A stretch of DNA of 64,000 nucleotides. It comes from Waterburya sp. Its GTDB lineage: Bacteria > Cyanobacteriota > Cyanobacteriia > Cyanobacteriales > Xenococcaceae. Each line of letters opens with the position of its first letter. Position 1 is the stretch's first letter. Of this stretch, positions 1 to 64,000 are shown piece after piece. The notes beneath the pieces are model-generated. The model searched no databases, had not been told where the DNA came from, and saw nothing but the letters and a program-made list of their open reading frames with translations. Location: NCBI GenBank assembly GCA_965217895.1, contig CBDCJV010000002.1:576001-640000 (forward strand), written 5' to 3'. The translations under genes were made by a program, and so were the position numbers.

Positions 1-579
1 AACTCCAATCGGGCGATCGGGATGCTCTAAGTCGTGTTGGATAGTGGGATGTCGGGCATCGAACTCCCCATTACCTTCAATGACGTAGTAACCACCTTCG
101 GTAATAGTTAGGGTGACAATTTTACATTCCTCCCCTGCGAGGACATCGATAACAGCCTGGGGATTATCTGGCGCAAATAAATATTGGGTAATCGAGCCAA
201 TAATACGAGCAGTGTCTTGTTCTGGAGAACGTTCGATTAAAGTGTACAGACAGTCTTGAGTATGCAATACATCACGCATTTTCTCGTCGTACTTTAGTAA
301 ACCCACACCGCAAATTCCCCAAGTGCTGCCCTGCTGGTTATTTGATCGCTGCTCCTGCTCGATATAATTATCCAGATAGAGAGCTTGGTGAGAGCGATGG
401 AAACCACCTACGCCGATATGAACAATGCCATTTGTCATAACATCGCGGTCATACTGGGGAACACGATGCTGCTGTGACAGTTGCGAGAGATTGGTTTTAT
501 TCAGAGGAATAGAGGTCTTTGTCGATTGTTTGTTCGATTGGGTTGGGGAATGATTGGAGGGGGCGAAGCTGCTGTTCAT
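1..579 (-). CDS. Mannitol 2-dehydrogenase family protein, 5' part (runs off the window start; absent from the ORF track)
   Basis: Manual translation from ATG at 579: MNSSFAPS...VPQYDRDVMTNGIVHIGVGGFHRSHQALYLDNY...TWGICGVG, the signature N-terminus of long-chain polyol dehydrogenases. Overlaps the 3' end of the ABC ATPase gene. Confidence 0.88.
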   Translation of the reverse strand, partial: MNSSFAPSNHSPTQSNKQSTKTSIPLNKTNLSQLSQQHRVPQYDRDVMTNGIVHIGVGGFHRSHQALYLDNYIEQEQRSNNQQGSTWGICGVGLLKYDEKMRDVLHTQDCLYTLIERSPEQDTARIIGSITQYLFAPDNPQAVIDVLAGEECKIVTLTITEGGYYVIEGNGEFDARHPTIQHDLEHPDRPIGV

Positions 580-1693
580 GAGATTGTCCTACTGTAAAGT
601 TATGTTGTTGGGCTTTAGGAATAGCTAAGTCATTGGAGTCGAATACGTGACATAGGTTGCCGTCGATGTAAATAGGTACGCGATCGCCCACTACCACTCT
701 TCTGTCGCCTTCGGTTTGGACGATTAAGGTATCGCCACCTGGTGCGCGGACATATAAAGAGGTAGCATCACCAAGACGCTCGACGACGAGGACATCACAT
801 ATTAGGGTGGGATTGTTTGCATCGATGCGAAGATTTTCGGGGCGGATACCCAGAGTGGCGCGATCGCCTACCATTAAAGTCTTGGGCTTGACTGGTACGG
901 TTACGGTATCATCACCAGGCAATCTTAAGGTAGTGCCAGAATCCTGAACGCTAGTAGTCATTACAGACAGGAAATTCATCTTCGGAGAACCAATAAATCC
1001 CGCGACAAAGCGATTGCACGGATGGTGGTATAGTTCCATAGGTGTGCCGATTTGTTCCACAACACCACCATTTAGAACCACAATTTTGGTAGCCAAGGTC
1101 ATAGCTTCAATTTGATCGTGGGTCACATAGATCATCGTAGACTCCAAGCTATTGTGTAGACTACCAAGCTCTAGTCGCATTTGTCCCCGCAAAGCTGCAT
1201 CCAAGTTAGATAATGGCTCGTCAAACAAAAATACTTTGGGGCTGCGTACCAAGGCACGACCGATGGCTACCCGTTGTCGCTGTCCGCCAGAGAGCGCACC
1301 AGGCTTACGCTGCAACAGTGGTTCTAGCTGTAAAACTCCAGCGACTTCTTTTGCCCTGGCGAGTCGTTTAGCTTTGGGCATACCCGCTAGTCGCAAACTG
1401 AAGGACATATTTTCAGCCACCGTCATGTGAGGATAAAGGGCATAGGTTTGAAACACCATTGCCAGCCCTCGCTGGTCTGGCGGAACATTGTTCATACGTT
1501 CGCCATCAATCAGAAGCTCCCCAGAAGTAATATCTTCCAGTCCCGCAATCATTCTGAGGAGGGTAGATTTACCGCAGCCCGAAGGTCCAACGAAGACCAC
1601 AAATTCGCGATCTTCGATATCAAGGTCTATGCCTTTAATAATTTCGGTGTCGGTATAGGTTTTGCGGATGTTTCTTAAAGTTACAGTTGACAT
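497..1693 (-). CDS. Sugar/polyol ABC transporter ATP-binding subunit (MalK/SmoK type)
   Basis: Walker A GPSGCGKST, signature LSGGQRQR, Walker B FLFDEP, TOBE-like C-terminus; operon context. Confidence 0.95.
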   Translation of the reverse strand: MSTVTLRNIRKTYTDTEIIKGIDLDIEDREFVVFVGPSGCGKSTLLRMIAGLEDITSGELLIDGERMNNVPPDQRGLAMVFQTYALYPHMTVAENMSFSLRLAGMPKAKRLARAKEVAGVLQLEPLLQRKPGALSGGQRQRVAIGRALVRSPKVFLFDEPLSNLDAALRGQMRLELGSLHNSLESTMIYVTHDQIEAMTLATKIVVLNGGVVEQIGTPMELYHHPCNRFVAGFIGSPKMNFLSVMTTSVQDSGTTLRLPGDDTVTVPVKPKTLMVGDRATLGIRPENLRIDANNPTLICDVLVVERLGDATSLYVRAPGGDTLIVQTEGDRRVVVGDRVPIYIDGNLCHVFDSNDLAIPKAQQHNFTVGQSHEQQLRPLQSFPNPIEQTIDKDLYSSE

Positions 1694-1828
1694 GATTAAT
1701 TCGGTTTAAATGAATGTTAAATACAAAGGATGAACCTATTCATTGAAGTCAGAAGTCAGAAGTCAGAAGAGTTTAGTAAAAAAGCTAATAGCTAATAGCT
1801 AAGAGCTAATAGCTAGAGCGAAGCTCTT

Positions 1829-2656
1829 CTACTTGACTGCACCAAATGTAAGACCTCGAACCAGTTGTTTCTGACTAAGCCAACCAAAGATGAGGATCGG
1901 TGCGATCGCCATGGTTGAGGCTGCCGACAGCTTTGCCCAAAACAGTCCTTGAGGACTGGAGAAAGAGGCAATAAACGCGGTTAAGGGGGCTGCATCAAAG
2001 GTGGTCAGGTTGAGACTCCAAAAGGCTTCGTTCCACGAAAGAATAATCGAAAGCAGTGCGGTAGAGGCAATTCCTGGCAATGCTAGAGGGAGCAATACAT
2101 ATGCCACTTCCTGGTAAATTGTCGCGCCATCCATGCGATCGGCTTCGAGAATCTCTTTTGGCACTTCTTTGAAAAAACTATAGATCATCCAAACCACAAT
2201 CGGCAAGTTAATTAGGGTATAAATGATAATTAGACCGATACGAGTATCTAATAATCCCGATTCGCGACCTAGAATATAAATCGGTACTAATACACCTACT
2301 GAAGGCAGCATTTTGGTCGAAAGCATCCATAACAGAGTGCTTTTGGTGCGTTTGGTCGGGAAAAAAGACATGGCGTAAGCTGCGGGAACCGCTAGCAATA
2401 GTGCCAAGATGGTCGCACCGACGGAGATAACAATACTGTTCCAAGCGTAGTTGAAATAAGCAGCCCTTTCTTGAACGGCAACATAGTTGTCCAGAGTTGG
2501 CTTAAAGAGAAGCTGGGGTGGTGTGGCTATTGCAGCCACTTCCGTTTTAAAGCTGGTGATAAACATCCAGAAGATCGGGAAGAATAAAATACAGGCGACT
2601 AGCCAACCCAGTAAGCCAATTAGCCATTTGTTCGATTTGTTATTATTAGTTTTCAT
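1829..2656 (-). CDS. Polyol ABC transporter permease (SmoG/MalG type)
   Basis: Hydrophobic helices, EAA loop EADRMDGAT, C-terminal LVRGLTFGAVK; likely start MKTNN at 2656. Confidence 0.92.
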   Translation of the reverse strand: MKTNNNKSNKWLIGLLGWLVACILFFPIFWMFITSFKTEVAAIATPPQLLFKPTLDNYVAVQERAAYFNYAWNSIVISVGATILALLLAVPAAYAMSFFPTKRTKSTLLWMLSTKMLPSVGVLVPIYILGRESGLLDTRIGLIIIYTLINLPIVVWMIYSFFKEVPKEILEADRMDGATIYQEVAYVLLPLALPGIASTALLSIILSWNEAFWSLNLTTFDAAPLTAFIASFSSPQGLFWAKLSAASTMAIAPILIFGWLSQKQLVRGLTFGAVK

Positions 2657-2657
2657 A

Positions 2658-3575
2658 TTAAGTATCCAAATTACTAGCAACGCTACGGACTAAGAAAATT
2701 GCGACGATGTTAGCTAGCACTACGGCGATCAGCCCGCCAGCAGAAGCTCCACCTACGTCGAACTCTAGCAACGCTTTGAGATAGATGTAGTAAGCTAAGT
2801 TAGTGGTTGCCAGTCCTGGACCCCCACCTGTGGTAACGAAAATTTCCCCAAAGATAGCTAGAAAGAAGATCGTTTCGATCATTGCTACTACGGCGATCGC
2901 CCGACTTAAGTGAGGCAATACTACATATCGAAATAATTGCAACGGTTTAGCTCCATCCATGCGAGCAGCTTCTAATTGATCGGTATCTAGGGACTGAATT
3001 GCCGTTAATAAAATTAGTAAGGCAAAGGGCAGCCATTCCCAAGAAACAATGATGATGATCGATAACAGAGGAAAATCGGTAAACCAGTCGATCGCTCCTA
3101 ATCCCATCCCACGAGTGATTTGAGCAAACAGCCCGTTAACTGGGTGCATCAGCATATTTTTCCAAATCAAAGCACTCACCGTCGGCATGACAAAGAACGG
3201 TGAAATTGCCAGTACGCGGGCAATACCCTGACCTGGAAAATCCTGGTTAAACAGCACCGCTAATAGTGTGCCTAAACCAATCGTGATTAGCAGCACAGAA
3301 GCAACTAGGATCAGGGTAGTACCAATCGAGATCCATAATGCTGGATCGGTCAGGATAAAGGTAAAGTTTCCTAATCCAATAAACTCGCGGTTATCGGGAA
3401 TCAATAAATTATATCGTTGGAAGGCAAACCAGATTGCCATTGCCAACGGTACTACCATCCAGAGAATCAGTACGATTACTGACGGTGCTACTAACGCCAG
3501 GGTAGGTATCTTTCTTGACGATCGCTCTTTGGGCTTTGACGGTGGTTGTGGTCTTGTTACTACGGAAGAAGTCAT
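2658..3575 (-). CDS. Polyol ABC transporter permease (SmoF/MalF type)
   Basis: EAARMDGA loop, TTGGGPG motif, multiple TM segments. Confidence 0.92.
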   Translation of the reverse strand: MTSSVVTRPQPPSKPKERSSRKIPTLALVAPSVIVLILWMVVPLAMAIWFAFQRYNLLIPDNREFIGLGNFTFILTDPALWISIGTTLILVASVLLITIGLGTLLAVLFNQDFPGQGIARVLAISPFFVMPTVSALIWKNMLMHPVNGLFAQITRGMGLGAIDWFTDFPLLSIIIIVSWEWLPFALLILLTAIQSLDTDQLEAARMDGAKPLQLFRYVVLPHLSRAIAVVAMIETIFFLAIFGEIFVTTGGGPGLATTNLAYYIYLKALLEFDVGGASAGGLIAVVLANIVAIFLVRSVASNLDT

Positions 3576-4936
3576 TTATTTACCTCTGTCTTAGCTTGCT
3601 CGTCTGACTTGATATAGCCCGTGTGAATCATAAATCGCTCGGCAATATTTTGCGATTGAGAAATTGCTTTATCGACCGAAACTTTATCCGCCAAAGCTTC
3701 TGCCATCTGCTGCCCTACCTGAGTTCCAATTGCCTGAAATTCGGGAATATCTACATATTGAATTCCCTTATAGGGCGTAGGCAAGGGAGAAGGCTTCTCG
3801 ATATCCGCAGACTCAATCGAAGTCAATACAGTCTTGGCAAAGGGGGCAACTTCTTGGTAGTTAGGATTTTCGTAAGTTGAGGTGCGAGTACCTGGTGGCA
3901 CACCAACCCAACCCGATTTATCTGCCACCAATTGAATATATTCTTTAGAGGTTGCCCAAGTAATAAATCGCTGTGCCTCTTCGGGCGATCGCGATGTTTC
4001 AGGAATTGCTAAAGCCCATGACCACAACCAGTTTGAACCATTTGGATAAGACTCAACTGGTGCGGGGGCAAAACCAACTCGATCGGCAACCTGTGATACT
4101 TCAGGGTTAGATAGCAGTCCTGCTGCAACCGTGGCATCAATCCACATCCCGCATTTACCCGTAGAGAATAGTGCCAGGTTCTCATTAAAGCCATTAGAAC
4201 TAGCCCCTGGTGGCCCGTATTTATTCAATACATCCACATAAAAAGTGACGGCACTTTTCCATTCTGGGGTGTCCAGTTGAGGCTGCCAGTTCATATCGAA
4301 CCAACGTCCGCCGTTAGTATTGACCAGCGTGGTCAAAAACGCCATGTTTTCACCCCAGCCTGGTTTGCCACGCAAACACATACCGTAAACGCCATTATCA
4401 GGGTCGTTTACCTGACTCGCCCATTCTGCTACCTGGTCGTAGGTAGGATTCTCCGCCATGGTAATTCCTGCTTTATCAAAGAGATCTTGGCGATAATAGA
4501 GCATCGAGCTTTCGGCATAAAACGGTAGCGCATAGAGCTTGCCGTCGTTGGAAAGACCTGTGCGAACGGGGTCGATCAGATCGTCTACGTCATATTCGGC
4601 GGGCAGATTATCTAAAGGCTTCAACCAACCTCGTTTTGCCCAAATAGGTGTTTCATAAGAACCGATTGTTAAAACATCGAATTGACCACCCTGACTGGCA
4701 ACGTCGGTAGTAGTGCGTTGACGTAAAATATTTTCTTCTAATACTACCCAGCGTAGCTCGATATCGGGATTCTCCGCTTCAAACTTGCGCGATAAATCCT
4801 GCATGACCACCATGTCACCGTTATTGACAGTAGCAATGGTCAATCGCGTTTTGCCCTTTGCCTCCGATTCACCTCCACAGGCTTGCAATAACGGTATCAG
4901 CATGACGCCCAAGAAGAACGCCTTTATTTTGTTCAT
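3572..4936 (-). CDS. Sorbitol/mannitol-type ABC substrate-binding lipoprotein (SmoE-like)
   Basis: Lipobox LQAC; motifs TIATVNNGDM, CLRGKPGWGENMA, WLWSWALAIP typical of polyol-binding proteins. Alternative start at 5020. Confidence 0.9.
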   Translation of the reverse strand: MNKIKAFFLGVMLIPLLQACGGESEAKGKTRLTIATVNNGDMVVMQDLSRKFEAENPDIELRWVVLEENILRQRTTTDVASQGGQFDVLTIGSYETPIWAKRGWLKPLDNLPAEYDVDDLIDPVRTGLSNDGKLYALPFYAESSMLYYRQDLFDKAGITMAENPTYDQVAEWASQVNDPDNGVYGMCLRGKPGWGENMAFLTTLVNTNGGRWFDMNWQPQLDTPEWKSAVTFYVDVLNKYGPPGASSNGFNENLALFSTGKCGMWIDATVAAGLLSNPEVSQVADRVGFAPAPVESYPNGSNWLWSWALAIPETSRSPEEAQRFITWATSKEYIQLVADKSGWVGVPPGTRTSTYENPNYQEVAPFAKTVLTSIESADIEKPSPLPTPYKGIQYVDIPEFQAIGTQVGQQMAEALADKVSVDKAISQSQNIAERFMIHTGYIKSDEQAKTEVNK

Positions 4937-5066
4937 AATAATTTGTCTCCAAAAGGCTTTGAAACCTATTAACGATCCAGAATAAAAGAAGAATATGAGC
5001 AAGTTATGAGGAAAAAACATATGTACTGCTCTCCTCCTTTCATTTTGAATAAACTATTTTCCAAAC

Positions 5067-5099
5067 TGGGCATTTGCTCAAAGTTTGTTTAATTGCTCG
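5067..5099. promoter_or_regulatory. Candidate SorC-family operator in the divergent smoE/SDR promoter
   Basis: Imperfect palindrome TGGGCA-TT-TGCTCA (5067-5080) plus a second TGCTCG half-site starting 19 bp after TGCTCA; the same spacing recurs upstream of the regulator. Confidence 0.55.
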
Positions 5100-5182
5100 G
5101 TATTCACAATCATACTTTTTTTCTCAACAATTATGAGAAGAGCGTTACCATTTGAAACAATTCCCAATTTAGAGGTGAATAT

Positions 5183-5986
5183 ATGCCAGCGATCGCAACC
5201 TACTCTTTTAATGACAAAACTATCCTCATTACGGGTGGTGCTGGAGAAATTGGCAGGGCAACTGCACACCGTTTTGCCGAAAATGGTGCGGGTGTTGTCT
5301 TGTTAGATATTGACCGAGACAAAATGACCGAAGTAGCTCAGGAACTGACCCAATACGGTACTCCAGTTCACTGGTTTTGCTGTGATGTAACTAGTTCCGA
5401 AGCAGTGGCAAAAGCCTTTACAAGTGCGTTTAAACAGTTAGATCGTCTCGACTATGTTTTCAACAATGCAGGTTATCAAGGGGTCTTTACCCAAACAGAT
5501 CGATACCCCGATGATGATTTCCGCAGGGTAATTGATATCAATGTCGTCGGCGTGTTTAACGTTCTTAAAGCAGCGTCTAAATGCTTACAGCAGCAGGGAG
5601 GTGGTGCAATTGTTAATATGGCTAGCTACGCAGGGGTTGTCGGTCCGCCAAATATGCTGGCATATGCAGCTTCTAAGTTTGCCGTTGTGGGAATGACTCA
5701 GACGGCAGCAAAAGATCTGGCGGTTGATCGTATCCGTGTTAATGCCATCTCACCTGCTCTAATTGGACCTGGCATGATGTGGACTCGGCAAACAGAGTTA
5801 CAGGCGGAGGTGGGTTCACAGTATTTTAGTACCGACCCAAAAATAGTAGAGCAACAGATGATCGACTCAGTACCGATGAGACGCTTGGGTCGTTTAGAAG
5901 AGGTAGCTAAGGGCGTTGCTTTTTTGATGAGCGACGAAGCGAGCTACATTACTGGATTTAATTTGGAGGTCACAGGAGGGCAATAA
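5183..5986 (+). CDS. Short-chain dehydrogenase/reductase, probably a polyol dehydrogenase
   Basis: TGGAGEIG Rossmann motif, NNAG, catalytic YAASK; divergent from the polyol ABC operon. Confidence 0.9.
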   Translation: MPAIATYSFNDKTILITGGAGEIGRATAHRFAENGAGVVLLDIDRDKMTEVAQELTQYGTPVHWFCCDVTSSEAVAKAFTSAFKQLDRLDYVFNNAGYQGVFTQTDRYPDDDFRRVIDINVVGVFNVLKAASKCLQQQGGGAIVNMASYAGVVGPPNMLAYAASKFAVVGMTQTAAKDLAVDRIRVNAISPALIGPGMMWTRQTELQAEVGSQYFSTDPKIVEQQMIDSVPMRRLGRLEEVAKGVAFLMSDEASYITGFNLEVTGGQ

Positions 5987-6069
5987 AAAAGTTTTGAATT
6001 GAGAGCTAATAAATTCAGATGGATTAATCACAGGTAAAATACAGCTAATTTTAAACAGAGAAGAAATAC

Positions 6070-6276
6070 ATGAGTAATTATCCGAGAACATTCTCACATA
6101 TTGGAATATCCGTTCCTAATGTAGAGAAGGCCGTGGAGTTTTATAGCAACGTTATGGGTTGGTATTTAATCATGAAACCAACTGTAATTACAGAGGAGTC
6201 AGAAACACCGATAGGACAAATGTGTATTGATGTATTTGGTACTGGTTGGGGTTCTTTCAAAATTGCTCAAGAGTAG
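6070..6276 (+). pseudogene. Truncated glyoxalase/VOC (lactoylglutathione lyase-like) gene
   Basis: FSHIGISVPNVEKAVEFYSNVMGW VOC N-terminus; stops after 68 aa in repeat-rich sequence. Confidence 0.75.
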
Positions 6277-6427
6277 AGATAGTGAAGTAGAGGAGGTGGA
6301 GAAGTAGAGAAGACCCCAAAGACCCCTAATGAATTGCGGTATCCTTTAGGACTACCTCAAATACTCTAAATACCCCTCAAAACAATCTTGACAGAGTATT
6401 AGATTTTATATGATGTGGTCTATTTTG

Positions 6428-6520
6428 GCGATCGCTTGAAATTTGATTTTAGTTACCAATAATACTCGTCATTATCAAAGAATTACAGGATTAAACTTAG
6501 ATAATTGGAGCATTGAGTAA
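6428..6520 (+). pseudogene. C-terminal remnant of a VapC/PIN toxin
   Basis: Manual translation AIA*NLILVTNNTRHYQRITGLNLDNWSIE*, typical VapC C-terminus; begins at a HIP1 site. Confidence 0.65.
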
Positions 6521-6765
6521 ACTTTGTAACAGGTCATGGGTGCTTTATACCAAGTACGGACAATCGCGGAACTTTTGCCCTAGCTCATCGAGATGCCTAC
6601 AAAGAAGCTGAAATTGATAAACTCATCACTACAACAACTCAAATTTTTGCTAATTAAGCGCTCTACAAAACCTGATTCTAAGTTATGAGTTATATCAAAC
6701 TACATGAGTAATATAAAATAAAATACAAAAAGCCTCTATCAAAACTCAATCTTTTTCTAGAATCT

Positions 6766-8451
6766 ATGTTGGATGAAAACCTTCGGGCAATAGCAGTCAA
6801 TCCTATAAAACTTCCTGGTTTTATTAATCAGTTAGATTACATGGATTTACTTCACTTGCTAAAAGTGCCAAACTTGTCTGAATGGTTCTTAGAACAAGCA
6901 TTACAGCATAGAGAAGGACGGGTGCGGTTTTTTATTTCTCAGCATCCAAATATTACAGACAAAGTTAAAGCAAAACTAATTGCAACTGGAGATGGGGAAA
7001 GTTGCCTATATTTTGCTCGACAAAAAAATCTTAGTGATTCACTTATTTCTCAATTAGCTTCAGTAGAAATTAGAGGCTTGTATCTTTCTCTGAGTAGAGA
7101 AATAAAAAAGAAAATCAGATTTGCGATCGCAAATAATCCTAATACAAAGCTAGATATCCTACAGCAGCTAGCGGGAGATATTGAGTATACGGTAAGAATT
7201 ACTGCTAAATGCAAAATTGCATCCCATCCCCAGACCTCTTTATCTATTATCGAACAATTAGCTTTTGATGCCGAGCCTAGTATAAAAAAAGCAGTAGCCT
7301 CACGCCATGATTTGCCAATAGAGTTAATCAAAGAAATGGCAAAAGATTGCCAAATAGCTAGGAAAGGGTTTCTCATTCGCAATCTTTCTTTCAATGGCTA
7401 TTTACTAGATACGCTAGCTCAAGATTCTCATCCGAAGGTGCAACAGTTAGTAGCACTTCATCCTAATACTTCGGAGGAAACGCTTATCAGTCTAGCTTGT
7501 AATCATGCGATCGCTAGTTTGGTGTTGCAAAACCCTAACTTAACAGCAGAAATATTCGAGCAATTGGCATCTAGTAATAATTCAAAGCTATATTTTGCTT
7601 TAGCACAACATTCATGGACAAGTAGAGAAACTTTAGCCAATATTGCTGCAAAGAGTGATGATGCAGCAACCCTGATTGCTATAGTAGAAAATAATCAAGC
7701 AGGAAAGAAAACAAAAAGAGAAATATTAACCAGACTGGCTATCTTTTCTAGTCGCTCGGTACGTCGATACGTAGCAAAAAATCCTTGCACCCCAGAGAAT
7801 ATTCTATGGCGATGGGGTACATCCCAAAGATACTATAAACTGCATCCTTTTATCGCTAAGAATCCTAGTAGCTCTACAATGCTATTGGATTATTTGGCGC
7901 ATAAGTTTTTCTCTCAGAAAGTATGGGAGGGTTTAATTACAAATCCCAATACTTCTGTGGATACTTTTAATTATTTATGTTCAAAAGAACGAAAACAAAA
8001 AATTGTGAATGGAAGAAAAGTAATTGCGATCGCTAAAGAGCATAAAATTCCTTCGCATATCCTAAAAAAACTGATAAGAGCTAAACTTTATTCTGCAACT
8101 AGACGTGCTTGGTTTGCATTAGATTTAGACGATGAACAGCAAGAAGTTGCTTTTGAGATAATCGATAAACTAATAAAGGCTTATAGAGCTTACTGTAGAG
8201 GATTTTATTATAATCGAGATCGATCATATGATATTTATTTAATCCAAAAATGCGATCTACCCCTCGCAACTGTAGAATTTCTTTTAGAACAGATTGCTCA
8301 AAGTCGCCAAGCTGATAAACGTAAATTTGCTGCTAGACATCCAAAAACCCCAATATCTGTCTTAGAAACTTTAATCGAAGATGAGGATAGAGGTGTAAGG
8401 GATGCTGCTATTTTTCGCTTGCAGCAAAGACGAGACAATAGATTAAATTGA
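6766..8451 (+). CDS. Leucine-rich-repeat-variant (LRV/HEAT-like) repeat protein
   Basis: Recurring VR..VA.NPNT....L..LA units, e.g. IANNPNTKLDILQQLA and VALHPNTSEETLISLA. Confidence 0.85.
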   Translation: MLDENLRAIAVNPIKLPGFINQLDYMDLLHLLKVPNLSEWFLEQALQHREGRVRFFISQHPNITDKVKAKLIATGDGESCLYFARQKNLSDSLISQLASVEIRGLYLSLSREIKKKIRFAIANNPNTKLDILQQLAGDIEYTVRITAKCKIASHPQTSLSIIEQLAFDAEPSIKKAVASRHDLPIELIKEMAKDCQIARKGFLIRNLSFNGYLLDTLAQDSHPKVQQLVALHPNTSEETLISLACNHAIASLVLQNPNLTAEIFEQLASSNNSKLYFALAQHSWTSRETLANIAAKSDDAATLIAIVENNQAGKKTKREILTRLAIFSSRSVRRYVAKNPCTPENILWRWGTSQRYYKLHPFIAKNPSSSTMLLDYLAHKFFSQKVWEGLITNPNTSVDTFNYLCSKERKQKIVNGRKVIAIAKEHKIPSHILKKLIRAKLYSATRRAWFALDLDDEQQEVAFEIIDKLIKAYRAYCRGFYYNRDRSYDIYLIQKCDLPLATVEFLLEQIAQSRQADKRKFAARHPKTPISVLETLIEDEDRGVRDAAIFRLQQRRDNRLN

Positions 8452-8584
8452 ATGAGGTGGTCAAGAACTAAGCGAAGTTGTAAGCATTCCCACCATATAA
8501 TCAGTCAAATCTCGATCACGAATAACATCAGTGGTTTTTAAAGCGCGATCGCGTTTGGTCTAAATTTTGCACTTCGGTATTGAC

Positions 8585-8636
8585 TGAGCTTAAATTGTTG
8601 AATTGAGCATAACCTGCTTTTTTGAGCAGATCTTCA
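8585..8636. promoter_or_regulatory. Candidate autoregulatory operator of the SorC-family regulator
   Basis: TGAGC(T/A) at 8585, 8604 and 8623 (19-bp period); the last extends to the imperfect palindrome TGAGCAGATCTTCA. Confidence 0.55.
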
Positions 8637-8698
8637 AACCTATGCCAAACCACATACAATATAGGATATTTACTAATAGATGTTAAATAGCAGAAAAT

Positions 8699-9655
8699 AT
8701 GTCAAAAACTCTTTCTGAGAAGCGCAGTCAAAAACTTGATTTGGCAGCCCGCGCAGCTTGGCTCTACTACATCGCAGGCGATACTCAAGAAGACATTGCT
8801 ACTAAACTTAATGTCTCACGACAAGCAGCTCAACGATTAGTCGCTCTGGCAGTCAGTGAAAAGCTAATTAAATTTCGACTAGACCATCCCCTTAGTAATT
8901 GCATTGCTTTAGCTGAAGCACTGCGGAATAAGTTTGAACTGTCTACCTGTGAAGTAGTGCCAAGTAGTGCAGATGGTTCGCGTAACGGTCTAGCTGTATG
9001 CACCGCAGCTCACCTAGAGACATATCTAATAGCAAAAGCCCCTAATATTATGGCATTTTCTTCTGGTCGAACATTACGAGCAATGGTCGAGCAAATTCCC
9101 TCTATGAATCAGCCTCAACATAAGATTGTTTCGATCGTTGGCAACATGGCTCACTATGGTCGTGCAGGTCGCCATGAGGTAGTTATGCACCTTAGCGAAG
9201 TTACTGGTGCAGAAGCTTATCCAGTACCGACTCCAGTGATAGCCACCAATGTTAAAGAACGCAAACTACTGCAAACACAACAATCGTTTATCACCGTCGA
9301 ATCTTTAGTCGATCGGGCGAAAGTCACCTTTGTCGGCATTGGTGATATTGGTTGGAATGCCCCACTTCATGAAAGTGGCTTTATTAATGATAAAGAGATT
9401 ACCGAACTTATGGAATTAGGTGCTGTTGGAGAAGTCGCGGGGTGGGCATACGACAAACAAGGTACGTTATTAAAAGAGGGTACTAATACCAGAATTGCGG
9501 GGGTTTCCCTCGAACAGCCAGTTCAGCGACTGACGATTGGAGTTGCTGGCGGTTTGCACAAAAAAGAAGCCGTGCTGGCTGCGCTAACAGGCAGGTTGAT
9601 TAATGGATTAATTACAGATGAAGCAGTGGCTGAATCAATTCTTCAGATGGCATAA
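8699..9655 (+). CDS. SorC/DeoR(Bsu)-family sugar-binding transcriptional regulator
   Basis: AARAAWLYY...TQEDIATKLNVSRQAAQRL HTH, SSGRTL, VAGG..K..AVLAALTG..INGLITDE. Confidence 0.93.
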   Translation: MSKTLSEKRSQKLDLAARAAWLYYIAGDTQEDIATKLNVSRQAAQRLVALAVSEKLIKFRLDHPLSNCIALAEALRNKFELSTCEVVPSSADGSRNGLAVCTAAHLETYLIAKAPNIMAFSSGRTLRAMVEQIPSMNQPQHKIVSIVGNMAHYGRAGRHEVVMHLSEVTGAEAYPVPTPVIATNVKERKLLQTQQSFITVESLVDRAKVTFVGIGDIGWNAPLHESGFINDKEITELMELGAVGEVAGWAYDKQGTLLKEGTNTRIAGVSLEQPVQRLTIGVAGGLHKKEAVLAALTGRLINGLITDEAVAESILQMA

Positions 9656-9716
9656 GCGCCTATTTAACATTGAACGGCGTAGAATCAAGAACAATTAAAT
9701 TTTACAAGATCTACCC

Positions 9717-10990
9717 CTAAGTAGACAAAAACTGAAGAGATTGAAGAAAATCAGCTTGAGATTCATCTAAGTTTAAGAAAATAGAGCGCAAATGATCGAA
9801 GCCATAACGGAAAGTGCTTTTTACCTTTCGTCCATGTTTTTTAATCACAATCGGTTTGTGGTTAGATAACCATTGACCTGTTCGATATGCTCAACACAAA
9901 GCAATAGTGAGCAAAGCAAATAGGCGACTCAAACGCTCTGAATCGTTTAAATGGGTATCTTCCAAATTTAATCCTCGACTTTTAAAGATGCCAAAAAGAG
10001 TTTCGATACCCCAACGTTGCGTATAATCATCAATCAGAGTATGACAATAATTTGGAGCAACAACAGTCAGTAGAGAATTATCCTGTAAACGTATAGCTCC
10101 AATGTAAACTTGATGACCCCATAAAATTCGTTTTCTTTTGAGCAATAATTTCTGTCCAATCTGAAGATAGGAAAAAACAATCTTGGTTGAAAGTTGATGT
10201 TTTCCATCCCCTAGCAGTTCTGTCTCTCGGACTCTAATTCTAAATGAAATCAATGCTGTGAGAATAAATATTCCAGCCATTGATGACCTAAGAACTCGCG
10301 GTCGGCACTCAAATAAGCAATTTGATGTTCGCAGAATAGTTCAACAAATTCTTTTAATAAATCAATCCGCTCGTTGATATGGGAATTTCCCTTCTTATCT
10401 AAGTGGGTGGGTAAAATTAAATGTAAAACAAGCGTAAGCAAGATATTACGATCTATTTTCGTTACTCATTACTCGTTACTCGTTACTCGTTACTCACTGC
10501 TGAAACTATCTTCTAATTAATTTGTCCTACTTACTTAGCATCCACCCTAACAGTGGAAAAGCTACACCTTGATAAATAATACCCAGAGTCAGAATATTGA
10601 ATACCTTTCGATCAAACTGCCACTCAGTTCTGTCAAGACTCAATACCCACGGTTCAGGTATTTCCATCATATCGATGACTAACTTCGCCATGCTGTAGTA
10701 ATCTAAGTCAAATTCTCTCAGAAACCGTTGCAGTCTTTTGTAACTTGATTCTGTTTTCGCTTTACTCTTAAATCCGATTGACAAGTCTACAAGGTTTACT
10801 GTCTTAACTCTAAACAAGGCGCTCAGAAATAGCGCGAGGAAACTCAATCTTGCTTCATGCCATTTTAAGTGGGGTTTCAAGGTTTTTCGGAGCAAGTTAA
10901 TATTATTATCTATGAGATCTTCATGAGTTTAGTGTGATTACTTTTCATGAAACCCTTTTTCTGCTTCCTTTTCAACTTTTGTCTACTAAG
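9717..10990 (-). mobile_element. IS4-family insertion sequence with an inactivated transposase
   Basis: 20-bp terminal inverted repeats (CTAAGTAGACAAAAACTGAA at 9717 vs reverse complement of 10971-10990, 17/20 match). Transposase fragments show LDRTEW, ADREF and RWGIETLFGIFKSRG, broken by a MITE, a frameshift and a stop. Confidence 0.9.
10400..10537. mobile_element. About 136-bp MITE with IS630-like ends inside the IS4 transposase
   Basis: TA duplication; ends TAAGTGGGTGGGTAAAATTAA / TAAGTAAGTAGGACAAATTAA; removal restores W-M-L-D-K-K-G-N-S; internal (TTACTCG)n repeats. Confidence 0.85.
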
Positions 10991-11003
10991 ATAGGTAATA
11001 AGC

Positions 11004-11222
11004 ATTGGTGACAAGTTAAAAAAAGCAGAATCAAATCAAGCACTACAGGTAGTGTTTTACTAATTTGGTGACATTGTATACTAAGTTGAAGTTGATTTCA
11101 AAGCGATGTCTTCGACTAGCTTCGTAATCGCGCTAAAAAAGAGGAGCAACTTTAAAATGACTGAAAAGCTAAGAGCTAAAAACTAGTTGACAAACAACAC
11201 AAACCCTTAACTTGTCACGATT
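11004..11222. mobile_element. Putative MITE of about 215 bp
   Basis: Perfect 12-bp inverted repeat GTGACAAGTTAA (11008) / TTAACTTGTCAC (11207); flanked on both sides by AGGTAAT STRR units; no ORF. Confidence 0.6.
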
Positions 11223-11267
11223 AGGTAATAGGTAATAAAATTTTCACGATTCACTTAAGATTGCTAT

Positions 11268-14200
11268 ATGTCGTTAGAAAAACTCTTAATTCAGCCATTC
11301 GTTCTCGAACGGGTAATCGATCGCAACCCGCCGATAGTGACGACTGAGACAACAGTTTCAGAGGCGATCTCCCTGATGAGCCAAATTCGGCATCAAAGCT
11401 GTATCGGGGCTAGTTGTGAGCTTGAAAATGTGACTGACGCTTCAGATTTATCTTCAAATGTGCGGGCAAGCTCTAGTTACCTTCTGGTACTAGAGGCAGA
11501 GAAGCTAATCGGAATTTTTACCGAGCGAGATTTAGTTAAATTAGCAGCTTCGGAGTACGATTGTTCGGCGATTAAAATTACCGAAGTTATGACCGATTCA
11601 GTTATTACTTTGCCCCAGTCAGAAATTCGCGATATTTTTTACGTACTAGGTTATTTTCGTCGGCATCATATTCGTCATTTACCCATTTTGGACGAGGAAA
11701 ATAGTCTACTGGGAGTTATTACTACGGGCAGTCTACGTAAAGCTTTGCAGCCCCATAATTTTTTGCGATTGAGACAGGTAGCAGACGTAATGGCTACTGA
11801 AGTAGTGACGGCATCGGCTAATGATTCAGTGCTGAGTTTAGCCCGATTAATGAGCGATCGCCAGGTTAGCTGCGTAGTGATTACAGAAGCGATTGAAAAT
11901 GGATCGGGAGAAATTTTGGCAACTCCCGTGGGCATCATTACCGAAGGGGATATCGTTCAATTTCAAGCTCTCAATTTGGATCTGAGAAAAATCCAGGCAG
12001 AAACGGTGATGAGCTTCCCGCTTTTTCCCGTCAAGCCTTTAGATGCTCTGTGGCAAGCTAATCTACAGATGCAGCAGTACCGTGTCCGACGCTTGGTAGT
12101 TACGGGGGAACAAGGAGAACTGGTAGGGATTGTCACCCAAACCAGTCTGCTGCAAATTCTCGATCCTCTAGAGATGTTACAGGAATTAGAGGATTTACAG
12201 GAGATTAAAGATAAGCAAACCCTACAGCTAAAACAGACCAATCGGCAACTACAAAATGAGATTGTCGAGCGAAAACGGTTAGAGGATGCCCTGCAAGAAG
12301 CTAATCGAGCTTTAACTACACAAGTAGATCGCCAAACTAGCGAACTGGGAGCAACTAAAGAAGTTCTACAACAGGAGACTGAAACCCGCCAGCGATCGCA
12401 AACACAAGGTGATCGCTTTTTTGACCTTTCTTTAGACTTATTTTGCATGGCTGGGGTTGACGGTTACTTTAAGCAAATCAACCCAGCGATGGAGCAACTT
12501 CTTGGTTTTAGCAGAGCGGAATTACTAGCTAAACCTTATCTTGACTTCGTGCATCCAGGCGATCGAGCAGCTACCACCGCCGAAGCTACCAAACTTACTC
12601 AAGGTATACATACAGTTAGCTTTGAAAATCGTTATCTTTGTCAAAATGGTTCATATAAATGGTTGCTTTGGACGGCTACTTTTGCTGCTGAGGAGCAGCT
12701 TATGTATGGCTCAGGCAAAGATATTACCGAGCGAAAATTGACAGAAGCGGAATCACAACGTCAATCTCGGCAATCGCAACTAATTTCGGAAATAACCCTT
12801 AAAATCCGTCAGTCATTGAATTTAAAAGAGATTTTACGCCTGGCTGTTACCGAAATTCAGAAGATTTTACAGGCAGATCGGGTTTTAGTTTTTCAACTAC
12901 ATCCTGACGGTTTTGGTAAAGCTATAGAAGAAGCTGTAGTTCCAGGCTATCCGACTGTTTTAGGACGGAATCTTTTCGACCCCTGTTTTCAAGATGGATA
13001 TGCAGCACAGTATCGTCAGGGCAGGATTGGCGCGATCGCCGATATCGAACGAGCAAACATTCAGCCTTGTTATATAAAATTTCTCCAGCAGTTTGCGATC
13101 AAAGCTAATCTTGTCGTGCCAATTCTCCAGCAGTCGCAGCTTTGGGGGTTACTAATCGTGCATCAGTGCGATCGCCCCCGTCACTGGCAAACTTTTGAGA
13201 TCGATTTGCTGAGACAACTAGCAAACCAGATTAGTATTGCTATCTCTCAGGCGGAACTACTAAATAGTCTAGAAGAAAAGGTAGCAGTACGAACATTTGA
13301 ATTAGAACAGGCAAATAAACGGCTTAAGCTCACTCAATTTTCCATTGATCGCAGTGCGGAAATAATCGCTTGGGTTAGTCCTGATGCTGAGATAATTTAT
13401 ATCAACGACTCGGCTTGTGAGATCTTAGGCTATAGTCGCGATCGACTCTTGAGTTTAAACATTGCTGAAATTGTTCCCGCTTTTTCAGCAGCAGCTTGGA
13501 TAAAACATTGGCAGCAGTTGAGAGATCGAGGCTCGCTACAGTTGGAAACTTCTTTGCAAACTAAAGATGGTCGTGTTATTCCTATTGAAGCTATTACAGA
13601 ATATCTCCAGGTAGAAGATCGAGAATATAACTGTATTTTTGCTCGCGATATTAGTCAACGTAAGCAGACTGAATCGGCACTGCAGCAGAGCGAAAAACGC
13701 TTCAAAGCTCTAGTGGCTAACGTTCCTGGTGCAATATACCGCTTTATTAATGACGACAATTATACAATGAAATTTATTGACGATGAAATTACCACAATTT
13801 CTGGTTATCCTGCTGCCGATTTTCTCCAAAACCAACGAACTCCTCTCAGCATTATTTACACTGAAGATCGCGAACGAGTTGCCCAAGAACTTCAAGCAGC
13901 GATCGCCCAAAAAAGAGACTATACTATCGAACATCGCATTGTACGTTCAGATGGAGCAATTAGCTGGGTAAAAAGCAAAGGACAGGGAGTTTATGACGAA
14001 GAAGATCGGCTTCTTTGGCTTGACGGAATTCTTTTAGACATCAACGAACGCAAATGGGCAGAAACTTTGCAACGGGTGCAAAATCGAGCTTTAAGTATGC
14101 TGGCAGAAGGAGGAACACTATACGATGTCTTACTAGAACTGACCGAACAAATCAATCGATTATCTCCAGGCTTAAATTCAACCATTATGATGATGGAGAA

Positions 14201-15608
14201 TGATAACAAGCATTTAAGTTCTTATATTAACTCTCAAATGCCCCAAGATTATGTTGAGGCGATCAATCGTTTACCCATTGGGGCAAAAGTTGGTTCTTGC
14301 GGTACGGCTGCATATTTGGGTCAGCGCGTGATAGTTAGTAATATTGCCGCCGATCCTTTGTGGACAGAATACAAACATTTAATTTTAGCCTACGGTTTCC
14401 AAGCCTGTTGGTCAGAACCAATTAAATCGGAGACGGGTAGAGTTTTGGGAACTTTTGGTCTGTATTTTACCGAACCGCGATCGCCTTCAGCCCAAGAACT
14501 AGAAATAATCGAAGCCTGTGCTAGCTTAGCTTCTGTTGCCATTACTCGCAAACAATCTGAGGCTACATTAAGAGATAGCGAAGCACAGCTTCGTTTAATT
14601 ACAGATGCCTTACCAGCCTTGATTTCTTATATCGATAATCGACAGTGCTATCAATTTGTCAACAAGACTTATGAAGAATGGCATCGACTAACTCGTACCG
14701 AAATTATTGGCAGTCATATTAAAGAACTTCTAGGGGAAGTAAATTACCAGCAAATTCAACAGTATGTAGAATCAGCCCTGTCAGGCGAGACTTTGACCTA
14801 TGAAAGTGAAATTCTTTTAGATCGTCAAGTGCGTCATTTCAGTGCTACTTATATTCCCGATCTAGATCGCAATGGAACAGTAAAAGGACTTGTTGCTTTA
14901 GTTAGCGATATAAGCGATCTTAAAGCGATCTCACAAATGAAGGACGAGTTTATTTCCGTAGTCAGTCATGAATTACGCACTCCTCTAACCTCTATTTATG
15001 GTGCTTTGAAACTGCTTGTAACTAGTCCTCAAAGTGGGTTAGAAGAAGAAGATCGAGAAATGCTGAATATTGCCGTAACCAACACAGAACGTTTAATACG
15101 TCTAGTAAACGATGTGCTAGACCTAGAACGAATTGAGTCTGGCAAAATTAAAATGAACAAACAGTCTTGTAATACTGCCGATTTAGTTCGCCAAGCTATT
15201 GAAGTTATGCTTCCAATGGCTCATGCTCAAGACGTTACTTTAGTGGCAGAACCCTGTCCTATAGCAATTAACGCCGATCCCGACCACATACACCAAACTT
15301 TAACTAACCTCCTTAGCAATGCCATAAAATTTTCTCCGTCCCACAGTTCCGTTTGGCTCACAGTTGACGAGCGAGAAAGCGAAACTCTGTTTAAGGTTAG
15401 CGATCGCGGACGCGGAATTCCCTCAGACAAATTAGAGCATATTTTTGAACGTTTTCAACAGGTAAATGCTTCAGATTCGCGAGACAAAGGAGGCACTGGT
15501 TTGGGATTAGCCATCTGCTATAAAATCATCGAGGAACACGATGGTCGCATTTGGGCTGAGAGTAAGCTTAATCAAGGAAGCACGTTTTGTTTTACCATAC
15601 CGAAGTAA
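11268..15608 (+). CDS. Multi-sensor histidine kinase: CBS x4, PAS, GAF (cyanobacteriochrome type), PAS, PAS, GAF, PAS, HisKA, HATPase
   Basis: CBS motifs (LIGIFTERDLV), GAF with DPCF and QPCY, H-box VSHELRTPLT, N-box NLLSNAIKF, G-boxes DRGRGI and GGTGLGL. Confidence 0.93.
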   Translation: MSLEKLLIQPFVLERVIDRNPPIVTTETTVSEAISLMSQIRHQSCIGASCELENVTDASDLSSNVRASSSYLLVLEAEKLIGIFTERDLVKLAASEYDCSAIKITEVMTDSVITLPQSEIRDIFYVLGYFRRHHIRHLPILDEENSLLGVITTGSLRKALQPHNFLRLRQVADVMATEVVTASANDSVLSLARLMSDRQVSCVVITEAIENGSGEILATPVGIITEGDIVQFQALNLDLRKIQAETVMSFPLFPVKPLDALWQANLQMQQYRVRRLVVTGEQGELVGIVTQTSLLQILDPLEMLQELEDLQEIKDKQTLQLKQTNRQLQNEIVERKRLEDALQEANRALTTQVDRQTSELGATKEVLQQETETRQRSQTQGDRFFDLSLDLFCMAGVDGYFKQINPAMEQLLGFSRAELLAKPYLDFVHPGDRAATTAEATKLTQGIHTVSFENRYLCQNGSYKWLLWTATFAAEEQLMYGSGKDITERKLTEAESQRQSRQSQLISEITLKIRQSLNLKEILRLAVTEIQKILQADRVLVFQLHPDGFGKAIEEAVVPGYPTVLGRNLFDPCFQDGYAAQYRQGRIGAIADIERANIQPCYIKFLQQFAIKANLVVPILQQSQLWGLLIVHQCDRPRHWQTFEIDLLRQLANQISIAISQAELLNSLEEKVAVRTFELEQANKRLKLTQFSIDRSAEIIAWVSPDAEIIYINDSACEILGYSRDRLLSLNIAEIVPAFSAAAWIKHWQQLRDRGSLQLETSLQTKDGRVIPIEAITEYLQVEDREYNCIFARDISQRKQTESALQQSEKRFKALVANVPGAIYRFINDDNYTMKFIDDEITTISGYPAADFLQNQRTPLSIIYTEDRERVAQELQAAIAQKRDYTIEHRIVRSDGAISWVKSKGQGVYDEEDRLLWLDGILLDINERKWAETLQRVQNRALSMLAEGGTLYDVLLELTEQINRLSPGLNSTIMMMENDNKHLSSYINSQMPQDYVEAINRLPIGAKVGSCGTAAYLGQRVIVSNIAADPLWTEYKHLILAYGFQACWSEPIKSETGRVLGTFGLYFTEPRSPSAQELEIIEACASLASVAITRKQSEATLRDSEAQLRLITDALPALISYIDNRQCYQFVNKTYEEWHRLTRTEIIGSHIKELLGEVNYQQIQQYVESALSGETLTYESEILLDRQVRHFSATYIPDLDRNGTVKGLVALVSDISDLKAISQMKDEFISVVSHELRTPLTSIYGALKLLVTSPQSGLEEEDREMLNIAVTNTERLIRLVNDVLDLERIESGKIKMNKQSCNTADLVRQAIEVMLPMAHAQDVTLVAEPCPIAINADPDHIHQTLTNLLSNAIKFSPSHSSVWLTVDERESETLFKVSDRGRGIPSDKLEHIFERFQQVNASDSRDKGGTGLGLAICYKIIEEHDGRIWAESKLNQGSTFCFTIPK

Positions 15609-15751
15609 CTCAGAATTGCTAGAAAAGGTAATAGGTAATAGGTAATAAGATTGAATAAATCTTTATAAACCTCCTGCCTCCTGCCTACATGCGGCTAAAG
15701 CCTTTGTGCCTTCACACAACTTTCAAATGGTGTATCTAAACAGGATTTAGT

Positions 15752-16123
15752 ATGATTTCCAAACGCATCTTACTTATAGACGATGAGCCATCTATCTTAG
15801 CAGTAGCTCGCATCGGTTTAAAGCGTGCGGGATGGTTAGTGTTGACTGCTAATTCGGGACAAGAAGGTATTGCCAAAGCCGAAACCGAACTGCCAGATGC
15901 GATCGTTTTGGATGTAATGATGCCAGAAATGGATGGCTTGGCAACTCTCAAACAGCTACAGGATAATCCTCAAGTTCAACATATCCCAGTAATTTTTCTG
16001 ACTGCCAAAGCCCAACAATCCGATCGTCGTAACTTTTATGCTTCTGGCATTAAAGGATTTATTACCAAACCTTTCGACCCTACTACCCTAGCAAGCCAAA
16101 TTTCTGGTTTTCTTAGCTGGTAG
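15752..16123 (+). CDS. Single-domain response regulator (CheY-like)
   Basis: ILLIDDE, IVLDVMMPEMDG, FLTAK, TKPF. Confidence 0.93.
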   Translation: MISKRILLIDDEPSILAVARIGLKRAGWLVLTANSGQEGIAKAETELPDAIVLDVMMPEMDGLATLKQLQDNPQVQHIPVIFLTAKAQQSDRRNFYASGIKGFITKPFDPTTLASQISGFLSW

Positions 16124-16409
16124 CAAGTATCGCTTCGCATAAGTAATAGATAATAAGATCGAATATAGTCATGTCTTTATAGAAACCAGATGAATTTAAA
16201 GGTAATAATAAATCTCGATAAATCTTCTGCCTTCTGCCTCCTGCCCTCTGCCTTTGCCCAAGTTTTAAATGGTGTATCTCAACAGAATTTAACATCACCT
16301 CATAAGTAGCTCATATTTCTCGATTAATATTATTTATTCAGATTAATTGCAAATTTAATTACTAGCAAATTACTCATTATCTGCTGCTTATTTGCATTAG
16401 AGGAAAATA

Positions 16410-16796
16410 ATGTTGATGTTACATTCAAGTCTTAAGTGCATCTTAGTTATCGATATTGTTGAGGATATTCAGCAAATTATTCGACGCAGCCTTAAACATG
16501 ATGCAAATTGGCAGGTACTATTAGCCAATTCAATCACTGAGGGATTGACTCTAACCCAAACTAAGCAACCCGATGTAATTTTACTTGAAGCTAGCTTAAT
16601 CGATAAATGCGATCCTAATGTTTGGCAACAACTGCAAACTATTGTTGCCAGTCAATCTATTCCCCTGATATTCATGGCAGCCAGGGTTAGAGCAACAGAT
16701 CTATTAAAATTTCAACAACTTGGAGGGACAACGGCGATCGCTAAACCTTTCGATCCCAAACACTTAGTAGAAACAATTTCTCAAGTATTAGAGTAA
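16410..16796 (+). CDS. Atypical single-domain receiver (pseudo-receiver)
   Basis: Receiver fold with the phospho-acceptor Asp replaced by Glu (PDVILLEA) and a degenerate acidic pocket (VIDIVED); AKPF retained. Confidence 0.8.
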   Translation: MLMLHSSLKCILVIDIVEDIQQIIRRSLKHDANWQVLLANSITEGLTLTQTKQPDVILLEASLIDKCDPNVWQQLQTIVASQSIPLIFMAARVRATDLLKFQQLGGTTAIAKPFDPKHLVETISQVLE

Positions 16797-16841
16797 TTTA
16801 CAGGCTTTTTTTAATGGCACACACAAAGACAGAAAATCTAA

Positions 16842-18098
16842 TTACGACGATAGATTGAGCTTCTCTTCAATACTAGCACCAGGATTATGCTCCCAGCGAT
16901 CGCCTACATGAGCATAAATTGAAGTAGTCCTGGGATCGGCATGACCTAATAAGTCTTGAACCTGTCGCAAGTCCGAACCAGTTCTTAACGCTAATGTACC
17001 AGCAGTGTGTCTGAGGCTATGAGCAGAAAGAGTTCGACCAGAAGTATGTTTGAGATTGGTAGTTTTCAAATAGCTATCAATAATTGCTCTAATGCTACGT
17101 CTAGATAATTCCTTGCCCTTACTGTTATTGCTTAAGGAGACAAAGACACAATCAGTAGGTTTAATTTTTCTTCTCAAGACTTTTTGTCTTATCTGGAGAT
17201 ACTCGTCTAGTTGTGTGGCTAAGTTTTCCGTTAAAGGAACAACTCTACTAGCTCGTTTAGCCGATACTTGTAGTCCTGTTTTCAACCCTTGCCTGACAAT
17301 ATCTTCTATCTTTAGTTGATGCATCTCAACCGTTCTGCATCCTTCTACACTCATAATGCCAATTAAAATGCGATCGCTCATGAACATCAATCTTTGCTTG
17401 TTAGTTCTAGCTTCGTTTAATTGAGATTGAATATGGTCGAGCAAAAACTTTAATTCTTCTGCCTCCATGAAGGTAATCCGAGCAGCAGGGTCTTTCCTAT
17501 CTTTGGGTGCTTTGATGTTTTGTGCAGGATTATTTTTTATTAATCCATGAGTTAATGCTGCCTTGTAAAATATCCTGACAATGTTGAGCTTAGTTGCGAT
17601 CGTGCTATTTTGGTAGCCAGATTGAACTAGATATTGTCGATATAGCTTGATATCTTCAGCATCCGCCCCTAATGGCTCAAATAGATTTTCTTTACACCAA
17701 TCTAAGTACTGTTTGGTCTAAGAAATATAGGAGCGAACAGTATCTGCTGAAGCTGCACCATCTCCTACCTCAAGTTGAAGAAACTTGGCAAATATCTGTT
17801 CTATGTCAAAGACAAAAGTTGGTACAGCTTGCGCCGATTCTAGCTTTTGAACCGCACTAGTTTCGAGAGTTGCAGATTCTGACTGCGTTTCTTTAACAAG
17901 GCTTCCGCCTTGGAAGGTAGGAGGCACAAAGGACTTGTCCGCATGTATACAGGAGACAGAAGGATTATCCTTTAAACCTGTTCTTTTGGGGTCTAAATTC
18001 CCGTCCGAACAATTGACCTTCTGCCCTCTGCCCTCAAACTTCTGCCTCTCTTTAACTGCTACGGGAATTATGTTTATTTCCATTTTGCTACTTTTCAT
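16842..18098 (-). pseudogene. XerC/D-like tyrosine recombinase/integrase interrupted by an in-frame TAG at 17718-17720
   Basis: Catalytic GCR, HSLRH, LLGH and IYAH are present. Reading through the stop gives TKQYLDWC...[15 protein letters not shown], in frame with both ORFs. Confidence 0.88.
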
Positions 18099-18447
18099 TC
18101 TTTTTCACTTCGGATTCTCTGCCGTACCAAAATCTTTTTTCCTCCCAGGTTTCAGCATACATCTGCTCGATACTACATCCGCGCCCAATCCTATTGCCTT
18201 GATCATTAATCAAAAAGCAGACACGCTCATCTACTATATAAGCTTTTTGAAGTATTCTCTGAAATTTTCGCCACGGTCTAATTCTTTCTGAATTACTATT
18301 GTCTGTAGCTACAAAAGTAGGGATCGAATGAACGTTAATGGCATATCTAGGTTGACAATCAAACACAAACAGGTCGATATCGGAAGGAACAATCGCACCT
18401 GCGACGTAGCCTTCAAAAGTTGCTTCTAGGTCAAAATAGGTATTCAT
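18088..18447 (-). CDS. Hypothetical protein (119 aa) coupled to the GNAT TA operon
   Basis: Start codon overlaps the toxin stop; no recognised motif. Confidence 0.55.
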   Translation of the reverse strand: MNTYFDLEATFEGYVAGAIVPSDIDLFVFDCQPRYAINVHSIPTFVATDNSNSERIRPWRKFQRILQKAYIVDERVCFLINDQGNRIGRGCSIEQMYAETWEEKRFWYGRESEVKKNEK

Positions 18448-18959
18448 TAATTTACCAATTCGGAGCGTATGGTTTTCAAGGGTAAAAACAGGGATAGTGG
18501 AGTATCTTCAAACGGTATAAACTCATGTTTGAGATAAAACTGTTTCGCGCTTTCATTGATCGCATCAACTCTGACCGCGTAGATACCGATTTCTGACGAT
18601 GCTCTAACTATCCTCAATAAAGCATTAACTAGCAACTCCGTCCCCAATCCTTCCCCCTGACAAAAACTATCTACAGCTAACCTGCCAATTAGTGCTGCGG
18701 GTATGGGGTAGGCAGGTAGTTTCTTTTTGATGTCTTCAGGCACGGATGAAAAATCAATGATGCTAGAGCTTATGGTGTAGTAACCATCAATCACCGTCGG
18801 CGTATCGGCTTTTGTAGCTACAAAAACCTTATTTATCCCCGACTTGTCATTTTGTCTGGCATATCGTCTCAGATAGTCATTTAGCACCTGGTTGCCACAA
18901 TCAAAATCCTTACGGTTGTGTTTCTTCTCAAGAGGGACAAATTGCCAACGATTACTCAT
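18447..18959 (-). CDS. GNAT-family acetyltransferase toxin (TacT/AtaT-like)
   Basis: FDCG...LNDYL, PAALIGRLAVD, QGEGLG, VDAINESAKQFY. Confidence 0.92.
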   Translation of the reverse strand: MSNRWQFVPLEKKHNRKDFDCGNQVLNDYLRRYARQNDKSGINKVFVATKADTPTVIDGYYTISSSIIDFSSVPEDIKKKLPAYPIPAALIGRLAVDSFCQGEGLGTELLVNALLRIVRASSEIGIYAVRVDAINESAKQFYLKHEFIPFEDTPLSLFLPLKTIRSELVN

Positions 18960-19230
18960 ATTTCTGTCGGTATTGCGCTATCGCAGCCTTCAACTTCCCA
19001 GTTAACTTGGGCGGATTTGCCACCGCAGATAGAAAGGTATCGCGATCGCGATTACTCAAGGTCAACCGTTCGCGCTCTTCTATATCTTGTTGGGCTAAAG
19101 GCAATAAGTGGAGCAGAGTATAGGCACTAACTGATACGCCATTGATGGCAGCAGCTTTCTCGATAGTAGCTTTTTGTTCTTGGGTCAGTCGTAGGTCTAT
19201 GCGACTATCTTTGGGCAATGGGGTTGACAT
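18952..19230 (-). CDS. DUF1778 RHH antitoxin (TacA/AtaR-like)
   Basis: RIDLRLTQEQKATIEKAAAING, LSNRDRDTFLSAVANPP; overlaps the GNAT gene. Confidence 0.92.
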   Translation of the reverse strand: MSTPLPKDSRIDLRLTQEQKATIEKAAAINGVSVSAYTLLHLLPLAQQDIEERERLTLSNRDRDTFLSAVANPPKLTGKLKAAIAQYRQKYE

Positions 19231-19491
19231 GATTCATTTAGAGCTGATTACATCACCATTATATCTTAGATGCGGAAAATATACGTACATTTATCTCTAG
19301 TTCTGATTAGTGTCCAAATAAGATCTAGGAATTAAAAAAATGCGCTGAAAAGCTTATCCAAAATAGCTTCAAGCATCATTGACTATATACAAACACAAAA
19401 TGATATGCAATTGATACGCTATTATTCAAAAATCGTTAGCAAACAAATATGTTATTATAATAATTGTTATAATGTTAAGGTATTTTGATCT

Positions 19492-19716
19492 ATGTATACA
19501 CTTAAATTAACGACTGTAGGTTCGTCTACAGGGGTAGTAATCCCAGTAGAAATGCTCAAAAGCATGAAGTTGGAGAAAGGAGATTCTCTATATGCATTTG
19601 AGACACCTGAAGGATACGTGGTGAGTCCATACAATCCAGAAGTAGAAAACCAGATAAAGCAGGGTCGTGCTTTTATTAAGCAAAATCGAGAAGTTTTTAA
19701 AGCTTTAGCTGAGTGA
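19492..19716 (+). CDS. AbrB/MazE-type antitoxin
   Basis: KLTTVGSSTGVVIPVEMLKSMKLEKGD; overlaps the Doc gene. Confidence 0.88.
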   Translation: MYTLKLTTVGSSTGVVIPVEMLKSMKLEKGDSLYAFETPEGYVVSPYNPEVENQIKQGRAFIKQNREVFKALAE

Positions 19717-20102
19717 GTGAGCCAATCTGGATCGATGCGGATGCGTTGCGTTTGCTACATAGAGAAAGTCTTGCCGAATTCGGGCGGCTTTCAGGAATGA
19801 GAGATGAAGGTTTATTCTTGTCTGCTTTAGCTCGTCCGCGAAATCTTTTTGTCTATGAAGAGGTGACAAATATTTCTAGGCTAGCTGCGGCATATGCCTA
19901 TGGACTTGCCAGAAATCATCCTTTTAGTGACGGTAATAAACGTGCTGCTTTTTTGGCTATTGGTATGTTCTTGGCGATTAATGGTTTCTTATTAAAAGTA
20001 GAGCCAACAGAAGCAGTAAATACAATGCTGGCTTTGGCTGCTGGAGACTTAACAGAATTAGATCTTGCTAGTTGGATTGAAAAATTTATCGATTCTGCTT
20101 GA
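19713..20102 (+). CDS. doc: Death-on-curing (Doc/Fic) toxin
   Basis: Fic motif HPFSDGNKR. Confidence 0.92.
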   Translation: MSEPIWIDADALRLLHRESLAEFGRLSGMRDEGLFLSALARPRNLFVYEEVTNISRLAAAYAYGLARNHPFSDGNKRAAFLAIGMFLAINGFLLKVEPTEAVNTMLALAAGDLTELDLASWIEKFIDSA

Positions 20103-20479
20103 GTATAGTGTTGGTTGACCAACGGTCAAGGCTTGTGATAATTTTTCCGCTCGTGTACGTCTTTTAGTCAACTAGCAGCCTCTTGCTCTTTTGTTTTCTA
20201 CCCTCACCCTAGTCAGTTAGCGTTTGATTCAAAACAGTTAAGCTTAAGCCTGTTTGATAAAAACTAACATCAAACAGACTTCACTCTCAAGGATTAAGAC
20301 AACCAGAGTTGGAAGAATATATCAAAAAGCTTCTGAATTATCTGGAGGCAGAGTATGGAATTGATTGTTATGGACTAATTTATTGGTTAAATCCTGCTGA
20401 CTGTCCAGAATGTCAACAAAAATTGATTGAATAAATTGCAGAAGTTTTCATCACATCTTAGAGAAAAAAAGAGTTCAAA

Positions 20480-20523
20480 GTTAGTTCTAGCTAAAATATA
20501 CTATATAAATAGCTAGAACTAAC
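20480..20523. repeat. 44-bp palindromic site (14-bp arms, 16-bp spacer), left copy
   Basis: GTTAGTTCTAGCTA-aaatatactatataaa-TAGCTAGAACTAAC, perfect arms. Confidence 0.9.
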
Positions 20524-20530
20524 AGTTAAA

Positions 20531-21178
20531 ATGCCAAAAATCTGTTCTTATGGATTTTCCTGCGCCTCTATGCTTCTTCAGCCAGGACTGACGGCAGAAG
20601 ATTGTCCCAACCAATCAGTTTGCGGAACTATAATTCAACTTACAGAAGAAGAACAGGCTCAATTGTATGAAGCCAGAATGGAAAATAATCGCCGTGTAGT
20701 CCAGACAGTATTGATGTCTCCACAAGAAACAGCACAAAGACTATTAAACGATCAAGGTTGTCCTCAAACGAATGAAACTATTGGTGTAGAAGAGTCTATT
20801 GCCGCTCTAATCGATCGCATAGCTCAATGTCAGGAAATAATTGCCGAACTATCATCATCTTATGTTGCTCCACCAGGAGCAGAGGCACATCGTTATTTAG
20901 TCAAACGCCCCTACGCCACCTACCAATATAATAAATTAACTAGCAAGGAAGCCATCTTCCCACCCCAACAAGAGTCACAAGAAGTAAAGGTACTTCACCT
21001 TTCTAGAGATACAGATCCTAGAAACATCTTAGGTAGATCGGGAATTGAACGCAGAAATAGAATTCTCTTACTCAAAACTCAAATAGAAAAAGCTACTAAT
21101 ATTCTATTTGATGCTATTGAAACCGTTTCAGCTACTTCAATAGAAGAGATTGTCGCCGAAAAGATTTTTGTTGAATAA
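20531..21178 (+). CDS. Uncharacterised 215-aa protein with an N-terminal Cx5C-x13-Cx5C motif, enclosed by inverted palindromic sites
   Basis: Intact ORF; Cys at positions 5, 11, 25 and 31; basic/aromatic HRYLVKRPYATYQYNKL segment. Confidence 0.8.
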   Translation: MPKICSYGFSCASMLLQPGLTAEDCPNQSVCGTIIQLTEEEQAQLYEARMENNRRVVQTVLMSPQETAQRLLNDQGCPQTNETIGVEESIAALIDRIAQCQEIIAELSSSYVAPPGAEAHRYLVKRPYATYQYNKLTSKEAIFPPQQESQEVKVLHLSRDTDPRNILGRSGIERRNRILLLKTQIEKATNILFDAIETVSATSIEEIVAEKIFVE

Positions 21179-21221
21179 TTAATAATTTTGTTTTTTGTTT
21201 TGTTTTGTTTAAAGATTGGAA

Positions 21222-21265
21222 GTTAATTCTAGCTATATACATAATACACTTTAGCTAGAACTAAT
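21222..21265. repeat. 44-bp palindromic site, right copy (inverted relative to the left copy)
   Basis: GTTAATTCTAGCTA-tatacataatacactt-TAGCTAGAACTAAT; its reverse complement matches the left site at 37/44 positions. Confidence 0.9.
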
Positions 21266-21349
21266 CTCCAGAAGCAATTTCCAATTTTTCTTTTGCCTTG
21301 TCGCTGGTAATAACTAAAGCGATCAAATCAATTAATAGCCTTAGAGAAG

Positions 21350-21930
21350 ATGAAACAGTTTATCCAGACTCCCAGACACAAAGGACTTGTCCGCATGTCA
21401 TATTTTAGATTAACTGGCTATGCTGGCACTGGTAAATCATTCCTGATCGTTCAGTTAATGAAATGGTTACTAAATCAGAAAATTAACTTTGTTGGTGGTA
21501 GTCCTACCAATAAAGCAGTTAAAAATCTCAAGCAAATGGCATCAGAAGCTCAGGTAAGCATCGAGGCTCATACCGTGGCGCAGCTATTGGGACAACAGCC
21601 AGAACTCAATGAAGAAACAGGGCAGGGCGAATGCCCAGATCGTCGTCTTCGACGACTGGCAAAGCTTTGCTTTGCGCGAAGAGTTTATTACTAAGGGTAC
21701 TGACAGCATCGGTGGCTACCAAGTTGCTTTGATTGATGAGTTTTCGATGATTTCCAAGTCCAATTTTAAAGATATCAATCAGGCTGTTTGGCATACTCCA
21801 ACCAAGGTTATCTTTGTAGGCGACGATGCCCAATTACCACCTGTAGGAGAGTCAGAGCCGATTATTGCCACCCATGAATACATAAAAGATGAAGCTACTC
21901 TCAGCTCGGTTGTAAGATATGACGGAGATA
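21350..21930 (+). pseudogene. RecD/Dda-like SF1 helicase fragment
   Basis: GYAGTGKS, SPTNKA, LIDEFSM, FVGDDAQLPPV, VVRY; frameshifted by a 52-bp insertion and cut by IS630 at the TA at 21929. Confidence 0.88.
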
Positions 21931-22950
21931 AGTACCTATGCAAAATTAATTACATAGCGATCGCCGAAATCTCGCAAAATATGTTCGACGTGATGAGTTA
22001 AATGCTTCCAGCTTGTGTAAGCTTGAGCTTCGATCCATTCATATTTCATAAATCGCCACAAAATTTCTATTAAGTTCAGTTGAGGAGAATAGGTTGGCAA
22101 CCAAAAGATTTCCATTTTCTGCTTACGCCATTGTGCTATCTTTTTCCGAAATGCTAGTGAGCGATGAATGGGGGCATTGTCTAAAACTACTACCGTGGAT
22201 TTGTTGATTTGTTGAACATATAAATCCAAAAATTTAATTACTACTTCACTAATGTAAGAATATAACTCGTTTTCTCTATTTAAAAGACCTAGAATATTTA
22301 GTCGTTTACTTTGTTTGCTATCTATTCCCACTTGCTGTTTTGTTTCTTGCCAAGCGTAGGGAACATAAGGAGTGAGACAGAATCCTGTTTCGTCCAAATA
22401 GCTTAAATCTATACTTCCCTGCTGTGATAACCTTTGTAAAGCTTTGAGAATTTGCTTTTTGACTTCGTACATCTTTTTGTCTGGTTGCCCATTGGTTACT
22501 TTTCTCACTCTCTTCCATTTCATTGCCAGACATTTTAGAATTCTTTTAACTGTGTCTTTGCTAGCAACTATTCCCCATTCTTCTCTGATTTTTTCAATTA
22601 CCTGCTTAAGGTTTTTCGGATTTTGTGTAACCCACTTTTTAATCTGCTGTTTTTGTGGCGTACTAAAAATTTCTTTTCTTCCTCTTCCAAGCCGATTATA
22701 CAAACCTACTAATTTGTACTTTGACCAGTTATTTTTCCAGTTGTATATTGTTTTTCGGCTAACTCCAAAGATTTCAATTAGTTCTTCCAGCTCGTATCTT
22801 GAGTCGATCAGCAATATACAGTGCGCTCTAGCTCTTACTTGATAGTTTTTACTTTGGCCGCGAGAGAGGCTTTCGGTCAGAAAGCCTCTCTAATCGCGGT
22901 GTTGACGATACAATCGCCATAATATTTTGACTGTTTCTGAACTCAGTTTT
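21929..22950 (-). mobile_element. IS630-family element; transposase damaged and the 5' end missing
   Basis: Terminus TA-AGTACCTATGCAAAATTAA; DDE motifs DETGF, VLDNAPIH, YSPQLNLIE; N-terminus interrupted by a hairpin insertion containing a stop. Confidence 0.9.
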
Positions 22951-22988
22951 CCCTCTAAATGCACTCTTTTCACTCTCGTTTTGACTTT

Positions 22989-25900
22989 CTATTTACCAGT
23001 GTAATTAATTTTGCTTGACCACTTATTGATGATTCTTTCGATTACAGCAATAGCTTTCTCTATTGGGATAAATATTCTTTGCTGCCAGGAGATGCGTTCG
23101 CTAGTGCAGCCTATGGCTATTAGCTGTTGGTAGATGGTCTGATTCCATCCCATCACTTCAATACGTTCGCTACCCATTACTTTAGAAAGCTTAATTCTTA
23201 ATATATCTGTAACTTTAGCAGCCTGTCCGCCGATAACTCGCTGGTAGATTGTTTCGGGTGTAGTTTCAATTTCTCGATCGAACTCTTTAAAGACATTCTC
23301 TATTGAGTATTCTGAAATTACGCGACCGAGAATCGCTTCGCCATCATCGGTAACAATGCGTCTAACTTTTAAATCTCCCTGCAAGCGATCCCAGATTGGT
23401 AGTAATAAGCCACTAATTATGTAATAGCTAGTAGTACTGTATTTTGGTAGCTCATTTAGCTTTAGCTGCCATAGACGTGAAAACTCTACTTCTGAGATTG
23501 GTTTCCAGTTTGATTTTTGGAACTTTGCTAGCTCCTCTTTAGAGATAAAGTCTGGACGCTTAAGATGAATTTGCTCGATGCTTTTGCCAGTTTTGGTGCA
23601 GGTTTCACTCCAAATGGGAACCGCATAAGCAACGTTATTCGATCTTTCATTAAAAACTAGCCGTGCGGTAGAACATTGTGTTACTTCAGCTAGAGCCTGC
23701 TGGACGCTGGTATATTCAATAATATTTTCTTGAATTACTCGGTTGGCGACAGTTTTGGCTTTTGATTCAGGATCTTGCCAAAGATCTGATTTCTCTACTA
23801 CTTGAATGCTGTGGGCATTGATTGTTTCTACTCCAGTTTGATAGTGGCCTGATTCTTTTGCTTCTGCGATATTTTCTTTGATGCGGCGGTCGAGATGTTC
23901 AAACAGATAATTCTGTAGATCTACTTCAAGTGCCAGTAAACGATTGAGAAAACGATTCATTGGAGGAGTGGGCAGTAAGGCTCCTTCATACTGCAAATGT
24001 AGTCCAGTTTTGGCTTCTAAAGTTTCTAGGCTACACTCAGGCAATGCTCCGAGTCTGATTTGGCTAATCAAGGTTGATAATGGAGCTTGAGCGTATTCAT
24101 TATTTAAGCTGTCTTCTGCTTTAAATAGACCGTTATTGCCTGTTTCTGCTTGACCTTTGGTAGATGGCTCCAAGAGTTGCCAGTCTTTGAGCTATTGAAC
24201 TGGTAAATCGCTTTTGTCCTTTAACATCAGTTGTTACCAAAATATAGACTGGAGGCTGCGCCTGGTGAGAACGGTGAGAGTGCCCAAAGCCTTGAATTGC
24301 ATCAGTTGCGTTCCAGCCAGACTCGACTAGATAGTGCTTGCGCAGACGCTGATTGGGAATTTTTAGTGAGGCATGATAAGAGCGTCCCGTTCCTCCTGAC
24401 TTGGAGAATGCGAGAATTTGTACCTCATCATTTTGGAACTTTTCAGCATCAGCGATATTGGCATTTTTATCTCGCTTTTTGGCGCGAATTTTGGTTTGTT
24501 CATTATCCTCATATTTTTCTAGCCTTAGTGAGCGACCGGTTATTTCTGCTATATTTTCATAGCCGAAGTAGAAGATTATTTGATCTAAAGCTGAATGGAT
24601 GGTTGGTAGCTCCATAATCTTGATAATTAATGCTTCTTTAAGCATCACAGCCTCTTGATTGAGGATTTTATTATCTTGAGCGTCTTTGGCATAGCTGGTA
24701 TAGGTATGACCGTCTTGTTCAATAGTTTCCATTAGGTACACTGGGAAGCTGTTGTTGAGAAAGTCTAGGATGTAAGATCTAGGGGAAATATCGATTTTAA
24801 GATCGTTCCACTCTTCAACTGGGATTGCCTCTAAAGTTCTTTGCAGCATAGCTTCATTAGTTGATGTAATCTGAAGAATTGGCGCAAATCCTGCGGCTAT
24901 ATCTGCCTCCATTGCGGCAATTAAGCTGGGACTGCTCATAGAGATCAATAGCTGATTGAAAAATCTTTGCTTGATCGATTCAAACGCTGAGTAGGCTATT
25001 CCTTGAGCAGAAGTTAAAGAGCTTTCTTCATTAGTGCAGGTACAGCTAAGTGCTTCGCTTATATTGTTGTGGATGATTTCAAAGGCTTTGGCATATTGGT
25101 TATAAATTTCAACCTGTTCTGGTGTTAGTTTATGTTCGAGGGTTTGATATTCAATTCCCTGGTAGCTAAGAGATCTTGCTAGATATAGTCCTTGAGCTTT
25201 AAGTTCTCGTGAGATTATCTCCATGGCGGCAATACCGCTATTGCCGATTTTCTCGATAAATACTTTGCGATCGCTAAAAGCACTGTTTCGAGTTCCCCAT
25301 AGACCTAATCTTTCGCCATAGGCTAGATTTTGAATTCTGCTGGCACCGGTGGCGCTGACGTACATAATTCTGGCATTGAGTAGCTGATGTTGAATCCTCA
25401 GTCCTGCTAATCCCTGAAGACTTGCCTTTTGAATTCCTCTTGAGCCGACCCTGACGTTCTTGGTGACTATTAGGTTCAGCGTAAGGAAAGTGAAGGACTT
25501 TATCATTTTCATCAATTTTGACCCATTTATCTAGCAGCTTGCTGTGGGCTTCCCCTGCTCTGATGATGGTTTCAAGCTGAATATCAGAGAGTATTCCCTC
25601 ATTTATAACCTGTTTGCAGTCCATTGCGGCGTATACTGCTAATAATCCGTTACCAGCAGAGGGTTCGAGTACAACATCGTTTTCTTTTACTTGAGCCGCT
25701 TGAGTAGCTAAATATGCCAGAGTAACAGGCGTAGAAAACTGTTGGAGCTTCTCTGATTTGTCAGATCGTTTATTGTGAACTGTATAGAGCTTTTCTAATG
25801 CGATTAAGTCTTCTAGGCTTACTCGATCGTGTTGGCGCTGATAGCTAATTAGATACTTGATTAAGCCGATTTCTACTGCTTCGTAGGCATCTTTCCAAAT

Positions 25901-26065
25901 CCAATATCCATCAGCATCAGAACCGCCACAAGCTTCAGTCATGATGGTTTTTAACTGATAGACCGATACTTTTTCTTGGCGCTGGAAACTTTTTAAAATT
26001 AAAGTCCCTGCATTTATTAAATTGTTGATTTTGCTAGGGACTAGATTAGAATATTGTGCCTGCAT
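22989..26065 (-). pseudogene. Strawberry-notch-family helicase/methyltransferase fusion in three fragments
   Basis: QQFSTP and VLEPSAGNGLL (MTase-like), YVSATGA, YLARSLSY, AEITGRS, SGGTGRSYH, QGFGHSHRSHQ, QKRFTSSIAQRL; two frameshifts and an apparent internal deletion. Confidence 0.87.
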
Positions 26066-26071
26066 AAGTTA

Positions 26072-26341
26072 TTAGTTCGGATATAATTTTCCGACTAAGT
26101 TCGCAGAACTTGTCTTAGGGTATTTTTCTTGGCGATATAGCGCGATCGCTCGGTTGATATTTGCTTCAATTCTGGGAGACACTTGGGGGTTGGTGGTAAA
26201 GTCTTCCAGATATTCTTCTGCTGCTGCGGGGATGTCTGCATTGTCAATATAGAGATAATTTTCCGCAGCATCGTTCACTTGGTCTTTTGTTAACGGTGTT
26301 TGCATAGGTGGCGATATTTTATCGCCAAATTGCGAACGCAA
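26072..26341 (-). CDS. Small hypothetical ORF or gene fragment
   Basis: Co-oriented, fills the gap between AbiEii and the helicase; no motif. Confidence 0.35.
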   Translation of the reverse strand: MRSQFGDKISPPMQTPLTKDQVNDAAENYLYIDNADIPAAAEEYLEDFTTNPQVSPRIEANINRAIALYRQEKYPKTSSANLVGKLYPN

Positions 26342-26349
26342 TTCCCCGT

Positions 26350-27357
26350 CTAGTCAAGCTCTTGCTTTGATTGGGATTGATTTGTTGATTGCTCTTTAGC
26401 CGATTTGGGGAGAGGGTATATTTTTTCCATTTCTCCTTGATACTCGCTAAACTTAAACTCTGGAGGTAGCTGCCATTTTTGTCGGGGAGTCCAATTTTGG
26501 TTGAATAAGCGATTCTTAGCCAAAGCTTGGGATACGGGCATGATAAATTCTGCTATCTCATCTATTGCCTCTTTGAATTTTGGACGCTCTCCCATCGCTC
26601 CTTCGGCATAGAATTTTTTCCAAGTTTTGTTTCTGTCTTTTCTGTAGGTAATAAATTTTGTGGTCAATCCAACAGGATTGATTCGGGGTATTTCTGTTCC
26701 TCGGTGATTGAAGGTGGCTTTTATCGCTTGTGATAGTTCTTTGCCCTGAAACCCGAAATTTCGAGCTAGATAAAGCAAGTCATAAAAATCTTTGATTCGA
26801 GAGTTTCTTATACCTAAATTAGTGACTGCTTCAAATTTTTCGGCGACGACAGTTTCTTTGGGGTAATGCCTAACCAATGGATTTTCTCTTCCCAAAAGAG
26901 TAGGAAACTTCCCTTCTGCTATCTGAGGATTAATTACCGAGCCGAAGCCAATATCAATCTGTCCTTTAATGGGTACGTCTTCGAGGTTTCCCTTAATATC
27001 TAGCCTTACTCCTTCGTATTTTTGACCAGCTTGGAGAATGCTGGTGGATATATCGCTGAATCTTAGTCCATCATTAAGAGGGATTTTGATAATTTCACTA
27101 AATTCTTCCTTAAGCTGTTGTGGATTGTTTGTGCCAAAACCCAGAAAATCAATATCCTTTGTTGGTCGATGTGCTTTTCCTGCTAATATCTGAAATACGC
27201 TAGCTCCTTTCATGACATATTTTTGATTGAGATTAGAACGACTAAAGCGGTCAACTAATCCTTCTCGAATGTACAGATCAGTTAGCTTTTCAAGAGATAT
27301 TCCTTCTTTATTTATTAAGTAAGTAAGTTGTTCTCTAACTGATAAATTTTGATTCAT
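26350..27357 (-). CDS. AbiEii nucleotidyltransferase toxin (type IV TA)
   Basis: MKGA...HRPTKDIDF, IDIGFG, ETVVAEKFEA, NSRIKDFYDL. Confidence 0.92.
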   Translation of the reverse strand: MNQNLSVREQLTYLINKEGISLEKLTDLYIREGLVDRFSRSNLNQKYVMKGASVFQILAGKAHRPTKDIDFLGFGTNNPQQLKEEFSEIIKIPLNDGLRFSDISTSILQAGQKYEGVRLDIKGNLEDVPIKGQIDIGFGSVINPQIAEGKFPTLLGRENPLVRHYPKETVVAEKFEAVTNLGIRNSRIKDFYDLLYLARNFGFQGKELSQAIKATFNHRGTEIPRINPVGLTTKFITYRKDRNKTWKKFYAEGAMGERPKFKEAIDEIAEFIMPVSQALAKNRLFNQNWTPRQKWQLPPEFKFSEYQGEMEKIYPLPKSAKEQSTNQSQSKQELD

Positions 27358-27992
27358 TAAGTATAAAGTTCAATTTTTTCAGGGTGTTTGAGGGCATCTT
27401 CAAAATCAATTCGCATTGATGGCTCCATATTTCTATGCCTTGCCCATGTTCTGATTTCAGCTATAGTGCAGCGATTATAAAGAAGCGCATCTTTGATAGA
27501 TTTGAAGGCAATATCTTCTCCGACCTCTCCGTAATAAACAAAGCAATCAGCTATGGTTTTTGGGACATTGTAGATTTTCATTTCTATGCCTTCTAGCAGA
27601 AGAGTTTCAATGCCCTCAAAGTATTCTTTTTCTTCCATAAAAACTATTTCAATTGGCAATTTTTTAGTGTCTGGATATGGCATTCCTTTAGGTAAAGCTA
27701 GACAAACTTTATTATTGATTACTTCGGTTAATTCGTAATAGCTTAGAGCAGATCCCAAGCAAACTACTCCGTCAGGAATGATTACTGTAGCAGCAACATT
27801 GCTGTGGTACGTGCTAAAAAAAGCATTTTTGGGTCGATAGGTTTTATCTGTAGATTGGATCAATATTTCAAGCTCTTTTAGCTTTGATATTGCTCGATTA
27901 TCAATACCAGCTAAGTTTAATTCTTCGCTGGTAACGATAGATTTTTGTCGCCCAAAGTTTTTGACTATATCAATTTGTTGTTCGAGCTTCAT
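27357..27992 (-). CDS. AbiEi antitoxin/transcriptional regulator (type IV TA)
   Basis: PDGVVCLGSALSYYELT and IYNVPKTIADCF motifs; directly upstream of AbiEii. Confidence 0.88.
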   Translation of the reverse strand: MKLEQQIDIVKNFGRQKSIVTSEELNLAGIDNRAISKLKELEILIQSTDKTYRPKNAFFSTYHSNVAATVIIPDGVVCLGSALSYYELTEVINNKVCLALPKGMPYPDTKKLPIEIVFMEEKEYFEGIETLLLEGIEMKIYNVPKTIADCFVYYGEVGEDIAFKSIKDALLYNRCTIAEIRTWARHRNMEPSMRIDFEDALKHPEKIELYT

Positions 27993-27995
27993 AGC

Positions 27996-29159
27996 TTATT
28001 TTTTTACCTGAATGGGCATGATTATATGTTGGGCTGGTTCTGGAACTAGATTCTGAATCTCAATGGGTTGGTTTGGCTGATTTATCAATATTTTAACTTC
28101 ACTCCCTGGTAGAGATTTTAAAGATTTGAGCAGATAATCATGGTTTAGGGTTACGGTTTGAGCTTGAATATTTCCCAGCAAGTATCCTGATTGAGTCTGA
28201 TTGCCGTTGGCGATGCCAGGTGTTTTAGCCTGAATATTTATTTGCTGTTGCTTTGGGCTGATGGTGATACTTACTAGGTTATCTTGGGCAACGCTATTTA
28301 CTAGAGTTAGGTTTTTAATCATCTGCTGGCGATCGACAATAGCCTGAATTTCAAACTCCCCAGGGATTAGCTTCTCGTATTGAGGGTAATTTCCTAAGAT
28401 TTGGTTACAAGTAAGGACAAATTTGTCCGTTGAGAACTCAACCAAAGTTTCGTCGAAAGTCAGAGTTATTATGCTGGAGTAATCGGCTTTGAGCGGAGTA
28501 CTCAGCAGGTTCATCGTCTTGCTTTGAATTATTAACTCAAATTCTTTTGCTGTATTATCCAAATTTACTTCCGTTTCCAAAGCCGCTAGCTGATGTGCGT
28601 CTGTGGCGCAGAACTTGAGCAGTTGGCTTTTGTTTTCTCTGACTAGCTTGAGATTGACTCCAGTTAGAATTTGTTTTGAGAGTTCTTTTGAGGCACAGTG
28701 TAAGGTTTGCTCGATTCCAGCTAGTAAATTTTCTGGCTTTAGCTTAATTGAAGTAGATTCAGACTCTAGTTCTGGCAGGGTAATAAATTCGTCCGCCAAG
28801 ATAGTATTCAAGCAAATTGTTACAGAATCACTTTTGATTATTAACTGGTCTTTGTGCAGCAAAATTTCTATTGCTTTGTTTTTAATTTTTTCTACCAGAT
28901 TCTTCAAATCCCAGGCACAAACGGTTATTTGTGAGTCTTTTGAGACTTGAGCCTCTAGGGCCAAGCAAACTAATTGACTGCCATCAAAGGTAGTTAGTTT
29001 TAACTCGTTTTTCCTGGCTTCAAGCAGAACGTTATTGAGGATTGCTGGCTGAAGATTTCTTTTGAGATTGCTGCAAACTATGGTTAAAGCAGTTTGTAAG
29101 CTCTGAGTGTTAATTATTAGCTGCATGGTTAATGTATTTATTTTTGCTTGGTTTAACAA
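27996..29159 (-). CDS. dnaN: DNA polymerase III beta sliding clamp, divergent accessory copy
   Basis: PAILNNVLLEA, ILTGV, ATDAHQL, GNYPQYEKLIP, IIMPIQ; not in dnaA-recF context. Confidence 0.9.
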   Translation of the reverse strand: MLNQAKINTLTMQLIINTQSLQTALTIVCSNLKRNLQPAILNNVLLEARKNELKLTTFDGSQLVCLALEAQVSKDSQITVCAWDLKNLVEKIKNKAIEILLHKDQLIIKSDSVTICLNTILADEFITLPELESESTSIKLKPENLLAGIEQTLHCASKELSKQILTGVNLKLVRENKSQLLKFCATDAHQLAALETEVNLDNTAKEFELIIQSKTMNLLSTPLKADYSSIITLTFDETLVEFSTDKFVLTCNQILGNYPQYEKLIPGEFEIQAIVDRQQMIKNLTLVNSVAQDNLVSITISPKQQQINIQAKTPGIANGNQTQSGYLLGNIQAQTVTLNHDYLLKSLKSLPGSEVKILINQPNQPIEIQNLVPEPAQHIIMPIQVKK

Positions 29160-30225
29160 ACTTTTTGGCGATCGCGAAAAATTCCTCTAGGGAGATGATT
29201 TCAAACCCGCGATCGTATTCATCGATATCTCCCTGAGATTTAGTAATCTGTCCCCACCAGGCAAACTCAAGCTCATAGCCATAGCTAATAATTAGAGAGG
29301 CAGCTTTTTGATACTGGATTAATATCAATCGATTGAGTACCGCTCCAGCATCGGGATATAGTACGACACGATTGCTATTCGTTAGCAGACTTGCTCGATC
29401 GAGATAGACTTTTAACTGCTGGGGAGAACTGGCAAACATCCCGCCACTAGCACCAATGACCACTTGCTTGAATTTATTGGCAGTATGAATTGCTTTGAAG
29501 CCAACTCCTTCGACGATACCTATATATCTAGATTTGATTTTATCTATTGGTAGGTAGAAGCCAAGGGGAATTTCTTCGTGTTCTTTTAAATGAATGCTAA
29601 ACTCTGGGGATTTTGCCCAGAGATAGCGTAAATTATTAGCAAAATCCAAACGAGTTTGCCAGCCTAAATATTGCTGTTGCTCATTGCAAATGGGGATTAG
29701 CAACCCGCTATACTTATTTACTAAAGACAAGCCATCAGGGGATATTCCTGCCAAACAAGGACTAACTTTATTGGTTAGCTTTTGCTTGTAGTCTAAAGAT
29801 TTGAACTGATAATATACCTGATGGCGATCGCTAAAGCCTCTTTGGTATAGAGTTTGTATATGTCTGGGCTTTAGCTTTAGCTGTTGAAGTAGCTTAGATA
29901 TTTCAAGATCTCTTTCTTCAATAGAAAGCAAATTTTGATAATTAGCTTGTTCGATCTGTCTGACTAATCTTGGCTTGGCTTTGGCTATAACTTTTTGGCG
30001 CTGATGATTGTTAGAACTTTGATGTAAGAATTCAGACCAGATTGCTGAAAGTTCTGCCGAAAGTTCTTGGGTTATATATTTACCCCACAGCAGATTATGA
30101 GTTTCACCGCAGTATTTATATCCAGGTAAATCTCCGCGATAGCTCATGCAGAAATACTGCTGCAGGCAAAAAAGGGATTTCTTGCCATTATGCTGGGATT
30201 CTATTTTTGATCGGGTATTCACCAA
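29110..30225 (-). CDS. Plasmid-type primase/TOPRIM-like protein
   Basis: LLIPICNEQQQYLGWQTR, IGIVEGVGFK, IGASGG, LYPDAG, GDIDE resemble TOPRIM domains of cyanobacterial plasmid replication proteins. Confidence 0.65.
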   Translation of the reverse strand: MVNTRSKIESQHNGKKSLFCLQQYFCMSYRGDLPGYKYCGETHNLLWGKYITQELSAELSAIWSEFLHQSSNNHQRQKVIAKAKPRLVRQIEQANYQNLLSIEERDLEISKLLQQLKLKPRHIQTLYQRGFSDRHQVYYQFKSLDYKQKLTNKVSPCLAGISPDGLSLVNKYSGLLIPICNEQQQYLGWQTRLDFANNLRYLWAKSPEFSIHLKEHEEIPLGFYLPIDKIKSRYIGIVEGVGFKAIHTANKFKQVVIGASGGMFASSPQQLKVYLDRASLLTNSNRVVLYPDAGAVLNRLILIQYQKAASLIISYGYELEFAWWGQITKSQGDIDEYDRGFEIISLEEFFAIAKKFVKPSKNKYINHAANN

Positions 30226-30504
30226 GATTTTGATAACCTAATTCTCTTAGTACTCTGTAACCATGTTTGCAGCAGCCGCTGCCAAACTGCTCCTGCTGTT
30301 TCTGGAAATCTCGACATTTACATTCAACTCCAATGTCAGTTACTCGCACTGGATATTTAGAGTTAGTTTCTGGATTGGAAACTAGATATACGTTGCCGTA
30401 TTTAGTTGTATTCAGCTTGAAATTTTTGCTTCTTTCTTGTCTGCAGCTATAAAGGGAATTAAATCATTATCCATCTTGCCAAATTCTCCTATCGTAGATT
30501 AGGT

Positions 30505-30582
30505 CTAAAGATGATGAGCCAAATGAACTGCCAGGGTAGTTTTGCCAGAACCACCTTTGAGAGATGATAAGCATATAATCAT
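30505..30582 (-). pseudogene. parA: parA 5' stub, copy 1
   Basis: MIICLSSLKGGSGKTTLAVHLAHHL*, with the deviant Walker A KGGSGKTT. Confidence 0.85.
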
Positions 30583-30583
30583 T

Positions 30584-30652
30584 ACTTCAAGTGAATACTT
30601 GAGTAAGTACCTACTTGTTCAAGTAAATGTCAGCTCGAAAATTTCAATATGG
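30584..30652. repeat. AAGT/ACTT-rich short iterated repeats upstream of parA stub 1 (centromere/operator-like)
   Basis: acttcaagtgaatacttgagtaagtacctacttgttcaagtaaat, homologous to the array at 31529. Confidence 0.55.
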
Positions 30653-30755
30653 CAATTGTTTGTCAGTCATTTTTCTCAGAAGACTCTAAAGGGAACTATT
30701 ATAAAATATAATGGTATTATATATAGTGCCATAATGGTCTTATTTAAATCTAAAA

Positions 30756-31175
30756 GTGAGTGTCAGAATAGTTATTGATACCAATGTTTTGGTAGGTGCA
30801 TTAATAGGTCAAGAGAGGAGCGCGAATAGAAAGTTACTAGAATTATGTTTAAAAGGAGAATTTCAGCCTTTAATTAATTACACTCTGTTTTCTGAGTATG
30901 AGGACTTAATCAATAGACCATCCATTCTTAAATTGTGTAAACGCTCTCCAGAAGAAATAAATATTTTATTTGATGGGTTGTTAAGCGTTTGTGAGTTGGT
31001 AAAAATTTATTATTTATGGAGACCTAATTTAATAGATGAAGGTGATAACTATCTAGTGGAACTAGCTATTGCAGGTAATGCACAAATACTAGTCACACAT
31101 AACACTAAAGATTTTCAACAATCGCAGTTAAAGTTTCCCCAATTACAAATTAAACAACCAAAGGAGATTATTTAA
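30756..31175 (+). CDS. PIN-domain toxin
   Basis: IVIDTNVLV, WRPNLIDEGDNYLVELA, LVTHNTKDF. Confidence 0.9.
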   Translation: MSVRIVIDTNVLVGALIGQERSANRKLLELCLKGEFQPLINYTLFSEYEDLINRPSILKLCKRSPEEINILFDGLLSVCELVKIYYLWRPNLIDEGDNYLVELAIAGNAQILVTHNTKDFQQSQLKFPQLQIKQPKEII

Positions 31176-31176
31176 T

Positions 31177-31401
31177 ATGGGTTCATTACATTTGAGAATT
31201 CCAGACGAGAAACATCAAAGACTTAGAGAGTTAGCTAAATCCAGGAATATTAGTGTTAATAAGCTATTGTCAGAATTAACTACAATGGCTTTAACTGAAT
31301 ACGATATTGAAACAAGATTTAAACTAAGAGCCAGCAGAGGCTCAACAGAAAAAGCACTTTTAGTTTTAGATAAACTGAAACAAGATTTTGAAGATTCTTA
31401 A
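31177..31401 (+). CDS. RHH antitoxin paired with the PIN toxin
   Basis: LHLRIPDEKHQRLRELAKSRNISVNKLL. Confidence 0.85.
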   Translation: MGSLHLRIPDEKHQRLRELAKSRNISVNKLLSELTTMALTEYDIETRFKLRASRGSTEKALLVLDKLKQDFEDS

Positions 31402-31418
31402 ATTAAATATATCTAATA

Positions 31419-31523
31419 TTAGAGTACCAGATCATCAAATTCGTAAGCGATCGCATGAGCCAAATGAACTGCCAGGGTAGTTTTGCCAGAACCACCTTTG
31501 AGAGATGAAAAACAGATAATCAT
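31419..31523 (-). pseudogene. parA: parA 5' stub, copy 2
   Basis: MIICFSSLKGGSGKTTLAVHLAHAIA, then unrelated sequence after the HIP1 site at 31447-31454. Confidence 0.85.
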
Positions 31524-31528
31524 TTTTC

Positions 31529-31641
31529 TAAGTGATTACGTAATCAAGTGAACAAGTAAACACTGATTTAAGTATTCAAGTGAGTAAGTGAATACTTGTT
31601 TAAGTGAGCAAGTGAATGTTAGCTCGAAAATTTTAATATGG
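31529..31641. repeat. Iterated (C/T)AAGT(G/A)A repeats upstream of parA stub 2 (centromere/operator-like)
   Basis: caagtgaa caagtaaa ... caagtgag taagtgaa ... taagtgag caagtgaa, roughly 8-bp period. Confidence 0.6.
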
Positions 31642-31657
31642 TATTTTCTGCTTATTT

Positions 31658-32980
31658 TTGCCGATGAACATTCCTAATGGATACGATCCAATAACTTTAA
31701 ATCATTGGCTATGGTACAAGTATCAATGTCATGAAGGTTCTGCTCATGAATTTCAACGTCTATTTGAGAATATCTTTAAGCGTGCCAAACCAGAGTTTAT
31801 TCAAATACGCCCTTACGGAAATATTGGAGATCGTAAATGTGACGGACTTTTTTATTCTCAAGAGAACTCAACCGTGTTCCAGGTTTATTCTCCTGATGAA
31901 TTAAAACAGGCAGAAGTTCAAAAGAAAATTGACGAAGATCTTGATGGTGCAGTTGTTCATTGGGGGGACAATCTTAAAAAATGGGTATTTGTATACAACG
32001 TTAGACGGGGACTTCCTCCAGATATTCCTAAGACATTAAAAGAAAAACAAAACCAGTATCCTAATATTGAATTAGATCACTTGAGCAGCGATCGCCTTTG
32101 GGAAATAGCTCGTAGTTTAACTGTTCAACAAAGAGCAGAAATATTAGGTCCGCCCATTGGTTACGAGCATCTATTTTTTACTTCTGACCTGACATCTACT
32201 GAGTTGAGTGAAGTGATGAAAAAGTCATGGTTTATCCTTATCCAAGATAAGCTCATGACTATAGACTTCAGTTCTGTGGAAGAAGCCTTAAAGCCCGATA
32301 TATCTTTTGGTTATCCGACAATCATTCGTCCCGAACTGGGGCAACTTCCTTGGACTGAAGCTGCGGAATATCAAAAACAAATAATTAATGAAGTAATAGA
32401 AAAAAGCAAAGACATATCTCTGGCTAGATTTGCTGTTTTTAGCTTAACTCCAATTCCTTTAGGCATTCATTTAGGTTTTGTACTGTCTGACGGGATAAAA
32501 GTTCGCTATTTTCAATACGATCGAGATCGCGGTTCGTGGCAATGGACAGAAGTTAAGTCAGAAGAAATTGATTGTAATATTCAAGTCTCAGGTCTTCCCG
32601 AAAGGCTTGTTGAAGAAGAAACTGAAGCTGTCATTCGAGTATCTCTAAGCAACACCGTGTCGAAAAAGCAAACTGACACTATCGTCCCAAATTGTTCGGT
32701 AGAAGTAGATATTTATGTAGACGATCCAGATGTAGCAGAGTGGCTGGTAAGTCCCCAACAGTTAACTCAGCTAGCAAAGGTATTTCGTAAAGTTCTCAAA
32801 GCCATTCGTAATAATGTCCCCAACTGTGCGCGAATACATTTATTTGGCGCAGTGCCGACAGGAGCTTGTATTGTTATGGGACAAGCAATTAATCCCCGTA
32901 TGAATGCACCTGTTGAACTGTATCAGTTTGATTCCAATAGCGATCCACAATATAAATGGGCATTGACTTTGAAGAACTAA
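31658..32980 (+). CDS. Restriction-endonuclease-like domain plus SAVED domain (Cap4-like effector architecture)
   Basis: N-terminal FQRLFENI...GDRKCDG...FQVYSP; C-terminal SAVED motifs FSLTPIPLGIHLGF, FQYDR..GSWQW, VSLS, IHLFGAVP..ACIVMGQ. Confidence 0.8.
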   Translation: MPMNIPNGYDPITLNHWLWYKYQCHEGSAHEFQRLFENIFKRAKPEFIQIRPYGNIGDRKCDGLFYSQENSTVFQVYSPDELKQAEVQKKIDEDLDGAVVHWGDNLKKWVFVYNVRRGLPPDIPKTLKEKQNQYPNIELDHLSSDRLWEIARSLTVQQRAEILGPPIGYEHLFFTSDLTSTELSEVMKKSWFILIQDKLMTIDFSSVEEALKPDISFGYPTIIRPELGQLPWTEAAEYQKQIINEVIEKSKDISLARFAVFSLTPIPLGIHLGFVLSDGIKVRYFQYDRDRGSWQWTEVKSEEIDCNIQVSGLPERLVEEETEAVIRVSLSNTVSKKQTDTIVPNCSVEVDIYVDDPDVAEWLVSPQQLTQLAKVFRKVLKAIRNNVPNCARIHLFGAVPTGACIVMGQAINPRMNAPVELYQFDSNSDPQYKWALTLKN

Positions 32981-32990
32981 ATCTTAGTTT

Positions 32991-33306
32991 TTAAGCTTGT
33001 CTGTAATCTTGGGCAATGGTCAAAGCATAACTAAAGCCGTCATTATTTTCGTAAACATGAATTTTAGGGTCTATCTTTGGTAGCAAAATACAGCCTATAC
33101 TTACAGCTACGGATAAAGGAATGGCAGGAAATAAATGAATTTCACAGTCATGACCGTGAGTTTCTCGAATTCTTCTCAATAAACTTCTCAGCATGAGTCA
33201 AATTATCTCGATACAATAGCTCATTGCATCCACGGAATTGACATCGCCCAGCAGATTTTGTCCATAATTTCTGTTTCACCTTTGCAGGAATGCTTGTTTT
33301 AGACAT
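32991..33306 (-). pseudogene. HNH-SAVED (Cap5-like) gene with a large internal deletion
   Basis: N-terminus MSKTSIPAKVKQKLWTKSAGRCQFRGCN joined out of frame to a SAVED C-terminus EIHLFPAIPLSVAVSIG..LLPK...HVYE...FSYALTI. Confidence 0.78.
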
Positions 33307-33429
33307 TTTTCTCCTCCGAATACCAAAGTTCACCAATTAATTCGCGTGTTAGGCTTTTCTGGCTCAGTTCCCAAGCTCTCAAACCTTCAATGCCCAAAAT
33401 GACAAAATGAAGACTATCACTATCAAAAA

Positions 33430-34158
33430 AAAGAAAATGTTAGTATACCCATAATTGCCAGCCTTAATAGCTCTACTATCGGTGCTTAGGGTGATTATGC
33501 CAAAAAGATCGCACAGGCTGGGGCAGATGCGATCAAGTTAAATATCTATTCTATCCCCACTGATTTAACCATGAAGGGAGAACAGATAGAACAAAACTAT
33601 GTTGATATTGTTCGTGCCGTCACTAACTCGGTAAATCTTCCTGTAGCAGTTAAACTCAGTCCCTTCTTTAGCAACATGGCAAACATGGCAAAACGCCTCA
33701 GCGATGCGGGGGCTAGCGGATTGGTTTTGTTCAATCGTTTTTATCAAGCAGATATCGATCTTGTAACTCTCGAAGCCGAACCAAATTTACTGCTGAGTAC
33801 TTCTAGAGATAATCGTTTACCAATGCGCTGGATTGCCATTTTGTATGGAACTATTCCTGTTGACTTTGCAGCCACTAGCGGGATTCGCACTGCCCACGAT
33901 GTCATTAAAATGATGATGGTAGGGGCTGACGTTACCATGCTTGTCAGCGTCTTGTTGAGTCATGGTGTCGAACAGTTAGGCAAAATCGAAAAAGATTTAA
34001 TCGAATGGCTAGAAGTTAAAGAATACGAATCAATTTACCAATTGCAGGGCAGCATGAGTCAAATGAACTGTCCCGATCCCAGTATTTTTGAACGGGTGCA
34101 ATATCTCAAAGCGGTACAAACTTATTATCCTCGCTTGGGAATGGCATATAGGAGTTAG
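33430..34158 (+). pseudogene. Dihydroorotate dehydrogenase-like protein, 5'-truncated, with an in-frame stop at 33487
   Basis: IPIIASLN...*...AGADAIKLNIY, PVAVKLSPFF, GLVLFNRFYQ, AATSGI. Confidence 0.85.
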
Positions 34159-34182
34159 GCAGAAGGCAGGAGTTAGGAGTCA

Positions 34183-35356
34183 ATGAGCAAAAGAATTGGA
34201 ATTTTAACCAGTGGTGGAGATTGCCCTGGATTGAACGCAATTATCCGTGCTGTAGTTAAGTGCGCTAGCCAGAAAGGATGGGAAGTATACGGCATTCTCT
34301 ATGGTACGGAAGGTTTTTTAAGATTAGAAAATGGTAAGTGTCACTCAGAAGATTTAGAACTAAAAGAAAATGGCTATGATATGCCAGGATTCATTCACGG
34401 TATCGATATTCTGCAATTTCTTAGTGGCAGTATCTTAGGTTCTCTGAGCAAAGGAAATCCTGGAGACAAAGAAGTTGCCCGCACCATTGTCAAAGGCTAT
34501 AGAGATTTGAAACTAGATGCTCTTATTGCCGTAGGTGGAGACGGCAGCCTAGACATCATTTATGACCTAACACAGCAGGGAGACTGGAATATTGTCGCCA
34601 TCCCTAAAACTATCGATAACGATGTCCCCTTTACGGAAAGATCTGTGGGCTTTGATACAGCAGTAGATAAGGTAACTTCGGCACTCTACGATCTTACCTT
34701 CACCGCAGCCAGCCACGATCGCACGATGATCGTCGAAGTGATGGGGCGTAATGCGGGGCATCTGGCACTCTCATCAGGTATTGCTGGCGGTGCAGACATT
34801 ATTTTAATTCCCGAACTTGTATCCAAGATTGATCGGGATTTGATTACTGATATTTGCATTCACATTGCCAAGTTACGATCGCAGGGTCGTAAATTTGCCA
34901 TGATTGTTATTGCTGAAGGAGTAAAAAATTATGCAGGGGAGAGACAGAAGGGAATAGCAGACTATTTATCTCTGCAAATCGACAAGGTAAGCCACGAACT
35001 ATGTCTAACTGAAAAACCCGAATTTTGCGACCTCGACAAAATTGAAACGCGCAGCGAAGCCATGCCGTAGGCTTATCGCTAGTTTTGGGGCATATTCAGC
35101 GTAGCGGTATGCCTTCCTCTTACGACCCCGCTTGTTAGCTGCTACCTTTGCTAAAAAAGCGGTAGATCTAATTGCTGAAGAGAAATATAGCCAGCTAGTT
35201 GTTTGGCAAAACGGAGAAGTACAAATTCAGTCTTTGGATACAGTTGTCAAGCATATTAAACATCGCCATCAGTTAGGAGTCTGCCCTAATCCTGTAGATA
35301 CAAATGGGTTCTTGGTTCAAACAGCGCGATCGCTCGGTGTTTATTTAGGAGTTTAG
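34183..35356 (+). pseudogene. pfkA: ATP-dependent 6-phosphofructokinase, disrupted near the 3' end
   Basis: [39 protein letters not shown] is shifted out of frame by a 23-bp insertion, followed by a second frameshift. Confidence 0.92.
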
Positions 35357-35680
35357 TAATCTTGTCTTTGGGCTTTTAAGATTAGGGCAATTGTCTTTGT
35401 TAATACCTCGTTTACCGCCAGCAAAAATATCTGGTATATTATATAACGGTGAATTTCACCTAAACAGAATTATTGGCACCAAAAAATTATAGAATTCGGA
35501 AAACCAACTTATATTGAAACAAAAGCCAATTATTGCGATTGTTTACCAGCTAAGAAAAAACAATTTTTGTCTAACAAAAAAATAAGCCTATTTATTTTGA
35601 TTTATGGGGTAATACGGATGTTGAGCCGAGTATTAAGAGGATAAAAAGGAGTATAACAATACACATATATAATATTCCTG

Positions 35681-37654
35681 ATGACTCTAGAGCCTCGCTA
35701 CCTTACAAAATCATTATTTGCTTTAGCTTGTAAATGTCCTACGAAACTTTATTACACTAATAAAAAAGACGAGTATCCAAATACAAAACTAGAAGATCCT
35801 TTTCTTAAAGGACTTGCTGAAGGAGGTTTGCAGGTTGCTGCACTTGCAAAGCAATATTACCTAGAAGGAAAAGAGATAAAAACCCTTAACTATGAAGAAG
35901 CATTAGAAGAGACAAATCATTATTTACAGAAAGAAAAAGTAATTATTTTTGAAGCTGCTATTCGACACCAAAATCTCTTTATAAGAGCAGATATTCTAGT
36001 AAAGGATGGTGACTGTATTGAACTCATTGAGGTCAAAGCAAAATCGTATGACAGTAATAAACCTCAAGACTTTTTAACCAAGAAAGGTGATGTGTCCGCA
36101 AGGTGGTATCCCTATCTTCAAGATATCGCGTTTCAAACCTATGTCTTCCAGCAAGCTTTTCCCTATTTCCGCATAGAGCCTTATCTTCTTCTAGCTGATA
36201 AAAGAACACAATGTCTTACTGACGGACTCAATCAAAAATTCTTATTGAAGCAAGGAGATGGCGATCGCAAAGTGATGGTAGTGACCTCACCGCTTACTCA
36301 GGTAGAAAGATCGCAAAAGATTCTAGCCAAAGTATCTGTTGACGAAGCGATTCAAGTAATCTTCAAAAATAAAGACAAAAATTCAGGTAAGACATTTCAA
36401 GAGATTGTCGATCAATTTTCCACAGCTTACAAAGAAAATCAAAGGATTTGGTCTCCTGTTAGCAAAGAGTGTGCAAATTGTGAATTTAAAGTAAATCTCG
36501 ATGAAGAAAAACAAGGCTATAAAAGTGGATTTAAAGAATGTTGGTCTCATCATTTGAATTGGCAAGAAATAGATTTTAAAGAACCGACAATTCTGGAGCT
36601 TTGGAATTATCGAAAAAAGGATGAGCTTATTGCAACAGGAGTATGTAAGCTTTCTGACGTTACCAAGGATATGCTTAACGTAAAAAAGGACGGCAAACCA
36701 GGAATGTCAACCTCAGAAAGACAGATGCAGCAGGTGTATAAAGTAAAAACTAAGGATAATAAACCAGAAATCGACCTAAAAGGGTTACAAGCAGAAATTA
36801 AAAAACTTACCTTTCCGCTACACTTTATTGACTTTGAGACTATCCAACCTGCTATTCCCTTTCACAAAGGAAGATGTCCATACGAGGCAATTGCATTTCA
36901 GTTTTCCCATCATCAAATGGAGTCAGATGGAACTGTGACTCACAAGGGAGAATATCTAAATACTGAGACTTTTCCTAACTATAAGTTTATACGTCAACTT
37001 AAAGACCAATTAATGCAAGATCGAGGCTCGATTTTTCGCTATTCTAATCACGAAAATACTTATCTAAATTACATTTATACTCAACTTGAAGAAGATCTAA
37101 ATCCTCCAGACGATGTACAGGATCTTCAAGATTTCATTAAGCGTATCTCCAAGTCTTCTAGTAATAGAAAAAAAGAAAATTCCTGGACAGGAGATCGCAA
37201 TATGATAGATCTCCTTGAATGGGTGAAGCGTTATTATTATGATCCTCGCACAAATGGATCGAACTCAATTAAGTATGTTCTTCCCGCGATACTCAATTCA
37301 TCTTCTTACCTTCAAGAACGCTACTCTCAGCCCAATTATGGCAAGACTAGTCGTATTAAAGGTTCTAACTTTGAGAATTTTCAGTGGGTACAATATGAAA
37401 ATAATGTAATCAAAGATCCTTACAAATTACTTCCTAATCTCTTCACAAATATCTCTGAGAAAGAACATATATTACTGACTCAAGAAGATGAAATCAATAA
37501 CGGTTCAGCAGCCCTTACTGCTTATGCAAAAATACAATCTACTAAGATAGATACGGAAGAGCGTACTGCACTCGAAGCTGGCTTATTACGATACTGTGAA
37601 TTAGATACATTAGCTATGGTCATGATATTTGAGGGTTGGAAAAATTGGGAATAG
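35681..37654 (+). CDS. DUF2779-type protein: PD-(D/E)xK-like nuclease plus DEDD-like exonuclease domain
   Basis: RADIL...IELIEVK, DIAFQ, HFIDFET, AFQFSHH, SIKYVLPA, YCELDT; Cys motifs. Confidence 0.8.
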   Translation: MTLEPRYLTKSLFALACKCPTKLYYTNKKDEYPNTKLEDPFLKGLAEGGLQVAALAKQYYLEGKEIKTLNYEEALEETNHYLQKEKVIIFEAAIRHQNLFIRADILVKDGDCIELIEVKAKSYDSNKPQDFLTKKGDVSARWYPYLQDIAFQTYVFQQAFPYFRIEPYLLLADKRTQCLTDGLNQKFLLKQGDGDRKVMVVTSPLTQVERSQKILAKVSVDEAIQVIFKNKDKNSGKTFQEIVDQFSTAYKENQRIWSPVSKECANCEFKVNLDEEKQGYKSGFKECWSHHLNWQEIDFKEPTILELWNYRKKDELIATGVCKLSDVTKDMLNVKKDGKPGMSTSERQMQQVYKVKTKDNKPEIDLKGLQAEIKKLTFPLHFIDFETIQPAIPFHKGRCPYEAIAFQFSHHQMESDGTVTHKGEYLNTETFPNYKFIRQLKDQLMQDRGSIFRYSNHENTYLNYIYTQLEEDLNPPDDVQDLQDFIKRISKSSSNRKKENSWTGDRNMIDLLEWVKRYYYDPRTNGSNSIKYVLPAILNSSSYLQERYSQPNYGKTSRIKGSNFENFQWVQYENNVIKDPYKLLPNLFTNISEKEHILLTQEDEINNGSAALTAYAKIQSTKIDTEERTALEAGLLRYCELDTLAMVMIFEGWKNWE

Positions 37655-37853
37655 CAAACGAAAATGCAGACCACCTAGCAAATGTCAGATAATTTATAAG
37701 TTATTGGACAGCTAAATCACTCCTATTTTTAGTGCTTCAAAAATAGTTTTTTGGTTATTATTAAAATGGCAATGCCTTGAGATTGACTCATAAGTCAGTT
37801 CGCAACTCATATTTTCATTAGTTGATTAAAGCTTTTTGTGTAATTGCGTTCAT

Positions 37854-38315
37854 CTATTTCACAGTGGCAATTTGATGATCGCGACTACCAACCTTCAGCC
37901 ATTGATAAGAAACAATATTTAGCAAAATGCCAACCAAAAATAATAGCAGCATCAAAAATATTTGATACCAGGCAATTGGATCGACTATTAAGTCGGCAAC
38001 TAGGTGAACAAAATTCAGAACAGAATATAACACCGTGAAGCCAAAATGAAATACTCGCCAGCGTTTGAATTTATAAAAAGCTGTAGCGATGATAGCTAGC
38101 ATTGGTAAAATAAAAAACAATAGCATTCCCCATAAAATTGGAGTTATCTCGGCTATGGTAGCGGTTGATTGATGAATATGACGCATCATTGCTACATCAA
38201 TACCATGAAATAAAGGTATTAAAGCTAGCTGTGTATGAAATAACGTACCGAGTAGAAATACTACCCACAAAGCAATGATTTTTTCCTGGTAACTAATTGT
38301 ATTAATTTTAGTCAT
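37854..38315 (-). CDS. Four-TM hypothetical membrane protein
   Basis: Four hydrophobic segments; co-oriented downstream of usp. Confidence 0.75.
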   Translation of the reverse strand: MTKINTISYQEKIIALWVVFLLGTLFHTQLALIPLFHGIDVAMMRHIHQSTATIAEITPILWGMLLFFILPMLAIIATAFYKFKRWRVFHFGFTVLYSVLNFVHLVADLIVDPIAWYQIFLMLLLFLVGILLNIVSYQWLKVGSRDHQIATVK

Positions 38316-38332
38316 CTCGATCCTCTCAACAA

Positions 38333-38857
38333 CTAAATATTTACGTGGCTAATATCGGAAAGAACTTCGGCTTCTACTCTAATTGCGCCCTGGACTACCA
38401 AAACCGAACAAGGAGCATGATGAATTACATAGTTACTCACGCTACCCAAAAACATTTCTGAAATATTTTTCTGACCCCGACGACCGATGACTACAAGATC
38501 GGCATTCCAGTCCCTAGCGTGATCGCCAATTCCCAAATTGCAGCTTCCTATATGGCATTCATGCTTACAGTCGATGCCAAGTTTGTGAGCTTTCTTGACC
38601 AATGTTTCTAGCCAATCATTAACTGTATCTACTTCTTGTCTGAGTCGTTGGCGACTCCAATCGTAACGTTCTCCCGATAGATCGACATCGTACAGAGTAC
38701 CAATTCCAATCCAGGGTGATACATCCTGCATTGTCCAATCAACAAAATGTACTAAAAGCATTTCAGTTGTTCCAGATTCGGCCAAGGAAAAGGCAGAATC
38801 TAGAACTGTTGCTGCTTCTGATGAACGATCTAGTGCGACTAATATTTTTTTAAACAT
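38333..38857 (-). CDS. Universal stress protein
   Basis: FKKILVALDRS, ADLVVIGRRG, FLGSVSNYVIHHAPCSVLVV. Confidence 0.93.
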   Translation of the reverse strand: MFKKILVALDRSSEAATVLDSAFSLAESGTTEMLLVHFVDWTMQDVSPWIGIGTLYDVDLSGERYDWSRQRLRQEVDTVNDWLETLVKKAHKLGIDCKHECHIGSCNLGIGDHARDWNADLVVIGRRGQKNISEMFLGSVSNYVIHHAPCSVLVVQGAIRVEAEVLSDISHVNI

Positions 38858-39001
38858 AATTTCTCCATGAAGTCAGGGGTCAGAAGGCAGCCCTAAAGGA
38901 TTCCCTTCGGTCAAGGCAGGGGGCAGGAGTCAGAAGTTAGAAGGGAGAAGTTTTGAACATAAACAACCAATAACTAACAACCAACAACTACTCACTAACA
39001 A

Positions 39002-40549
39002 CTATCTACTAAACATCAACTGCCGATTCCGAATTGTCTGTCCTGTCAACAATTCCGCTACATCCATACCGTTACTAATCACCCCAGGAACGCTAGGATA
39101 GCCAGCAGTTGCCCCAACTAAGAATAGATTAGGCAATTCGGTTTTATAACCTAAGCGGTTTAAACCAATCTGTTTGGGAATTAATTTTGCGCCATACATA
39201 TTGCCTTCTGGCTGACCTAAGAAATGTTCGCTAGTTGTGGGGGTGCCAAATATTTTCATCCGAATATGTTTGTCAATATCGAGGATTAAATCTTGCACGC
39301 TGGTCATTAAATCTCGATACACGGCTCGTTTTTGAGCTTTGTAAGCTTTCTCGTCCGTTCTGTGGAGTTTCTTAAATGGCTCGTAAGGACATATAGTCGT
39401 AATCTCTAGAACATGATTTCCATTGGGTGCCATGCCTGGTTCGCGAGATTTTAGGGTAGGACAAGATAGGAAGATCCAAGGATGTTCTAGATTTCCTTTG
39501 AGTTGCTGTTGATAAGCCTGATTAAGATTGCCATTGGGATAATACCAAATATTCCAATTACCGATGCCATAATCGGCAGGATTGAAGTCAGAATCTAAAC
39601 CAAGATAAATATTGAAAGCACTGGCAGAATATTCATAATTAGTTAAGCGATCGCATTCTTGTTTGCTAAGTGCCAAAGAATCGTGCATTAATTTTACAGT
39701 GAGCTTGGGGTCAAGATCGCTGATGTAGGCATTATCTGCTTGATAAGTTTTTGCTCCTGCATAAACACCGACTACTCGACCGTTCTCCACTTCGATATGC
39801 TGTACTGGGGTGGAGAACTCAACCACGCCACCACCTTCAGTAATTACAGAGACAATGCTATCGACGAGATGTTTAAAATGATGTCGGGGATAGTAAGCAC
39901 CCTCTGAATAATCAAATACTAATGATGTATGAGTAATCAGGGCTATTTCCGCAGGAGGTAAACCATAGTCACCGCTTTGTCCTGCTAGAAGTGCCTGTAG
40001 CTTAGGCGATAATCCTGCATTATCGTAAAGATCTTGTAATGTCCAATTCCGTCTGGTAAACAGATGCCAATACTTTGGTAAAGACAGCCAATCTGACCAA
40101 TCAAGGTCGTACCAATTTACTTCTTGGGTTAGCTGTTTTATTTCCTTATGAAGCTGCTTGATCTCGTCACAGTAGTGATTGATGCCCCAGGCTTCTTCGG
40201 GAAAAGTAGCTATGAGGCGATCGCGAAATTTCTCCCAATCGAGGGGAATCCGAAAATCAACTTCTGGAGTAATTACCCTGTCAATACAGTCTGGGTTAAG
40301 AGAATTGAAGGGAACATCGCGATCGATATAATCTAAAAACTGCTTAACAGTTTGTCCTTCCCCACATTGATAAATATAGTGAACATCGGCACAAAAGTTA
40401 TAGTCGCCGTAACTAAAAGTGTGACAGCAACCACCAGGAAGGTAATGCTGCTCTAAGACTGCCACTCGATATCCTTGGCGAGTCAAACAGGCGGCTGTGG
40501 AGAGTCCACCTAAACCCGCACCCAAAATTACATAATCAAAATTTTCCAC
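39002..40549 (-). CDS. FAD-dependent oxidoreductase, phytoene desaturase/CrtH-like family
   Basis: ILGAGLGGL, LEQHYLPGGCC, GTPTT, NLFLVGA. Confidence 0.85.
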   Translation of the reverse strand: MENFDYVILGAGLGGLSTAACLTRQGYRVAVLEQHYLPGGCCHTFSYGDYNFCADVHYIYQCGEGQTVKQFLDYIDRDVPFNSLNPDCIDRVITPEVDFRIPLDWEKFRDRLIATFPEEAWGINHYCDEIKQLHKEIKQLTQEVNWYDLDWSDWLSLPKYWHLFTRRNWTLQDLYDNAGLSPKLQALLAGQSGDYGLPPAEIALITHTSLVFDYSEGAYYPRHHFKHLVDSIVSVITEGGGVVEFSTPVQHIEVENGRVVGVYAGAKTYQADNAYISDLDPKLTVKLMHDSLALSKQECDRLTNYEYSASAFNIYLGLDSDFNPADYGIGNWNIWYYPNGNLNQAYQQQLKGNLEHPWIFLSCPTLKSREPGMAPNGNHVLEITTICPYEPFKKLHRTDEKAYKAQKRAVYRDLMTSVQDLILDIDKHIRMKIFGTPTTSEHFLGQPEGNMYGAKLIPKQIGLNRLGYKTELPNLFLVGATAGYPSVPGVISNGMDVAELLTGQTIRNRQLMFSR

Positions 40550-40586
40550 AATACTATACTACTCCTTTGGATTAATAGCCGATCCC

Positions 40587-40746
40587 GACTCCTGACTCCT
40601 GACTACATGCGGACAAGTCCTTCTTACGAAGTTTGCTCAACGGGGGGAACCCCCCCTAAAGGATTCAGCAGTTTGCTCAAGTCGGGGAACTCGCCCAACG
40701 CAACTGCTTCACCGCAACGCAACTTCGCGCTTTGTGACTTCTGACT
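40587..40746. repeat. Nested cluster of STRR and small dispersed hairpin repeats
   Basis: (GACTCCT)n, a split ACATGCGGACAAGTCCTT...TTGTG, two AGTTTGCTCAA...CAACGCAACT units and CCCTAAAGGATT. Confidence 0.75.
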
Positions 40747-40747
40747 T

Positions 40748-41248
40748 TTAATTCCGAATACTTCCATCAGGCATAACTGTTTGATAAAATCTAGCTCCAG
40801 TAAAATTCACTCCATCTAAGTTGGCATCTTTAAAATTTGCAAAGCGCAAGTTTGCCCATACTAGTTGTGCATCCTGCAAGTTGGCATTTTTAAGATTTGC
40901 GCTACTTAAATTGGCATGGTTTAAGACAGCATGATCGAGATTAGCCTTCTCTAAATTTGCTTCAATCAAACTAGCTCGATATAAATGTGCGTGGCTTAGA
41001 TTTGCAGCATAGAGGATAGCTCGGTTTAAATATGCTCGTTCAAAATTAGTCCTACTTAAAATAGCTCGGTTCAAGTAAGCGTCGCTGAGATTAATGCTTG
41101 CTAAATACGTCTTATGTAGACATACATTTTGTAGGTAAGAATGAGAAAAGTCTCTTCTGCTTTCTAAGTAAGCTTCTTTTAGCAGCTCTGCCTTCATTAC
41201 AGTATGGTGTCGGTCTGATTCAACGTTAGTGATTGTTACTTTTATCAT
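40748..41248 (-). CDS. Pentapeptide repeat protein
   Basis: A(N/D/Y)LxxA repeats, MPDG terminus. Confidence 0.92.
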   Translation of the reverse strand: MIKVTITNVESDRHHTVMKAELLKEAYLESRRDFSHSYLQNVCLHKTYLASINLSDAYLNRAILSRTNFERAYLNRAILYAANLSHAHLYRASLIEANLEKANLDHAVLNHANLSSANLKNANLQDAQLVWANLRFANFKDANLDGVNFTGARFYQTVMPDGSIRN

Positions 41249-41262
41249 TGATTTTTACCTCT

Positions 41263-41484
41263 CTAATCTTGCGACCATTCGTCATGAGCCAATAGATCGC
41301 AAATATGGTCTCTTAATAAATAATCACTTCTTTCTAATTCGCATTCGGCATAGAGCCATTCCCTAGGAGGAATAAACTCGCATAGAACCTGAATTTGCTG
41401 ATGAATATCGATCTTGCCTATTTCGACTAGATGGCGAGCTTCATCTTTAATTTCGTCTATGGAATAGTTGACGGTAGTAAACAT
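41263..41484 (-). CDS. DUF4327-like small cyanobacterial protein
   Basis: YSIDEIKDEARHLV...REWLYAECELERSDYLLRDHICDL. Confidence 0.8.
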   Translation of the reverse strand: MFTTVNYSIDEIKDEARHLVEIGKIDIHQQIQVLCEFIPPREWLYAECELERSDYLLRDHICDLLAHDEWSQD

Positions 41485-41594
41485 GATTTACCTCACTACT
41501 TAATTCGATTTCAATCTCAAGCTAGACAATTAGTTTGAGGAAGTTGTGAGAACTCAACAGAAGATCGAGCTTACGAGAGTTAGTTTTTAGGCAT

Positions 41595-41831
41595 CTACTC
41601 AGCACTCTTATCTATTTGCTGAATATAGTCTAGGGTCTGTTGAGCCTCATTTTCGTTAATAATGCTCAAAGCAAAACCAGCATGAACAATCACATAGTCA
41701 TCGATCTGTGCTTGGGGAACATATGCTAGGCTGACCTGTTTTATCAATCCGCCAAAGCTAACTCTACCCATTCTTAGTAAAGGTTCATCGCTATTAGTGG
41801 AGATAATTTTTCCAGGTACAGCCAAACACAT
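41595..41831 (-). CDS. hypC: [NiFe]-hydrogenase maturation chaperone HypC
   Basis: MCLAVPGKI N-terminus, DYVIVHAGFA. Confidence 0.95.
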   Translation of the reverse strand: MCLAVPGKIISTNSDEPLLRMGRVSFGGLIKQVSLAYVPQAQIDDYVIVHAGFALSIINENEAQQTLDYIQQIDKSAE

Positions 41832-41850
41832 AATTTGTTGCCCAATTTAA

Positions 41851-42069
41851 TCAATTATCCAAAAGGTCGCCAATTGAGTTGGCAATCGGCGAATAGCCAT
41901 TTGATTCTATTTCGCATTCAACTAATTCCCATTCACCTGCTGAAAAGAATTGGCTGAGATTATAGATAGCTTGTTCGCGGTTTAGGCTGTGAATATCAAC
42001 TAAGTGACGAACTTCTTTTCTAATTTCTTTAATGGAAGTATCTGTTTTGAAAGTCATCATGTACCTCAC
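41851..42069 (-). CDS. DUF4327-like paralogue
   Basis: SIKEIRKEVRHLV...EWELVECEIE..IGDLL; upstream sequence resembles that of 41263-41484. Confidence 0.75.
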   Translation of the reverse strand: MRYMMTFKTDTSIKEIRKEVRHLVDIHSLNREQAIYNLSQFFSAGEWELVECEIESNGYSPIANSIGDLLDN

Positions 42070-42325
42070 TGGTTAATTCGTTCTCAGGTTTAAGATATGA
42101 GAAAAGCTTGAAGAACTTGTGAGGATTAGCGATCGCCCTCTACTTTAACTAATACTCTTTCAGAAGAATTCTTCACCCATCCCGTTAATCCTAGCGTTGT
42201 TGCCAATTGATAAACAAAAGGGCGAAAACCCACACCTTGAACTATTTCTTCAATTTCAAGATGTAGGCTTTGCTGCATGATTTTTAGGCTTTAAATTACT
42301 CTACAGATTTTAGATGTTTACTGAA

Positions 42326-43398
42326 TTAGCTGACAATAGTTGATTCACTATTTGCTAAAATCAAGGGAAAATGATGGGTGTTTGGCGAATGCATGGATTG
42401 AATGCCAAGATTTGCTCGATTCAAAATGTCCGCATCGCTGGGAATTACCCGAACTTGACTATTTAAAATCGATTGATTGAAATTAAAGCCGTTAAGGTTA
42501 AACGCCATCGTACTTACCCCGACTGCTGCACACCAAATACCGATAGTCGCTACGGCTACCAAAAGGAAATGAAAAGCTCGGTGGTTGCTACTAGCAAACC
42601 AAGGAATAAGTAATCTACCCAAGAATCCATAGTGTCCAGCCATGTAGTTATAGGTAATTTCTTTCTGACCAAATTTATAACCTTTGTCGGCAGATTCATT
42701 TTCTATAGTTTCCCGAATCAATGTTGAAGTAACTAATGAACCGTGTAAAGCTGCTAATAACGCACCACAAAATACTCCCAGCTACCCCTAACATATGGAA
42801 GGGATTCATCAGAATATTATGGTCGGCTTGAAACGCCAGCATAAAGTGGAAAGTTCCTACAATTCCCAAAGGTAGTCCTTCAGAAAAGCTTCCCTGACCG
42901 ATTGGATAAACCAGCAATACGGCTGTTGCTGCTGCCACTGGTGCCAGAGAAAGCGATCGCAATCCAAGGACGCAAACCTTCGCGGTAACTTAGTTCCCAT
43001 TGCCTGCCCAGATAGCACCAAATACCAATTAAAAAGTGAAACACAACCAACTGATATGCACCACCATTATATAGCCATTCCTCTAAAGAACTCGCTTCCC
43101 AAATCGGATAAAAGTGTAGTCCCACAGCAGCGGAAGTAGGCACTACAGCAGCAGTGATAATATTATTGCCACCTAGCAAAGAACCAATTACAGGTTCGCG
43201 AATGCCATCAACATCCACTCCAGGGGCAGCAATAAAAGCCACGATAAAATAAATAGTTGCAGCAAAAAGTGTGGGAATCATCAACACCCCAAACCAACCA
43301 ATATAGATGCGATTATTGGTACTGGTAATCCAGCGACAAAACTGCTCCCAAATACTGAGAAAATCGGCTCTAGAACGCCTTCTAATAAAAGTGTTCAT
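42326..43398 (-). pseudogene. psbA: Rogue-type (group 2) photosystem II D1 with two +1 frameshifts
   Basis: [14 protein letters not shown]; Mn-ligand positions altered (SFSEG, FQADH, MHSPN, PLILA); [22 protein letters not shown]; extra G near 42945 and near 42779. Confidence 0.92.
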
Positions 43399-43533
43399 GA
43401 GTTAAATACTCCTAATTTAATACTTTCTCGGATAGAAAAGTTAGTGGTTGGTCGTTAGTTGCTAATAGACATAAAGGTGTCAAAAATCTGAAATGCGATC
43501 GCCTAATTTTGACAAACATGACCACTAACTACT

Positions 43534-43561
43534 GTAGGGGCGAACGGTCGTTCGCCCCTAC
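43534..43561. repeat. GTAG-type REP-like palindrome
   Basis: GTAGGGGCGAAC-GGTC-GTTCGCCCCTAC, perfect 12-bp stem, flanked by duplicated CCACTAACTA. Confidence 0.8.
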
Positions 43562-43570
43562 CACTAACTA

Positions 43571-44044
43571 TTAACTACCTTCCAATTTCACTTTCACCGA
43601 TTTTTTCGGTGCGTCTTCGACTTTAGGTAGAGTAAGAGTCAATACACCTTTTGTAAAGTCAGACTTAATTTCATCGGGTTTAATTGCTACGGGTAAAGGT
43701 ACAACTCGTTCAAACTTCCCGTAGTGAAATTCGGAGTGTAAATAGTTTTTGTCCTTGTCTTCGGTGGTTTTTTCTTCTTTGTGTTCTCCTGAAAGAATCA
43801 CTCGATCTTCGGCTACTTCAACTTCCAAATCTTTAACATCAATACCTGGAATTTCGGCTTTGAGAACTAGTTCTTGGTCTTGTTCTTTAATTTCCACGGC
43901 AGGAGTCCACATTCCTCCCATGTTGTGTAATCCCATCCAATCGCGATCGTTCACAGAAAGCATATCTTCAAACAAGCGATCCATTTGTTTCCTCATGGTG
44001 CTTAATTCGCGGAATGGTTGCCATTTACTGAGTGTCATAATCAA
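43571..44044 (-). CDS. Small heat shock protein (Hsp20)
   Basis: WQPFRE, WTPAVEI, SEFHYGKFERVVPLP, GVLTLTLPK. Confidence 0.95.
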   Translation of the reverse strand: MIMTLSKWQPFRELSTMRKQMDRLFEDMLSVNDRDWMGLHNMGGMWTPAVEIKEQDQELVLKAEIPGIDVKDLEVEVAEDRVILSGEHKEEKTTEDKDKNYLHSEFHYGKFERVVPLPVAIKPDEIKSDFTKGVLTLTLPKVEDAPKKSVKVKLEGS

Positions 44045-44345
44045 CCTCCATTTTTGGTTTGATAGCTTTTGAGCTTTGTTTTTAAACTAGAAAAATATTT
44101 TGAGGATGTTGTGAGGGTTGATTGTTAGTTGTTAGTTGTTAGTAGACTCCAAACTCTAGTTACTGATGAATAATTACTGGTGTGCCAATTTTTGCCCAGT
44201 CGAATAGCCATTGGGAATTTCCTACGGGAAGGTTAACGCAACCATGACTTATGGGCATACCAAAATTATTGTGCCAGTCTGCACCGTGAAGGGCATAACC
44301 GCGGTCAAAGTACAGTACGTTAGGTACATTAGAAACGTCGTATTT

Positions 44346-44570
44346 TTAACTGGAGTGAAGTAAGACTTTGCGTTCATTTTCGCTAATTGATATAGTTTTA
44401 ATGACTTCAGCAGATACTTGAGTTCCGTTTTCTAGATTAACCGTCCATTGCTGTCCAGCAATCAATATCGGGCATTCGCCTGTTACTTCTTCCCATTTCA
44501 AATATTCTCCATCTAAGTAATAATCAAAGATGCAAAAATGTCTGTTTCTACGGATATCTGTAGTACTCAT
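44346..44570 (-). CDS. Small hypothetical protein
   Basis: AGGAG RBS before ATG 44570; no motif. Confidence 0.5.
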   Translation of the reverse strand: MSTTDIRRNRHFCIFDYYLDGEYLKWEEVTGECPILIAGQQWTVNLENGTQVSAEVIKTISISENERKVLLHSS

Positions 44571-44772
44571 GATATTTTCTCCTAAATTTATTGACATCAA
44601 TTAAACAAGCACCACTTAGATTGGCGTGGCTCAGTTCGGCGCGGGACAAATTGGCACGAATTAGATTAATGCCACTCAGTTTAGCTCTGGTTAAGTCGGC
44701 AGAACCTAGCTCGGCGTTGCTAAAATCGCGATCGCCTTGAGCATACTGTCGCAGTAAAGTTTCTACATTCAT
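44548..44772 (-). pseudogene. Truncated pentapeptide repeat gene
   Basis: LLRQYAQGDRDFS plus about 8 pentapeptides, then an abrupt change of sequence character. Confidence 0.7.
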
Positions 44773-44956
44773 TTTTCCGTTGCTGATTGGCTGTTACGAG
44801 CCTATTGGCTCTCACAACTTCCTCAAATTATGGTTCTAAAACGGTAAATGGAGTTCGATAGTTTGTTGCAGTTGTTCGACGAGTTCTGAAATGAGCTATC
44901 TACCTCTAGTAAATTCCTTTTTGTTCTATACCTATTTATTTTCCAAGGTATCAATT

Positions 44957-45889
44957 ATGGTAAATCAACAACGCCTCAAAGCTTATTTGGATGTGGTTCA
45001 AGGACTATTAAGTTGTCCTTTAGGAGAAGAATGGATCTTACTCCGCCAACACCAAGAATTAGTCAATCCCGAATTAGTTGAAGTGATGGAACAAGTGGCA
45101 CATCACCTTACAGCACAAGGAGATCTTAAAGCAGCTACATACCTACATAATTGGGCGGGAAAACTACACCATATCTTGACAGAAAATATTCCCGCTCCCG
45201 TCAAAGATAACGATAAAACTCAAGCATATCTAGAGTTTATTCAAGCTTTATTAGATTGTCCCGATTGCTGTGAACCAAAAGTTATCCAAGCTCATAAAGA
45301 TTTGATCGAGCCTGGGTTGATCGCGATAATGAGGCAAATTGCTCATAAGATGGCATTGGAAGGTGATAAAGAGTCAGCCAATTACTTGTTGGAATACGCA
45401 GCAGATCTCAATGCTGTCTGGCTACACAAGCATCAATTTGAGCCAACTTTCAAGCAAGAAATTGCTGCCGATCCTTGGCTGGATGAATATTCTAACTCAT
45501 CAGATTTACCTGTAACGGCAAGTCAGCCAGATAACTCAAAAGAATTGGTAAAGGAAAAAGTCGAACAACCTGCGTCTTTAACTACTCAGACTAAGGTAAA
45601 AAGCGATCCACAGCCAGCTAAAAAGTCAACAACTGCCGATATTTTAATCGAATTAGAATCAATTTTAGCTGCTCGACTACAGCCAGCAAATCCATTGTGG
45701 TATATGGATGTTTTGGAAAAGGCACTAGCTAACAACTGGATTTTGACAACCGATGAAGTTGAAAAACTAATTGGCGTTAAACCTCACTGCGAACATAATC
45801 AAACTGAATATCATCGTGGATGCTGGGTATTTACTAAAACTGGAAAAATCGGCGCACATATAGGTTGGAACGTTAGAAAGAAAAAATAG
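44957..45889 (+). CDS. Cyanobacterial hypothetical protein with two AYL..IQ.LL.CP repeats and a C-terminal W.LTT.EV..LIG domain
   Basis: Internal repeat visible in the translation; the shared promoter box lies upstream. Confidence 0.75.
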   Translation: MVNQQRLKAYLDVVQGLLSCPLGEEWILLRQHQELVNPELVEVMEQVAHHLTAQGDLKAATYLHNWAGKLHHILTENIPAPVKDNDKTQAYLEFIQALLDCPDCCEPKVIQAHKDLIEPGLIAIMRQIAHKMALEGDKESANYLLEYAADLNAVWLHKHQFEPTFKQEIAADPWLDEYSNSSDLPVTASQPDNSKELVKEKVEQPASLTTQTKVKSDPQPAKKSTTADILIELESILAARLQPANPLWYMDVLEKALANNWILTTDEVEKLIGVKPHCEHNQTEYHRGCWVFTKTGKIGAHIGWNVRKKK

Positions 45890-46020
45890 TCTTTAATCAA
45901 TCTGTAGAGTTTGCTAATGTTTACTTGCTAATATTAGATTTGCTTTTAATCCAGATTACAAACATCTTAAAATTAGTCGATAAGTAGTTCCATATAAAAT
46001 TCTGCGTAAATCAGAACTTA

Positions 46021-46617
46021 CTAATCTTGCTTGAGTTTATTATATTTTTCTTCTAACAATCTGTAGTTCATATGTATTAAAGAGACTTCATTGGGAAATG
46101 AACTAGTTAGTATTTTTTGCAATGAATAAATTCCTGAAACAACAAAACTGTATTCAACTTCTACTATTAAATCAAACTCTAATCTATCTACATATTTGTA
46201 CCAAGGTAATACTGTGTCTCGAAAAAGCGTTTGCAGTAGCTTGACATCTATCAATCCTGACTTGGCTAATTTGTTTAAATCTGCAAAGAACACCATCACC
46301 AAAATAAATTTTTCTATAAAATCTTCTGATAAATATTGTGGCGGTTGGTAGTTATGACTCGGTTGAGACAGAAACTTAAGTTCAGATAATCTAACTTTTC
46401 GCTCGCTCCATTGGCAGCCATAAGCGGGGGGTTGGTCGAAAAATGCTTTCAATTGCTTCATTACATCAGTATGATCTTGGTATAAAGGATTACTAATCCA
46501 TCTCTCATATACTTTTATACACAGGTCTTTTTTACCCTTACGCCCATTGACCCATGCCGTCAACAAACTACCTCCTACAGCACCAAACAGTATGTTAAAT
46601 ATAAAATCAAACTTCAT
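46021..46617 (-). CDS. Hypothetical protein with an N-terminal TM helix
   Basis: 198-aa AT-rich ORF. Confidence 0.6.
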   Translation of the reverse strand: MKFDFIFNILFGAVGGSLLTAWVNGRKGKKDLCIKVYERWISNPLYQDHTDVMKQLKAFFDQPPAYGCQWSERKVRLSELKFLSQPSHNYQPPQYLSEDFIEKFILVMVFFADLNKLAKSGLIDVKLLQTLFRDTVLPWYKYVDRLEFDLIVEVEYSFVVSGIYSLQKILTSSFPNEVSLIHMNYRLLEEKYNKLKQD

Positions 46618-46688
46618 AAATCAACTACGTCTATACATTGAAGTTTGTCCATTCTAGAAGCTGCTACGACATTTGGCTTGTTAAGTAA

Positions 46689-46823
46689 TTAGGTCGGTTA
46701 GAACCAGCAGGAGAGGTAATCAAACTTTCGGTAGCCAATGCTCAAGACAGTCGTGTTAATAAGCTATACGTGCACGAAGGCGATCGCGTTTCGGCGAATC
46801 AATTAATTGCTACTCTACTTTGA
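46689..46823 (+). pseudogene. devB: DevB-like membrane fusion protein fragment
   Basis: Manual translation LGRLEPAGEVIKLSVANAQDSRVNKLYVHEGDRVSANQLIATL. Confidence 0.75.
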
Positions 46824-47641
46824 AACAAAAAGGTAACGAATGTTGCGATTCTGGCATTCGATCCCGCTCATCCTGTACTTAATTTACCTGATGTTAATTC
46901 TCAGTTAGACCAAATAAAATTACCCGATAAAGTATTGATATCGACAGGCTAGACCAGATTTGGGCGCGATCGCTCAAGCCTATGATAATGGCAAAACAGT
47001 CACTACAGAAATATCTGGGCGGAGAATTAGCGTTGGTGGAATGTTTGATTTTGGCAGTATCCTGTTTGTCGAAGGTTTTTTGATTACTAGCGATTGGAAT
47101 TATCTCAGGCTGTACGGTGCAAATAGTATTGAGAATGTAAAAGTTGGCGTGTTGAATGTAGCTGATAATGCTCATGCAGCTACAGTTAAAGCTAGAGTAA
47201 GAGAAAGTTTACCTAATACAGTTTCGGTAATGACTGCCGATGAATTTATCACAGCAGAAAAAGACTTTTGGGATCAAAAGCACCCCGCAGGAACAATCTT
47301 TAACTTTGGTGTGGCGAAGGGGTTTGTCGTCGGGGTAGTGATTGTCTATCAAGTATTGTTTGCTGACGTAAACGACCATTTAGCCGAATATGCCACTCTC
47401 AAAGCGATGGGGTTTCCCGATAAGAGCCTTCTCGTTGTCGTATTCCAAGAGGCAATTATCTTAGCTGTACTAGGTTTTATTCCTGGCTTCGGCGTATCGA
47501 TTGGAATGTATGCTTTGTTAGAGGGCTTGACCCAAATGCCATTGGCAATGGGTTCGGCTGTAGCGGGGCGGGTATTTTTTCTCACCGTTACAAATCGCGA
47601 TTTGTAAGCTGCAATCTGCCGATCCTGCGGAGGTATTTTAG
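46822..47641 (+). pseudogene. devC: DevC-like ABC exporter permease, 5'-truncated and frameshifted
   Basis: GFVVGVVIVYQVLFADVNDHLAEYATLKAMGF; out-of-frame terminus KLQSADPAEVF*. Confidence 0.85.
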
Positions 47642-47721
47642 GTTTTTGTTAGTTGTTGGTTGTTAGTTGTTAGTTGTTAGCGGGAACTATGGAATCAGAA
47701 TTATCTACAAAAGCCTAATCC

Positions 47722-48186
47722 ATGTTCTTAGTCAGTGACACAAGCATATCCCGCCAATCAGGAATTTTAGCATTAATGACTGAAGATCCAGCATTATCAG
47801 TACTTCTAGCAGTTATACATTTTGAATGGACGATTCGACGTGCGATTATTGCTCTTGGAAGTTCTCCTAATGTGGTCGTTAGGAAAAAGCTCAAAGAAAA
47901 AGGTAATGGTGACGAAAATTACAAAAAACTTTGGAAAGAGGAGGTGTTTCCAAGGGTAAACAAACGTCTTCCTGAAATAGTCAAAAATTGGGCTGGGTTA
48001 AAAAAATCATTTAAGCTCAGACATAAACTAGTTCATGGGGTAGGGTCTTGTGGTAAAAGCGACTATGCCTGCGAACGAGTAAAATGGGCTATAGAAGCTG
48101 CTACTGATGTAAGAGAATACTGCAAACTCAACAACGTAGATTTAGATTCACGTCTACCAGTACGACGTAAATTGCATCCTAATTAA
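47722..48186 (+). CDS. Small protein with a HEPN-like RxxxxH motif
   Basis: Helical; AVIHFEWTIRR (upstream Glu) and LRHKLVHG. Confidence 0.6.
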   Translation: MFLVSDTSISRQSGILALMTEDPALSVLLAVIHFEWTIRRAIIALGSSPNVVVRKKLKEKGNGDENYKKLWKEEVFPRVNKRLPEIVKNWAGLKKSFKLRHKLVHGVGSCGKSDYACERVKWAIEAATDVREYCKLNNVDLDSRLPVRRKLHPN

Positions 48187-48339
48187 AACCTAATTAATTA
48201 TCAACCAGCACCAACTAACGACTAACAGCAAAAAAAATCTCAATTTCAAACGATCTAATAAACAAACTCGCCTTACTCACAAATTCCTCAACTTATTTCG
48301 CCAATATTAAAGCTGTAGAGAGAATTAGGAGCAGAGAGA

Positions 48340-48597
48340 ATGCTGGACTCAAAAAATATCAAAGACAACTTTTTGTATCCCATCAGTAATTATCACGGTG
48401 AGTTTACTCCTCAAAACTTGGCATTTAATGCTAATTTACAAGAGTTTGCCCAACAGGTAATCTATCTTTGCAACCTAGAAGCTAACGGCAAGATTAAACC
48501 TGAAAATGCTTACGATGAAATTAGAAAGTTTTGGAAACATCTAAAACATTCCAAGAAAAAACTGCTAGACAATACTGACTTTACCACCGATAAGTGA
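48340..48597 (+). CDS. Conserved small cyanobacterial protein
   Basis: FLYP...YHGEFTPQNLAFNANLQEFAQ...LEANGKI..AY..I..W. Confidence 0.8.
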   Translation: MLDSKNIKDNFLYPISNYHGEFTPQNLAFNANLQEFAQQVIYLCNLEANGKIKPENAYDEIRKFWKHLKHSKKKLLDNTDFTTDK

Positions 48598-48610
48598 GCG
48601 GTTATTTACC

Positions 48611-49618
48611 ATGACCGACAATAATGACATTGTAACTCTACAACAATTGGCATATCAAGCGATCGCCAAACACAGTCATCGAATGCTCAAGCATGAAGCG
48701 GGAGTTTTGCTAGATAACGATCCTGAAGACCTCCACCAAATGCGAGTGGGAATGAGGCGTTTACAAAGTGCGATCGCAGGATTTGATTTGGCGATCAATT
48801 TACCAGAGATAGTTACGGGCAAAAATATTGCTAAGATCGGACACTCATTGGGCAAACTCAGGGATTTAGATGTATTGCTACAAGTTTTGAGTAATAACTA
48901 TAGATCGCAATTACCAACTAAAGAACAGAAGAATTTAGATCGAGTTATTAAATCTCTTGAGAAACGACGCAAACTCGAAGTAGAGCAAGTTCGTAAAACC
49001 CTAAACAGTAAACTCTACTTAAATCTGAAGCAGGTGCTCAACGATTGGCTTGAGCAACCAAAATATACGCGAGCGAGTAATTTAGCTCTTGACTATGCGC
49101 TACCAGATTTATTACTGCCACAGATTTCTCAATTTTTACTCCATCCAGGTTGGTTTGTTGGAGTAGAATTTGAATCGGGAGAAATCGCATTCCCTAACAT
49201 TTTGAACAGGGATGCGATCGAACAACTTCTAACCAGGGAAGATTCGTTTTTGCATGACCTACGTAAATCAGCCAAGAAAACTCGATATAGTTTGGAGCTA
49301 TTTTCTCAATTTTATGGAGATGCCTATATTAGCTATCTCCAGCAAGTAGAAGAAATTCAAGAAATCTTAGGTCAAATTCAAGATACCCATGTTTTGCGAA
49401 AAGTTCTAGAAAAGACGTTGCGTCGCGAAGCCATGCCGTTAGGCTTATCGCCAATTGCCGAAAGAATGCCCGAACTAGCCAGTCTGCTGCTAAAAATCCG
49501 CTATCACAAATGGCTTGAATGGCAAAATTTACAGCAACAATTTCTCAAAGACCAAACTAGACACGAATTCAGACACGCAATACAGAAGCCTTCATGTAGT
49601 CAGAAGTTAATTAACTAA
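48611..49618 (+). CDS. CHAD domain (polyphosphate-binding) protein
   Basis: DPEDLHQMRVGMRRL, LGKLRDLDV, LHDLRK..KKTRY, QEILGQIQD. Confidence 0.9.
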   Translation: MTDNNDIVTLQQLAYQAIAKHSHRMLKHEAGVLLDNDPEDLHQMRVGMRRLQSAIAGFDLAINLPEIVTGKNIAKIGHSLGKLRDLDVLLQVLSNNYRSQLPTKEQKNLDRVIKSLEKRRKLEVEQVRKTLNSKLYLNLKQVLNDWLEQPKYTRASNLALDYALPDLLLPQISQFLLHPGWFVGVEFESGEIAFPNILNRDAIEQLLTREDSFLHDLRKSAKKTRYSLELFSQFYGDAYISYLQQVEEIQEILGQIQDTHVLRKVLEKTLRREAMPLGLSPIAERMPELASLLLKIRYHKWLEWQNLQQQFLKDQTRHEFRHAIQKPSCSQKLIN

Positions 49619-49623
49619 CAGCC

Positions 49624-50322
49624 ATGCTCAAACAAGTTGTCACTATCAATCATCTAAATCATGCTTTTGGCAAAGGTGAATTACGTAAACTCGTACTATT
49701 TGATGTAGATTTGGGCATTGATGCGGGCGAAATCGCGATTATGACTGGTTCTTCTGGTAGTGGCAAGACTACTTTATTGACTCTCATTGGAGGACTGCGA
49801 TCAGTGCAGTCAGGTAGCGTTAATATTTTGGGACAAGAACTTTATGGTGCAAGCAAACCAGAATTAGTCAAAGTTCGTAACCAAATTGGCTTTATTTTTC
49901 AATCTCACAACCTGCTGTCATGTTTGACGGTAGAACAAAATGTGCGGATGTCTCTCAGACTACATCAAGAAATTCTCTTTGATGAACGTAGTGCTATGAC
50001 GACTCACATCTTAGAAGAGGTAGGGCTAGGAGATAAGTTAAATTTTTACCCAGATAGCCTTTCTGGAGGACAACAGCAAAGAGTTGCGATCGCACGGGCA
50101 TTAGTCAGTAAACCTCAATTAGTTTTAGCTGACGAACCCACCGCAGCTTTAGACAGCAAATCTGGTCGTAATATTGTGGAGATTATGCAGCAGTTAGCGA
50201 AAGAACAAGGCTGCACGATTTTGTTAGTTACTCACGACAATCGCATTTTGGATATAGCCGATCGCATTATTCATATGGAAGATGGCAAATTGGCTAAGGA
50301 TATGGCTTTGGTTAGTTGTTAG
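49624..50322 (+). CDS. devA: DevA-like ABC exporter ATPase
   Basis: GSSGSGKTT, LSGGQQQR, LADEPTAALD, VTHDNRILD. Confidence 0.9.
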   Translation: MLKQVVTINHLNHAFGKGELRKLVLFDVDLGIDAGEIAIMTGSSGSGKTTLLTLIGGLRSVQSGSVNILGQELYGASKPELVKVRNQIGFIFQSHNLLSCLTVEQNVRMSLRLHQEILFDERSAMTTHILEEVGLGDKLNFYPDSLSGGQQQRVAIARALVSKPQLVLADEPTAALDSKSGRNIVEIMQQLAKEQGCTILLVTHDNRILDIADRIIHMEDGKLAKDMALVSC

Positions 50323-50729
50323 TTGTTAGTTGTTAGTAGACTCCAAACTCTAACTACGATTGCCATACTTTCTAAATAATTTATAAGTTTGCTTGACTTT
50401 TGTACGCTCGATATTTGCATATCGATCTTGTATTGAGAAAGCAATATTTACAGTCAATGGTATTCCGATTAATTTGAGCGAGTTCCGAACCTTCTCAAAA
50501 AGTCTGGGGGCTAGCTACAAAAATTTAGACCAATGAAACAGATAGCGCGTTTGCTTCCCTTGCATATATGTAAAGTAGAGCGATCGCACTGGTAAGTAGC
50601 TAATCTTCAATAATCCATTGGCAATAGAGTTTGGAGTTTTCGTCTACTAACCAACGAGCAACCAGACGCTTTTTGATGGGATGAGCAATTACTGATAATG
50701 TATTGTTGTTAGCGATCGCATGAGGCTTT

Positions 50730-50835
50730 ATACCAACTCTCTATGACAATGCACTAAATAAAATCTAACCCCTTAGCGTCTTTGCGAGAGTTTTAAGCTC
50801 AAATAATTAAGTGCAACTTCAAGGAGAAATGGTAT
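50730..50835. mobile_element. Putative MITE of about 106 bp
   Basis: Imperfect 30-bp terminal inverted repeats ATACCAACTCTCTATGACAATGCACTAAAT vs ATACCATTTCTCCTTGAAGTTGCACTTAAT (22/30). Confidence 0.6.
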
Positions 50836-50857
50836 TAGCAAAAGCTTGGGAGGTGAA

Positions 50858-51067
50858 TTAAAATTTGCGCTCATAACTATTTCCCCGATAGATTAGGGTT
50901 GCAGTTGGACAATCTGTTTTATCTGATTCCCAAATCACTGGAGATGGAATATAGTCGAGTGTATTGCCTCGGTAAACGAGTTTGATCTTAGGTTGCTTCG
51001 TAGAATCATAGTCAAGCTGGATTGGGGCAGGAACTTCGTAGGAGTTCCCCCGATAGGTAAGTTTCAT
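50858..51067 (-). CDS. DUF4278-like small protein
   Basis: Three L(T/V/I)YRGN repeats; AGGAG RBS. Confidence 0.8.
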   Translation of the reverse strand: MKLTYRGNSYEVPAPIQLDYDSTKQPKIKLVYRGNTLDYIPSPVIWESDKTDCPTATLIYRGNSYERKF

Positions 51068-51151
51068 GATTAAGTCTCCTTGTGGGTTAAATCTTTTGGG
51101 TTTGGCTGCGTTTGCTTCCTTTGCATATTTGTAGATTGGCTTTTGCGATAT

Positions 51152-53053
51152 TTAGCGAGAATTTTCGGTTCGCAGCAATGCTAATAGTTTCTTGGCTTTA
51201 GGACGAAGAGAAGTAAACAGACTGCTCAATACCTGAAGATGTTCTTGTCTATTGATGTTGTATTCATTTTTTAGATTACTGATTTGTTTGGTTCTAGCTT
51301 CTACTGCTTCATGAATAGGCATCCCGCTTTCAACCAATTCTTGGAGTAATTGGGCGATCGCTTCTCGATAACTTTCAATCCGTAATCTTTCTTCTTGGGC
51401 ATATTCTGTAACTGGTTTTAGTAGATTAGGATCGCCAATACCCAACTCAGTCAACAGAGCATAATGCTCCTCTTCTGTAATTTCTAATCGCTGACGCACA
51501 GATTGCAAAGATTTAAGACTGTTGCTAGCCTCCACATTACCTGCTTGCAAAGATTCTTCGAGAACACCTCGATAGACCTGTATTTGCTCTTGTTTAGTAA
51601 CTTGAGGTACAACCTGTGCCAATATATTAAGTTCATTAGCTTTTAAATCATCCAATGAACGACCATCAAGAATCTTGGGAAAATCAAGGTTTAGTTTTTT
51701 GAGTTGGCGACGAAGTTTGTCGGCGATACTCTCTTTTTGATATTGAGCATTTGTCCGTCTCCAAGTACGATAAAGCCATAAAGTGCTAACCAAAACCACT
51801 AAAGCATTAAAGATCATCTGCACAATAAAGGGGAGACGCAAAATTTCGGGGCGACCACCATAGACAAAAAAAGTATTAAAGGCAATAAAGGTGCAAATAG
51901 AAAAGTTTCGGTGTAAAATTTGTTGACGCTCAATTCTGGGGTTGCGCCGTCTTAAATAAGAGAACAAAGTTTTTTCACTATTAGTTCCAATTAAGCAACA
52001 GATACCGACAAATACAGCAAAGGTTAGGGGAACTGCTACTAGTTTTGGAATTGCCAGAGGCTGATTAAAAAGATAAAAACCAGGCTTAAAAAGAGTTGCT
52101 AATTGATTTTCTTCATGACTCCAAGCCCCAGAAAAGTAATAATTGAAATTTCCCGCATATAGATAGTAGTAGATAAAATATCCGCTTACTAACCCTAAAT
52201 AACCATATTGAATCAATTTGCGACCAGGCTGAGTCAAGTGTTGCCAATAAGATTTCTCAGCATCAATATCCAGACAGGCAGATTTACAGTTAATACAGGT
52301 ACTTTTTTCTTGTCCTATGCTATCTACAGTTCGGCACATAGACTGAGTTATGGTTCTTGGTGGAGCTTTGTGTGCCTGGCTATCTAATAATCCTCTCGGT
52401 CCGGTAAAAACTAGCTGCACTATACTAAAAGGACATATATAATGACACCAGCTACGACCACCATACAAAAAAACTGTAGCTATAGCTGAGAAGATAGTAA
52501 AGAGTAGAAAACAACCGAAGACTATACGATCTGAGTTAATAAAGAGAATTCGCGAATTTAAGCCGATAAACAGCAGGGCAAACTGCACATATAGATGGTT
52601 GCGAACTAGCCAAAGATTTTTATGAATTCTTAGTCGTGGCTTTAGTCCCAATGCTCGCGGAATTTGCGAAAGAAAATAAAGCGGACAGATCCTGCGCCAA
52701 GTTTCATGTCCGAAAACAAAAACGATCGCGATCGCACTGGGAACTATCATACCCCAAAAAAATCTAGTCCCCATCGGATATGGTGCTTCGGCTAGACATT
52801 CTCCCTGAACCTTGACGCATTGTGTAGGTAGATCGGCAAGAGTGATAATGCGATCGCGAAACGGGCTATATGAGCTGTTTGGATCGCTTAGATGATGAGA
52901 GATAGGATCGTAAAACAAGGAGGCAATTAAGACTAGCCAACCAATTACTATCACCCATCTAATGAAGTGCATTTTTGATTCGGAAACTTGATTAATCATG
53001 GTCGATACTTCTGCAAATTTTTTGAGATAAGACTTTCGTGAAACTGAAATCAT
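51152..53053 (-). CDS. Membrane 4Fe-4S binding protein (NosR/NirI-like), possibly C-terminally truncated
   Basis: WRRICPL, SWCHYICP, CINCKSACLDID, many TM helices. Confidence 0.75.
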   Translation of the reverse strand: MISVSRKSYLKKFAEVSTMINQVSESKMHFIRWVIVIGWLVLIASLFYDPISHHLSDPNSSYSPFRDRIITLADLPTQCVKVQGECLAEAPYPMGTRFFWGMIVPSAIAIVFVFGHETWRRICPLYFLSQIPRALGLKPRLRIHKNLWLVRNHLYVQFALLFIGLNSRILFINSDRIVFGCFLLFTIFSAIATVFLYGGRSWCHYICPFSIVQLVFTGPRGLLDSQAHKAPPRTITQSMCRTVDSIGQEKSTCINCKSACLDIDAEKSYWQHLTQPGRKLIQYGYLGLVSGYFIYYYLYAGNFNYYFSGAWSHEENQLATLFKPGFYLFNQPLAIPKLVAVPLTFAVFVGICCLIGTNSEKTLFSYLRRRNPRIERQQILHRNFSICTFIAFNTFFVYGGRPEILRLPFIVQMIFNALVVLVSTLWLYRTWRRTNAQYQKESIADKLRRQLKKLNLDFPKILDGRSLDDLKANELNILAQVVPQVTKQEQIQVYRGVLEESLQAGNVEASNSLKSLQSVRQRLEITEEEHYALLTELGIGDPNLLKPVTEYAQEERLRIESYREAIAQLLQELVESGMPIHEAVEARTKQISNLKNEYNINRQEHLQVLSSLFTSLRPKAKKLLALLRTENSR

Positions 53054-53199
53054 GGAAAATACGAGGTAAATTCTAGTAACTTCATAAGGTTTAAAACTCG
53101 AACAAAATAGTTAACTAGAAAACTACAGATTTCAACAAGTGCGTGGAATAAGCTTGGGAAACACAAGCATTTCCGCACTTCAAACTAGATGCGGTTTAT

Positions 53200-53478
53200 T
53201 TACTCTTTAGCTGACTTGGTAGCACCATCTTCTAATACAACTATTTCTTTTTTACCAGGAGGTACTAAATAGGAAACAATAAACGTAAGTACAGTGGTTG
53301 CTGCTCCAGATATTTCACCAGATATTTTGTTATCTTTCTGTTTGAAAAAAGGATGGTATGTATTGAGAATCAATACCGTTAAAGTAACTAAAGCTCCTGT
53401 AAATACTCCTGCAGTAACTTTCCTAACGGGTTGATAAGTAGGTTGAGTTTCTTGGGATTGAGTTGTAGTTGAGGTCAT
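53200..53478 (-). CDS. Small two-TM membrane protein
   Basis: Two hydrophobic helices; AGGT RBS; divergent from the haloperoxidase. Confidence 0.7.
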   Translation of the reverse strand: MTSTTTQSQETQPTYQPVRKVTAGVFTGALVTLTVLILNTYHPFFKQKDNKISGEISGAATTVLTFIVSYLVPPGKKEIVVLEDGATKSAKE

Positions 53479-54091
53479 GATTAAATACCTTATTTTGTGT
53501 ATTAGCTATGTTTAATATTAGTTTTTCATGCAGCTTTTAAATCTCATAAAACTCATGGGATAACTTATAGAAAAGATATCAAAGACTGTAGGTCTATAAA
53601 CTAAAAATATTGGCAAACTATTTCGCCAAGAAAATCGATCAAACAAGAGAATAGATTTTTATTTTCCTCAAGCTTATCGATCTGCAAAATATAGTCTTGT
53701 TAGCTAATTTGAGGTATTAGAATAATCCGCAGATAAACTCAGATGATTTAACTACTTATTAGTTTTTGATGTGCATATAATCTTTTTGACCACCGTATTA
53801 TTATTCGTTACCTAATTAATCTTTAACTTTTGGTTGATAGCTAAAAATTTTATATGACTTTTTAGATGAGTTTCTCTATGAATTTTATGAGTTTGAAAGC
53901 CTCAAAGCACAACTAGGATGAAATGTAGACAACTATCGTTGCAACAGACGCATTTCTCTATTGAGAGATTGAGAGATACGAAAAAAACTTCAGTAGTTTG
54001 TCAAAAATATGTGGCAATTTATCACTGCCGCCTGAAAAAGATAGAGATTTTAATTGTTTACCCACAAATATATTCATCGAGGAGATACGTA

Positions 54092-55780
54092 ATGATTAAT
54101 TATCTACAGGATTTGCCAGAACGAGACCAAGACCTTGAAGCTCGACAACAACAAGCACGCATTACGCGCAAGCTTACCCTTGAAGATGCTTTCAAAGCTT
54201 TTATAACTTTGTCACCACTAACCAATGGAGACGAAGAAAAATATGAACAGCTAGGTTTTCCAGGGTTTGCGTCCTTCTCCAAAGCTTTAGCTCACAATAC
54301 AATCGGACTGGTCGAAAAATCATCTTTTAAATCCCTGCTTATAGCTATCCAAAAAGGCACTCAAGAAGCTTTTGAGAATGTTCAACTAGGTGGAGGGAAG
54401 CGTCTGCTGGTTAATCCTCTCAATGCTTACTCATTTCAGTTAATTGGTAACGATTCTAATGGCGCACGCATAGCACCTGCTCCTAAGTTTACTAGTCGCA
54501 ACACTGCCATCGATATGGTCGAACGCTATTGGATGGCACTGGCGCGAGACGTACGATTTGATCGATACGCTAATAGTACCTTGATCGCTAATGCTTGCAA
54601 GGACTTAAATAACCTGGGATTCGAGCAAGAATTTGGTTTTGAATGCTCGCCAGAGACAATTTTTCGAGGGCCTTATGAGGGTTGTGATGTGGGACCCCAC
54701 GTCTCTCAGTTCCTACTGCAAGATTTCCAGTTTGGCAATCAGCCAATTCGGCAGTTGCAACGCTATCCAAGAGAGGGTCTTGATTACCTAACGGATTTTG
54801 AAACCTGGAAACAAGTTAACAATGGCGATATTAATCCGAGTGGTTCAGACATTATTGACGGTACACGCTATATTACAACGCTACGGGATGCTGGTCAGTG
54901 GGTACATCTTGATTTTCCCCACCAGTCGGGTTTTTGGGCGACAATTATTCTTCTAGGTCTAAAGGTCAATCAATCAGATGCAAACCCTTATGTCAGTAAA
55001 GATATAAAGACTTCTGAAGCGTTTGGTAGTCTTGGTAGTCCAGATATCACGATTCAAAGTGGGCTAGCTGGGGTCTATGCTCTCAAGCACGCTTGGTTTC
55101 AAAAGTGGTGTGTTCATCGACGTATACGACCAGAAGCTTATGCCCAGCGTCTTGAGCTTTTTCGACGTAGGGAGTTGGGTAATTCAGTTGATAGCCTATT
55201 CGACGATGAGAAATTTAACGATCTTTTTGGCGAAGGTGCAGAGGTTTGGCGCAGAACTCAGGTACTCGATCGCATTTTTGAACACAACAAACAGCAAAAC
55301 CAAGCCCATAATCGTGGCGACCGAAATGGCACGTGGTTACTACCGATAGCGTATCCCGAAGGTTCTCCCACTCATCCCTCCTATCCTGGCGGACATTCGG
55401 CATTTATTGCTGCTGCTGCCACCATTGCCAAAGCCTTTTTTGCCGATTGTGAGTTGCCTAATCCGAAAGTGCCAGTTGATGATGGTCAGCGATTAGGAGA
55501 TTTTAAGGCTCCAACCTTGACCGTCCATGGTGAGCTTAATAAGTTGATTGCTAATATCACATTGTTCCGCGATGGGGCGGGAATGCACTGGCGTAGTGAT
55601 GGTACAGCCTCTGGTCTGAATGCTGCATTTGACCGTTCGGGTACTGGCATAGAAACAGGCGGTAATCTGCTGGGTGAAAAGATGGCAATTAGTATGTTGC
55701 GCGACATTAAACGCACCTATAGAGAGGAGGTAGGAACTTTTGAGTTTCGCAGTCTCAAAGGAGATTTAATCAAAATATAG
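54092..55780 (+). CDS. Vanadium-dependent haloperoxidase
   Basis: KWCVHRRIRPE, EGSPTHPSYPGGH, R...GMHWRSD; start placed at 54092 behind a GGAG RBS. Confidence 0.9.
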   Translation: MINYLQDLPERDQDLEARQQQARITRKLTLEDAFKAFITLSPLTNGDEEKYEQLGFPGFASFSKALAHNTIGLVEKSSFKSLLIAIQKGTQEAFENVQLGGGKRLLVNPLNAYSFQLIGNDSNGARIAPAPKFTSRNTAIDMVERYWMALARDVRFDRYANSTLIANACKDLNNLGFEQEFGFECSPETIFRGPYEGCDVGPHVSQFLLQDFQFGNQPIRQLQRYPREGLDYLTDFETWKQVNNGDINPSGSDIIDGTRYITTLRDAGQWVHLDFPHQSGFWATIILLGLKVNQSDANPYVSKDIKTSEAFGSLGSPDITIQSGLAGVYALKHAWFQKWCVHRRIRPEAYAQRLELFRRRELGNSVDSLFDDEKFNDLFGEGAEVWRRTQVLDRIFEHNKQQNQAHNRGDRNGTWLLPIAYPEGSPTHPSYPGGHSAFIAAAATIAKAFFADCELPNPKVPVDDGQRLGDFKAPTLTVHGELNKLIANITLFRDGAGMHWRSDGTASGLNAAFDRSGTGIETGGNLLGEKMAISMLRDIKRTYREEVGTFEFRSLKGDLIKI

Positions 55781-56035
55781 TGAGGAAGTAACTATTAGTT
55801 TTGTAGTCAATGATGATTGGCGGTGAGTTAGAATCTTCCGCTAATCTATCCTTCTGCCCTCTGCCTTCGTTCAAATAAAGTTACAAAATCCAGATAAAAT
55901 CGAATAAATAAAAGTAATAATTTAGAACTATATCTTAGGCAAATTATTGTATAATTCATTCAGATAAACTATTAATTTAACTATTTTATATAAAGATACA
56001 ACATCTCAAAGTGCGAACCTAAATTTTTAATCGCC

Positions 56036-57382
56036 ATGAACCTTGATCGCCTCGTAGAAATTGTTGACCGTCAGCTGATCGACAATCAACATCGTCCCCT
56101 GACCTCCATCCAAATTATGATTTTGCGGGGCATTTGGCAGTACAAAACCTACAACCAAATAGCGATGGAGGCAGATTATAGTCCTGGTTACTTTACTACT
56201 GTTGTTGCACCAGAACTATATCAGCTACTTTCTACACTTATTGGTCAGCGCGTAACTAAAAAGAACTGTCGGGTACTGCTGGAGTCTTATGTTACTACCC
56301 AAGGCGATCGACAGACAAGTCCCTCAGGACAAGATCTAATAAAGCCTGACCCTAAGGGTAATATAGATCGGCAAGATAACTTACCTTCTTATCCTAGTGG
56401 CTCAGTACCTCTAAACTCTGCTTTTTATCTAGAACGTTCATCCATTGAAGAGCAGATTAATCGAGAAATCAAAAAACCAGGGGCATTAATTAGAATTAAG
56501 GCCCCTAAAGAAATGGGGAAAACCTCTTTACTGCTGAGAATTCTAGACTATGCCAATCAGCAGGGATACCGTACCGTTAGCTTAAACTTCGAGCAAGCTG
56601 ACCAAGCGATACTCAGCGATTTAAATCAGTTTTTGCGTTGGCTGTGTGCCAACATTAGTCGTCAAATTCAGCGTAAACCGATGTTAGATGAGTATTGGGA
56701 TGAAGACATGGGTAGCAAAATTAGCTCTACCCTCTACTTACAGGACTACATCCTAGACTCGAACGATACTCCCTTTGTTTTGGCATTAGATGAAGTGAAT
56801 CAAGTTTTTGAACATCCTCAAGTAGCAAAAGATTTTTTACCCTTATTACGTTCATGGTACGAAGAAGCAAAAAGACTACCCGTCTGGCAAAAGCTGCGTT
56901 TGATTGTAATTCACTCAACAGAAATTTACGTCCCTCTTCAGCTAAATCAGTCTCCGTTCAATGTAGGCTTACCAATTCAGTTAGAAGATTTTAATTTGCA
57001 AGAGGTACAGCAGTTAGCCCAACGTTACGGACTTAACTGGAAAGATGACGTTCAAGCTAGACAGCTAATGTCTATGGTAGGGGGACATCCTGCACTGGTC
57101 AGTTTAGCTCTTTACCATCTTAGTCGGCAAGAAATAACCATGTCACAGCTATTAGAAACTGCTCCTACGGCTATGGGAATTTATGCTCATCACCTACAGC
57201 GTCACTGGGCAACATTAGAAAAACAGCCCGAACTAGAACAAGCTCTAGATCTTGTTTTTAACGTCACAGAACCTGTTTCTTTAGATCCGCTTGTCGCCTA
57301 TAAGCTAAGTAGTATGGGAGTTATTAAGCAGTTAGGAGATAAAGCGATCGCCGGTTGTGAATTATATCGACGATATTTTTGA
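56036..57382 (+). CDS. N-terminal HTH-like domain plus AAA_35 NTPase protein
   Basis: LRGIWQYKTYNQIA...LIGQRVTKKNCR; YPSGSVPLNSAFYLER, KAPKEMGKTS, LDEV, SPFNVG, GGHPAL. Confidence 0.85.
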   Translation: MNLDRLVEIVDRQLIDNQHRPLTSIQIMILRGIWQYKTYNQIAMEADYSPGYFTTVVAPELYQLLSTLIGQRVTKKNCRVLLESYVTTQGDRQTSPSGQDLIKPDPKGNIDRQDNLPSYPSGSVPLNSAFYLERSSIEEQINREIKKPGALIRIKAPKEMGKTSLLLRILDYANQQGYRTVSLNFEQADQAILSDLNQFLRWLCANISRQIQRKPMLDEYWDEDMGSKISSTLYLQDYILDSNDTPFVLALDEVNQVFEHPQVAKDFLPLLRSWYEEAKRLPVWQKLRLIVIHSTEIYVPLQLNQSPFNVGLPIQLEDFNLQEVQQLAQRYGLNWKDDVQARQLMSMVGGHPALVSLALYHLSRQEITMSQLLETAPTAMGIYAHHLQRHWATLEKQPELEQALDLVFNVTEPVSLDPLVAYKLSSMGVIKQLGDKAIAGCELYRRYF

Positions 57383-57464
57383 ATGATTGTCAAATAATAA
57401 ATTAGGTATATCAATAGGAGGAGTTGTTTTGAGAGTGAATTTTTTTGCCCTAGCTTTTTTGTTC

Positions 57465-60400
57465 TTAAACAAAAATCGATCTATAAATACGATTCTGAAC
57501 TTTCAAAGTTCCCTGTTGCTTGACTGCTAGCCCCGATAACAGCAATTCTCTTTCTTCTGCACTATCAACCGCGACTATTTCTCCCTGCTGTATGATTTGG
57601 TGATAGAGTTCTAGTAGCCTGTCGGACTGTTTGCTTTTAAAAAGGCGATCGCGAATAGTTCTTAGATGCTCAGGCTCATCCTGAGATTCCCAATTGGCAA
57701 TAATTTTGGTTCGTACTAAGTTTTCAATCCACTGAGCTTCAGCATTAGTAGGAATTGAAGATGAATCGCTGCGGATCAGTTTACACAGCTTTTGAGTGAG
57801 AAAAGGCTGACCATTTGTCCAAGCCAGGACTTCTTTTAATACTGTTTGCGGATTAGTTACTTTCTCGCTCAATCCTTGGAGTAAGGGCTGGGCCTCGTGC
57901 TTCTTGAAGCCCTCTAGTTGAATTGCCTGACCGATATTAAAGGGAGTTGTCTGGATATCGTCCATTAAATCTGAGGGAGTCGCAACGCCAAAAAAAGCAA
58001 AGGTTAAACGCTGATACTCTGGGTTGAGACTGCGCTGATTGTAGCAGGAGCGAATGAGGGCAAAAAAGTCATTTACGGGAAAGTTTAAGCCCAAAACGCT
58101 ATCAATTTCATCGATAAAGATGATAATGTTTTTAGGTGAATCATTGTTTGATGCTGATTGCAGTAAAATTTCTTCGATAAATTGACTCAACCGCTGTACG
58201 GGAGAAACGTCTGCTCGTTCTTTCCACCATGTTTTTAGATTAACTGCCCTCAGTAACCCGAAACTACGCCATAGCTCGACTGTAAAACCTTTATACCATT
58301 GTTCAGGGGTAATATTTTCGCTGCCAATGCGGGTCAGGTCGATCGCCCCGCACCTATACCCATCATGCTGGAAGTGGTTCATCATGCGTACCATCAGGCT
58401 AGACTTACCCATTTGCCGAGGATTTAGCACATAACAAAATTCTCCCCGTTTCAACGCCTTATATAAACGGCGATCGGCCGATCGCACGACATAAGTAGGC
58501 GCATCCATCGGCAAACTTCCTCCTACCTGATAGTCAAAAGTAGCATCTGGTTCGGCACTTTTAAGTAACTCGTTTTCAAACAGCAGTTGTGCTTGAGTAG
58601 CTTTGAGAATTTCTAGAGTCTGGGAGAGTTCTTGAGTTCGTTCTAAGACTTTTTGTTCTAGGGTGCGGTTGGACTCGGCTAATTTATCTTTAGCCTGTTG
58701 TAGGGCGACATTCTTGAGTTCAAGTTCATGGGTAAACTGGATTCGTTCTGCTTCTATATGTTTACGTTCGGTGATATCGGCAAAAGCAGCGATCGCATAT
58801 TTAATCTTGCCTGTTTCGTCAAAAATTGGTGTAGCAGAAACCTCCAGGGGCATAATTTTATTAGGCAGATGCAGTTCGAGGTCGTCTTTTTTAACCGTTT
58901 TACCAGCGATCGCGCGGGCAATGGGTAATTCGGCAACTGGGTATAATTGTTCTGTTCCTGCCTGATACACTCGATAAACTTCTGATAATTGCTCTGTTTT
59001 TACGTCATAAGAGGCATTGCTTTCTCGTCCCAGCTTTTTGGCTATTTGGTTGGCATAGTAGGTTTGCCCAGTTAGCTCGTGGACGGATACGCCGACGGGC
59101 ATGGCTTCTAGAAATTGCGCCAGTCGGCTTTGATTTGACTGTAGTTCGCTGTAGAGTTTGGCATTGGTAATGGCGATCGCTGCTTGACTAGATAAGACTC
59201 GCAGAATTTCTAATCTTTCTTGGGTGAATGCGCCGACGATCAGATTGTTTTCTAGATAGATAATGCCCCTAACTTTCCCCTGGTCGAGTAGTGGCGTACA
59301 CAAGAGAGATTTAGTCTGATGAGATTTCAAATAGGGATCTTGATTAAAACTGTCCTCTCTGGCAGCATTATTTTTAAGTACGGTTTGGCGGGTACGAGCA
59401 ACATAGTTAATAATTGAACTGGGAAGACAGCCATTAATAGGTATTGATTCTAAAACACTAACGTCTTCATTTATCGAACCAGAGGCTTCAATTAGGAGTT
59501 GCCCTTGGGTTTCTAAAATTAGGTAGCCAACCTGCGCCCCCGCACTCTCAATCAAAATTTTCATCAGTCTTGCCAGGAGTTTATCCAAAACTATCTCGCT
59601 GGAGATCGCTTGAGAGGCTTTGATAATTGTGGCTAAATCTAAGACTTCTCCCGAACGAGTGTTGGAAGTGGTGGTTCTTAGCTTGTCTGTCATGGAGACA
59701 GTAACGGCGGAGGTTACTAATAACTGGGGGTATTTAACCTGCAAATCTTCAACCTTTGCCGTCGCACCCCAAAGAGAATAAAGATAGTATGCTTCCTTGA
59801 GATAGACTTGGGCAATTTTAACTTTACCCCAGTCAAGATAGAATTTAGCTGCCAGTTCGTTGGCAAAAGCTTCTTCATTCAGGTATTTATTTTCATTAGC
59901 TATAGCTATAGCGCGATCGTAAAAATCCATTGCTTCGAGATAAAAGCCTTGAATGCGATATTGTTCTGCTTCAATCAAGTAATATTTATGCAAAAAATTC
60001 ATCGGCGCACGATCTGCCCACTGCTGCATCTTGGTTTTACGGGCGGCAACTCTAACCAGTATCTGCTGCTGCTGAGAAATTGCTACAGAGTGGTAAATAG
60101 CTAGGTGTGCTAAAGAATCATAAAAATGAAACAGAGGAATAAGTAAGGTTGCCGTTGCACCATCTAAGTATTGTTCTGCTTGAATTGCGTCGGCTACTCC
60201 CTGATGGTATTCGCCAAAAAGACAACAGAGATATAGTTTGTTGACGTATAAAGCGCAGAGGGCATAGCGATCGTTTGCCGACTGGTGCAGGGAAAACATG
60301 ATTGATTCATCATAAAGCTCCCCCTGCAAACGGCAGGGATTTTCTGAGGATACAATTAAATTAGAAACAGCCTGACCGTAGATTTTTAAGTAATTAAGGG

Positions 60401-63400
60401 TGTTTTGTTGTTTGAGTTTAGCAAAAGCGCGATCGTAGACTGCTATTTCTGATGCCAATTGGGTAAGTTCTTTGCCGACAAAAGCTGAATGAAACGAGTA
60501 GATATAGGCACAGGTAGTTCCATAGTATAAATCTCCCATTTCTAAGCCGATTTGATAGGCAGACTGTAGCGATCCTAGTGAGTTTGTGACTAGTTCTTTC
60601 CAGATACTAATTGTCGTGGAAAATACCGCTGTTATCCTGGGTATAAGTTCTGATGTTTGTAATTCCTCAGCAATGTTTAAAGCCAGCCGTCCAAATTGAT
60701 AGCCTTGTTCGATTTCACCTACTACACCACAGAGAATTAGCCCATAATTGACATAAGCAAAAGCAGATAAAGAAGTGTTTCCCGATTGGATCGATAAGTT
60801 AACTTGCTTAGATACCATTATTGGTAAAAGTTGAGGCGCAGCAATAAAGATTGAAGAAAAGAGCGAACTGGCTATTTTCATCACGGCTAATTTCTCTGGA
60901 TCGGTCATTGGCGGTAAATTGACTAGATCCTCAATTTGTTTACCCGCTAAATTGGTTTGAGTTTTTGCCAGTTCTTGTTGAACGTCTAATAACTGAGGGA
61001 ATTCTGGCAAAGTGAACTCTAAATTCTCCAGGATAGATAGAGCCATCTGAATTGCTTTTAAGTCTTGATTTTGTGCCTGGTAAGCTTCCAGCTTGACTTG
61101 ATAAACTTTGACTCGATCTAGCAAAGTCTGCGCCTTTTGCAGCACTACTGAAGCGAAATGCTGCATCTGCTCGAAATCGCCCCCCAAATAAGCTACTTCT
61201 GCTGCTTCTGAGTAGAGAGCTAAGGTAAGATCGTAGTCAGTTTGCCAACTCTCAGCTAGCAAAAATTCTTGACCGATTTGAAAATACTTCAATGCTGCCT
61301 CATAAGCGTTGGCTGCCTTGGCTTTTTGTCCTGCCAGCAAATTTAGTCGAGCAATTTGATTTCTCTCTGGGCGATCGCCAATAAGCTGCTGTCCTAGATT
61401 GAGATGATCGACAATTTTAAAGATCTTGTCGGATAATTCTTCAGGTTCTGTATTCTCCCAAAGTAAGCGACCGATTTTTAGGTGAATAGCCAGCTTTTGC
61501 TGTTGATCGATTAGATCGTAAGCCGCTTGTTGAATGCGATCGTGTCCAAATTTATAATTTTGAATTAATAGTTGTTCATCTAATTCTGATAAAGGGATAA
61601 TTAAACCTGCATTAATTGTTGGGGTTAAGTTTTCAAACAGCAACTCAGCCATTTTGTCGCTAATAAGGGCAATAGTGTTTAAGTCAAATTCTGCCCCAAT
61701 ACAAGCGGCCAAACTCAATACCTCTTGGGTAGATGGAGGCAATTTTTGCATTTTGCCTATCATGAACTTGACCATATTATCGGTATTCTCGATCCTTTCG
61801 ATCTGTTTGAGATCCCATTGCCAATATCCTTGGGGATTTGCAGCATTGAATACCAGCAAATTATCTTGATAGATACTTTTGAGAAATTCATTGACAAAAA
61901 AAGGATTGCCGTTGGTTTTTTGTCTGACTAATTGAGCAAGCGATCGCACGTATTCTCGTTCACTATTTAACGTATCGGCAATTAACTCCTTAATCTGCTG
62001 AACAGCTAGAGGTTTTAAGACAATTTGATTGACTATTGCTCCTTCTCGGCGCAATTTGTCGAGAGTAATGCTCAAGGGATGGACAGGGGTAATCTCGTTA
62101 TCTCGATAAGAACCGATTAAAAACAGGTGATTAAGCTCGCTATCGAGCATGATTAGCTCAATCAACTTGAGACTGGCAGAGTCTGCCCACTGCAAATCAT
62201 CGAGAAAGATAACTAAAGGATGCTTAGAGTCGCAAAAAACACGGATAAAGTTTTTAAAAACCAAATTAAAGCGATTTTGGGCTGCTGTTGCCGTCAATTT
62301 TGATAATTTTGGCTGTTTACCAATAATTAATTCTACTTCGGGAATAACATCAACCATTACTTGACCGTTTATGCCTAAAGCGGTTAATAGCTTGTTGCGC
62401 CAGCGATTAAGTCTTGTCTTACTTTCCCCCAAGAGTTGTTTAACCAGATCGGCTAGGGCATCAACAACCGCAGAATAAGGAGTATTGCGCTGAAACTGGT
62501 CGAATTTACCAGAGATAAAATAGCCCTGTTTCTCAGTAATCGGTTTATAAATTTCTTGTACTAAGGTTGTTTTACCCACCCCAGAATATCCCGTAACCAA
62601 CATTAGTTCGGTTGGAGATGAGTTTAATTCTGTTGCTGCCACTCTCGCAAATGCTGCTAGTAAGGTAGAAATTTCTGACTCTCTGCCATAGAGTTTTTCA
62701 GGAATCTGAAATCTATTAGCCAAATCTTGCGTGGCGATCGCAAAATCCTCTATCTTACCTGTATCTAACTGTCTTAGGCATTCTGCCAAATCTGCCCGAA
62801 CACCATTAGCACTTTGATATCCCTCCTCGGCAGTTTTCGCCATTAGTTTCATGATTATTTTAGAAACAACAGCAGGAATATCAGGATTAATTTGCTGGGG
62901 AGATAACGCTTCTTTTGCTAGATGACAGTGGATTAACTCTAAAGCATCGGTTGTCTCAAAAGGCAATTGTCTGGTAAGCAGTTCGTAGAAAGTGACTCCC
63001 AAAGAATAAAGATCGCTGCGGTAATCGAGACTACGATTCATGCGCCCCGTTTGTTCGGGGGAAATATATGCCAAAGTACCTTCAAGTAGGTTGGGACTTT
63101 TTAGGCGAGGATTTTCCTGCTGAAGAATAGTAGCAATGCCAAAGTCAATAATTTTGAGTTGTCCTGTTGTCTGATTAAAGACAATATTGGCTGGGTTGAT
63201 ATCTTTGTGAATAACCTTGGCTGCATGAATCTTAGCCAAATTCTCAACTATCTGAATCCCCAGATCCAGAAATTCTGCTAATGTTAACGGTTTTTCCTCA
63301 ATCCATTTTTTTAAAGATATAGCCCCAAAATCTTCGAGAATAATAATTAAAGTTCTCCCATAGGATTCTAAACCATAAGCCTTAATTGCCCCAGCGAACT

Positions 63401-63584
63401 TGAGACTGCAAATAATCTTATATTCTTGCCGATAACGAGCGAGTTCTTGAGCCGTAGGATATTCTTGTTTGAGAACTTTGAAGATAACAGGCTGATTATC
63501 CGAGAAGCGAATCCCCTGATAAACTTCTGAGTTAAAGCTTTCATAAATTTTGGTCTGAACTTGGTAGCCAGTCAAAGTTATCAT
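57465..63584 (-). CDS. Multidomain Ser/Thr kinase, AAA ATPase, TPR-like, GAF, PAS, AAA_35 protein
   Basis: [61 protein letters not shown]...[29 protein letters not shown]. Confidence 0.9.
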
Positions 63585-63681
63585 GATTAATTACTTAAAA
63601 TTAAGTCTATAGAGAAGTTATTGAAAGGCTTAGAGCTTAGAGCTACCCTGAACCTCTAATTTTCTTAACTCGAAAGTAGCG

Positions 63682-64000
63682 TTAATTTACTTTTCGATTA
63701 AGAATATCACTGCGCCGATTGACAAAAAATTCATACGGGACTTTGACCACACTTCGCATAGCACACAAATATCTATTGACATTGTAATGAGATTGTCTGG
63801 GGCTAATTTGCTTAAAATACTCTGAATGCAAGGTAAAGCCAAAATTAACTGTCTTTGGTAGATGAAGTTTGGCAATAGGTCCTTGGTTGAGACAATCGGC
63901 AGCAAACAGCCAAACTTGAGAACCTTCGGGCGCAAAAACCGTAGCAAATATGTATCCTTTTTCGCCTTGAGGAATAAATTGAACGCTGTCTAAAATATAA
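63682..64000 (-). CDS. Carotenoid oxygenase (RPE65/lignostilbene dioxygenase family), 3' end
   Basis: Manual translation ...VQFIPQGEKGYIFATV...VWLFAADCLNQGPIAKL...FGFTLHSEY...*; a different frame from the ORF-track call. Confidence 0.75.
   Translation of the reverse strand, partial: YILDSVQFIPQGEKGYIFATVFAPEGSQVWLFAADCLNQGPIAKLHLPKTVNFGFTLHSEYFKQISPRQSHYNVNRYLCAMRSVVKVPYEFFVNRRSDILNRKVN

Follow-up and report, generated by a model that had tools for sequence, protein, structure and literature searches.

The window, a 64,000-nucleotide stretch on the 5.2-Mb contig, one of two that make up this cyanobacterial genome, carries a gene for a 215-aa protein between two palindromic sites in inverted orientation. 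The protein family and its sites are real and conserved. In its mode of action the module resembles regulators already known from transposons, although it fits none of the families tested, and a literature search found no description of the palindrome-plus-gene combination. Sequence comparisons strongly imply that the protein binds its own sites. We give about an even chance to a reading in which it is a non-catalytic repressor and boundary insulator, that is, a sequence-specific DNA-binding dimer that would repress its own gene and insulate or bridge the ends of the element.

The unit in the window and its surroundings

The upstream site has the core GTTCTAGCT-N18-AGCTAGAAC at 20484..20519 (no strand assigned). 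Its arms extend without mismatch to 14 bp (20480-20523), leaving a 16-bp spacer and ending 7 bp 5' of the ATG (20531). The gene occupies 20531..21178 on the forward strand; its product was assigned to an unnamed cyanobacterial family from its relatives and predicted structure, and contains four cysteines spaced C5-x5-C11-x13-C25-x5-C31. The downstream site (core 21226..21261, no strand assigned, differing from the core sequence at one position; 21222-21265 in its 44-bp form) begins 43 bp 3' of the stop codon (21178). The two sites are identical at 37/44 positions in inverted and 27/44 in direct comparison, and their 16-bp spacers at 11/16 and 1/16. The paired 14-bp arms, their distances from the gene, the inverted matches and the cysteine spacing had been described in a sequence-only reading of the window, and every coordinate and count in it was reproduced here. 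The 14-16-14 geometry stressed in that reading is present in the window sites, but the part that is conserved is a 9-18-9 core; over the corresponding 18-bp spacers the window pair matches at 13/18 positions inverted and 3/18 direct.

A promoter role had also been suggested for the left site. A consensus scan placed a promoter-like sequence at 20474..20502 on the forward strand (-35 TTCAAA, 20474-20479; -10 TATACT, 20497-20502), with 9/12 consensus matches. The -10 falls within the spacer of the upstream site, and the -35/-10 pair overlaps that site, in line with the suggestion; the scan is a weak one, giving 7 hits in the region against 3.9 ± 2.1 in shuffles. From its position the upstream site is likely to be an operator over the gene's own promoter as well as the left edge of the unit, and the downstream site is likely to be an end or boundary site.

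The palindrome is not a common repeat of the 5.29-Mb genome. Its 14-bp arm occurs five times at ≤1 mismatch, four times in the two sites and once in a nearby integrase gene, and a search for 44-bp sites allowing ≤3 mismatches per arm returned just these two. By tblastn the genome has one copy of the ORF. A perfect 14-16-14 palindrome alone is not rare (16 in the genome); the site is beyond chance because the same core adjoins nearly every homologue (57/58; a reversed-pattern control gave 1 match in 462,089 bp). A 13/14 arm match at 17400-17413, inside a truncated integrase ORF (16842-17468), is probably due to chance. Outside the window and far from the gene, a solo core site lies at C2:4519776-4519811 (L097); on one side a group II intron reverse transcriptase gene ends, and on the other a convergent DUF6876/Gp157 operon.

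The surrounding region is plasmid-like and integrated; besides toxin-antitoxin pairs and an IS630 it contains a truncated tyrosine integrase, the remnant of one helicase and a strawberry-notch helicase that is broken. Both genes beside the unit are broken, as had been noted, but the unit did not break them. On the left, outside the unit, lies the 3' remnant of F1a (20286..20434, forward strand), a conserved 155-165-aa plasmid gene whose 5' part was lost in a 705-bp deletion at 20285/20286. On the right lies a RecD2/Dda-like helicase remnant (21350..21928, forward strand). Its 5' part has lost about 560 bp near 21325, its frame is shifted by a 56-bp insert (21622-21677), and IS630 cuts it at ~21929. 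In same-genus relatives the helicase is intact and followed by a third site, the intact order being F1a, site, ORF, site, helicase, site, F1b; variants of this order among relatives lack the middle site or the helicase. The same gene order with undamaged flanks in close relatives, one of which served to measure the two deletions, indicates that the breaks in the window are later deletions and insertions. The 56-bp insert is absent from other contigs, has many similar copies in same-genus genomes and is likely to be a miniature transposon. F1a and F1b (L137:3071-3535 and 6437-7036) are abundant genes that travel with a tyrosine integrase in elements of Nostocales and Pleurocapsales; neither matched Pfam or NCBIfam at 1e-5.

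Protein family, sites and insertion sequence hosts

A search returned 185 relatives, of which the named ones are cyanobacterial and none carries a Pfam domain; a profile built from long and short forms returned 577. A match was present in 30 plasmid records, 27 of them nearly full length, and these were annotated as hypothetical. The ORF and its family had no match in Pfam, NCBIfam or PHROG, a PDB sequence search gave 0 hits, and a Pfam scan of 39 family members was also without a match. The earlier statement that no DDE, serine-recombinase, tyrosine-recombinase or HUH motif is recognisable in the protein agrees with the lack of a transposase match in the three family libraries.

AlphaFold predicted a low-confidence N-terminal cysteine region, a helix (86-107), three strands (118-126, 129-137 and 154-158) and a second helix (163-201). 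Modelled alone, the domain reached a pLDDT of 92 with a beta-beta-beta-alpha arrangement, and residues 116-180 include 12 K/R against 7 D/E. The four-cysteine pattern was found in 52/55 long forms and in none of the short forms, which are ~126 aa long and retain the helix-sheet-helix core. Conserved in the alignment of long and short forms are P, three Y, K, L, F, H, L, R and R; no D/E column reaches ≥70%, so that no acidic catalytic triad was found in it. An HUH/Y1 transposase of the IS200/IS605 type was considered and rejected: there is no family match, H120 is not kept in short forms, and the motif reads HRY.

Fold searches with the whole model returned helical hairpins only, and those with the domain model gave nothing significant in the PDB or viral libraries. 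The best domain fold, a PH domain at Z 3.6, is at noise level. No significant fold match of any kind came out of the search, and the idea that the protein itself recombines DNA found no support. In the Atlas the nearest clusters were DUF6788 (0.88-0.90) and MobI (0.84-0.85), which are leads only. The protein is likely to be a sequence-specific DNA-binding dimer. In three relatives (P0219, P0238, P0239) the DNA-binding-like domain is preceded by a fused N-terminal domain resembling a degenerate GIY-YIG, the Pfam model GIY_YIG_2 reaching only E=0.11 (P0219). L176 and L206 form a distant branch, and the upstream palindrome of L176 differs, with 12-bp arms of the AGTTAGTGGAGG type and a 16-bp spacer.

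Sites were searched in 70 long-form loci as GTTCTAGCT-N16-19-AGCTAGAAC with ≤3 mismatches. Some of these loci are near-identical or were fetched twice and so are not independent; merging near-copies left 36 distinct upstream contexts. If the module is real, homologues should be flanked by paired palindromes, as the sequence-only reading had argued. Upstream this was so in 57/58 loci with an intact 5' end (≤110 bp 5' of the gene, mostly 6-27 bp before the ATG). Downstream it was so in part: a site lay near the stop in 30/62 loci with a 3' end and was missing from 32/62, including most Nostoc. In several lineages the downstream site falls within the last codons, and some units read site, gene, cargo, site. 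The expected covariation of arms with protein was observed, site type following protein clade. The protein tree splits long from short forms (99/97); long rows have the long-spacer site and most short rows a 9-bp-spacer site, 4/19 short rows having neither short pattern. The exact pattern occurred in 7/401 genomes, including all three with the long gene; among the others, one retained part of the 3' end of a unit, and in two the spacers of the sites were G+C-rich.

Spacers are A+T-rich, and those of partner sites are unrelated. The inverted spacer match of the window is a local accident or shared history and not a rule of the family, because 19 pairs gave identities of 0.44 direct and 0.42 inverted. 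Systematic spacer flipping was considered and dropped, with one case in 56 pairs. In that case, L222 differs from L253/L264 by an 18-bp spacer flipped between its arms (15/18 vs 10/18), which may reflect passive template switching; in L026 the spacer is itself a perfect palindrome. Hairpin covariation was likewise rejected: pairing within a site (0.425) did not exceed pairing across sites of the same element (0.447, p=0.29), and the pairing of arms beyond the core is lineage consensus, not a hairpin signal. A scan of viral contigs with the pattern gave 13 matches, with no family ORF among those listed (inspected by eye); most lie inside ORFs and look like chance.

In Nostoc loci L033-L052 the shared sequence stops sharply ~50-125 bp upstream, at a conserved block 5' of the site, and again 20-50 bp downstream, shortly past the stop; most lack a second site, and the sharp borders are possibly the ends of a larger element.

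Short homologues lie inside multi-copy IS4 elements with sharp ends, and also beside ISKra4 and NF041680-type transposases. Their palindrome is GTTC(T/G)CG-N9-CG(A/C)GAAC or a variant. All 7 IS4 copies whose two ends are visible (4 sources) have one site 48-50 bp inward of each terminal repeat and another at the promoter of the small gene; a divergent copy has its site at 34 bp. Three sites, in a variant particular to the element, were also seen in a second IS4 type, in an ISKra4 (41-44 bp inward of either end) and in an NF041680-type element. The notion that the sites are transposon tips does not hold in general, since the true ends of IS hosts are 34-94 bp further out. Five gene-less IS4 relatives (transposase 56-61% identical) have no such sites, with one weak match in 10 ends, and their left repeat is 60-72 bp from the transposase; two of them are multi-copy, with 3 and 7 copies. 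Because these relatives lack the sites yet multiply, the module is optional; presence of the sites depends on the gene, and they do not serve as the ends proper to the transposase. As an accessory part the gene appears to have been acquired by several unrelated jumping genes. L007 and L013 are short IS4 derivatives that carry the small gene between terminal repeats and have lost the transposase.

Empty alleles and sites away from the gene

At a Leptolyngbyaceae-type plasmid locus, seven loci carry site, gene and site after a conserved gene and its terminator, and four others (80-87% protein identity) lack the gene and have no site at ≤3 mismatches. When the 722-724 bp bounded by the outer arms are removed, five filled alleles become collinear with three empty ones to within about -1 to +3 nt, the flank gene being 89-94% identical between them; a sixth filled and the fourth empty allele were too diverged for the fit. 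Since none of the three empty alleles contains the gene or either site, and the edges fall at the outer arms, the gene with both sites is a true indel bounded by the sites. The self-contained unit proposed earlier was borne out to this extent. At this one locus, with its three empty alleles, the outer arms coincide with the indel edges within ~3 nt, as terminal inverted repeats would. TA is present on both sides in 3/6 filled alleles, and the lengths fit no fixed target duplication; none was found at the F1a-F1b junction. The filled alleles look like one old event, which may have been an insertion or a precise loss. A second, rougher empty allele matches within ~5 nt on the left. Gene-less F1a-F1b loci were left out as empty sites, most representing another F1b lineage and one an eroded remnant. 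In L237, L238, L240 and L040-L074 a second conserved palindrome (ATTGTCCAAG...CTTGGACAAT) lies beside the insertion point in the right flank, and its 6-bp centre occurs in either orientation.

Other expectations for a mobile or invertible unit were disappointed. Dispersed near-identical copies with new flanks were not found; the unit is single copy here, and in genomes with two or three copies these lie in larger shared segments or differ from each other. No inversion or circle joint was among those listed for four contig sets, in which rare variants are dropped by assembly into contigs.

Relatives' genomes contain extra sites away from the gene. After exclusion of five upstream sites miscalled by the gene finder and one at a contig edge, 20 of 26 far or solo rows were kept. 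Of these, 13/20 lie ≤50 bp from a gene 3' end (21% by chance) and 2/20 lie ≤100 bp from a start (40% by chance). Grouped by hand, 8/12 contexts are at 3' ends (p ~0.001), two of the eight being doubtful; the excess comes from ~12 independent contexts with heuristic gene calls, and insertion bias could yield the same pattern. A convergent/divergent test on downstream sites was set aside as partly circular. The arms of far and solo sites stand at 0-1 mismatches while their flanks are 77-78% alike. At one far-site locus, alleles without the site carry hairpin-plus-T terminators in its place. In one locus an intrinsic terminator persists adjoining the site. After one conserved gene the sequence changes right behind the site in three ways. 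A complete genome whose alleles lack far or solo sites also lacks the gene, and one genome (82% complete) has a solo site and no gene that was found.

Proposed function, alternatives and related systems

If the protein is a repressor and insulator, it would bind its sites as a non-catalytic dimer, with two beta-sheet domains, spaced by antiparallel helices, reading the two half-sites. A spacer longer by about one helical turn in the long form (20-22 bp against 9 bp between 7-bp half-sites) may be due to its additional N-terminal part. At the promoter site binding would give negative feedback on the gene itself, and a divergent transposase or integrase gene could be co-repressed from there; Tn3 resolvase at res is a precedent for co-repression. 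For the end sites the most likely role would be that of roadblocks to transcription in both directions, possibly joined in a loop, that keep it from passing into or out of the element, and in IS hosts they may also gate access of the transposase to the inverted repeats. Cyanobacteria are not known to have Rho. The long form of the window, with no transposase beside it, would move rarely, with plasmids and integrated elements. Consistent with this reading are the upstream site in nearly every locus, a site type that follows the protein tree, the three-site layout in insertion sequences and the lack of sites in gene-less IS4 relatives, the placement at 3' ends, the kept arms, the terminators found in place of one far site, the absence of a conserved acidic column, the basic beta-beta-beta-alpha domain model with its weak ties to arm-binding and AP2 domains, and the Atlas leads. 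Against it, a pure regulator does not explain the precise indel, which needs a separate insertion or slippage event. The 32/62 long-form loci without a 3' site, the small number of independent contexts behind the 3'-end excess, the noise-level folds and the lack of profile homology to MobI also count against it, as do the terminator that persists beside one site and the gene-less solo site.

The precise indel is the best support for a reading as a minimal mobile element. On that account, which is unlikely, the long form cuts and joins at the outer arms by Tyr/His/Lys/Arg chemistry without DDE, the short forms have been domesticated in insertion sequences and the solo sites are remnants. It draws on the collinearity of filled and empty alleles, the flanking TA, the rougher second empty allele, the neighbours of the gene, which are very varied, the conserved Y, Y, K, H, R and R, the cargo between gene and far site, and the three-way sequence switch behind one site. 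It has to contend with a single copy in this genome, a best locus that looks like one old insertion, the lack of a consistent target duplication or of a circle or inversion joint among those seen in the four contig sets, solo sites too well kept for scars, and IS hosts with sites in subterminal positions, where movement is the work of a DDE transposase. Stated at its boldest, and again doubtful, this would be a new class of tiny mobile element, in which a 126-215-aa protein with none of the DDE, serine, tyrosine-recombinase and HUH folds binds its palindromic ends and itself cuts or joins them. The element would pick up cargo such as helicases and toxin-antitoxin pairs, and IS families, at least three of them and unrelated, would have domesticated it to pair their ends. 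A MobI-like adaptor, which would bind the sites and recruit in trans a transposase, tyrosine integrase, relaxase or helicase, seems to us rather unlikely. The Atlas neighbours, a predicted topology like that of MobI and the fixed spacing from IS termini suit it, as do the site just 5' of the gene, as described for oriT-mobI in the available passages (PMC13635750; PMC5587640), and the company of the gene: an integrase family in 12/70 and the F1 families in 15/70 long-form loci, with three kinds of helicase adjoining the gene across loci. But no sequence or profile homology to MobI was seen, the partners are unrelated enzymes with no single docking surface evident, and the gene-less IS4 relatives reached 3-7 copies without it.

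Two further accounts were weighed. The palindromes could be RNA or single-stranded DNA hairpins, serving as terminators or stabilisers, with the protein incidental or bound to the folded form. The 3'-end placement fits, and across sites the arms pair beyond the core more than shuffles do. The pairing excess is lineage consensus, however, the spacer length is fixed and no terminator-like hit was obtained, which makes this account very unlikely. Least probable, and barely credible, is an invertible or lox/dif-like cassette with crossover inside the spacers and orientation setting inversion. The inverted match of the window spacers, the one allele pair with a flipped spacer and the integrases often nearby speak for it; the random spacer orientation over 19 pairs, the unlike spacers of partners, the single flip in 56 pairs, the lack of inversion joints in the contigs and a gene orientation fixed within each syntenic group speak against it. 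A tyrosine recombinase would call for a shared 6-8-bp spacer and for one site left at the empty locus; the spacers here are 16-19 bp, and the four empty alleles keep no site.

MobI (PF19456), of IncA/C plasmids, SXT/R391 ICEs and mobilisable islands, resembles this family as a small mobile-element protein with predicted long helices and a three-stranded sheet. According to PMC13635750, MobI binds DNA just 5' of its own gene, with a single ChIP peak at oriT/mobI, and associates with itself; the model is of an antiparallel dimer containing two three-stranded sheets. oriT lies just upstream of mobI in the passages available from PMC5587640 and PMC7449626. The upstream site of our loci suggests a comparable arrangement. 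Unlike the MobI site, that site is a simple palindrome repeated at the gene and the element ends; no link to a MOBH relaxase was seen, and the hosts include insertion sequences. Profile comparison with a 28-sequence MobI alignment (hhalign) gave probabilities of 0.1-0.3%, with no Pfam match, and MobI is an analogue of this family, not a shown homologue. DUF6788 (PF20586) provides the nearest named Atlas clusters, the top one carrying DUF6788 on 19% of its members, but its Pfam model matched 0/39 family members scanned; no description of its function was found in the literature. The DUF6788 and MobI Pfam models had no match in the genome itself or in 151 + 61 cyanobacterial genomes, where the controls were silent too, so that this is no proof of absence.

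The arm-binding domains of lambda Int (2WCC, Z 3.1) and HPI Int (3JTZ, 2.8) and the AP2 domain (6SY0, 2.6) share the predicted beta-beta-beta-alpha topology, but their scores tie with PH and chemokine folds, and the present protein is a stand-alone one without a catalytic domain. Tn3 resolvase at res, IS1 InsA and IS3-family OrfA bind their own element, and sites for host IHF occur inside IS ends. The module is like these in having a site between the divergent small gene and transposase and sites adjoining the inverted repeats; it differs in its unrelated fold, in dedicated palindromes at both ends and the promoter, in being optional and in being common to unrelated transposase families. Passenger genes are known in insertion sequences: the available passages describe an extra gene between inverted repeat and transposase in IS231-type/IS4 elements (PMC2266710) and four ISKra4 elements with unknown genes (PMC3942029). 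Paired palindromes or a shared passenger family are absent from those passages, and the supplements may list some of the elements.

The surprising part is the reuse of the module by unrelated IS families in a fixed three-site layout. Mobile elements have to keep a check both on transcription that crosses their ends and on that of their transposase genes, and here the protein brings its own operator. If the repressor and insulator reading is right, the module would add a layer of transposon control in cyanobacteria, in IS families and plasmids, and its natural series of protein-site pairs with different spacers could be used as orthogonal repressors or insulators. It would also give a first functional handle on the DUF6788/MobI-like neighbourhood; were the protein catalytic, it would be a new type of transposase. 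In several Nostocales the long gene, perhaps as cargo or at an element end, also stands directly after tnsABCD or tniQ/tnsD of Tn7-like elements, in L113 (NZ_CP064882.1, 42-6657), L033, L039, L003, L064 and L075.
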